Assembly: GCA_964016885.1 (NCBI GenBank)
Contig: OZ024741.1
Location: forward strand, 84,940,001-85,004,000
DNA length: 64,000 bases
Reading direction: 5' to 3'
Source of the DNA: Eledone cirrhosa
Lineage: Eukaryota
Shown here one piece after another: positions 1-64,000 of the stretch. Below the pieces are notes generated by a model, which was not told the DNA's origin, searched no databases, and saw nothing but the letters and a program-made list of their open reading frames with translations. Position numbers and translations under genes: made by a program. Numbering within the stretch: the first letter of the stretch is position 1; every line of letters starts with the position of its first letter.

Positions 1-1478
1 AGGTTTATTCCTGCTCAAGTTCCTTTATGATTCTTTCAGCATCCGATTCAACTGAGTCTGATTTTACAAGCTTCCCCTTCTTGAAAGTGGCTTTTGCACA
101 CTTGTCAAGTCCAAACTCCATCCTGATGTCATCGCTAAACGTTTTTACTTTCCGCAAAAGGCCTTCCAGTTCGTCATTATCTTTGCAATAAAGCTTCAAA
201 TCATCCATATAAAATAGGTGGCTTATTTTTTTGTTGTCAATTCTATAACCGTACACTGTTCTATTAAGCTCGGATGTAAAGTTATGCAGAACAGCAATCG
301 TGAAAGTGAGTCACCCTAGAATATACCACAGTTGATGTTTATATCCCTAGAGCACAGTACCCCAGTGGAATGAGACAATTGGAGATTTGTGTTCCATAAT
401 GACATATTGTGTTTCAGGAAGTTTGAGATCACAGGTGAGATTTTGAAAATGTCCAGTGATTTCAGAATCCATGAGTGTGGTATACTGTCAAAGGCTTTTT
501 TATAATCGATCCATGCAGAACTGAGATTTCTGTGTTTATTATGACAGTTCTCAAGGATCATACGATTAATCAAAAGTTGATCTTTGCAACCATATGAACC
601 TCGTCGGCACCCTTTTTGTTTAATGGGGAAAAGATTGTTCTCCAAAAACACATATGCTTTTTCCATGAGAATAGATGTTAATAGTTTATAAGTGGTGGAC
701 AATCAGGTTATGGGCCGATAGTTTTTTGGATCTTTGGTTTCGTTGTTCTTTGGTAGAAGGTAGGTAATGCCACTTGCTATCCAATCAGGTGTATTTTTAG
801 ATCTTTCATAATTCCATTAAACAGCTTGACCAATATATTGTGAGTGCACGGGAGTGAGGAATGCCAGAAATTTGGCACCCTGTCTCTACCAGATTTCTAT
901 TTATGAGATTTATTGAGTGATGTCCTTAAGTCAGCTATAGCGATGTTTTCCGACGCCTGTTCTTCTAAATTTGTGTAGGGTTTTTCCAGGCGACTAATCC
1001 AATCTACATTAGCATTATATGTCTTCTCATCACTCCAAATCTTACTCCAGAAGTTTTCAACTTCTTCTATAATTATTTTTCTCTTCCCTACTTCTCTATA
1101 AAATGACTTAGCATTGGATGAGAACAACTTATTTTGCCTGTAGAAGTTGTTTCGCTTCATAAATCTACGAATTCGTTGGGCTTTTACTTGGACTTTTTGT
1201 TTCAGAGATTCTTTTGTTGAAACTATTGATTCTCTAGAAAACAGTCCATATTTTCTCTTTAGCTTTCTTACCTTCTTGGATCTTATATCATTTCCAGCGG
1301 TTAACTCACTCAATAAAGATATTTCTCCTCTCGTTACGTCAATCTCCCTTTCGATTCTACTCCTCCAAATTGGTTTACCTCGAAGGTTCGACTTTATTTG
1401 TTTTGTTTTTTTTGTGGTAAACAACTTGTTTGAATTACTTTAGCAGATGCATAAATGGTTTCATTTAACTCAGTAAGA
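1..1478 (-). mobile_element. R4/Dong-clade (RLE-type) non-LTR retrotransposon fragment, N-terminal region plus RT, disrupted
   Basis: ORFs 897-1424, 316-702 and 5-256 give QKGCRRGSYGCKDQLLIN, WIDYKKAFDSIPHSW, ISHLFYMDDLKLY, FGLDKCA; stops and frameshifts between them; runs off the window edge. Confidence 0.85.
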
Positions 1479-1500
1479 TATTATTATTATTATTATTATT

Positions 1501-2938
1501 GTTCTTTGAGTCTCAGTCATTGATGTTATTTAACTGGAAAGTTTGTTGAAATGAATATCAAGCCGCTGCCTGCAGCCTCAAATGTTCAGGACGTATCGGA
1601 GGGTTCTTGCTGTTCCAAGCAAGCATGCATTTTTGAAGTGTTCCAAAACGCCGGGCTGGACTAATCTTCTTTAACCATCCTTCTATGACAATCGGGACGA
1701 GCTTGACTTCATGGCAGTTCCAAATCCGTTTTAACTCACACTTTAAGTCCTGCTATCATTTAATTTTCTCCCTCACCTTCTCTTTCACTCTCGTCTCGAA
1801 TGGGCAGGCCACATCCACAATCAGACACGATCTTTTTTCCTTGTCCAAAACCATCAGGTCACGTCTATTGTGTTCCAGTTTCTTGTCCGTCTGTATCCTA
1901 AAATCCCACAGCACCTTCACCTGATCGTTTTCTATCACCGACTCTGGCTTAATCTCATACCACTTCTCAGAATGTGGTAAATTGTTTACTTTGCATAGGT
2001 ACCAGTGGATCACCCTGCCCATCACATCATGTCTCCGGCCTTTAAAGTGAGTCTGGGCTAGGTGTTTACACTCGGATACAATGTGAGCCAGTCTCCTCTC
2101 TCTCTCCACAGATCCTGCACAGTGGGCTAGCCTCCTCCTTGTAAATATGGTGTTTCAGCCACTTCGTTTTGAGGGCCTGCTCTTGCGCAGCCATTAGCAT
2201 TCCTTCTGTAGCCTTTTTAAGGTCTCTTTTTAACCAGTTCCATGTCTGTGGATCTCTCAATTCAGTTTTCTCAAAGAAGGTACTATGAAGGTATTTTTCA
2301 TGAAGGCTGCTCTTTCTCCTTGTTGTTATTTCCTCCTTGGATATCCCCTGGTCTATTGTCCTCTCCTTCAGTACAATTCTGAGCATTGGCTCCTTACAAT
2401 CAGTCACGTATTTGTGGAGGTTGTTTTTCTCCATCTGAACACAGTCCTCTATGCTGATAAGACCTCTTCCACCTTCAGATCTCCTTAAGTAGAGTCTATC
2501 GACATCACTCCTCTTTTGTGGAACATGTTGTAGATAGTCAATAGCTTCCTAGTCTTCCTATCCATTTCTTTTTGTTCAGCACCATTCCATCTCAGAATTT
2601 CCGCACTGTACCTAATAATAGACACAGCTCGGGAATTTACTGCACTTATGGTATTCCTACTGTTCAGATGTGATTTTAATACGCTACTTACTCTCCTAAT
2701 GTACTCAGATCTTATCAATTCCTTCATTTTTTTTGTTCTTGATGTCATCAGCCTCCAGAACACCCAAATTCTTGTATCCTTTTCAGTGTCAATTTCCTTT
2801 ATCATCTCACCTGTTGGTAGCTGGATTCCGTTGCTTCTGCTCAATTTACCCCTCTTCATCACAATGACTGCACACTTACTAATACCGAATTGCATACATA
2901 TATTATTGCTGAAAATACGGACAGTGTCAACACGCACA
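1501..2938 (-). mobile_element. 5'-truncated R4/Dong-clade retrotransposon (RT thumb, CCHC knuckle, RLE endonuclease)
   Basis: FGISKCAVIVMKRGK; CRICGE...HIVSEC; RRHD; DLMVLDKEKRSCLIVDVACP; frameshifted; flanked by (TTA)n at 1479-1500 and 2939-3000. Confidence 0.85.
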
Positions 2939-3004
<66 letters not shown>

Positions 3005-3167
3005 GTGGATTGGCAGTATCTGTAGAGGGTCGGACGCTTTCCAGCATAGTTACGTCTCTTTACGATCTGAATTCAAATCCCGCCGAGGTTGACTTTGCCT
3101 TTCATCCTTACGGGGTCGACAAAATAAAGTACCAGTAATTGCTGGCCTTGTGCCTAAACTAGAAACA

Positions 3168-3170
<3 letters not shown>
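3005..3170 (+). mobile_element. tRNA-derived SINE (family A, MetaSINE-like core)
   Basis: A box TGGCAGTATCTGTAG, B box GAATTCAAATCC, core GACTTTGCCTTTCATCCTTACGGGGTCGA, (ATT)n tail; many copies in the window. Confidence 0.8.
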
Positions 3171-3206
<36 letters not shown>

Positions 3207-3402
3207 GTTGCTGTTGGTGGTGGTGGTGGTGGTGGTGGTGGTGGCGGCGGTGGTGGTGGTGTTGCTGCTGTTGTTGTTGTTCGTCATTTAGGTGAAGGTT
3301 TACTACAAATAAAAAATTGCTAGGAATGAATTGATTAGAAAAAGACATATTGCAGACAAACTTGATGAACTCTGCAATTGACCTTAAACTTTATAAATGG
3401 CA

Positions 3403-3453
<51 letters not shown>

Positions 3454-3837
3454 TGTGTGTCTGGATATGTGTGTGTGCGTGTGTGTAAAGAGACAGAGGG
3501 AAGAATGAGGGAGGGTGGGGAGAAAAGAGAATTATTAAACAAACTAGTGCACTTCACTTAAAACCACAAACAGTCCTTATTTTAAATCTTGTATTTTGCT
3601 CTGTTTCTGTTTGTTTGATAGTTTTTGCTGTTAGTCTGTATTAATGGCAGATGACATTGTGATGTTTGTATAAGTAGAAGTAGATTTATATGTACTGGGG
3701 CACAATTCCAATTAGGTACATAAACTTCATACTAGTTTCTTTATTTATCAAGTTCACTTTATAAATTTCCGAGGAGTATCACATTTATATTTTCATGTTG
3801 CAGTAATTGGCTTTCATGAAAAAAACTAACAGTATTT

Positions 3838-3839
<2 letters not shown>

Positions 3840-3900
<61 letters not shown>

Positions 3901-4013
3901 GTAATATTAATAATCAGAAGAGGAAGAAAGAAGAAGAAGAAGAAGAAGAAGAAGAAGAAGAAGAAGAAGAAGAAGAAGAAGAAGAAGAAGAAGAAGAAGA
4001 AGAAGAAGAAGAA
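3840..4013. repeat. (AAT)n and (GAA)n microsatellites
   Basis: Direct reading; explains poly-N/poly-E ORF 3807-4124. Confidence 0.95.
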
Positions 4014-4477
4014 TATAAAATGTTATTTCTTTTAATGAGACATGGGAAAGAAGCAGTTAATATCGTTAGCTTCATCTTCGTCCACGCCGTTAATTTTCGT
4101 TATCATTATTGTTGTTCGCAATAAACGGTCACGTTTCCCAGTGCTACACAAATATTTTCTACTAGAAATAGTACCTAGAAAAATGTTTGTTTTGGTTGAT
4201 TTTAACAGCAAAATAATACGGAACATTAGAAAGTTATCCTCATTATGCTTATTTATAAAATATGATTATTTTTCAGATATTATATTGTAAAGAAATTGTT
4301 TATTGCGAATATACATTTGATTCGGTTGTAATTGGTTCAATATGGCAACTTTTGAGTGGGACGAGTTGCTAGACAAAAGGATTAGCAGCAAATCTGCATC
4401 CAAAATTTTGTTTTTGTATTATATTTTTGAAAACGTATTTTTTTTTTTTTTTTTTTTTTTAGTAAAAAAGAGAAATT

Positions 4478-4651
4478 AATTGTTTCTATTTTAGGCACAA
4501 GGCCAGCAATTACCCAGTGCATTACTGGTACTTTATTTTATCGACCCCGTAAGGATGAAAGGCAAAGTCAACCTCGGCGGGATTTGAACTCAGATCGTAA
4601 AGGGACGTAACTATGCTGGAAAGCATGGCGTCCGACTCTCTACCGATACTG
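4478..4651 (-). mobile_element. SINE family A
   Basis: Reverse complement of 3005-3170. Confidence 0.85.
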
Positions 4652-5284
4652 AATGACAATGGAACATTCAGCTGGAATGTAAAAACATAGACAGTCACAA
4701 TTTGACAGGCGAAAATGCAATTTGAAGTTAAGGGGCTTTAATTAAAGCATCATAACTAACACAAACTTTGTTAGCGTTATATATATTACAACTTAAGAAG
4801 CACTGAGAAACTTTGTCCACTTTATATAATATATAGGCATGTATAAATATATATGTGTGTTTGTGAGTGTGTGTGTGTGGTGGGGGGGGGGTATGATCAT
4901 TATAGTTCTAGTTCTACCCAAATAAGTAAGCCATATATCAAGTTTAGAACTCGATGCAGTGTTGATATGGAAATACTATCGAAGCGATATTTTCTCCCAT
5001 GGGAAATAGGCATCTTATTACAAGTCGTTGAGCATTCAAACCTCACAGACTTAGATATTTAATATCAAAACACATATCCATTGTGCCATCTATCTTCAGA
5101 AACAGGTGCTACATATGGTCGATATACTTAATGTTTGCCCTCAGAAACGATCGTAAAACAATAGATTGATTATTTGTTTTTAAACAGCCATATATAAAAG
5201 CCGAACTGCAAATGAATATCTACACGTAATGTCACACACGTACACAAGCACACACATACATATGTATACATACATACAGACACA

Positions 5285-5358
<74 letters not shown>

Positions 5359-5764
5359 TATAAATAAACCCACATGCACACCGTGCATATAATATTTTCT
5401 TCACAGCACCACTCCACACTTTCTTAAAGAAGGAAATTAAATACGTCCACCTGTTTCTTCTGTAAATTAATAATGTGGTTTTTTTCAATGTGATTATATG
5501 ACGTTTCTTTATAATCTCGTTAATGTTTTCTTTCAAGAATGTTTTTCCCAATTGAAATATGGCTTTCAGAATTTCTCATTTGAAATTATTGAAACTAATA
5601 TGAACAAAAGCTGATTAGCCGCACACCATTAGCATTCTTCTGACTGTGAGAAAAAATAACTAAAACAACAATAATAGCAATTACAACGACAGCAACAATA
5701 TCAAACCATGTAGGGATATTTGACAAAATTGTCAAAAACAATTATATATATATATACATATGTT

Positions 5765-5896
<132 letters not shown>

Positions 5897-5910
5897 CATA
5901 TATATATATA

Positions 5911-5977
<67 letters not shown>

Positions 5978-6359
5978 AAATATAAAAGCATAATTTTAGA
6001 AAACCACCCAAAATATTTATGGCTTTTTACAAAGTCTTTGTCAAAATCCTATTATTGAAATCTTATGATTTATGATTTATGAATTACGAGTTATGAATTA
6101 TGAACTGATTTAATTATAATAAGAATTTATAGTAGAGCTTAAACACCTAATATCAATTGAACAATTACAAGTCGGCACTTGTAACTGGTGCAATTGGCAG
6201 GAGAATGTATAGGAGATAGTTGGTACAATAATATATATTGGTGCTACATATATACGAGAACTATATAGAGATTAGTACCATAATTAGATTGGTGCCATAC
6301 AGAAGGCTGTACCATACAGTGGGTGATGTTATACAACCTGCAGTAACATACACAGATTG

Positions 6360-6670
6360 GTGCCATAGCTCTGCGCCTTTCTAAATGTTTATCTATAAAC
6401 ATATCGTATTTCTTTAGAAATACGAAATTTCCATACATATCTGTATACAGCTATGCATGAAGCTAAATCCTAATTCTATTCTATTATAAGTTGAGCCAAC
6501 TTATGCAGCTTCATATAGAAATGAGATTAATCATCATTTACACAGACGAGAAAACTATATATTCTCGCCTGTTTTCACATCACTACAGGGCGATAGCCGC
6601 GGTGTATTGCATAGCTATGGCTTTCTAAATGTTTCTCTATAATCATATCGTATTTCTAAAGAAATTTCAA
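6360..6670 (+). repeat. Diverged copy of the 307-bp retrozyme-like family, hammerhead deleted
   Basis: Matches the reverse complement of 19551-19945 (ttataagttgagccaactt...catttacacagacgagaaaactatatattctcg...ggtgtattgcatagcta) but lacks the HHR segment. Confidence 0.7.
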
Positions 6671-6671
6671 T

Positions 6672-6781
<110 letters not shown>

Positions 6782-6836
6782 CTGTGTGTATTCATTTTTA
6801 TTAAGGCTAAAAACTTAAAAAGTAACAAGACTCACT

Positions 6837-6886
<50 letters not shown>

Positions 6887-7389
6887 CAGCATCGTTAACA
6901 GAGAATGCTGATGTCTGAGGTTATATATTTCATATATTTATTTCAAACTCGCAGGGATCTACCAGCCGGTCAGTCAGATGGACGGTCAAGTGGTCAAGTG
7001 GTCCGATACATGGGTGGTTGGGTGGATGGTTAGTCAATTGACAGAAGGCATAATCGCCATTATATGTTGTAGAGGAAGTATGAGATTCCGCAAATGTTTT
7101 CCTTAACAGCACGAACGATTCACAGCACGGGAAGATTGCCTTAAATCATGCATAAAGGTTTTGATTTCTATGTTGTGGCAAGTCTGACAAATTTCCCAAA
7201 TATCTATGCAGTGGGGGTGGCTAGATGGATGGACTGATGATGTCATACAAAAGCAACCAAATCGAGCATTAGAATAAAAATATTAATATAAGGTGGTGCA
7301 GAATTCAAGCATAAAGTGATATCAATTTGGTGCATAAAATGGTGGAATCCGTTGCAACTTCACGCTAGATTGCTTCTCATAGCTTCATT

Positions 7390-8022
7390 GCATCGCACAG
7401 TTAGATTGCATCACATAGTTACAATTCATCACACTACAACACATAGGTACTTTGTGCCACACAGCTAGAATACATTACATAGCTACACAACAACACAGAA
7501 CTATACTATAACAAAGAACTACACCAAGAACTACACAGCAACAAAGAGATACACTGCCTTACACAGCTACACTGATCATACAGCTAAACTGCATCGCACA
7601 CCTGCACTGCAACACATAGTTACTTCACATAGCTACAGTAAATAACAGAGCCACACTGCATTACACACTACACAGCAACACAGAGATACACAGTATTACA
7701 CAGCTATATTACACTGTTACATTACATTACACACTACACAGCAACACAGAGCTACACAGTATTACACTGCTATAATTACACTGTTACATTACTTTACACA
7801 GCTACACAGCAACACAGAGTGATATTACCTTACACAGCTATACAATATTACTCCAGCTACACTACATTACACAGCAACAAAGAGCTACATTATATTACAC
7901 AGCTACACAATATTACCCCAACTACATTATAGAGCTACATTACACAGCTACACTACATTACACAGCTACATTACGCAGCTACATTTCGTTACACAGCAAC
8001 ATTACACAGCTGCATTTCATTA
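7390..8022. repeat. Degenerate minisatellite, unit about 18 bp (ACACAGCTACACTACATT-like)
   Basis: Recurrent acacagctacac/acattacac words. Confidence 0.8.
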
Positions 8023-8029
8023 CGTGGCT

Positions 8030-8067
<38 letters not shown>

Positions 8068-8319
8068 TCTCTCTCTCTCTCTCACTTTCTCTTCTGTGAT
8101 AGACACACATTCTTCCTCGTTGTTAGATTGTTCACCCATCTCAGAAAACACGATCACAAAATATATTATTTTCCACAAACTAGTAAGGAAATATCAACTA
8201 ATAAGCTGGTAGACATAAGAACAACATTTGTCATCATATCACAACCCAGATCATATTGGATATTGTAATTCTAGATGTCCCTGTCGAATCATGATGGCCA
8301 TGGTTGTATTTCCTTTAAT

Positions 8320-8504
8320 AATTGATTCTACTTTTGTTACAAGGCCAGCAATTACCCAGTACATTACTGGTACTTTATTTTATCGACCCCGTAAGGATGA
8401 AAGGCAAAGTTAACCACGGCTGGATTTGAACTCAGATCATAAAGGGCCATAACTCTTTGCTGCAAAGCTTGGCGTCCGACCTTTTACTGATACTGCCAAT
8501 CCAC
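8320..8504 (-). mobile_element. SINE family A
   Basis: Reverse complement of 3005-3170. Confidence 0.85.
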
Positions 8505-8570
8505 GACATGGTGGTGTTAAACAAAAACATCTATTACTACTAGAATATTTATAGATTACTCCGCAAAATG

Positions 8571-8734
8571 CAGTCATTGGCAAACTGTGGCATGCGACCC
8601 ACATTCGGCCCGTTTGGCTTTCTGAGTGGAACTTTTTGTTTTGAAATTGCATTGAGGTTTTTGGTAATCTAGCCCGCTTTATAATGAGACACATACTGTG
8701 TGGCCCACTACTCGAGAAAGTTGTCATATAGCTG
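8571..8734. mobile_element. hAT/Charlie-like MITE, old
   Basis: Degenerate TIRs CAGTCATTGGCAAACT / AGTTGTCATATAGCTG, internal GGCCC motifs; TSD only partly conserved. Confidence 0.5.
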
Positions 8735-9189
8735 CTTTAATGCATTACATTGAGAAATAGCATTTAATACTGTAGTCCTATATAACACTAACAATGTGGT
8801 CGTTAAGCAGTGGGTATATTAGAAGCTAGAAAATGATGCCACGCAATGGGACTTTACCCCAAACCACTTGGGTGCTAAGAGAACTCCTTAACCACACAGC
8901 TATACCTGTGTCTATGATATTCATGTTTTGAAAAGAATGAATGCAGTTAGAAAACAAATTTACAAATGTCTTTCTCTGTGTTCTTACGCATGGTGACTGA
9001 CAAATATCGATTATAGTCCTTAATTATCTTGAATTGCAATTATTATCATAAATTGCATGTTTGTGTATTTTGTAAATATTTGTATTTTAATTAGATCACA
9101 ACAAACATTTACAAGTGTTCTCTGCATTCATACACACGGTGAGAGACAAATATTGATTCTTTTATTTGTTTATTCTGGTTTTATACTGG

Positions 9190-9460
9190 TTTTAATCATT
9201 GGACTGAAATCTTGCTAGGCCACTGCCTTGATTTATTCAATCATATTACCTTCAACAATTATTTTTCTGGCCTGGTACTTATTTTATAGATCACTTGGGG
9301 GGGGGGGGTTCTATAGTTTCCAACTGTTAAATTCCATTCTCAAGTCATTGATTAATATGTGGTTATCATAGAAGACGTTTACCCAGGTTTCCGTGCAGTA
9401 GAAATGAGCACAGAACTCAGTGTCTACGAAGCATATTCCTTAATCACACAGACATGCCTA
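9190..9460 (-). mobile_element. Diverged tRNA-derived SINE (family B); related head also at 8830-8912
   Basis: Similar to the reverse complement of the 40040-40275 head (ttaaccacacagc/ttaatcacacagacatgcct terminus). Confidence 0.5.
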
Positions 9461-11988
9461 GAGTTCTTGAAATTCTTAATAACTATTATTGTTGGTCGGG
9501 GAGGGAAGAGCAATGTCTTTAAACACTTCCAGAGCCTTTATGATTTGTGGGAGGGATGAAGAGCGATTTCTTCAAACTAGAAACGTAACTGGATTGCTAG
9601 TAATAGAATTAACTCTGCTAAAGATACCCAAGGTCCAGATGACGAGACTAAACTGACCAACGAATGAAATGTTCCAAAAACAACTAAGCCAACCCTCAGG
9701 AAGGATCAAAGAAAATCTTGTTCCATTGGTCTTTCCATTGCTGATACTACCTGTAGGCCGCATTTACTAGAGAAAGCGTCGTTATGTATTTTCTTGTGAT
9801 TGGAGGCGGGAATTGAACTCAGAAGGCAGTCGAAACAGCCAACACAAAGTATCCGGTCCAACACTTGAACAATTCTGTCAATCCCCTCCCCTTGACAGAT
9901 AACCTATGTATCGACTCCTCCCAACAGAGTCAAACTGATACTAAAATAAGACAAAACAGTAGTTTATAAAAGACTAAAGCGTTGATTTGTCTTAACTTAC
10001 TTCTAGTTTCACTTCTACCATGAATTGTAATTAAATCCCCAAATCAGCTTCAACTACATATTTTTACAATGCTACATATAAACTACACAATCTTTTCTCA
10101 TCAGGCTTTATATTAATTAAACATTATCTCCTACTAATTAATTATGTAAACGCAAACTACTGCATAAAATTATCAGCCGTATATTAATTTAACATTAAAT
10201 TCACTAAAATTAATCTTGTATACAGCAGAAACTCAGCATAATGTTAACAGACTTATGTTAATTAATGTAATATTAACAGCTTATAATTAGTCACTTATAT
10301 GTGTAAAGCACAGATTAATGCAATACATTAACAGTTCAATTTATTATTAGCCTTTTTAAATTAACCTAGTAAAGAACTGGAAATGTTACATAATATTAGT
10401 TTCGTGTGAATTAATTTAAATTTAGCATTCTTGAACATTAAGCGCATTAAATCTAGCAAAAGTAGTGTGAATTAATAGTAATATAGAAATATTCAACATA
10501 AAAACATTTCCTCATTGGAAATTCCAAATTTCCACCTGGAATCCTGAAATTTACCACCTGTTAAATGTTCTTCATGGTCAAAGTTCTAGATAAACAAAGA
10601 AAAGATTCGATATTTGTGGCTGGAAGGCTTTTGAGCATATCTTCGCTCTTAATCGGACGCCAAACAACAACGAATCTGTGAATCTCTAGGCTAAAGTGGA
10701 AGTCAGTGCAGAGTCGCACGAGCTGCTACTTGAAATTGATTTTAAAATCAATGCATAGATTCAGCAATGTAGTCATACACTGATATATATATATATATAT
10801 AGGTAATATTTATTAAAATAACATAAAATATAGGTTATATATATAGGTAATGAATTTGACAAGTCAAGAATGATCGTGTCTGAAGAAGGATTTTAGATCT
10901 TTTGTGGAGAGCCCATAAGATGGTTGGAGGTGTGGGATCTAATGCTTTTTGTACAAGAATTGCCTACTCGGATATATATTACGAAATTCAACTACACTAC
11001 ACAGTTCCAAGGCATTACCCGGATTCAAAGATTCTTCAATGTGTAGGTTTAGCAATCCACTCTACCCTCGAGCGCTCTACGTACTATACTAAACAAGAAC
11101 CGTAACCATCTAGGTTGGCTCCCCACAAGATTGCTTATTCTTTGTAAAATATCCTCACTCCTTCCTGCCGGACATAATCAAAGCTTCTTTTTCAAAAAGC
11201 CCAAGATGTTGTCAAGTGTCTGAGATGGAGCACATGACATTAAAATGGAAGCTTATAGGAAAAGCCGATCTTTTCAACCTAAAACATAAAATCATTCCCC
11301 TAAAGTAAATGAACTCACGCCTTTCTAGTCAGATCTTGTTTATTCGGTAATATCTCTTTCCGCAAACACACAAACTCATTCCAAAACAAACTAAGGCATA
11401 AAATGTTTTAGATCGTCCAATAAACACAAAATATAGACATGACATAAATCATCACCCTTCTCTTCTCATTTAAGAAAATAGCAGGTTAACTCCCCATTTC
11501 ACTCCTTCTACAAACCTACTTTTTAACGATTATCACCCCTAACGTTCGAACTCATTTATAAACGAAGGACGAAACTGATGAGCCAGGAGAGTCTTTGATA
11601 CCCCAAACTAGTGAAACACGTGTGTTCGGATGATGTATTGCTGATGTAATAAAATATTATATATGTGTGTGTGTATACTTACCATTAAAAATGTTGACCA
11701 CTCAGCTGAAATCTGACAAGGGAACTGACCTCGGTAGTGAAAACAACATATTGGTCTGTTCCCTTGTCTTTAATTGGCTTTCAGGGTATTATATATTTCA
11801 GGGTAATTTATGTTTGATGCTAAATCAGTTGCTGGCTTTCAAAGTATTTTTATGGTTTAGTCAAAGGGAGATCAGCAGCAACTTTCTTTGTCTTCTGAAG
11901 TACGTGTGTATGCGTTGATATTCTCTCTCTTTTCACTCAGTGTCTTTATCTTGCATTGCATTACCAATATAACGTTATTGTATAAAAC

Positions 11989-12070
11989 GCTGTCTGATGA
12001 GGAGGTGTTTATTGGTTGCGTGATCGAATCCTCGTGTAACAATGCGCTTCATTGAAATATGTATTACAGC
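11989..12070 (+). ncRNA. Type I hammerhead ribozyme motif with long stem II
   Basis: GCUGU-CUGAUGA(11994-12000)-53-nt stem II region-GAAA(12054-57)-UAUGUA-UU-ACAGC. Confidence 0.6.
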
Positions 12071-12129
12071 TTTATGAATAAAGGCATTACAAACCTTTTC
12101 CTCGGCTCTTCGTTATAACCCTTCTCGTA

Positions 12130-12176
<47 letters not shown>

Positions 12177-12180
12177 TTAT

Positions 12181-12274
<94 letters not shown>

Positions 12275-12919
12275 TTGTGTTTGTTGTCGTTTGTGTGTGT
12301 AAATATATATATCACAGTTAGTTTATGATTTTTCGACGACGTTTACATTCTGGCATTCGTTGTGTTATCATTGCAGCATCTGAATGTTCAAGGATTCCGA
12401 CAGAAAGAATACCTATAATTTTAATAGCATATAGATATATATGTGTGTGGGAGAGAGTGTGTGTGTGTGTTTGTTTATGTGTGTGTGTAAATACATATAA
12501 TGTACAAGAATGTTACGTGTGTAAATGTGCCTATAAGTATATGTGTCTATGTAAACCGCGTATACCTATATGTGTGTGTTTTATGTGTGTATCTGTGTGT
12601 ATCTGTGTATGAGTATATGAGCGCATTAGGTTATGTATGTATGTATCTATGTCTCTGGGTTTGAAAGTCAGTGTATGAGAATGTTGACAAATGATTTGAA
12701 ATGTTTTTTGTTCAAGTTTTTGTTTAATAATCTATTGATTTTCTTGTTTTGCTTTGAAAAACATAGAATCAAAAAAACGAAAGTTTCTCCGATATTTTGT
12801 TCTTCATACTTAAATTGTTTTTCATTTTTCCACCAAAAATGTACGTAACAATTTCATGACTTTACTTGTTTCTTAGAAATTGACACAATGGTTTTCAGAA
12901 TAAATAATACTTTAGTAAA

Positions 12920-13150
12920 CGTGTTTCACCACCATCGGTTCTGACGACGTGTGTTCCAGCGATTTGATCAACAAGCATCCTGTGACTTACAATTCCACAG
13001 CGTAATCTAGTGTGTGATAAGACTGGTTCAGGCGCAACTCAATGTGTCTAGATTAGTAAACTGGAGCAACGTATGAAGTGTCTTAAAATGCGCAGAGTGC
13101 AATCGAACTCACGACCTTATGTTCATGAGCCGAAAACATTAATCCCTTAA
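12920..13150 (-). mobile_element. Diverged SINE (family C); related pieces at 28400-28480 and 29340-29500
   Basis: gtaaactggagcaacg...aagtgtctt...atcgaactc shared with 45665-45895. Confidence 0.55.
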
Positions 13151-14619
13151 GCATCGTCCTGTTTGGTATGGTTATATATATTTTCCACCTTTCGAGGTGG
13201 CACCTCTCGTCAGAAAATAGGATTGGTAGGGATTGTGTTGTTCTGTACCTGAAGATGGTTGTGACATTCTCGAACGACTCTGCATCGAGAAATGTGAGCA
13301 AATGTCAGGGGCGGTGAAGCATGAAAGCCCTAATGATAGAAGTGTTAGAGAATGGATGACTTCTGGGTTTTCTGTTTCATGGAAACAAAGAAGAAAGTTG
13401 CGGGGATGCGCTTGCTCGTAACTAGAAGGTGAGCATCGGAAATAAAACTACAGTAATATCTTCCGCCGCTCATGGGCCATATTGTTTTTATCGGGAAAGG
13501 TCCTCTCCAAGATATTATCCAGGACAGGTTGTTCTGTGGAAGACCAACAGTCATCCATGCAGAAGAATCTTCCTTCTTCACGACGATACAGCATGGGACT
13601 AGCCACATTTCAGGCGGACTCTGAATACAAAGAACCGAACGAGATAACGCAATGCCTCACGCCTGATACTTTAAACATTTCAGATAATCTTTGGACTGGA
13701 ATTTGATTTATCGATCACGGAAGGAGGAGAGGGAGAGGCAAGGTTGACTCCCAACGCAATCCATCTATAACCACAACAACAAAATACAGCAAGAAAAAAC
13801 AACGGTCATGGGAATTGTGAAGCGGAGTTCTTACCGACACGGCTATGGATGCTACTATTATGTGTATGTGTGGGGGGAGGGGGAGAGGGGGTGTTTGTCT
13901 GCTTGCATGGGGATATGCATACCTTTGTACGGTGGTTTGCGTCGGTGTTTGTGTTTGTACATATGTGTGTGTGTCAGTGTATGTATGCATGTATGTGTGT
14001 ATATGTGTGCATGTGCGTAAGTGTACGTATGTGTGTATATGTGAATATATATATATACACATTTATATATGTATGTCGGTATGTATGTCTATCTGTCTGT
14101 GTATCTGTGTCTGTATGTGTGAGTGAGTGGGGCGTATATGTATATACATATATGTGTGTGTGTGTGTGTGCATATGTGTATATTTCTGTGTTTATGTGTG
14201 TCTATATGTGTATATATGTGCATGTTTGCGTATGTGTAAGTGTATGTATATATAAATATATATGCGTGTGTGTTTGTGTATATATGTGTGTAAACGTGTA
14301 TGTATTCACGTCTATGCAAACATGAAAGCATAAAAGAAGGATTATTAGTCCAGCTTTGCAGCAAAGAGTTGGTATAATACCAAGCAAAAGGTTAAAAGAA
14401 TATTCTAGAAGATAAAACAATGGCATTGATGTTAAACTAATGTAGAAACATAAATGGTAAATGGGTAACAATAATTATTTTGAAACAGATAAGAAATGGT
14501 AAATGGTTAAAGAAGTGAAAGTTAAAAGAATAGCAAGTTATTTCATGGCAGATGTTTTGTTTGCAGATAGACTGACGTGTGTACATGTGTGTGTGCATAG
14601 ACTTGTGTGTCAGTATGTT

Positions 14620-14666
<47 letters not shown>

Positions 14667-14687
14667 GTGTGTGTCGGTATGTTTGCG

Positions 14688-14720
<33 letters not shown>

Positions 14721-14826
14721 GTATATATGTGTGTGTCGGTATGTTTGTGTATATATAAATATATATATATATATATGTATATATATATGTATATATGTGT
14801 GTGTTGGTATGTTTGTGTATATATAA

Positions 14827-14898
<72 letters not shown>

Positions 14899-15121
14899 AT
14901 CTGTGTATATGGTTGGTATACATTACATCTCCATTCTTGGTTGATATATTAATGAATATATATATATTAAACGATTCATTAATGTATCAACTAAGATTGG
15001 AGATGTAATGTATACCAACCATAAACACTGCCTTCCAACTCAGGGAGCTTTGTGAATATTCAACAACAGAAACATATAAATTATCTATACTTACACGTGT
15101 TTTCACCTTTATTCATTTTGG

Positions 15122-15193
<72 letters not shown>

Positions 15194-15306
15194 CTCTACT
15201 CCCTTTTTATTCTAACTCATGTTTCTGCTTCTCAATTATAAGGGGTATTTGATGCCTTTCTCAGTCTGCTATGGTTTACCAGCTCTACACAGGCCTTTAA
15301 ATTGTT

Positions 15307-15366
<60 letters not shown>

Positions 15367-15796
15367 TGTGTGCGTGTGTGTGTATTTGTGTTTGTATATA
15401 TGTGTGTGTGAGTGTGTGCGTGAGGTGCGTGTGCATGTGCGTGCGTGTGTGTGTTTTACTTTCTTTATGACTCGCACCATACCAATTCGACAAATAGAGA
15501 TCGTTAAAACTCTAATCAGACTTAAGGAATTAAGTACTCTGCTGAATACAATCGATTAAAAATCCCTTTAAAACGTCCCACTATGGTCGCAATCTAATAG
15601 CTATTCAAATGAATAAAACCAGTAAATCATATAAAGAAAGAACAAACACTCCTGTTCCAAATTAGTGTTCAATTTGTTTGATTTCTCTTTTTAATCACCA
15701 TGCTTTGTTTTGTATTTCAAAAACATTTTGAAATATCTAGTTACGACAAAGAAACAATGGTTTTTGGAGGCATTAAGGAAATATGAATGTTTAAAG

Positions 15797-16085
15797 CTGT
15801 GTGATTCCCAACGTGGAGCGCACATCACACAGGGGAGAAATTTGAAAATGATGTTAATCAGAGCAAAGTTCATATTTTACCCTATTACTTTTACACAAGG
15901 CAAATTTGGAACAAATTATGGTCAGAAAATCCTATCTTACCTCCCTCTACACATGTTATTGTGTTTCTGGCATCACCCATACGCGAATTTGTTTACACTT
16001 TGCACTCAATCTTCCCTGTTTTTAAATCAAATTGCGGCATAAAAATGTTTGAAATGGGGAGGCAATGTATGGGGTGGGGCCACTG
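15797..16085. mobile_element. hAT-type MITE with 8-bp TSD
   Basis: GTTTAAAG at 15789-15796 and 16086-16093; ends ctgtgtgattccc / gggccactg. Confidence 0.65.
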
Positions 16086-16759
16086 GTTTAAAGTATGTTA
16101 ACTTATAGTAAGCTGCTATAAAATGTCTTTAACTATACAATAGTCGAACAACTTAAGCATTGAACTCCTAGAGATTGAAAAATTGAACAGATTCTCCTAG
16201 AGTTTATTGCCCAACTTATTCACCTATTTTGTTGTTAAACCCACGGTGTAGTAGCTTACAGTAAGCCAACATATTTTCAAAATACCAGTTACATTGTCTT
16301 GCCTTCTTCATAGCATTCCTGGCAATCCAGTCCAGCAAACGTAAGTTGAAAATCCATTAGCAGTTTCTCTTCTTGTTTTCGCTAATTTAACATGATGGAG
16401 TAGATATCTGAAAATTGACAGAACATTTGATATTTAATTAACTTTACTGCCACTTGATTCACAATGAAATCACGCCAGTCTTCTCAACTTTTTCTTTCTG
16501 TTCTTCTTTCTTCTTTTTTTTTTTTTTAGTCTACTGAAAACGGTAAATATTTCAATGTTGAGTGTCTTTAAGTTTGTCAACGGTAACTACAATGACGCAA
16601 GTTGTCTCCTACTCAATTTGAATACAGAACAATACAAAATTTAGAGATAACCATATTATCATTAGGCCCAAGGTTACTGTTAAATATCGATTAACCCTTT
16701 CAATACTAATGCATCTGAAGCTGGCCCCGGTTCAAACATTTTGTTTGAAACTATTTGTA

Positions 16760-17567
16760 TACGAGGAATATTCAAGAGGTTTTGAGACCTTTTCAGATAT
16801 ATATATATATATATATAACTCAGCTCAACACAAAACTCTAGTTTCCCTCAATGTAAGATACACTTGTAGTCCTTTCTAAACGCCTCTTGCAGATCAATCA
16901 CTGGGTGTCTAACGCTAACCAAATTTAATGACCTCTACATACTTAGTGGAATTGCTCCCCCTCGCAGTAGAATGACTGTCAACTCCCAACTGGAGAAGTT
17001 GAAACAGGAAACTGACCCTCGTCATCCACTGACGGGCTGTGAACCAATGACAAAGTGGCTCATGTAAAGACAGCTTTCTACACTCAGTTGAGTAAACTAC
17101 TGAACAACAGAGCTTTTAGTTAGCGCTTGTCCTTGGGATATAGCCACCTTAACGACGTGAAACACGGGTTCTCTCTCAGCACTACAGAATCCCTCATCTT
17201 GACTTCAGTGATGCCAGGCCCTTTTGTTCCTACCTGAAGTACCTCCTAACTGCTGTTTGTCGCTACAGAGCCAACCTTCAGAAATGGGAATATACCACCG
17301 ATAATGATTCCAGCTACCAATGTGGGCAATTACAAATTATGGAGCACCTTCTAGTTTTCCCCAATCTTCACTATTCATGCACACTTAACGACCTTCAAAC
17401 CTTACCACTCCAGGCAAGACTCACTGTGCAACACTGTATGAGTGTGGTGTAGCGACTCTAAAAAACAATTCCTACAAAGTAAAGGTATCTAGGGTGCTTG
17501 TCACAGCTTCCTTCATCTCCTCCACATCCTCAAATTGGATACCACTGAGCTTCTCCTTGAGCTTCGT
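16760..17567 (-). mobile_element. Tc1/mariner remnant (TIR plus transposase C-terminus) interrupted by a LINE
   Basis: TIR-like TACGAGGAATATTCAAGAGGTTTTGAGAC at 16760; 17469-17567 minus strand reads KLKEKLSGIQFEDVEEMKEAVTSTLD. Confidence 0.6.
16838..17468 (+). mobile_element. Vingi/Ingi-like LINE 3' fragment
   Basis: LNASCRSITGCL..LYILSGIAPP, DPRHPL, RANLQKWEY, QCGQLQIMEHLL, CTLNDL; short A tail. Confidence 0.7.
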
Positions 17568-19550
17568 ATATCTGAATACTTTCCTTTTTTAAGTTAGATT
17601 CCAAAATTCAGTTTAATATTGAGAAGTTATATTCCGAAATCCCTTCAAATTCTATATGATTTGGTAAGTTTTCTGCCGAGTGTTTCACGTCTAGAATAAA
17701 AATCAGTTCTGCAAAGACTGAGACACTCAGTACGTAGCTGGGTGATTAGAGAATCACTCCAGGTAGAGTCGCTACGTCGACGATTAGAGAGATCATAGCT
17801 CCGATATTACTGACATGCGGTTAGAATGTCTCAGTAAATAATCGCTGGACAGATTATCTGGGCGAAACCAACCGACATGTGATCCAAGGGTAGACTCCGA
17901 GCAAGACGATTAGATAATATCCATGATATTGGCTTCTATCGCTTGGGGATCCAGTCGAATCATTTGGAGATGGCTATTTCTAGAAGAACCCGCCAAGAAT
18001 AAGTGGGTGATCGAAATTGTTTGGTTTTATCTAAAAACTGTCCACGACTATTATATGTCATAACATTTGTTATGTAGTGCTTCAAATAACAGCTTAATAA
18101 TGAAAGTTTAGTTATATGACTAGAAAATAGAAAACCATACGTGATGTTAACATGTGCAACAAAAGATTTAAGACAGAAATCTAAATGATGATAACGAGGG
18201 AGATGCACTGAAAGGAACAGTCCACATCGGAGTGCTCGTTATTGCAAATTACCATCTCCCTCTACATTGCTGTAGAAATGCCGTTCTAAGTTTACCAGAT
18301 GTTTCCAACTCTATTGTTTCATGCTCAACAATAAAATTGTGAGTTAACACTCTTTAGTCCGTAGTGAAATGGGGTATGGATTTTAGGTTTATTTCAAGAA
18401 GATATCTTTTATTGGAACAGTTACTGAAATTATTTTATACGAAATATTTACTATTTCGTGTTTTCTTTTGTTTCTTTGTTTTTGAGAATATCTTCAAGAC
18501 GAGTTTAAAGAAATATTTGGGGAATTTTCTGAAACTAGTTGTAGAAGATTTGAAAACAATTTTGGGAAAAATTGTACAAAATATTTTTCCAAATGTTTCC
18601 TCAAAATTTTCTTCCATATTTTTTTTTATTTCCTCATTTTTACGTTTTTTTTATTTTTTATATTTGCTTCAAAAATAAACAGATTTCATCAAACATTTTG
18701 CTTCAAATTATTTTCTTAATGTTTTTAAGAAAATTTTAGAAAGTACTTGGACGAATATTTTGGAGGAAATTTTGAGAAAATATCGAAGTTAATTTTTGAA
18801 AATGTGTTTAATATATTTTTTTTTAAATATTGAAAACAAGCATTTGGCAAAAACTTTGATTTTTAAAAAAGAGAATTTTTAAAGAAGGTGTTGAAAATGT
18901 TCGGGCAGACATGTTTAATGAATATTTTGGAAACATATTTTAGGACATTTTAAGGAAAATTGTCGAAAACAAGAGGGAAAATATCGAAAATATTTTGAGA
19001 AAAATTTGAGAAATGTTTCAGAAATATTTTTGAGAAACGTCCAAGAAATGTTTGAAACAATCTTTGGTGAAAATTTCGAAAAGAAAATTGAAAGAGTTTT
19101 GAGGAAAATTATTCAATAAAATTTCTGGGGAAATATATGGAAAATATCCTCCATTGATAGGACCTGAATGGAATCGAGTGTTTAAGATTTTATAGCAACG
19201 GAAAGGTATGCTCATCACAGTTACGAACACGTGTACCAGTAACCTAAATCTCGGGAGATTTATCCTGCATTACAGTCCATCCTGTAAACTTCCAAACTGT
19301 TTCCACCAACTCAGTTATATTCTAAAATAGTCAGACTCAAGGGTTGGTTTCAGAAAAGTTTAATGAAAATTTCAAAAAAAAAAATCAGAAAATATTGAAA
19401 AAATCTTTAACAATTTAACATTTTTGTTTAAATTTTTTAAAGGAGTTGGGATAAAATTGTTGAAAGAAATTTCAGGAAAACTTTTGGTTAAGATTTTTGG
19501 AATTTCTTGGGGGCACGGAAATTTGGGGAAGATTTTTGAAAATGTTTTTT

Positions 19551-19945
19551 AGAAAAGAAATAAGATTTCGCTTCAAGCATAGCTTTGTACAAAAATGTAT
19601 TTAAATTTCGTATTTCTAAAGAAACACGGTTTTAGGAAGCCGTAGCTATGCAAACACCGGGGGCCTCTGGTGGTGTCCAACAGAAGCAAGGGGGACAACC
19701 GTCTATGCATTTCAGGCTTGACTGGCCTTCTTCAGGATGGTCCCTCCCACCGGTTGCTACTGCTGGACTTGAAAACAGTCGAGAATATATAGTTTTCTCG
19801 TCTGTGTAAATGAGGTTATTAATCTCATTTGCATATGAAGTTGTCTCGACTTATAATAGAAAAGAAATAAGATTTCGCTTCAAGCATAGCTTTATGCAAA
19901 AATGTATAGAAATTTCGTATTTCTTTGGTAAACATTTTAGGAAAA
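19551..19945 (-). mobile_element. Retrozyme-like element, about 1.3 units of 307 bp
   Basis: Direct repeat 19551-19637 / 19858-19945; contains HHR and ATTTGCAT at 19827-19834. Confidence 0.75.
19692..19744 (-). ncRNA. Type I hammerhead ribozyme
   Basis: Minus strand: GGGACCAUC-CUGAAGA-AGGC cagucaa GCCU-GAAA-UGCA-UA-GACGGUUGUCCC; palindromic stem III AUGCAU. Confidence 0.85.
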
Positions 19946-21081
19946 TCTTTGAAAAATGTTCATGAAAATTTTGAGAAAAATTTATCAGAATTGTTTTGAT
20001 GAAAATGATTGAAAAATTGGTAAGAAGATTTTGAAGTAAATGTTTTGAAAAAGGTATTAGGGAAACTATTTCAGAAAATATTAACAAAGATTTTTTAGAA
20101 AGTTTTTGGAAAATATTAGAGAAAGATCTTGGGATAATTCTGATGAAAGATTTGAGAAGTTTTTTTTTGTTAATTTTTTAGTATAATATTAATTAATTTC
20201 GAAAAACATTTTGAAGTAGATTGTTTTGAAATAATTTTGATTTTAAATTTTGGAAAAGAATTTGATGAAAACTTTTGAGGATATTTTGAGAAATATTATT
20301 GAAAATATTTTGATAAACAGTTTTGATAAGATTTTGATGAAAGTGTTTTGGGAAAATTTAGTTAGAATTTGTGAAAAGCTTTCAATGAAATTTTAGATAT
20401 TTTGAAAACATTTTTATGATAAATTTTGCTTAAGTTTTTGGAAAAGAACTTTGATGAAAATTTAGGGAAATTGGCGGCAAAATTTAACTAATATCTCTGA
20501 ATTTTTATTAAATATTTGGTAAAAATTGAAAGAGCTATTTTTTTTAATGTTGGGGTAAATATTTCATATATTTGGAGGAAATGTTATGAAAGTATTATTA
20601 GAAATATACTTGAAAATATTTTGTGGAAACTTTTGTGAAGCATATTTTTACAATATTTTAAATACATTTAGATGAAGATTTGGTAAAAGAAATTGAGCTA
20701 TTTTCAATAAAATTTTTAAGAGTTTTAGAAACATTTGGGAAATCTATAATGTAATTATAAATATATAATGTAATTTTGGGGGATCTTTTGACGATGATGT
20801 TTTTTTTTTATTTTGCGGAAAATTATTGAAGGTTTTGTGTAACAAATTTAGAAATATTTGTTGAAAATTCCTAATGACGTTTTGGGGAACTTTTTTTTTT
20901 AAATTCATCGGAAAATGTAGTATTTCCTATAGAAGAACTTGGCCAACTAAGTAATATATATATATATGAAATTAACTATTCATTCAAGAAACTAGTAGTT
21001 TCATAATCATGGACGACAAAGGCCAGTACTCTACATGATCAGAAATTGTATTTCTGATCGTCTAATAAGGATATATATATA

Positions 21082-21204
21082 TATAGGAAAATATTCAAGA
21101 CCCCGACGAGAGATCAAACCGTTTCGACGGCTATTTCTTTCTGGTCCAGAAATAGCCGTCGAAACGGCTTGAGCTCTGCCGTCGAGGTCTTGAACATTTT
21201 CCTA
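21082..21204. repeat. Imperfect fold-back, arms about 55 bp, loop 9 nt
   Basis: ataggaaaatattcaagacc...cgacggctatttct / agaaatagccgtcg...ggtcttgaacattttcctat. Confidence 0.85.
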
Positions 21205-21282
21205 TTACCCACTCTACTAACCTAAGTATTGAGTACTCTGGTGCGTTATGGTCCATCTGGTTCCTTACCACACTTCCTTCGT

Positions 21283-21382
<100 letters not shown>

Positions 21383-22763
21383 TATGTACACGTACATACA
21401 TATATGTATACCGACGCACAGTAGTATGTATATATATATATATATACATACATGCACACATATATATATGCACGTATGGATTCACCGAATATTTATTACA
21501 ATGCTCGGTGTGTTTGTAAACAAACATCCCGTATTAAGCCGTAGTGTCTAGCAACCACCGTTGCTCGTTTGTTCAACACTGACAAAGGAACGCTGTACTA
21601 GTTTCAAGCTTGTTAGCTATCGTCAGCAACGTATACCTTCCTGCCAGATTGTTGAACGTATATACTTACCTTATGCATATTAACGGCTGAGTAGCCCAAT
21701 TTGCATATCGAGTGGGTTAATCGGCCGGGTGCACCGAAAACGATAAACGGAAAAAATGAAACGATATTTCATTTCCCACTCTTAGTACGGCTGTTACTTA
21801 AATATAAGTATGTACACGTACATACATATATGTATACCGACGTACAGTAGTATGTATATATATATATATACATACATGCACACATATATATATGCACGTA
21901 TGGATTCACCGAATATTTATTACAATGCTCGGTGTGTTTGTAAACAAACATCCCGTATTAAGCCGTAGTGTCTAGCAACCACCGTTGCTCGTTTGTTCAA
22001 CACTGACAAAGGAACGCTGTACTAGTTTCAAGCTTGTTAGCTATCGTCAGCAACGTATACCTTCCTGCCAGATTGTTGAACGTATATACTTACCTTATGC
22101 ATATTAACGGCTGAGTAGCCCAATTTGCATATCGAGTGGGTTAATCGGTCGGGTGCACCGAAAACGATAAACGGAAAAAATGAAACGATATTTCATTTCC
22201 CACTCTTAGTACGGCTGTTACTTAAATATAAGTATGTACACGTACATACATATATGTATACCGACGTACAGTAGTATGTATATATATATATATACATACA
22301 TGCACACATATATATATGCACGTATGAATTCACCGAATATTTATTACATGCTCGGTGTGTTTGTAAACAAACATCCCGTATTAAGCCGTAGTGTCTAGCA
22401 TATTACCTTATGCATATTAACGGCTGAGTAGCTAACAAGCTTGAAACTAGTACAGCGTTCCTTTGTCAGTGTTGAACAAACGAGCAACGGTGGTTGCTAG
22501 ACACTACGGCTTAATACGGGATGTTTGTTTACAAACACACCGAGCATTATAATAAATATTCGGTGAATCCATACGTGCATATATATATGTGTGCATGTAT
22601 GTATATATATATATACATACTACTGTACGTCGGTATACATATATGTATGTACGTGTACATACTTATATTTAAGTAACAGCCGTACTAAGAGTGGGAAATG
22701 AAATATCGTTTCATTTTTTCCGTTTATCGTTTTCGGTGCACCCGACCGATTAACCCACTCGAT

Positions 22764-22771
22764 ATGCAAAT
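22764..22771 (+). promoter_or_regulatory. Octamer motif ATGCAAAT upstream of the HHR in array 1 units
   Basis: Perfect POU/Oct consensus; also upstream of both minus-strand HHRs; function untested. Confidence 0.45.
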
Positions 22772-22838
22772 TGAGCTACTCAGCCGTTAATATGCATAAG
22801 GTAAGTATATACGTTCAACAATCTGGCAGGAAGGTATA

Positions 22839-22879
22839 CGTTGCTGACGATAGCTAACAAGCTTGAAACTAGTACAGCG
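22839..22879 (+). ncRNA. Type I minimal hammerhead (array 1 representative)
   Basis: CGUUG-CUGACGA-uAGCU aaca AGCUu-GAAA-CUAG-UA-CAGCG; predicted cut after 22874; stem I extends through GUUCAACA/UGUUGAAC. Confidence 0.8.
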
Positions 22880-23145
22880 TTCCTTTGTCAGTGTTGAACA
22901 AACGAGCAACGGTGGTTGCTAGACACTACGGCTTAATACGGGATGTTTGTTTACAAACACACCGAGCATTGTAGTAAATATTCGGTGAATCCATACGTGC
23001 ATATATATATGTGTGCATGTATGTATATATATATATATACATACTACTGTACGTCGGTATACATATATGTATGTACGTGTACATACTTATATTTAAGTAA
23101 CAGCCGTACTAAGAGTGGGAAATGAAATATCGTTTCATTTTTTCC

Positions 23146-23180
<35 letters not shown>

Positions 23181-24494
23181 TAAGTTAAAAATGTACATCT
23201 ACATATGCATACTGAAATACTAGTATGCATATGAATACACACACGTATACATATGTAGATGTACCAAGTCTTTCACTGGTTACTTTACTGTGAGTATCCA
23301 GCTATTCTGTATGTAAACACACAGACAAACCGGTTTTTAGAGTCATACTGGTTTTTGAGGAAACACCTTTCCTCTATTCTCCAGAAAGCCAGACAAGGAA
23401 TATTGAACTAGTTTCGTTGTTGTTACAACTCATCAGCAATATTTACCTATCTACCGGCCTTTCTGGAGAATCGTAAAAGCACATATCGTTATATGCTTTT
23501 TCTATGAAAATTAGTAGTGGGCAGACTAATTTGCATAGAGTGTGAGTACGTACCGGTTGAACGGAGACGATAAAAACAAATAACGAAACGAAATTAAATT
23601 TCGTTTCGTTTGTAACTCACTTTTGTATGACTGACGCTTAAACAATTAAGTTAAAAATGTACATCTACATATGCATACTGAAATACTAGTATGCATATGA
23701 ATACACACACGTATACATATGTAGATGTACCAAGTCTTTCACTGGTTACTTTACTGTGAGTATCCAGCTATTCTGTATGTAAACACACAGACAAACCGGT
23801 TTTTAGAGTCATACTGGTTTTTGAGGAAACACCTTTCCTCTATTCTCCAGGAAGCCAGACAAGGAATATTGAACTAGTTTCGTTGTTGTTACAACTCATC
23901 AGCAATATTTACCTATCTACCGGCCTTTCTGGAGAATCGTAAAAGCACATATCGTTATATGCTTTTTCTATGAAAATTAGTAGTGGGCAGACTAATTTGC
24001 ATAGAGTGTGAGTACGTACCGGTTCAACGGAGACGATAAAAACAAATAACGAAACGAAATTAAATTTCGTTTCGTTTGTAACTCACTTTTACGATTCTCC
24101 AGAAAGGCCGGTAGATAGGTAAATATTGCTGATGAGTTGTAACAACAACGAAACTAGTTCAATATTCCTTGTCTGGCTTCCTGGAGAATAGAGGAAAGGT
24201 GTTTCCTCAAAAACCAGTATGACTCTAAAAACCGGTTTGTCTGTGTGTTTACATACAGAATAGCTGGATACTCACAGTAAAGTAACCAGTGAAAGACTTG
24301 GTACATCTACATATGTATACGTGTGTGTATTCATATGCATACTAGTATTTCAGTATGCATATGTAGATGTACATTTTTAACTTAATTGTTTAAGCGTCAG
24401 TCATACAAAAGTGAGTTACAAACGAAACGAAATTTAATTTCGTTTCGTTATTTGTTTTTATCGTCTCCGTTCAACCGGTACGTACTCACACTCT

Positions 24495-24502
24495 ATGCAA
24501 AT
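24495..24502 (+). promoter_or_regulatory. Octamer motif ATGCAAAT upstream of the HHR in array 2 units
   Basis: Perfect consensus, 92 nt before CTGATGA; function untested. Confidence 0.45.
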
Positions 24503-24587
24503 TAGTCTGCCCACTACTAATTTTCATAGAAAAAGCATATAACGATATGTGCTTTTACGATTCTCCAGAAAGGCCGGTAGATAGGTA

Positions 24588-24632
24588 AATATTGCTGATG
24601 AGTTGTAACAACAACGAAACTAGTTCAATATT
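24588..24632 (+). ncRNA. Type I minimal hammerhead (array 2 representative)
   Basis: AAUAUUG-CUGAUGA-GUUGU aaca ACAAC-GAAA-CUAG-UU-CAAUAUU; stem I extends with AUUCUCCAGAAAGGCC/GGCUUYCUGGAGAAU. Confidence 0.9.
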
Positions 24633-25852
24633 CCTTGTCTGGCTTCCTGGAGAATAAAGGAAAGGTGTTTCCTCAAAAACCAGTATGACTCTAAAAACCG
24701 GTTTGTCTGTGTGTTTACATACAGAATAGCTGGATACTCACAGTAAAGTAACCAGTGAAAGACTTGGTACATCTACATATGTATACGTGTGTGTATTCAT
24801 ATGCATACTAGTATTTCAGTATGCATATATAGATGTACATTTTTAACTTAATTGTTTAAGCATCAGTCATACAAAAGTGAGTTACAAACGAAACGAAATT
24901 TAATTTCGTTTCGTTATTTGTTTTTATCGTCTCCGTTCAACCGGTACGTACTCACACTCTATGCAAATTAGTCTGCCCACTACTAATTTTCATAGAAAAA
25001 GCATATAACGATATGTGCTTTTACGATTCTCCAGAAAGGCCGGTAGATAGGTAAATATTGCTGATGAGTTGTAACAACAACGAAACTAGTTCAATATTCC
25101 TTGTCTGGCTTTCTGGAGAATAGAGGAAAGGTGTTTCCTCAAAAACCAGTATGACTCTAAAAACCGGTTTGTCTGTGTGTTTACATACAGAATAGCTGGA
25201 TACTCACAGTAAAGTAACCAGTGAAAGACTTGGTACATCTACATATGTATACGTGTGTGTATTCTTATGCATACTAGTATTTCAGTATGCATATGTAGAT
25301 GTACATTTTTAACTTAATTGTTTAAGCGTCAGTCATACAAAAGTGAGTTACAAACGAAACGAAATTTAATTTCGTTTCGTTATTTGTTTTTATCGTCTCC
25401 GTTCAACCGGTACGTACTCACACTCTATGCAAATTAGTCTGCCCACTACTAATTTTCATAGAAAAAGCATATAACGATATGTGCTTTTACGATTCTCCAG
25501 AAAGGCCGGTAGATAGGTAAATATTGCTGATGAGTTGTAACAACAACGAAACTAGTTCAATATTCCTTGTCTGGCTTTCTGGAGAATAGAGGAAAGGTGT
25601 TTCCTCAAAAACCAGTATGACTCTAAAAACCGGTTTGTCTGTGTGTTTACATACAGAATAGCTGGATACTCACAGTAAAGTAACCAGTGAAAGACTTGGT
25701 ACATCTACATATGTATACGTGTGTGTATTCATATGCATACTAGTATTTCAGTATGCATATGTAGATGTACATTTTTAACTTAATTGTTTAAGCGTCAGTC
25801 ATACAAAAGTGAGTTACAAACGAAACGAAATTTAATTTCGTTTCGTTATTTG

Positions 25853-25930
<78 letters not shown>

Positions 25931-26119
25931 CAGCGAGATCGAATTTCGGGAGTGGTCGAAAACAAAGCGAAACGCAATATCCGAGTTATTTATATTTATA
26001 TATATATATATATAAACGAACAAACGCCGTCCCCTTCATACACTTCCCTCTTCATCAATTTCAAACCCTTGTGCCACATGTTTTCTTATTTTGGATTGTG
26101 TATGGATATGTTAGATGAC

Positions 26120-26305
26120 CGAGTGGGTAGAGCGTAGAGTAAATGCTTAACAGTGGTTGTGTTTGCGATTTCTCTGTTTAAATCCCACTGAGGTTTTCCT
26201 TCTGGGGTCTATAAAATAGAAATACCAGTAGAATACTGGGGTTGACTCAAACAACTTTCCCCTTGCTCAAATAGCTAGCCTTGTGCCTAAATTAGAGAAT
26301 ATTGT
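26120..26305 (+). mobile_element. Diverged SINE family A
   Basis: gtttaaatcccactgagg...ggggtctataaaatagaaataccag...gccttgtgcctaaattagaga. Confidence 0.65.
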
Positions 26306-26399
26306 TAAAACATGTTTTGGGTGTAGTTTTGTCAGTTTCCTATATATTTCATCGTTCCCATGTCCTGAACTTTATTTTGTCTGTTCAAATTTGATTTTC

Positions 26400-26690
26400 T
26401 TCTACAATTATTCTATCTTCCATTCGCAGCATTTAAATAGAATCGTAGTAATGGATATAAGTATTCGAATTCTTCTACTAACGGAAGATCATGCTCGTGA
26501 AATAACAATACTGGAAAGAACTTGCTATGCTGGTTAGATTCTTCGGTTTACGATTGTAAGGTCATAAGTTGCTTCAGACTATTCATCATGTATATGTTAC
26601 ATAGCAGTTATTATAATATGTCTACAATATAATGTTGCTAGTTTTCTATGATATGTTTCTCCTCCAACTTGTGAACGTCGTAATATTTTT
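26400..26690 (-). pseudogene. Decayed voltage-gated K+ channel T1 (BTB) domain, Kv2/Shab-like
   Basis: Across frameshifts: QVGGETYHRKLATL...HDE*SEATYD/YNRKPKNLTSIASSFQY...LVEEFEY...KCCEWK, collinear with T1 motifs NVGG..TL, DDYS..FDRHP..FTSI, ELDYW, CC. Confidence 0.5.
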
Positions 26691-27116
26691 TTCAAATTTT
26701 ATTTTTTGTTCCGCCATTTCCATTGAGTCCATGTAAAATGATGTCCAAATGTCTGTTGTATTTCTTTTTTATTTATTAGTTTTTGTTTTTTTAAAGATAT
26801 GCTTCACTAATTTTCAGGAATATTTCTGATTTAAGCTTAAGGTTGCGTTTTACTTGTTCATATCCTGTCTGTCTAACTTATGGTGCTTCGTGTTTCCCGT
26901 GTGACTGATTCATCGAATCATTCAATCATTCATTTAGTGATTGATCATACCGTACTTGCCAATGTAAAAAGTAAACAGTAATAATTCAGTGATGATGTAT
27001 GTACGGCTGAGTGTGTGCCCGTGTGTGCCTCTCTATGTGCATGTGCGTGCGTGTATGTGTGTAAATAAATGTGCATTTATATATATATATATATACATAT
27101 ACACATATATATATAC

Positions 27117-27250
<134 letters not shown>

Positions 27251-29635
27251 CGAGAGAGAGAGTTTAACACAAATAAATACAAATATATTCTTTTTTCTCT
27301 TTAAATCACCTAAAACAACCAAAAATAAAATAAAATCGAACTAAAATCATCCATCAATATCTAATAGTTGTTTCCCCTTCGTGATTAGAATGTTAGGAGT
27401 GAAGCGAAGTGGTGTCGGTCGTGTGTGAGAGAGAGCTAGCTTTCTTTTGAAAAATTCCACCGGAAATGTAGAACATTATTCTGGCACTAAAGGAAAGTAA
27501 AATCGTCATCGCGAAAAAAAATTGTGGACAGCAAAACTTTAATGGAGGCTGAGTAAAGGAAAAGCTAAACAAAACAAAACTTCAAGAAATGTAAGTCAGT
27601 TGTTTTCTTCTTTTATTATTTTACTGATTTCAGTCAATTGAATGTGGCCATGCTGGGATACTACAGGGAAAGCATCTTGTTGATGATATCGACTGCCATT
27701 AATAATCTTTGTTAAAGTCTCAAACTGTCCCTGTTTCTTGAAGTATTTATATTTATCTCCCATCATAATTTTCTGCAAGAATCTTTATGTTCCAAATGCC
27801 AATTCAATTAACGTGAAAGTTAGTTATTTTACTAGATCCTTCCAAATACTTGATTATTTTCAAATTTATTGAATTATTATTGGTTGTGGTTTTCATTTGA
27901 AATATGGTAACAAAAGGGTTTATTGTAACTAAACGGGCGCTTATTTGATGGAACAACTATAGGCTCATTGCGTATTCAGCCTCTGTTGCCAGTCGCAAAG
28001 TACACCTCACAGATTGTAGCAACCTTCAAAAAGACATATTTGAAATATTTCTTGTAATCTTTAAAAAATATTGGGAAAGAATAATGGATTTGCAGTGAAC
28101 CAATTTCTATTGTCTTTCATGTTTTGTTGGTTTGTTCTATGTTGCACCTTCCTAGATCAATTTTTACGTTTTAGCTGAGATAATTAAATAAAGTTTTCAT
28201 ATTTTTCTGACATTATTAAATATCATGCAAAAGTTCAACAACGTTTTTTTGCAAGTCTTTCTTTTTGTGGTTTTATATTTATACTTCTTTTCATCTAATT
28301 TTTTACTTGCTTATAATTTGGCATCATAGATATAGCAGCAGGATCGTCTTCAAACCCCATTAACTCTGGTTGTAAAGAGGATCATCGGCTAAAGATAAAC
28401 TAGAAAGATAAACTGGAGCAATTTGAAATGAAGTATGTTACTAAAGAACACAAAAATCTATGACATTACGATTGTGACCAAAGTTAACCTTAGTAGGGTT
28501 TGACCACAGTGTTGGAACGCATACTGCTATGCATTCCATCAGATGTTAAAAAGATTTTATGAATTTGCAGTCTTTAAAAACACTACACTTCATACACCAA
28601 TCATACATATCAAACAGTTCTCTAAATCACATGGTCATATATTTTAAGCTTTTCTGGCCTAGTGGAAGAGGCGCTGAGATCGTAACCATTGTACGCCCTC
28701 CGAGATTGGTGAAATCAATACCGTTATTATTCCTCCTAAAAGACAGTACATAATCACACCAACATGCATACATGCATACATATAATTGTTTCTACTTTCA
28801 TACATATAATAGCATGTATACACATACATGCATATAGATGTGTACATATCTTTAATCACTTGTACATACATAAATAAGCAACAAATGAAACTTTGTTGGT
28901 TTCTACGGTAAATATTCCCGATATTTGAACAACTGAACTGCCCAGCCACTACGTTATAGGGTAAAAAAAACATGTATTGTGAATGTAATCGTCTTGTTGA
29001 ATCAGCATGAACGTATGTGTCTGTTTGAAATGTAATCGTCTTGTTGAATCAGCATCACAGTATGTGGCTTTTTAAAATAACAAATGCTGTCCATCCGATT
29101 GGCTTCCACTATTTTTCCCTTTACTCAGTTTGATTCTTAAGGTTTGGGTTGACTAGATGTTATGGTAAAGATGCCCACATACATACAACCCTACACATGT
29201 ATATTTGAGTGTTGGACGTCCACCATCGATTCCGAGTACTATTGTGAAATTAACGTGCAGGTGGCTGGGTAATCCGTATTCATTTGTACCCTTAAGGTAA
29301 TTCCTACAGAAATTTAACAAGACACAGACTGCGACAAGACTGGCCATGTGAATTGGAGTTAGAGGTCATACTTTTCCGGTCGAGTGAACTGGAACAGCGT
29401 TAAATAAAATGTCTTAGTGAAGGGGACAACGCCCTTGCCCCATCCACCGAGAATCAATATACACTCTTTATAATCGTGGACCCAACACCCTAACCGGATA
29501 AACCATAGTAAATATAGGTTGTGTTGTTCCACAACAACAAACATGAAATAAATGATGAATTCTCTCTCTTTGATGGAAGAAATTAAGTTTGTTTCTTGTA
29601 CTACAAGAAGCAATTAAGTTAAATTTATTGTTTCG

Positions 29636-29669
<34 letters not shown>

Positions 29670-29728
29670 ACCATATATAATTAATTATATTTAATTTATT
29701 GTTTATTTACATTATATATATTATGTGC

Positions 29729-29763
<35 letters not shown>

Positions 29764-30855
29764 TGTGTGTGTGTATGTGTGTGTGGGGGGGGTGTCTGTG
29801 TGTGTAAGTTATTTTGTTGTTTTCATAATTGACTATCAATTCAAAATTAATGTTTAAAGTTTATGTTGAAAACAAACTTTACATTCTTAAGATGGTTTTG
29901 TTTTATTATTTATTTTGGTGTACTTTCCTTTTGTTAGTTTAGGCTTTTACAACAGTTTGTTGTTGTGGTGGTAGTGTTTGTTTATTTGTTTTTGTTTTGT
30001 TTTTTTTCAACTATTATCTTTACACAAACTAACGAATGTACGAACATAAAAAATTAAGTAAAATGCAGGGAAAATAAAAGATAGTGAAAAGTTCAATAAA
30101 GCTAAGACGGAAAGAAAAAATGAGAAGACATGAGACGAATGAGACACACACACATACACTCTCTTCACTTAAATACATACATAGACATAAATGTAATGAT
30201 CTCTAGCATTCAAACATACATCGACACACATTCCTCACTCATATACAGAACCATACACACACAGACACATACAGACACATCAACTACATCGATAGACATG
30301 TTTCATTATACACACACAAACGCACATATACACACTCTCCACCCATATACATACACTTCGCACATACAACAAAACGCACATACTTCGCACACATGCACTG
30401 ACATACATATAGACAAATACACACACATACACACAAATACATTCATACATATACACACATTTCTCCCACATATCAGGAAACACAGACACAAACACTCACA
30501 CATTTCATCCACATACACAGACAGACACACACAAACAAACATACTCACATGCGCACACATGTTTCCCTCCATATGCAGTCACACATAGACCCAAATAAAC
30601 ACACTCACCCATAAACACACAGACATACATAGACCCAAATGCACAGACTCACCCACATATACCCACATTGCACACACATTACACAAGCGCTTCGCCCACA
30701 TACACAGACATACAGATGCATATACACTTCACTCATAATGTTTGCAGTTTTATCCAGGTACGGAACGTTAGTGCCTCTGTTCCTTTTCAGGAAACTCAAG
30801 CAAATATTTTCCACTAAACCTGACCGCAATAAACCACTTGGAAATAAATAAATGC

Positions 30856-35033
<4,178 letters not shown>

Positions 35034-35086
35034 TATTTAAAATGCTGGAGAGAACATGTAGATTTATGAATACATGTATATTTAAT

Positions 35087-35203
35087 GGCTGACAGGCTGT
35101 TTCAAATACTGCACAGTATTTGAAACAGCGATATTAGCATATTCAAACGATATTAGTACATTAAAAATAAATGAATGTGGGTGTCAGTATTTTCATCAGA
35201 GCC
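35087..35203 (-). ncRNA. Type I hammerhead motif with 73-nt loop II
   Basis: GGCU-CUGAUGA-AAAUACUG...CAGUAUUU-GAAA-CAGCCUG-UC-AGCC. Confidence 0.7.
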
Positions 35204-35319
35204 TAAAAAAAAATCCTTATAATATATTAACCTATAAATCAGAACATATCACGCAAGTGAAAAACCTACTTTAAATGTGGAAGTTATAAACCGTTATAGC
35301 AGCCATTTTGTGTTGGTTT

Positions 35320-36300
35320 GAAATTGAAGAAGTAAATGACAAAGACTCTTATCGTAGCTAGCGCAAATACTAATTTATCTAGAAAAGAAAGAGATATGAT
35401 TCTGACGGCCAGACGTACTATAATTGAATTTAATGGTAGCAACTGGACTAGGAGTAATAGACCCGATATTTTCGATATAACCATGGGGTCAAGTGACTCT
35501 GCTCAGCTTACTGACCTCGTCGGAATTTACCTTTTACATAAACTTAAGGAAGAGTTTGCCCAGCTACAAGGAGGTTTATATAGAGACGATGCGCTTTTTA
35601 CAGCAGATAACTCCAACACACGTAGAATAGAAATCCTTTAAAAAAACCTACATAATTTCTTCTGAAACTTTGGTCTTTCAATCACTATCGAACCTAACTA
35701 TGAAGTTGTTAATTTTCTAGATGCAACTTTAGATCACAATACAGGATTATACAGCCCTCATCATAAACCCGGTGAGGTCTTAGCATATATTAATTGCCAT
35801 CCTAATACTAACGGCTTACTTCCTACTCCTAACAATAAATTTAGAATTGACAGTAATAGTAAACCCAACCAAATAAAACCTAATAAGTGTTTCTATTTTT
35901 GGCACAAGGCCAACAATTATCCCAGTGCATTACTGGTACTTTATTTTATCGACCCCGTAAGGATGAAAGGAAAAGTTAACCTCGGCGGGATTTGAACTCA
36001 GATCATAAAGGGCCGTAACTCTACGCTGCAAAGCATGGTGTCTGATGCTCTATCGATACTGCCAATCCACCGCCCATAAAACCTAATGATACTAATAAAA
36101 CATCGTCTACTAACCTAAGTAATTTAAAGAATTATCATGACTTACCTGTAAATAATTCTAATAACCACAATGCCTGGCTAAATCCACCCTTCTTGATTAA
36201 TGTTGCTTCGAACTTTCCTAGAATGTTCTTCTCTATCCTGCGAAACAATCCCCCCTCCCGACCACAAATATTATCAACTTTTCAATAAAAATAATGTTAA

Positions 36301-36351
<51 letters not shown>

Positions 36352-36359
36352 TTCTCTCT

Positions 36360-36434
<75 letters not shown>

Positions 36435-36978
36435 ATCTCTCTACCACCCCTAACTTAGCTGACTATATTGCCTCTAGTAACCATAACAAATTGAATAAGC
36501 ACAGGGAATACTTATCTAATAATATACTTCAACATAACAACCATCTACATATAGGTATTTTTAACTGTTACTACATCCTCACCTATACCTCTTAATACTA
36601 TACCTTCGCCTAAACCATACGCTGCTCTAACCGTAATTGCAATTGTAGAATATCCAGCAGTTGCCCACTTAAAGCACAATGCCTTAGTAATAATGTAGTT
36701 TATAGACGTACTATCAAAACCTCTAACGACACTGAAACTTACATTGGCCCCACCGCTAACCCTTCTCAAGGCATATTTTAATTCCCACACACATTCTTTT
36801 AGAAATAGTAGCTTAAAATCCACAACTTCTCTTGCTAGGATTATAGATACTCATAAACTATCGTAAATTGAATACTCTCTTTATTTGGGACATTCTAGCT
36901 AAACCACCCTCATACAAAGAGTTTAAATATCACTGTGACTATGTTTATCTGAAGCTTATTTTATAACATTATCTAAAC
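35320..36978 (+). mobile_element. Decayed Naiad-type PLE (RT C-terminal half to GIY-YIG); continues at 44523
   Basis: FDITMGSSDSAQLTDLVGIYLL, GLYRDD, VNFLD, WLNPPF, CNCR...CPL...C..VVY, YIG. Confidence 0.8.
35885..36075 (-). mobile_element. SINE family A with 12-bp TSD
   Basis: ATAAAACCTAAT at 35873-35884 and 36076-36087. Confidence 0.9.
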
Positions 36979-37337
36979 CAAAGGTTCTCAACAGAGGGGG
37001 GTATCCCCGCCTCCCCGGGGCGTTTCGGTTTCCAAGGGGGGAGCAAGGGGAGCATTAGGGGGGCGTTTGAAGTTTTGGGGCGCTAGGCTATTTACTTAGG
37101 TAAGTTTTATAAGCCATATGTGTACGTCTCTGAGACAGCCAGTGTGAATGCATTTGAATGAAAAAAACGAAGAAAATAAATAAAAGAAGCATGTCAACGA
37201 ATTCCCTAGGGAGATAAAAGAAAGAAATCAAAGAAAATGAAAATAAGGACAACGTCAACTTTTACAACAGTTACAAGAACAACAGAAACGACAAGAAAAA
37301 GAAGCAATGGTGATACGTACATACATGCATACATACA

Positions 37338-39358
37338 GTCTGGCTGGACTACAGGAAAGCTTTCGATTCTGTTCCCCACTCTTGGGTTATAGAGACCCTC
37401 CAACTTGCTAAAGTCCCAGACATTATTCTCAGAGCCATAGAGAGGCTGTCTTCTTCTTGGGCTACTATCCTAAGGTTAAAGACAGAGAGGGAGGACTATT
37501 TTCACTGATAAAATAAAATATTGCAGGGGTATATTTCAGGGGGACAGTCTCTCTGTGATATTATTCATCTTGTCATTAAACCCCTTGTCCTTTCTGCTCA
37601 AGAAATGTGAGGGATACATCATTGGCTCACAGGAGGACAGAAATACGAACCTAACCCATAATTTCTTTGTGGACGATCTGAAACTCTATGCCAAGAACAT
37701 GGATGGGATGAAGAAAAATCTTGACCTGGTTACAACGTTCTCAAGGGATATAGGAATGGAGTTTGGCCAAGACAAATGCTCATACATGACTGTAAAGCGG
37801 GGAAAAACAACAACCCAGTCTAGCAACATTGTCATCAATGGCCTAACTGTTTCATCGATATCTGATGAGGACTGCTACAGATACCTGGGGATAGATGAGA
37901 ACATATCCTATAATGGTATCTGTAATAAAGAACGCGTAACCAAGGAATAATACACCCCGATTAAGAAAGATCTGGTCATCGGAACTCTCTGCGCAAAACA
38001 ATACAGTGGCTCACAATGTGTTTGCTGTGCCTGTCCTAACACCAACGTTTGGAATACTCAATTGGACGAAAAACGAAATCCGAGCAGTTGATGTTGGAAC
38101 TCGAAAAATACTGAACAACACCGAAAACTTCCACATCAACAGTGACATAGACCGCCTTTACTTGAAACGTAAGCAGGGAGGCAGAGGCCTAACATCAGCC
38201 CAGACAACATTTGAATGTCGCATCATATCTCTCCGACAACATCTACGAACCTCGAAGCGTAGGAGCCCGTTTCTCGAGCAAGTCTATCTGCATGAAACAG
38301 GTAAGATCATGAGAGTTGGGAAGGGATTCCTTGAGAGATATTCCCTGTGTGATAATCAAAAACTCACACCCAGGGATGTCGCTCAGCAGTATCGCAGTGA
38401 ATTCATGGATGAAAAACTGCATACCTATCAGCAAAAAATCATGCATAAATATGTTGCCAGGAAGCTCCAGAGTGAGAGTAATATAGATAAGGAAAGAAGT
38501 CTATCTTGGACCAACAACCGCTATATTGGCTCCCACTTTGAAGGATACGCTTTTGCAATCCAGGAACAGGAGATTAGCACGAAATACCTGATTCACAAAA
38601 GAGATACGGATGCAGGCAAAGCACCTAGATGTGATAACAAGTGCAGACTCTGCAGAACTAACATCGAGGATGTCACCCACTTCATCAGCAGCTGTCCAAA
38701 GATGTCATCGCGGTACTATCTACCTATGAGGCATGATGTAGTGGCCAAAACACTGTACAATGCAATTCGTAAAAAAGATAGCCGCGATAATAAACACATT
38801 AAAAGCTACAACAATGTGGAAGACATCCATGTACATAATATGAAAGAGTACTGGTGGAATGTTCCAGTAAAAACCCCAATAAAATGAAGGCATAGCAGAC
38901 CAGATATTATGATATGGGACAGGGAGAAGAAAACATGCACAGTAGTGGAAATTAGCTGCTCAGCAGATGCCAATATAATATCAAAGATTAGTGAAAAGGA
39001 GAATATTTATGCAGAGCTGATGAGAAATCTGCAGATACTCCACCCTGATTACACCTTCAGATTTATGCCTGTGATTATTGGGGCACTGGGGTATGTTAGT
39101 AACTGCCTCAATACAAATCTTGAGAAGCTAGGCTTCACAGGAACAGAAAGAACACAACTAGTTAGGAAATTACAAGTACAATCCATTAATGGAACAGTAA
39201 AAATATGTAAAACATTCCAAAAATGTTGCATCTAATAACTGCATATACACATGTACAGATACAAAGCATATACGCATGCACACATACAACTCAAAACATA
39301 CACATCTACACATACAATAACATCCATATCTACACATGCATGTGTAAAACCAGAAGAA
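37338..39358 (+). mobile_element. 5'-truncated R4/Dong-clade retrotransposon (RT, CCHC, RLE)
   Basis: WLDYRKAFDSVPHSW, QGDSLS, FFVDDLKLY, CRLC..EDVTHFISSC, RHD, RPDIMIWD...VEISC; flanked by (CATA)n at both ends. Confidence 0.9.
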
Positions 39359-39932
39359 CATACATACATACATACATACATACATACATACATACATACA
39401 TACATACATACATACATACATACATACATACATACACACACATACATACACACACAGGCCGGCGTTGGTGTTTGATGAGGTTGAGAACCTGGTCAGCTTT
39501 CAGCCAAAGCTGTGGTATTTAATCTCCCTAGGTAATAAAATCTTGAGTCAAAATTCTCTCCTTACCAAACCAAAAAAAAACATCCTTACACACTTAAATA
39601 TAGATACATGTATATATACAAATGTATAAATGCATAGCTATATACATAGGTAAATGTATGTATGTATATATGTATAGAGATTTGTATATATATATATATA
39701 TATTATACACACACACACACATATCTTTTTTTCTTTTTTCAGTCGTACCGTAGATAGGACTCAATGTAATCTTGTAAAATCCATAGAGAAGTTCTGTGTT
39801 TCGCTGAATTAATTCTTTAGATACAGAGACAGATATTAGGTATTAAATTAGCAATAAAAATAAAAACAACAAAATAAAAACAGAGTTATAAAGTAACTTG
39901 AGTTTGTTCTTTTTATTTTCATTGTTAACTTG

Positions 39933-40038
<106 letters not shown>

Positions 40039-40039
40039 C

Positions 40040-40275
40040 GCAGTGTGACAAGAAGCTTGCTTCCCAACCACATGTTTCCGGGTTCAGTCCCACTGCCCGG
40101 GCCGACCAAAGCCCTGTGAGTGGATTGGATAGACCGAAACTAAAAGAAGCGCGTCATATATATGTATATATATCTGTTTGTGTCTTTGCGTTTGTGTTTG
40201 CCCTCCCGCCAATGCTTATTGGTTTCTTGACGTCCCCATAACTTACCAAGGTCATGCTCCAGCATGGGCGTAGTC
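40040..40275 (+). mobile_element. tRNA-derived SINE family B, internally deleted
   Basis: aagaagcttgcttcccaaccacatg...GGTTCAGTCCC B box; ccgaccaaagcc...gaaactaaaagaagc. Confidence 0.7.
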
Positions 40276-40298
40276 CAGAGACAGAAAAAGGTAAAGTG

Positions 40299-40341
<43 letters not shown>

Positions 40342-40349
40342 ATGTAGTA

Positions 40350-40752
40350 GAGGGGTCTCAAACTTAGGGATATAAAAGGGCCATTACGTCCCGGAGGAGA
40401 GGCACTGGCCCAAACGTGGTGGTGGGTGATGATTTTCACCAGTTATAATCATTTCTACTATAAGAACAAGGCAAGAAATTTAGGGTTTAGGGTCCCGTCG
40501 ATTACATCGATGCCAGTTCACAACTGGTACTTAATTTATTGACCCTAAAATGATGAAAGGCAAAGTTGAGATCGGCGGAATTTGAAGTCAGAACGTAAAA
40601 ACAGAAGAGGTGCTGCTAAGCAATTCGCCAGATGTGCTAACGATTCCACTAGCTCACTGCCTTATTTTCACCAGTTATAATGGAATCTGAAATATTGGTT
40701 CTATCATAGGCCAAAGAAAAATAGTTCGGGGGCCGCATGTTTGAGCCCCCTG
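40350..40752. mobile_element. hAT-type MITE with a nested SINE
   Basis: Ends (g)AGGGGTCTCAAAC / GTTTGAGCCCCCTG; no TSD recovered. Confidence 0.6.
40450..40663 (-). mobile_element. SINE related to family A, 18-bp TSD
   Basis: ATTTTCACCAGTTATAAT at 40432-40449 and 40664-40681. Confidence 0.85.
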
Positions 40753-40767
40753 TTGGAGAGATAGACA

Positions 40768-43004
40768 TATTTCTTTATTAGCCACAAGGATGCACAAGAA
40801 AAGGGGACAAAACAAAGACATGCCGGGGATTTTACATACAATCGTGTAAAAATATGAAGCAAACAAATATAACAATCGAAATCCCTAATGGGGAGGAGGC
40901 GCCACAAATGTGTTGTTTAATGCCCCGTAGATAGAACCCTCAACTTCAGGAGCGTGTTGTGCAAGTGCTCCTTTCTTCATTTTGCTCTCTTCTTCAACCT
41001 ACAGGTTTATATACAGAGAAGGCCCAATCACTCGGGCTATTTTTGTCATTTTCACCCACCTTTCAGTAAATTTACTGGGATGCAGTGCCTCTCTCTCCAC
41101 TCTGATTCTCCTTCTAAAGTGGTACCTAAAGAAGGGAATGACTTGTTGTTCGGAGAGAAAGGCATCTGTCCTCAGTCCTGTCAATCTTGTCCACCATATA
41201 CCCTCTTTCACTATAGCCACTATACAGAGGAAGACCGCCTCTCTTTCGTTTTCGAAGGAGGTTGGCGGTTTGATCATTACTATGGACTCGGCAGTCAACT
41301 GCATGTTCCCCATACGCGACAGCAGTTGTTCTGCGTAGTTCCACAGGTCGGTTACGCCCGGGAGTGTACAATTGCGTGCAAGACAGTTTCAATGTCCTGC
41401 CCGCATCTTGGATACGTCCTCTTGGAAGGATCCCTGACTGTAGATCTTGTCACGAACTGATAGAGCTCCTCGGTAGCACTGCCAGGCCAGGGACCTCTGG
41501 AAGTTGTCCATAGGTCCCGGGCGGAAAGTCCTACCAAACAGACAGGTGAGTTCGTCGTCTTCGACGCCTAGAGTCTCTCCGAGCACGTCGTTGCCCTTGA
41601 GACGTACTAACCCTCTATAGAATGTCGAAGTGGAGTCTCCGATGATTGCCGTGCCCGCTTGACAGAAGAGTGTGCTCGCCTGAGCGCATTCAATGTGCCA
41701 GGCGCCCATCTTCTTCGGTCTCCGCTTGACCCAAAACTGCAGCTCCGTCAGCGAGACAAGTTGCGGGAAGGCCTGTCTCACAAACGGTTCCCACAAAGGT
41801 TGGAGGTCGGTGGTCGGTGATGAATACCTGTAGATGCCGTAGCCTCAGCGCATGCTTGCGCATCATCAGCCACGGCATTCACAGCCCTCCGTTGGAAGGG
41901 TGCTGACAGCAGACGGATCTCCACACCAGTGAAGCCTGCTTCTTCAAAAGGAACTGGAAGAGCATGTGTTCCATCTTGGTGAAGTGTTCACGGGGACAAG
42001 GCACGACGGTCAAGCGCTAGTAGATGACGGACGCTATGAAAGTTTGCCACCTCCGCTCGACCTTTCAAGGATAGTTTGCACTCTGCCCACTTCTGAGTGA
42101 GCGCAAATACCTTGGCCGTCACCTCGTTCCAGTTTTTCTCCACCTGGCGTTCCGCATCGAACTAGACCCCAAGCAATTTCACCGGTCCGTCCGTCCAACG
42201 TCCGACGACGCTGTCGGACGGCATCGGTTTGGCTGTCCACGTTCCGAGTTGCAAACCGACAGACTTGTCCGGGTTCAGTTTTGCTCCTGTGAGCCTTTCG
42301 TATTCCTACAGTAAGTTGTCGATTGCCCCGATTTTCGAGGTTTCCGACACCATTACTGTCACGTCGTCGGCATAAGCAGACGTCACTTACCGCAGTCCCG
42401 GTTCCAACGGGATGGCCTGCAGCAGCTCCAACTTCAGCATTATTGACTCTAGAGTCAGTACGTACAGAATGGAGGAGAGAGGGCATCCCTGTCGGATGGA
42501 ACGCGTGATTGCGAATGGCTCCGATAGGTAGTCGTTGACCTTGATCACTGAGCAGGTGTTGGTGTGCATTGCGGCGATCCAGCCTCTGAAGGCGCGTCCG
42601 AAACCGGCCGCCTTGAGAACCGCTTCCAAGTATCGATGGTCGACCCTATTGAACGCTTTAGACTGATCTAAATTCATCAAAGCCCCACCGAAGCCGGGTT
42701 TACAGCCCACCCTCTCTATGGTGTATCGCATGATGTGGAGGTTGTCGTGTATAGACCTGGTCGGGATTGCACACGTTTGCGCTTTCTCTACCAGGTTCTC
42801 GACGACAAGCGCCAACCTCGCTGCCAACATCTTGGCCAAAATCTTTAACTCATATAGTTCGACCCCCTTGTTCTCGTCTTTCCTGATCAGCGTTACTACG
42901 CCCCTGCCTGCAGAACTGGGAATTCTGCCGTTCTGCTGCCAGTTGCTGTAGACAGCCTCAAGGACGCCAGAGAACAAGTCCGGCATGCCTATGTAAAACT
43001 CAGG
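40768..43004 (-). mobile_element. Tx1/L1-group LINE, 5'-truncated and frameshifted
   Basis: KILAKMLAARL, NLDQSKAFNRVDH, IRQGCPLS, AYADD, TGAKLN; C-terminal PRCGQDIETVLH; AATAAA near the 3' end. Confidence 0.85.
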
Positions 43005-43051
43005 TAGATGGATAGATAGATACACACACACACACATTTCTTACTCTCTCG

Positions 43052-43098
<47 letters not shown>

Positions 43099-43651
43099 AA
43101 AGTTCCATTTAAAGTTGTTGGGATACAACAAGTAAATATTCTTATAACTGAGATAAAGCACTCATTTCATATAAATTGTTAACTCAACTTAATATGACAT
43201 GACGTAAAATTGTCATTTCCCCCCCCCCCCTATCTCTCTATATAGTATTCTCTCTCTTGAATGTTTCTCTCTCTGTATGATGACTTGATATCCCTCTGTT
43301 GCTTTCCTGTTTTTCTTATTTCTTCCTTTTCTTTCTTTTTTATTTTTATTTTTTATTTTTTATTTCCTCCTATCTGTATTTAACACTTTCTTTTCTCCAT
43401 ATATTTCTCTCTCCGATATTTCTCCAGGGTGTCTTTCTCTTTCTTTCTCTCTCTCCGTCTTTGTTCTTTTCTCTCTCTTTTTCTCTCTCTCCGTCTTTCT
43501 CTTTTTCTTTCTCTCCGTCTTTTTCTAATTGTGCTTAACACTATGACTTATTAAAACAATGTAAACAAATCACTATCCAGACAGCCTCCAAAACTAATGG
43601 TTCTATTTTAAAAGGGTACGTCAAAGCTATTTGTAAAACTGTTATATATTG

Positions 43652-43716
43652 TATTTTGTCTGATGAAGGCATACCATAATTTAATGTGGTATCCCTGAAA
43701 TATGTATAATGAAATA
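43652..43716 (+). ncRNA. Type I hammerhead in a short TA-flanked repeat family (family H)
   Basis: UAUUUUGU-CUGAUGA-AGGcAUACCAUA..UGUGGUAUcCCU-GAAA-UAUGUA-UA-AUGAAAUA. Confidence 0.75.
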
Positions 43717-44522
43717 AAGATGGTTTTATAAATATAGTTTCCATTGATTAATATCGTATATATATATATATATATGTCGTTGTTATTTTACGTTGTTGAA
43801 AAGAACAGTGACCTTTGACCCGGCAATAAAAACTGGAGACAAAATTCTTTCTGTACCAAAAACAAGGCACACACAGACACACAGACACACAGACACACAC
43901 ACACACACATGTTTGTGTGTGTGTTAGTGTGCGCGTGTATGTGTGTGTGTGTGTGTATCTATCTATGCATATATATATAAGGGATACAGATATTGTTTGC
44001 TCACTGTCACTAAGGATCTCAATTCATTCGTTGCAACTAAGTTTGTGATCGAGGCATTTTATTTCGCAAGGTACTATTTTTCCCTTGAGTTTGTGATTTC
44101 AGAGAAAGGTAAGAAATTCTTCATATTTTGCATCTTTTGTATTTTGACTTTACAGTTTGAATTGTAAAATTGTCTATCCACTCAAAATATTACAACAGCT
44201 AACAGTGAAATATAGAATTTAAAAAAAAAGCTTTTTCGACTGAGATCAAGTCTTTGGGAACATTCACGTCTATTTTTCTAAAACATAATTTGAAATAGTT
44301 TGCTTTTGTTTTGGACTGAAACGTTTTTGTATTTAATTCGTACGAGTATTTTTTAAAGATTCTTTTAAAGATTCTAACATAACTTGATTTGGCCCAGTAA
44401 TCTACTGATATCAAAATCAGTAGTATATTGAAAAATGGGAAAATAGGGGGGGGGGGGCGGAGGCATTTCGAGATTTCGAGGGGCAAAATGGCCGAAAAGG
44501 GTTGAGAAACTTTGATCTAAAC

Positions 44523-44620
44523 CATACCGAATTAATGATCGCAATGAAATAGTTATTAAATGCCATCACCGGTTGGCATATTTTTTTGCTTACTGGACTG
44601 TCGATGCCACATTGTTTCTT
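44523..44620 (+). mobile_element. 3' continuation of the Naiad-type PLE split by the hAT element
   Basis: Removing the hAT and one TSD restores EAYFITLSKPYRINDRNEIVIKCHHR. Confidence 0.8.
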
Positions 44621-45144
44621 TTAATTTAGTTCTTCATTTCCCCTTCCCTTATCTTACTTATTGTCTTTTTTTATCGGTTTTCTTTTGATTCTACACCATC
44701 TCCTCTTCTGTTACTAATTTTCCATCTATGCATTTTATCCACATAGCCTTACTAGTTGTTGGTTCCTCCCCTATCTCATCTAAACCTCACTCTTTCCTGA
44801 TTTTACCTTTTCCTATCCTGTACTGCAGTAATACCCCACACCCTTAAACCTATGTTTGGTGTTTTTTTCTTTTTTTTAATGTATTTCCTTTAAAGTAATA
44901 CTTTAACTATGTATTTCACATACTTTTATGTAACTATTTACTATTTTTATTTCACTTACAATACAACCTCTTATTACACTACATTCTATTACTTAGATAC
45001 ACCTTCGATCTTATTTAATGTAATTATATTTCAGTATTTCAATAGGTTTTAATATACTCTAACTCCTACTAATAGTTATTATTGTTTTCTTCCTGGTGTT
45101 TCAACCGTCTTACACCTTCACACACACAGAAATAAAATGGCGTA

Positions 45145-45382
45145 GGACAGAACAAAGGAGAGGCACAAAAACAAAGAAAAGAATCCCCAGTCACTGAAGA
45201 GGTCACAGAATGTGTGACGAAAGAACTTTGACAATATATAAACAACTATCTGGTTGTGGAACCAACCAACTAACCAGAAATTTATAAATTCCTAAATTTA
45301 TAAATTTATTATAATAAATTGAAGTGAAAGCATGTGGTGCGTGTGTTTCTTATTGGCAACATGACCCTCCCAAAGTATAACA

Positions 45383-45385
<3 letters not shown>
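45145..45385 (+). mobile_element. Solo pLTR fragment of the 62881-64000 PLE family, with HHR at 45190-45232
   Basis: Near-identical to 63859-64000; GUCA-CUGAAGA-gGUCACA gaaug UGUGAC-GAAA-GAAC-UU-UGAC. Confidence 0.8.
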
Positions 45386-45435
<50 letters not shown>

Positions 45436-45664
45436 TATAGAATATTATAGAATATTATATTTAGAATGTTGAGAAGTGACACACGAGTTGATATATATTA
45501 TGAAAATAAAATAAAGTAGAAAATGCTAATAGAATTTTATCATCGAAAGACAGAAAAACATTTTTTGAAAAACAATTTTTAGTACTGGTTTCAGTAGATA
45601 AAAATTTCGACTTCTTCATGCTACAGAAAATAAGATCAGGAGTATATTATACATTTAAGGTGCA

Positions 45665-45895
45665 CCTAGCAAGTTTCCCTCCGAGGCACAAGTCCGGGTA
45701 AGGTTGTTTGTGGAAGACCACCAGTCGCCCGTGCATACCAGCCCCCCCCTCTCCACGCCACCGATGATGTCCAAGAGAAAGACAATGGCCGATACAGCAT
45801 GGCACCAGTGACGTTGCATTCTACAGCTGAGTAAACTGGAGCAACTCGAAATAAAGTGTCTTGTCCACGGACCGAGAATCGAACTCCCAACCTCC
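45665..45895 (-). mobile_element. SINE family C; second copy at 54098-54350
   Basis: Minus-strand B box GTTCGATTCTC, gacaagacact core, tail shared with 54098-54350. Confidence 0.75.
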
Positions 45896-45924
45896 CAATT
45901 ATATATATATATTATATATATATA

Positions 45925-46001
<77 letters not shown>

Positions 46002-46130
46002 AAGGTTATATTTAATTTGTTGGAATTGAACAAACTTAAAAGTTGTATAACTGATATAAAGCACTCAACATTTGGTGGAGTAAATATTCATTATATTAAT
46101 AAATGGAAACTGTATTTATAAAACCATAAT

Positions 46131-46196
46131 TATTTTATTATATATATTTCAAGCGCAACCAAGGCAAATTTTGGTGCGCTTTCATCAGATAAAATA
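46131..46196 (-). ncRNA. Type I hammerhead (family H, element about 46000-46215)
   Basis: UAUUUUAU-CUGAUGA-AAGCGCACCAA..UUGGUuGCGCUU-GAAA-UAUAUA-UA-AUAAAAUA. Confidence 0.85.
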
Positions 46197-46632
46197 CAAA
46201 ATTTGTTTTATAAATGTTGACATACCCGCAGAAGAACAACCTTGACGGTTGAAATGGTTCTAGTCCAGTAGAAGCTCTTCTATACTATGTATATATGAAA
46301 TGGATGTGGGTGTGGGTGTATCCCGACGCGCCCCCGCCATATCATCGCACCATAAGAAAAGTAGATTCTCTTATGGTCATAACCACGAAATGAGACAAAT
46401 CTACGGTTGTTTTCGCAACTGCCTTGCTTTCTCTACAATCCGCTGTGGTTGTTTCTACGTGTGTGTGTGTGTGCGAGTAGGGAAACGTGGTTATATATGC
46501 ATACATAATAACCATACACAACGTACACACACTCTCACATACACACGCATATACACACACACATACACACACACAGACACACACACACGCACACACGCAC
46601 ACAAATATATTTATATTATATATATATATATG

Positions 46633-46707
<75 letters not shown>

Positions 46708-46863
46708 CGTATCTGAATTTGTTTAGCAAGATTCTTTATCTGAAATCGTGTGTTGAAACCGATATTGTTATACTTTGGGAGGGTCATGTTGCCAATATCT
46801 GGAACCAACCTCCCAAAGTATAACAATATATATATATAAGTATATATATATGTATATATATAT

Positions 46864-48827
46864 AAAAAAAACATGAGAAGAAAGAATACTGCGTGGTTGC
46901 ACATGGCTTACATATGATAAAAATAGTCCTTCGTCAGTGATTTTCCAACCTCATTGGTATTTCATCGCTTTAAAAATCATATACCTCCAGTTAGTGCGAT
47001 CAATAGCTAAGTAAAGCTATTGGGACAAGTAAATCGCGTAAAGCGAGCGAGACAAGTAAACAAACATAGCAGGATGATAGCAAGGCAAAGATAGGAAAAA
47101 ACAAGCAGCATGGGAATCCGGTCAGCTTAAGCTGGGTGGATTTCATGAGCGAGCTAGATACAGACCGTCCGGCGTGAGTGAGATGTGAGCAAGAAGAGAA
47201 CCCACTACAGGCCAAACGGGAGGAAGTGAGAAGGGGAGAAACAGAGAGTGAGTGAGTGGATGTGCGCGGAAGAGGCCAGTCGAAAGAAAGTGTAACTGAC
47301 AGAGGGGGCGAAAGAAGGTGAGAGAAACAGAGAGAGCGGGGAAGCAGTAAGAGAGAAACAGACAAACGCAGCCGAGGAAAATATATATAAAAAAACATGA
47401 GAAGAAAGAATACTGCGTGGTTGCACATGGGTTACATATGATAAAAATAGTCCTTCGTCAGTGATTTTCCAACCTTCATTGGTAATTCATCGCTTTAAAA
47501 ATCATATACCTCCAGTTAGTGCGAGCAATAGCTAAATAAAGTTATTGGGACAAGTAAATCGCGTAAAGCGAGCGAGACGGGTAAACAAACATAGAAGGAT
47601 GTTAGCAACGCAAAGATAGGAAAAAACAAGCAGAATGGGAATCTGGTCAGCTTAAGCTGGGTGGATTTCATGAGCGAGCTAGATACAGACCATCCGGCGT
47701 GAGTGAGATGTGAGCAAGAAGAGAACCCGCTACAGGCCAAACGGGAGGAAGTGAGAAGGGGAGAAACAGAGAGTGAGTGAGTGGAAGTGCGAGGAAGAGG
47801 CCAGTCGAAAGAAAGTGTAACTGACAGAGGGGGCGAAAGAAGGTGAGAGAAACAGAGAGAGCGGGGAAGCAGTAAGAGAGAAACAGACAAACGCAGCCGA
47901 GGAAAATATATATAAAAAGCATGAGAACAAAGAATACTGCGTGGTTGCACATGGGTTACATATGATAAAAATAGTCCTTCGTCAGTGATTTTCCAACCTC
48001 ATTGGTAATTCATCGCTTTAAAAACCATATACCTCCGGTTGGTGCGAGCAATAAAGCTATTGGGACAAGTAAATCGCGTAAAGCGAGCGAGACAAGTAAA
48101 CAAACATAGAAGGATGATAGCAACGCAAAGATAGGAAAAAACAAGCAGCGTGGGAATCCGGTCAGCTTAATCTGGGTGGATTTCATGAGCGAGCGGGAAA
48201 GGTACAGACCGTCCGGCGTGAGTGAGATGTGAGGAAGAAGAGAACCCACTACAGGCCAAACGGAAGGAAGTGAGAAGGGGAGAAACAGAGAGTGAGTGAG
48301 TGGAAGTGCGAGGAAGAGGCCAGTCGAGAGAAAGTGTAACTGACAGAGGGTGCGAAAGAAGGTGAGAGAAACAGAGAGAGCGGGGAAGCAGTAAGAGAGA
48401 AACAGACAAACGGAGCCAAGGAAAATATATATAAAAATCAGGAGAAGAAAGAATACTGCGGGGTTGCACATGGCTTACATATGATAAAAATAGTCCTTCG
48501 TCAGTGATTTTTCCAACCTTCATTGGTATTTCATCGCTTTAAAAATCATATACCTCCAGTTAGTGCGAGCAATAGCTAAGTAAAGCTATTGGGACAAGTA
48601 AATCGCGTAAAGCGAGCGAGACGGGTAAACAAACATAGAAGGATGATAGCAACGCAAAGATAGGAAAATACAAGCAGCATGGGAATCGGGTCAGCTTAAG
48701 CTGGGTGGATTTCATGAGCGAGCGTGAACAGACCGTCCGGCGTGAGTGAGATGTGAGCAAGAAGAGAACCAACTACAGGCCAAACGGGAGGAAGTGAGAA
48801 GGGGAGAAACAGAGAGTGAGTGAGTGG
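46864..48827. repeat. Tandem array, about 3.75 units of 519-524 bp, purine-rich plus strand, flanked by (TA)n
   Basis: aaagaatactgcg at 46881, 47405, 47929, 48448. Confidence 0.95.
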
Positions 48828-48971
48828 ATATATATATATATATATAATATATATATGTGTGTATGTGTGTGTCTGTGCGCGTGTGTGTATATGTGTGTCT
48901 CTGAGTGTGTATGTGTGTGTGTATATGCGTGTGTACGTAGGAGTATGTGTGCGTTGTGTATGGGTATTATG

Positions 48972-49011
<40 letters not shown>

Positions 49012-49463
49012 AGTGTGTGTGTGTGTGTATATGTGTGTTTGCGCGTGTGTATTGTTTGACCAGTGTTGAGAAATTTTATAAAATAACTATCTTTCATGTG
49101 ATGCCATAAATATATGTTGTTTGAAGAATAAGAGAATGGCAGAATACTGTGAAGGGGAAATTTACCATACCATAATGGTTTCCACACAAAAAGAGATTCA
49201 CACAACGATATTACCTTTTTTTACACAAATTTCCCTTTTTGTTTCGGTTTTATTTTATTATGTTATATATGCATTTTTATATTCTCGTTCCTATTTTGAT
49301 TACCATTTTTAATATATTATTCATATTTATAACAATTTCTTGTTAAAGTTGTTAATATGTTGATTTCTTTTATATGGAAGCTTCCACGTATATGTTTAGT
49401 TATGTTTATTTGTATATACATACATATACAATCAAATACACACACACACACTCATACAAACAA

Positions 49464-49499
<36 letters not shown>

Positions 49500-49618
49500 G
49501 AATGGTGCATATTCATATATATAATGTATATACATATGCATATATATGTACATATATATAATATATAAATATATATGAATTGTGCATATTCATATATATA
49601 TATACATACACGGATACA

Positions 49619-49654
<36 letters not shown>

Positions 49655-49876
49655 AATGTATCCGTGTATGTATATATATGAATATTCATATATATATACA
49701 TACACGGATACATTCTTACATATATATATATATATATATATATGTATGAATGATTGTATCCGTGTATGTATATATATGAATATGTACCATTCATATATAT
49801 TTATATATTATATATATAATATATAAATATATATGAATGGTGCATATTCATATATATATATATACACGGATACATT

Positions 49877-49950
<74 letters not shown>

Positions 49951-50261
49951 TATGCAAATATGTAGACATATATACGTATGTGGGGCGTGTTTATTCGTAT
50001 TTTTGTGTGTATCTGGGTAGATGAGTATCTGTGTGTGTGTGTGGGGGGGGGGTTCATTGTTCTTCATCTATTTCCCATGCCTCGGTAGTTCTGTTATACC
50101 TTCTTCTATGTAAGTATCAAAAGCTCACTAATTGTCTATGCATTTCTTTGAAATTTTGTTTTTTCCTCTCCAAATGGAACCGATTATATCTGTCGTTTTA
50201 ATTTTCTATTTGCTTATAACTAATTTATTTTGTTTATAGATCTAAGCCGGTTAGATGAAAT

Positions 50262-50852
<591 letters not shown>

Positions 50853-52936
50853 TGTGTGTGTCTGTGTGTGTGTGTTTGTGTGTGTATACATTTTAACAAA
50901 TGGTGATAGCTTGATTTTAGAGTACTTGTAGTTTCATAGTTTGCGTTAATAATCGTACACATCTTCTATTTATATATATATATATATATATACAGAGAGT
51001 GGGAGAGAGTGAGGGGAAGAGAGAAAGAGGGATACATGTTGACCACTCGCCGCTAGTCTCTGTCCTCTATCTTTCAGAGCCTTTAGCTCTTTTAACGGCT
51101 GTCCTAGCGATGGGTTTTTTCATTTGTATATGTATATATACACATACATACATGCATACATACATGATGGCTGCCCCCTCGTTATCGAGTATGGTCATTG
51201 CACGATATACCATTATTAATAATTATTAATTAATTCTATCGTGCACTGCCTCTACGTGAAGATATTTTTTAAAGTGAGGAAAGACTGTGCACTGAGCCAA
51301 TCCCACTCTCGGAGAGACAGTAGCTATAACCCGAAAAGAAGAAAATATCAACATCATCGGTAACTACTGAGCCGCAGGTTTTATGTCGAAGTTATCCCAG
51401 TTTCCTGAGTTGCCTTCTCCTAGGAGAATGCCCTGACAAAGTCTAGGGGTCCTTCATTTCCAGTGGTTTAACCGCGCGATCGGGTATCCAGCCCGACTAT
51501 TTCTAAGTCCCCACGCATATACATATGTACATGTGTATATACATATTTACACACTTTCGGATGGCCGTTGACTCTTTTGAGTTTTTCCGCCCTTGAGTGC
51601 TACTGGTAACTTGTAACCCAGTACATACATACATACATACATACATACATACATACATACATACATACATAGGTAGATAGATAGATTGATAGATATGCAG
51701 AGAGACAGTATTAAAACGTATACGGTTACCATTGTTTGTATGCGACTGCAAATATCTAATTTGTATACTGTTAAGATCAATTGCTACTTCCTAGATCGTA
51801 TCGCTTCTGAAATTGCTTTGTATAACAGTAAATAAATACGTGATGAACAGTGTATGTTTTACACCGGGGATCCATCTGCACCAGCCGCAATCAATCTGTT
51901 TGTCGACGAAAGGGATTTTGTTTATCTGTGACTGTTGTCTTCCGATCTACTATTTTACTCGCTTTTTATATTTTTGTTAGTAGCAGTCATTGGTCAGCGG
52001 TCATGGTGGTGTACAACCCAGTTAATGTTTAGTCAATCCTATTGACCCTAATACACATTTCATCGGTCTTCTTTTGCGCACCCACTGCAGTGTGGAAATA
52101 TACACAGACACTACTGTAAACACAATCACATACACACACATGCAACGCATTGAGAATGAATCCGAAACCAGATAGTTGCAATGTAAACTGAATTGACTAT
52201 TTCTTACAGAAAGGTTGACCACCGAGATGCGCTCCCATTGGCTCATTTCCATTCTGTGTGTAGCCATTGTGGCTTCGAAATATTGCAGTTTTCTAATCCC
52301 ATGGAACCAGCGCTATTATATCTGTTATACCAAAAAATCATTGAATTACTTTTTCAAAAGACAAATATCTTAAACGATCTCTTGGAATAATCAAGATTTT
52401 CTTTCGTTTGTTTATGTTCTATCTTTGAATTTCTTTGTTCAGAATTTTCTTTCTTTATTGACAAGTGTTTGTTTTGATGCTTCAGTTTCCTATAAATATC
52501 TAGAGGGAGCATACCATTGAGTCTGCATTAATATTTGTATTTAGATAAATGAGTTCTATGTAATATCCATATGTGTATCAATGTATGTATGTTTGTATGT
52601 ATGCAAGTATGTATATACGTACGTACGTATGTGTGTATATATATATATATATGCTGGAGGTACATATATATAGATATTTACAAACACACTCACATGTACA
52701 GTTGATACATATATGTGTGGTTGTTGGTTCGTGGTGGTGGCGGTGGTTGTGGGGTTGGTGGATAATAGTGGTAGTAGATTTGATCAGTTGGTTGTTTGAT
52801 GAAAGCAGTGTTCACTAATGTATGTTTTGGCGTGTGTTTATAAAGAATTATGTGTGTGTGTATGTAATTGTATGCCTATACGTGTATATACACACACATA
52901 TATATATAGTATATAAATATATGTATATTTATATAC

Positions 52937-53010
<74 letters not shown>

Positions 53011-53042
53011 TACACATACAGGCATAAAATTACCATATGTAT

Positions 53043-53100
<58 letters not shown>

Positions 53101-54002
53101 ATACATACACATACAGACATACAATTACCAACACACCCATATATATATTTGTGTGCATACGTGTGTGAGTATTGCGTGTGTGTGTGTATGTGTGTGTGTG
53201 TGTGTGTGTGTGTTGATATGGGAGAATGTGAGTGTCAGTGAGTGTGACTATATTTAAATGTACCGAAAACAAATATGGTGGAAGTCAGTTTTAAAAGTAA
53301 CACTGTTTATAGATAGAAAGTAGTGTCTTTTCAAAGATATCTCATTGACTGGCTGTCTGTGCGTATGTATACGTATGTGGGTGTGTTTGCATATGGGGGT
53401 GAGTATGTGGGTATGTAAGGGGAGGGGGATTAGTGTTTTTTGTGTTTATACTATGTGTATAGGTACATATATGAAAATATATAAACATTCACTAATTATG
53501 CTAAGACAACTAATTTCTCTCTCTCACTCACTCTCTCTCCCATACAACCTCTTTCTCTTTCTACGTCTGATAAAGTTGAAAGAAATGTATATTATTCGAA
53601 GTGCAGTAAATTAAGACAATGTAATTTTCTTTTATTCTGAATTGTTCAGGCGGAATTCTATCAGCTTCAGTCACAGCTTTCAGTCGGAGCAAATATTATA
53701 AGTACTGAATGACGTGTCCTGAGACTTTTCTATTTGGAGAGGATTATTTTTATCTAAAGACATTTTTTCCAATTCCATCCCGCCCGTACCCTCAATCTAT
53801 CTTATTTCTCATTCTTTGTTCTGATGAAGGACTAGCGTCCGAAACGTTAAGGCCCTCTTCCTGCTATATCAAGCATTAACCTAATATATCCCTTCCATAT
53901 ACTGTACCGATTGTGTTGTTATTTCTGTTTTCCTTTTACATACATATATATATATATATGCATGTGAGTGTATGTGCGTGTGTGTATTGTTAGGTTTAAC
54001 TA

Positions 54003-54060
<58 letters not shown>

Positions 54061-54463
54061 TAAGGCTACCATCGGTCACTAATGACCATGGTTTTGTACC
54101 TAGAAAGTTTCCCTCTGAGGCATTAGCCTGTGCAAGGCTTGTTTATGGAAGACCCGCAGTCACCCATTCATACCAGTTTCCCCTCTCCACGTCATATATG
54201 TTGTCCAAGGAAAACGCAATGGCTAATACAGTTTGGCACCAGTGACGTCGAAACTCATTTCTACAGCTGAGTGAACTGGAACAACGTGTAAAAATGTGTC
54301 TCGTGCAAGGACACACCGCATAACCCAGTCCAAGTATCGAACTTACAACTTCTCAAATGCAATCCCAAGACTGTAACCCCAAAGCCATGCTAATTGAAAT
54401 GTAAATGTTAAAAATGTAATTGTTGAATTAGGTTTTCAAATTACCTGTTATTATAGATTATTT

Positions 54464-54582
54464 CCATTCTGAGTTCAAATCCCGCCGAGGTTAACTTTGC
54501 CCCTTCATCCTTACGGGGTCGATAAAATAAAGTACCAGTAATGCACTGGGTAATTGCTGGCCTTGTGCTAAAAGTAGAAACA
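54464..54582 (+). mobile_element. 5'-truncated SINE family A with 14-bp TSD
   Basis: ATTATAGATTATTT at 54450-54463 and 54583-54596. Confidence 0.85.
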
Positions 54583-54884
54583 ATTATAGATTATTTTATT
54601 CTAAGATTACCGGTATTACTCTCCTTTACTTCGATAATGTTTGTTATATATTTATTTATGTTCTTCCTCCCAACTAGTTTCTTCTATTAATCTTTTAAAT
54701 ATAGGGGGTCTATAAGTAGCTTCAATGTAACACCTCAACATCATTGTCATCATATTTTTAATGTTTACCATCCAATTCTTACTGTGGAAGCCTTAAAAGA
54801 AAATTATCTTGTATATTTTCTACACATTACATAATGCTTTAAGCAAATTATAACACCTTCGTGTATATTATGTACTGTATGAAT

Positions 54885-54984
<100 letters not shown>

Positions 54985-55110
54985 GGAAAGTTATATTTAA
55001 ATTGTTGGTTTACAACTAGTAAATATTTATAACTGATATAAAAGCACTCAAGTATTTGGAGTATATTTACGATATTAAATAAATGGAAACTATATTTATA
55101 AAACCATATT

Positions 55111-55176
55111 TATTTCACTATATATATTTCAGGGATATCATATTAACAATATGTTATGCCTTCTTCAGACAAAATA
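55111..55176 (-). ncRNA. Type I hammerhead (family H, element about 54985-55215)
   Basis: UAUUUUGU-CUGAAGA-AGGcAUAaCAUAUU..AAUAUGaUAUcCCU-GAAA-UAUAUA-UA-GUGAAAUA; stem I rich in G-U pairs. Confidence 0.65.
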
Positions 55177-55760
55177 CAATATAGACAGTTTTATAGATAA
55201 ATAGATTTGACATACCGTTCAACATCGACTTGTATTTGAAAAAGTTGATTTGGCAGTGAAAAATTGTAAACAGAAAGAAAGAAAGAAAGAAAGAAGGAAA
55301 GAAAGGAAGAAAGAAAGAAAGAAAACGAAGAAAAAGAAGAAAAAGAAGAAATGCATGCAACAAAATAGAGAGATGGAAAGATAGATAAAGAGAAGAACTT
55401 CATGTAAAGAAACAGAGAGAGATATAAAGAGAGAGGAAATAGATAGAGATAGATATATATAGAGAAAAGTAGGTAGTTGGACGACGTATCAATGATACAT
55501 TTATTTATTTATTTAGCTCTAGTATTAATGTAAGGGAGATATATGTCGTTAGGAAAGAAACCAGCCGTTATATAGAGAGAAAATGAAAAGTAACCAGACA
55601 TAGGCGAGGCAGAATTCAAAAACCCTATGTTTTAATGTAGAAGTATTAGTTCGTATAAAAACCAGGCACTATAATGTAAATATCAGTATTCCTGAATATA
55701 TATATATATATTAGTATTCCTGAATATATATATATATCAGTATTCCTATATATATATATA

Positions 55761-56180
55761 TATTAGTAAAAAGAAAAGAAAATGCTGACAAATTTTTCCC
55801 AGTGAAAAGTAGTTTAATTAGGAATAAGTATAAATTAGTAATAAATATTAGTTAGTATTCAGTTTTAGTTTTAAGTTTTTACCGGTTGCGCACTTCTAAT
55901 GCTTTTCAAAAATAATTTTGAGATAGAGCGCTCGTGATTTTTCTCTAATCTAAATTTTTGCAAAAATGGCGAGCGCTCTATCTCAAAATTATTTTTGAAA
56001 AGCATTAGAAATGCGCAACCGGTAAAAACTTAAAACTAAAATTGAATACTAACTAATACTTATTACTAATTTATATTTATTCCTAATTAATCTATTTTTC
56101 ACTGGGAAAAATTTGTCACCATTTTCTTTTCCTCTTTACTAATATATTACAACTCGTGTGTCACACCTCTATTTTTTAAA
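55761..56180. mobile_element. Fold-back pair of pLTR ends related to the 30918-34224 PLE
   Basis: Arms 55761-55934 and 55970-56144 are inverted; sequence matches 34056-34224 and 30918-31030. Confidence 0.85.
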
Positions 56181-56194
56181 TATATATATATATC

Positions 56195-57125
56195 AGTTCG
56201 GGGTGCTCCGATCGGCATAACCAACCCAACAGACAACGACGTATTGGGAGAAATGGCGTTTCCAGACGTTCGCAGCGACTACGTAACACATACTCTGACG
56301 GAACGGGTACAGAGCCTGGTGACTACAACAGAAATCGAACCAGTTCCTGTAATGTAATTTGGTTTAATCCCCCCTTCTGCGCCGGATTACGCAACAACCT
56401 AGCTGCCTCTTTCTTCAGGGCTTTGGATAAGCACTTCCATAATAACACGCACCAATACCACGCCATTTTCAACAGGCACACTATTAAATTGTCCTACTCC
56501 ACAACTAGAAACCTAGCGCAAAATATAGAAGTCTTAAACCGAAGTAGATTGAAAAACATCCGCAACTCCAGGGGAAACACCAACCGTGAGGAAGCGCACC
56601 ACGCAATTGCCTCTTCCTCTGTTGATAACATCTTAAACCGTGAAAGACCGGGGAATCATACAACGCGACCCGGTGATCGGGCAGCAATACCCCTCCGAGC
56701 TGTAATTGTGGAAACGCCAGTAACTGCCCCTGGGGGGAAAGTGCCTTAGCAGTGGCTTAGTATATGAATGTAGGGTGAATGCCCACAACCAAACCTTGAC
56801 CTATATCGGAGCCACGGCTAATAAATTTAAGGAACGCTGATGCAATCACTGCCACACTTTTAAGCGAGTTGATAAGAAATACAGCACCGCCCTCTCAGAA
56901 CTGGTGTGACGTCTCAAACATCATAACGTAAAATACACCGTCGTGGTCCAAGGTAGCCTCACCCCAACCCTACAGAGGGGGTGGACATGACTCATGCGAT
57001 TTGTGTGTCACCGAAATTATGGAAATAATCGAGAGGGGAGCTCGAGTTATCAATAAAAGGAGTAACCTCTTCAGCACCTGCCTCCACAGATCATCTGGAA
57101 CCTTCCTCAAACTCTACGGACTAAC
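56195..57125 (+). mobile_element. Decayed Naiad-type PLE, linker and GIY-YIG region
   Basis: IWFNPPF, FNRHTIKLSYST, CNC..CP, LVYEC, YIG.TANKFKER*..H, STALSELV*, CDLCVTE, CLH. Confidence 0.8.
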
Positions 57126-58637
57126 AACATAGTTATACTAGTTGAGGCCATTTGTAAGCTTCAACATTGGAGCCGGGCGTGGCCACACAACAACCCCAGC
57201 GTCAGGCGAACCATGGGTATCATGTTTGCACACCTGGAGTCTCTGTGTGTACATATTTCATGTCCTTTTTTCCTTATTCTCTGATTATATACCTACTGTT
57301 GTTTTTTAGGAATTTTTGTCCCGTTCTTTTAGTATTATGTTCTCTGTATGTGTTCTCGGTTTCTTATCTGCTTGTTCCTGTCCATACTTTCGCTTCCCGT
57401 AACTCTCTTCCATAGTCTAAGAGCCATTTTAATAGTATTGATGCCACTGTAGTTAAAACAGAATTCTATTGTGGTTAGCCGTTTTTCTGCACTGTAATTA
57501 TTGCTAGCCTTGTGCCTTAGAATGATAGAGAGAACTGAATTAACTGTGCATGTATTTGTTTATATATATAAATACCCATCGATATTTCAGTCCCATTTTT
57601 CGCTTCCTTGTTTCAACGAACTACTATTGTGGTTAGTTTATTTTTCATGGAAGCGTGGCCTTTTCTTGTTGCCGCCGTCACCGTGGTGAGCTCATCACTG
57701 GTGTTGTTGTTGTTATTGTTATTGGTGTTACCACTGTCTGTCTCCCGGTTAATTGGGTGTTCACTGCCATTGGCTTGATACTAATATCAATGACACCACC
57801 ACTACTACGACGAAAGAGGTAGGTGATGGGCGGTGTTAATGTTTGTTGCCGTTGCTATTGTTGTTGTTGATATATATAGTCATGGTGATTGATACCACCA
57901 ATTCTGTGTATCCACCTACCTCAGAACCTCTTTTATTGCTTTGATGTTATCGTTGTTATTGTCGGCGGGGGATACCATCACTACGACTGCTACGGCCTGT
58001 GTACACGACGCTGGTCTGTGTTTTTGCTGTTGTTGTCGTTGTTGTTGTTGTTGCTGTTGAAGCTGTTTCCTTTAGCAGCTGTTTTCGTTATTGTTGTCAG
58101 TAGAGTAGTAATATCACTACGACTGTTGCGGCCAGTGTGGACGATATTGGTCGGCGTGTTACTGTTATTGTCACTATTGTTGTTGTCGTCGTCGTTGTTG
58201 TTGTTGTTGTTATCTATAGGTGGTCGTCAACAAAGTGTATACCCCTACACTCCATCAGAGATCCATTTATTGCTTCCACTGGGCTTTGGCTACACACAGT
58301 TTTTCCGCTTTTTCCTTTATAACTTTTTTTAGGAAACACCACGGCTGGAAAACCCTTCAAGGAACTCATATGTCTGCTGAGCACACAAGCAACAGGACGT
58401 GTGTTTTTTCCTGCGAGCGACATATCAAACATATCGATAATTCATCTGAGGATACCGTTCTCATAATCAACATCAAATGCATGAAGGGCATCCCGATTGC
58501 ATGGAGAACCGTTGAAATAATTATAATGATTAAATGATATATGTAACCTCAGCATCTTATTTTGTTATTTTATATATATATATATATAAATCAGAAAAGA
58601 AGAGTGACACGGTTTGCTATACAAAAAAGGTTTTTAA

Positions 58638-58758
58638 TCTCATTGCTGACAATTGTTTCTCTGAACTGGTAGGTCTAGAGATCGCTACCCGCTTGTTTTC
58701 GCGTCATTCGATCACCAATACATAGTTGTAACCAGTCAATTCATCAGAGCTTGTGAAA
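58638..58758 (-). ncRNA. Type I hammerhead with 81-nt stem II domain in a PLE pLTR
   Basis: UUUCA caa GCU-CUGAUGA-auUGACUGGU...ACCAGUuCAga-GAAA-CAAUUG-UC-AGC aa UGAGA. Confidence 0.7.
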
Positions 58759-60135
58759 ATGAAAGGAATATACAGGAATGGCTTCTATATATAGTAATGG
58801 CATTCAATCAGAACAATAACAACAATACTAACAATGCTAGCAATAAATTACTTGAAATAATCACAACATCAACCTAAGTAAGAAACATAGTATATCTACG
58901 ACTTTATCGTGTAAAACTTGCTTACATGAGGCAGATGTATGAAATCGACATGTAAAAGCTGTCATAGGGTGTATTGTATATAGTGTAGAGATAAGCCGGT
59001 GGCTTTAAACAATGTACCATTTCCTTTACTGTAGGTCTGGTGACTGTAAGAATTATTTATTATCTGACAGATGAAATATTTATCATTGTAGTGAGGATAG
59101 TAATATGTGTGGTGTGAGGTGTGTTCAATATTTATGTGGTCTATATTAGATGAAGGGATTGTTAGTTCGAATCAGACATTGCTGTGGTATAGAATTAAGA
59201 AGGCTAGAATTTACTTAATGATTATAGTTCTGTGGTGGTCCGTGTAATATTGTGGATATCATATGTTGAATGCTAAGTTATGTCGGTTCGATTCACGGAG
59301 GCTTAAATCTTGTGAATTTAGTGGCGATCCTGTGTCTGCAGAAAATTGATCTTTCTAACTTGTTGTTGAGTAGCCTTTTTACATTCCTAAGGATATATAG
59401 TAATTCCAGATCACAGAGCCTACAGTAGGACATACCGGTATTGTTAGCCCTTGCGGCCGACAACCTCGTCCAGTTGATATTGTAGTTGGTGTTATTGTCC
59501 TTAAGTTCCCAGATTTTTTTGGCGAGGGTTGTAGAACCATAAGTGCACGGTTCTTCATCGAGTGTCTGTGCACATACCATCTTTTTTTAAAAGTACCCGC
59601 GGTGGATCCAATGTAATGCCAAGTGGAGTTGCCCGAGTTGACCGTACACATGTATACTAGCCTCGAATCAAGGCATCTATTCGCCAATGGGCACATATCC
59701 GGTAGGTGACAGTTGCAGTTTGAGGTGTTATTCCGTGCAGCTTCCACACTGCTGTTTTGTACACTGCTATAAGTGGGTTGTGATTTATGCCCGTTGAGGT
59801 TTTGGTGCTGCGTGCGTGTATGTGTTTGCAGTTGTGATACTCTGATGTGATTATGTATATAATTTGGTGCTATGTTGCACATAGGTGGGGCGGATTCCCT
59901 AGATGTATTTCTGTGGTTGATCTTCCGTATGTGTGATTCTATATTTGTAGCCGTAGAGTATGAGAGTTTTATAGTTTTTCTATTGAGTATTTTATGATAT
60001 CTGTGGGATATAGGGAAGTGTTTATCTATTAGTTTAAAGAACGTAGAAGGCAGTCTAGCTTTTACAGAGGAGTTGCATTTCAGAATACTACTACATCACT
60101 TTCCCCCTGTTATAATTGTAGTCAGCATGCTTTCT

Positions 60136-60189
<54 letters not shown>

Positions 60190-60447
60190 TCCCTCCTTAA
60201 CTTCTGTATTAACCTACCTATTATATTGCTACTATGTTAATGTTATCTTATACTTGTATGCTATTGATGATGTGAAAGCTAAACAACCCCATGATTCGAA
60301 CTAACAATCCCTTCATCTAATATAGACCAAATAAATTTTGAGCCCACCTCACACCACAAATATTACTATCCGCACTACAATAATAAATATTTCATCTGTC
60401 AGATAATAAATACGCTCTTTATAGCTAGGTACTTAAACAACCAGAGC

Positions 60448-61753
60448 ATGGAAAGATTAAGAAAAAACATTAGAACATTTTTCAAAAAACGAGGCCTATG
60501 TATTACCTACGAACTGAACCATAAAAAAGTAAACTTTCTAGATGTGAATCTAAATCTAAATACGGGATTAATAGAACCCTTCCACAAAATTAATGAGAAT
60601 CTGGCCTACATTAGTTATAACTCAAACCACCCCAAATCCATAATCAGATCCATAGCATGTAGTATATCCCTTAGAATATCCCGCTTATCATCAAACCTAG
60701 AAATGTTTAATGAACATGCTAACTATTATAAACGCGGCATTACATAGGGCCGGACATAAAGATAAGCTGCAGTTTATAACGAATAAAGACAACTTAAACA
60801 AACCTACTAACAATGACACCAACCGCTCACACAAAAATAGAGGTAATGGGACTAGACATAGAGTTAGGCACGTAGCATCTAGAGTAAGTGGTCCAAACAC
60901 CAATAATGTAAACCCTAGAAACAATAGAAGAATCAGAGAAAAAAAATACCTGTGGTTCAATCCAATCTTCAACTCCTCTATAAAAACTAGACTGCCTTCT
61001 ACGCTCTTTAAACTAATAGATAAACACTTCCCTATATCACACAGATATCATAAAATACTCAATAGAAAAACTATAAAACTTTCATACTCTACGGCTGCAA
61101 ATATAGAATCACACATACGCAAGATCAACCCCAGAAATACCTCTAGGGAATCCGCCCCACCTATGCGCAACATAGCACCAAATTATAAACATAAACACAT
61201 CACAGTATCACAACCGCAAACGCATACAAGCACGCAGCACCAAAACCTCAACGGGCATAAATCACAACCCACTTATAGCGGAGTACAAAACAGCAGTGTG
61301 GAAGCTGCACGGAATAACACCTCAAACTACAACTGTCACCTACCGGATAGGTGCCCATTGGCGAATAGATGCCTTGATTCGAGGCTAGTATACATGTGTA
61401 CGGTCAACTCGGGCAACTCCACTTGGCATTACATTGGATCCACCGCGGGTACTTTTAAAAAAAGATGGTATGTGCACAGACACTCGATGAAGAACCGTGC
61501 ACTTATGGGTTCTACAACCCTCGCCAAAAGAATCTGGGAACTTAAGGACAATAACACCAACTACAATATCAACTGGTCGAGGTTGCCGGCCGCAAGGGCT
61601 AACAATACCGGTATGTCCTACTGTAGGCTCTGTGATCTAGAATTACTATATATCCTTAGGAATGTAAAAAGGCTACTCAACAACAAGTTAGAAAGATCAA
61701 TTTTCTGCAGACACAGGATCGCCACTAAATTCACAAGATTTAAGCCTCCGTGA
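60448..61753 (+). pseudogene. PLE RT thumb plus GIY-YIG endonuclease, one frameshift near 60730
   Basis: ORFs 60448-60747 and 60710-61753. Confidence 0.85.
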
Positions 61754-62850
61754 ATCGAACCGACATAACTTAGCATTCAACATATGATATCCACAATATT
61801 ACACGGACCACCACAGAACTATAATCATTAAGTAAATTCTAGCCTTCTTAATTATATACCACAGTAATGTCTGTAAGTATCTTATCAACGCATAAATATA
61901 TCCCTTCTCAGCTGCTGAACCTAAATCCAAGTACATTTCAGAATACTACTACATCACCTTCCCCCGGTTATAATTGTAGTTAGCATCTTTTCTCTTTATA
62001 TATATATATATTTTTTTTTATTGCCTCCTTAACCTCTGTATTAACTTACCTATTATATTGCTACTCTGTTAATGTTATCTTATACATGTATGTTATTGAT
62101 GATGTGAAAGCTAAACAACCCCATGATTCGAACTAACAATCCCTTCATCTAATATAGACCAAATAAATATTGAACTCACCTCACACCACAAATATTACTA
62201 TCCTCACTACAATGATAAATATTTCATGTCAGATAATAAATAATTCTTACGGTCACCAGACCTACAGTAAAGGAAATGGTACATTGTCTAAAGCCACCGG
62301 CTTATCTCTACACTATATATAATACACCCATGACAGCTTTTACATGTCAATTTCATACATCTGCCTCATGTCAGCTAGTTTTAGACACTAAAGTCGTAGA
62401 TATACTATGTTTCTTATTTAGATTGATGTTGTGATTATTTCAAGTAATTTATTGCTAGCATTGTTAGTATTGTTGTTATTGTTCTGATTGAATGCCATTA
62501 CTATATATAGAAGCCATGCCTGTATAATCCTTTCATTCTCACAAGCTCTGATGAATTGACTGGTTACAACTATGTATTGGTGATAGAATGACGCGAAAAC
62601 AGGCGGGTAGCGATCTCTAGACCTACCAGTTCAGAGAAACCATTTTGTATAGCAAACGGTGTCACTCTTCTTTCCTGATTTATCATTACTCCAAGTGTTA
62701 ACAACACAGAAATCACCGCGTACTCGCAGCATCACTATGGAAACGCCTTGTTGAGTCAAACATAGCCAAGCGTTGATATCATCCACTACTCGGAGTACTC
62801 TAACTGGACTACATCTAAGTGGACTACCTATAACAATAATCTGTTATCCC

Positions 62851-62880
<30 letters not shown>

Positions 62881-62888
<8 letters not shown>

Positions 62889-64000
62889 ATGCTTTGGGAG
62901 GGTCATGTTGCCAATAAGAAACATCGCACCAGTTGCTTTCACTCCAATTTATTATAAATTAAATTTATAAATTTAAGAATTTATAAATTTCCGGTTGGTT
63001 GGTTGGTTCCATAAACGGACGGTTGTTCATATATTGTCAAAGTACTTTCAACCTCTTCAGTGACTGGAGATTTGTTTTTTGTTTTGTGCCTCTCCTTTGT
63101 TCTGTCTTACGCCATCTTGTTTTTGTGTGTGTTGTGTGCTTAGTTTGCGCATGTGTTACATCCGGGTGTCTGTGTGTGTTTTTATTTATTTGTTTATTTC
63201 TTTGTTTTATTTATTTGTTTATTTACATGTTACTGGTTGGTTATATGTTCGAAGTGTGTGTGTGTTTTCATTTTGTCCTTAATTGTAAGCTGTGATGTTG
63301 CTATTCCATTCATGTTTTCTATTTAATTTTCAAAGACCTCTCTGTATAGATAAGAAATGCATAATCTGTAAACTAAGCCCCCACATTAACTGTAAAACTA
63401 GAAAATAGTATATAGCATAAAATGTACTGAAGGACAATGTAAAGATAGGAATATAGTGTACATAGGTGAGAGAGCTCGTAGTATAGGAGAACGGTTAAAT
63501 GAACACTGGCGAGAACTTCAAGATGAAAAAGAATCATCAATACTCCACCAATATGCTAAAATAGAACATAAGGGCAAATTAGAGAACATAGAAATAAAAA
63601 TAGAATCTACACACAGAAAAGAGGCAATGTTTAGACAAATCACAGAGGAAATAAACATAAATGAACTCCAACCAAAATTAAATAGAAAACATGAATGGAT
63701 TAGCAACGTCACAACTTACAATTAAGGACAAAATGAAAACACACACACACATAGAACAAACAACCAACCAGTAACATGTAAATAAACAAATAAATAAACA
63801 AATAAAAACACACACAAACATCCGGATGTAACACATGCGCAAACTAATCACACAACACAGGACAGAACAAAGGAGAGGCACAAAACAAAGAAAAGAAACC
63901 CCAGTCACTGAAGAGGTCACAGAATGTGTGACGAAAGAACTTTGACAATATATGAACAACCGTCCGGTTATTGAACCAACCAACCAAACGTAAATTTATA
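62881..64000 (+). mobile_element. PLE 3' fragment: inverted pLTR (62881-63330), GIY-YIG remnant (63390-63725), pLTR with HHR (63904-63946)
   Basis: YIGERARSIGERLNEH...E.INI...LNRKHEW; 62960-63325 is the reverse complement of 63675-64000. Confidence 0.85.

Follow-up and report, generated by a model that had tools for sequence, protein, structure and literature searches.

What kind of element has left six hammerhead ribozyme motifs between positions 23177 and 25858 of a 64-kb window (the whole stretch of Eledone cirrhosa DNA that was analyzed), and by what route did it arrive there? An earlier note had described this region, array 2, as an array with six hammerheads and a 466-bp unit and had read it as a viroid-like circular RNA. 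The six hammerhead cores were all found, and the claimed period of 466 with near-identical units was recovered (~99% identity). The description stands but is incomplete: an inversion at 24086-24090 and two fixed ends had gone unnoticed, and these are the most informative features of array 2. We conclude that array 2 represents a single insertion of a dispersed, noncoding, hammerhead-bearing 466-nt repeat, an animal non-LTR retrozyme and not a viroid. The assignment follows from the fact that the family is genome-encoded in thousands of copies with target duplications and ends of the retrotransposon type (PMC7229834).

Array 2 is not a single tandem array; it contains an inversion and consists of two arms placed back to back, with the sense 3' ends pointing outward on both. 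The left arm (23173..24090, minus strand) comprises ~1.96 units with 2 hammerheads and has its outer end at site A (m230-233) and its inner end at m248, where m positions are monomer coordinates numbered from the predicted cleavage site. The right arm (24086..25859, plus strand) comprises ~3.8 units with 4 hammerheads and spans m393 to site B (m300-302). At the inversion junction (24086..24090), a 5-nt overlap is compatible with both arms and constitutes microhomology. One full monomer between predicted cleavage sites lies at 24160..24625 (plus strand), and further full monomers lie at 24626-25091 and 25092-25557 (plus) and at 23406-23871 (minus). The segment from site A to site B, here called the tail, is ~69-75 nt long and contains a 13-bp hairpin; it is present at the right terminus (25790..25859, plus strand) and missing from the left one. 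Both target flanks are (TA)n, at 23149..23176 on the left, where the run separates arrays 1 and 2, and at 25857..25926 on the right.

Array 1 (21373..23151) is a separate insertion of a sister 424-nt family and has the same anatomy as array 2. Its minus arm (21376-22432) terminates at its own site A and its plus arm (22429-23151) at its own site B, with a 4-nt junction overlap between them. The 424-nt family is referred to as family A and the 466-nt family as family B; their units are 68.5% identical. The earlier note had called the two arrays homologous and adjoining across TA, and both points are borne out: the units are colinear, with 281/410 aligned positions identical and a score of 295 versus at most 124 in 100 shuffles, and the TA run at 23149-23176 lies between the arrays. 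Its reading of two diverged sister families in one TA tract is likewise supported, the families being dispersed rather than confined to a single locus. Close by, at 21083-21282, a near-perfect 120-bp hairpin, extended on its 3' side, is flanked by TA runs; it belongs to a dispersed repeat for which a first look gave 3,676 candidates, the top copies being ~91% alike. Broken reverse transcriptase frames of LINE type were recognized by eye at 316-2940, 37480-39235, and 40999-43040 of the window.

The predicted ribozyme is a type I hammerhead motif (24588..24632, plus strand; predicted cut after 24625) made up of stem I with a 7-bp proximal part, CUGAUGA, a 5-bp stem II with an AACA loop, GAAA, and a minimal palindromic helix III. 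The CUGAUGA cores lie at 24129, 24595, 25061, and 25527 on the plus strand and at 23902 and 23436 on the minus strand, with predicted cleavage after 24159, 24625, 25091, and 25557 (plus) and after 23872 and 23406 (minus). The core pattern occurs on the sense strand only, that is, in a single polarity. The "perfect" core of the earlier note is canonical in the core itself, but it comes with a minimal helix III, of 1-2 bp on palindromic ACUAGU, and with GUU as the cleavage triplet. The GUU triplet and the minimal helix III may weaken the predicted cleavage. In frogs, 8 of 9 predicted retrozymes are reported to be without cleavage in vitro (bioRxiv 10.64898/2026.07.22.740005), and in the axolotl the form with a short palindromic helix III is described as acting as a double hammerhead (PMC7229834).

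The motif matched Rfam HH9 at 38 bits (E 6e-8), short of the gathering score of 52; a scan of the whole 64-kb window at the gathering level found nothing, and a search of the unit for other ribozyme families found none up to an E value of 1. Covariation was assessed over 11 variants picked from 15 that were seen at least three times in the fetched loci. In this set, 94% of cells are paired and 6/17 pairs change on both sides, the covariation score is reached by 0/500 shuffles, and slid structures pair 35-51%; since the 11 sequences are interrelated, this result is support and not a probability. The stem pairs covary as RNA, G-U pairs included.

The 466-nt unit has 35% GC, and 66% of it is paired as a predicted circle. 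Circular folding of the monomer, a check proposed in the earlier note, gave -154 kcal/mol versus -93 ± 6 in 40 dinucleotide shuffles (z -9.9), and the 7-bp proximal stem I, the distal extension, and both hairpins named there are present in the minimum free energy (MFE) structure. In this predicted structure, hammerhead stems I and II are formed and the hammerhead is left free. The predicted circular fold is highly paired in both polarities. The longest sense-strand ATG open reading frame (ORF) has 19 codons, the longest stop-free run around the circle has 57-60 codons, and the unit contains no ORF for a reverse transcriptase (RT) or a GIY-YIG endonuclease; the element as a whole is composed of tandem units with no LTR structure. 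The term "viroid-like circular RNA" stands as a likeness of shape only, because the hammerhead is of single polarity and the unit is genome-encoded in thousands of copies.

An snRNA-type internal promoter, as in newt satellite 2, had been suggested by a conserved octamer in the unit and was rejected: the full octamer was found in 0/5 U2 upstream regions, which gave weak, AT-rich alignments only, and a subfamily without the octamer occupies 7 loci. These are L218 (G000:C1:30831609-30840868) and six other loci, a young 468-nt subfamily of 71 units in which three clustered A>G changes abolish the octamer. Its arms are long (7+13, 17+8), and a single base difference was counted over all 22 of the unit hits in L218. 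The clustered A>G trio in L218 had also been considered as a trace of private editing and is instead a shared subfamily trait.

The exact 29-nt core pattern occurs in 5,217 copies in the 3.0-Gb genome and the superfamily pattern in 37,912, with 0 for the reversed control in each case. The best unit copies show 98-100% identity and are spread over many chromosome-sized contigs, and among the first 100 listed cores the clusters with both strands were ordered minus then plus in 10/10 cases. The retrozyme family is real and recently active, and with ~38,000 hammerhead cores the superfamily makes up a sizeable share of a 3-Gb animal genome. The copy number, which the earlier note had asked for, shows with 5,217 exact cores that array 2 is not a single-locus satellite. 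More generally, array 2 might be read as satellite DNA of the ordinary sort, or as an artefact of assembly, in which a fold-back inversion arose by chance. This reading would fit those loci that have grown long (~40 kb on contig C12) and that carry higher-order patterns, but it is refuted by the fixed pair of ends and the target duplications found among thousands of dispersed copies. Against an artefact, contigs of run X1, which may be dependent on the assembly, pass from the unit into (TA)n at identical positions (24387, 24392, and 24461).

Some insertions have grown. The one at G000:C12:20397211-20435792 has expanded to a satellite-like array of ~40 kb with recurring deleted units, and satellite-like growth is also seen in L147 (at least 19 units) and L235/L236 (~37 units). 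Some arrays hold 17-32 units in one orientation. L227 and L230/231 display period-2 and period-3 variant patterns, and arm length is for that reason not a count of RT rounds; the patterns indicate local duplication, and long arms may have arisen partly after insertion. Within single loci, an 18-nt duplication ending at site A is present in two inner units of L031 (3768-4735), and a (TA)n run lies within the helix III palindrome of L049 (3211-3300). Run X4 yielded one self-closing contig of 496 nt, and tandem DNA yields such closure as readily as does a circle.

The two outer ends are the most regular feature of the insertions. In family B, site A (m227-233) lies in the loop of a small AT-rich hairpin and site B (m300-302) in a U-rich stretch following the 13-bp hairpin. 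Family A ends at homologous places, ~m218 and m274-277, so that sites A and B stand beside the same hairpins in both families despite the 68.5% identity, and its tail measures ~59 nt, against ~69-75 nt in family B. Ends were compared in a ranked sample of family B (the top 40 loci, window included), in a sample of 31 family A loci, and in position-based samples taken from the start of contig C1. The 40 ranked family B loci comprised 30 with one A and one B end (A+B), 3 with a B end and an odd end, 6 that were single-armed, and 1 complex locus; A was on the left in 14/30 of the A+B loci. The 31 position-based clusters of family B comprised 20 A+B, including 4 in which an arm of 12-16 nt was called by eye, 2 with one odd end, and 9 single. 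Family A contributed 10 A+B loci by script, 2 more through BLAST ends, and 3 with an odd end, the rest of the 31 being single, complex, or cut off; 3 of its 8 position-sampled loci were A+B, and the other 5 were too diverged or single-armed to call. Over both families, 65/73 two-armed loci are A+B, with 0 A+A and 0 B+B. Independent 50:50 choice of the ends would give this with a probability of ~2^-59, six hand calls already left out. Even in L050, whose arms are different haplotypes ~3% apart, the arms end at B and A. The pattern points to two ends that are not drawn independently and to a coupled, asymmetric complex.

The same counts bear on whether these insertions could be DNA-level elements. 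Foldback elements have long inverted arms, a variable middle, and target duplications near 10 bp, and the retrozyme insertions recall them in all three respects; a Foldback- or MITE-like element moved by a transposase, with the hammerhead as a passenger, is thus conceivable, but we consider it highly improbable. It is disfavoured by the 65 A+B loci and zero identical-ended loci, since outer ends that always differ do not form a single terminal inverted repeat. Copies with one arm and a 5' truncation are common, the stems covary as RNA pairs with G-U included, and an RT-coding element in the window has the same anatomy.

Targets and junctions are of a recurrent type. (TA)4 is present on both flanks in 41/44 loci, and interrupted flanks match across the insertion in 10/44 loci compared with 61/1,892 mismatched pairs (3.2%); the matched flanks, that is, the target duplications, are mostly 10-14 bp. 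In L061, L065, L209, and L037, the duplicated target unit appears to occur as more than one repeat on one or both sides, as if amplified during or after insertion. Junction overlaps of at least 3 nt were found in 10/33 family B loci versus 6.5% expected (P = 3e-5) and in 9/15 family A loci versus 7% expected.

The form of the template can be approached through the arms themselves. The cleavage site is crossed by 29/30 A arms and 27/30 B arms, and this total of 56/60 means that copying was from either a circle or a multimer that had not been cleaved. The inner arm ends are evenly spread, with 1/66 at the cleavage site (Kolmogorov-Smirnov [KS] P = 0.21); stacking of self-cleaved linear monomers was accordingly rejected as the usual route, since the inner ends are not clustered at that site. 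Template switching at the cleavage site may have occurred in mosaic loci. Unit divergence is 0.24% across the arms of one locus, 0.35% inside arms, and 2.68% between loci, and it is lower within the locus in 48/48 loci; long arrays carry much of the weight in this comparison, and in L050 the difference is very small. In 11/63 loci, some of them plainly mosaic, at least two subfamily sites are polymorphic. The window offers an example: the earlier note had reported the C variant for the three inner units of array 2 and the T variant for the outer three, which is correct, and this pattern together with a second private variant is incompatible with any single linear or circular template, so that template switching or later gene conversion is needed. 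These 11/63 polymorphic loci, L050, and the C/T pattern of array 2 are exceptions to a rule of one template per insertion.

It is possible, at somewhat less than even odds, that a monomeric circle templates both arms of an insertion in a twin rolling-circle reverse transcription. One Penelope-like RT-endonuclease dimer would occupy two fixed positions on one circle, separated by ~70 nt, each of its subunits would be tied to one strand of a staggered (TA)n cut, and the subunits would circle independently, up to tens of times, until the cDNA tips anneal. If this is true, the strict A+B rule is a read-out of an asymmetric dimer, and the insertions are the first direct genomic proof of the circle retrotransposition route for animal hammerhead RNAs. 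A circular RNA form is itself plausible by analogy with other animal retrozymes.

A second reading differs from this one in the template only and retains the same Penelope-like machinery and start sites: the template would be a linear multimer, transcribed from a donor array and left uncleaved, with no circle involved. We regard it as a real but rather doubtful alternative. Donor arrays are homogeneous (0.35% within arms), some run for 17-32 units in one direction, and haplotype sharing and read-through fit equally well. By eye, the register of the arms on one linear template gave 2 loci that fit +1, 1 that partly fits 0, and others that fit neither; mosaic L043 and L061 fit an A-arm start displaced by one unit downstream from that of the B arm, but L068 and the window's own array misfit that register. 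Unprocessed RNA is described as the main substrate of the anole Penelope-like element (PMC11167929), whereas known animal retrozymes are described as accumulating largely as monomeric circles (PMC7229834). A linear multimer would also require many successive hammerheads to stay uncut, and yet their stems are kept by compensatory change.

The variation among loci raises a further alternative, in which a viroid-like RNA replicates from RNA to RNA and the genomic copies are endogenized snapshots of an RNA population. The predicted circle is highly paired in both polarities, 24 haplotypes with block shuffling are found among 29 position-sampled loci, compensatory changes occur outside the ribozyme as well, and replication of this kind has been reported for a plant retrozyme (PMC9695139). 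We nevertheless hold it to be improbable. The hammerhead has a single polarity, and variation is mostly subfamily structure, with 46 shared versus 15 locus-private fixed variants, which many genomic donors can explain. An ADAR footprint was also rejected, the A>G strand bias being not significant relative to T>C (5:2 among private and 15:9 among shared variants).

Penelope-like elements have been proposed to move animal retrozymes on the grounds of co-occurrence and pLTR homology (PMC7229834), and a recent preprint states by its own account that there is little evidence on the retrozyme life cycle (bioRxiv 10.64898/2026.07.22.740005). The window contains a 5'-truncated Penelope-like element at 30917-34222, with a 687-aa RT plus GIY-YIG frame at 31037-33100, that sits in (TA)n. 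It has the inverted form, with a short inverted left arm and a tail of 34-39 nt at the left end only, and no canonical hammerhead core was seen in it; a Cys-rich linker in the predicted protein suggests that it belongs to the Neptune group. Relatives of the window's RT bear names associated with bivalves. The inverted form and the one-ended tail are shared by 5 other loci of this family in which both ends are visible (L086, L107, L110, L116, and L134). In published Penelope-like insertions, an inverted 5'-truncated copy, a tail of 30-40 bp that is often one-ended, and a microsatellite bias are described (PMC8557442), along with target duplications of 8-10 bp (PMC3846280). The anole enzyme, for which a dimer is predicted, is reported to cut and extend both strands in vitro, with two internal RT start sites delimiting the tail and with both start sites used on either strand (PMC11167929). 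Because those in vitro start sites show no strand difference, the strict A+B pairing is not explained by PMC11167929.

A second Penelope-like family is present in the window at ~58590-62680, where its copies are inverted and broken and hammerhead-like cores lie at 58747 (minus) and 62548 (plus); its endonuclease-like frame (60701-61753) had no Pfam hit. More hammerhead-like cores, belonging to several repeated families, lie at 11575, 13213, 19735, 34561, 43660, 45194, 46188, 53821, 55168, 63060, and 63908. Some of these cores recur elsewhere within small inverted pairs (L102 and L106), and they are probably further nonautonomous elements of Penelope type.

The search for an autonomous partner used a GIY-YIG scan, 20 loci taken at greater length, BLAST of both units against them, and the 3' ends of five families. 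No autonomous partner of the retrozyme was found among the loci from the GIY-YIG search, and no pLTR homology to the retrozyme units was found in 50 of those loci (150/10,597 candidates scored). A Penelope-like family represented by L104, L105, L108, L111, and L117 carries a hammerhead core in its 3' region in which helix III is palindromic and the helix II base has a U-U mismatch; this family is a candidate partner whose predicted ribozyme resembles that of the retrozyme in form and not in sequence. Hybrid arms of retrozyme and Penelope were considered in L055 and L066 and rejected: the Penelope pieces resemble their nearest copies at 93-96%, the piece in L066 continues past its own pLTR motif, and the piece in L055 carries a deletion. 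In a further candidate hybrid, L210, the Penelope piece shows no recognizable end.

Taken together, we consider it probable that the retrozyme is mobilized in trans by a Penelope-type mechanism with two coupled starts, with cleavage and a circle as its usual life cycle, and we are more confident still of the Penelope-type enzyme class alone. By analogy with coral, mussel, and axolotl retrozymes, tandem transcripts would cut themselves, probably in the double-hammerhead form given the short palindromic helix III, and the monomers would be ligated to circles. A dimer of a Penelope-like RT/GIY-YIG protein would then bind the RNA around the two conserved hairpins and nick the TA-rich target on both strands with a stagger of ~10-14 bp. 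Of the two 3' ends, one would prime at site B and its partner at site A, through pairing over 1-3 nt. Both cDNAs would pass the ribozyme site, with a median of ~1.7 units and variable stops, and their tips would be joined by microhomology; local duplication would later lengthen some arrays. In both sister families, it is the insertions that bear the Penelope signature, and the 65-to-0 pairing rule constrains a Penelope mechanism that is poorly understood. The genome holds thousands of natural insertion products and provides a 466-nt substrate with two mapped start sites.

In L1 twin priming, two primers on one RNA produce an inverted 5' part and a join at microhomology, and the second priming site varies; the priming sites of the retrozyme are both fixed and are conserved between families. 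The element resembles the animal non-LTR retrozymes described from coral and mussel and from axolotl and newt satellite 2 (PMC7229834; bioRxiv 10.64898/2026.07.22.740005) in its tandem noncoding units with one type I hammerhead per unit, its low GC and self-paired predicted circle, its thousands of copies, its target duplications of >4 bp, and the co-occurrence of Penelope-like elements. Helix III is of the short palindromic kind found in axolotl HHR_Amex1, and family A has the U-U mismatch at the helix II base found in HHR_Amex2. At 466 nt, the unit exceeds the 170-400 nt given in PMC7229834 and falls within the 51-972 bp given in the preprint. Inverted two-arm insertions, two fixed ends, and a tail are not described in the main texts of these two reports. 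The published link to Penelope rests on co-occurrence and pLTR homology, the latter not found here in the searched loci. Our search, largely of open-access literature, found no description of inverted two-ended retrozyme insertions, although the supplements of the retrozyme papers may show inverted copies, and found no cephalopod retrozymes; the main text of an Octopus repeat annotation (PMC13282606) mentions neither ribozymes nor retrozymes.

Hammerhead viroids, as well as viroid-like satellite RNAs, resemble the retrozyme in size, in their predicted compact circular fold, and in having a hammerhead, but they are described as carrying ribozymes in both polarities and having no DNA stage (PMC9608096, PMC11210808), unlike the single-polarity, genome-encoded retrozyme. 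The closer likeness is to the endonuclease-bearing Penelope-like elements (Penelope/Poseidon, Neptune, and Naiad), with which the retrozyme shares the inverted 5'-truncated copy, the one-ended tail, two start sites, AT-rich or (TA)n targets, duplications of ~10 bp, and a type I hammerhead (PMC3846280, PMC8557442, PMC11167929). It differs from them in having no ORF, in arms that are several identical units long, in a tail of ~60-75 nt versus the published 30-40 nt, and in a hammerhead placed 228-302 nt upstream of the start sites. Nonautonomous Chlamys elements, MRC1 among them, are likewise noncoding Penelope passengers with multicopy head-to-tail insertions; they are found in green algae, their 3' ends resemble those of an autonomous partner, and they are described as without canonical hammerheads (PMC8557442). 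Among these systems, array 2 is a known kind of element, a non-LTR retrozyme, and what is new is an insertion anatomy with a Penelope signature, counted across loci.
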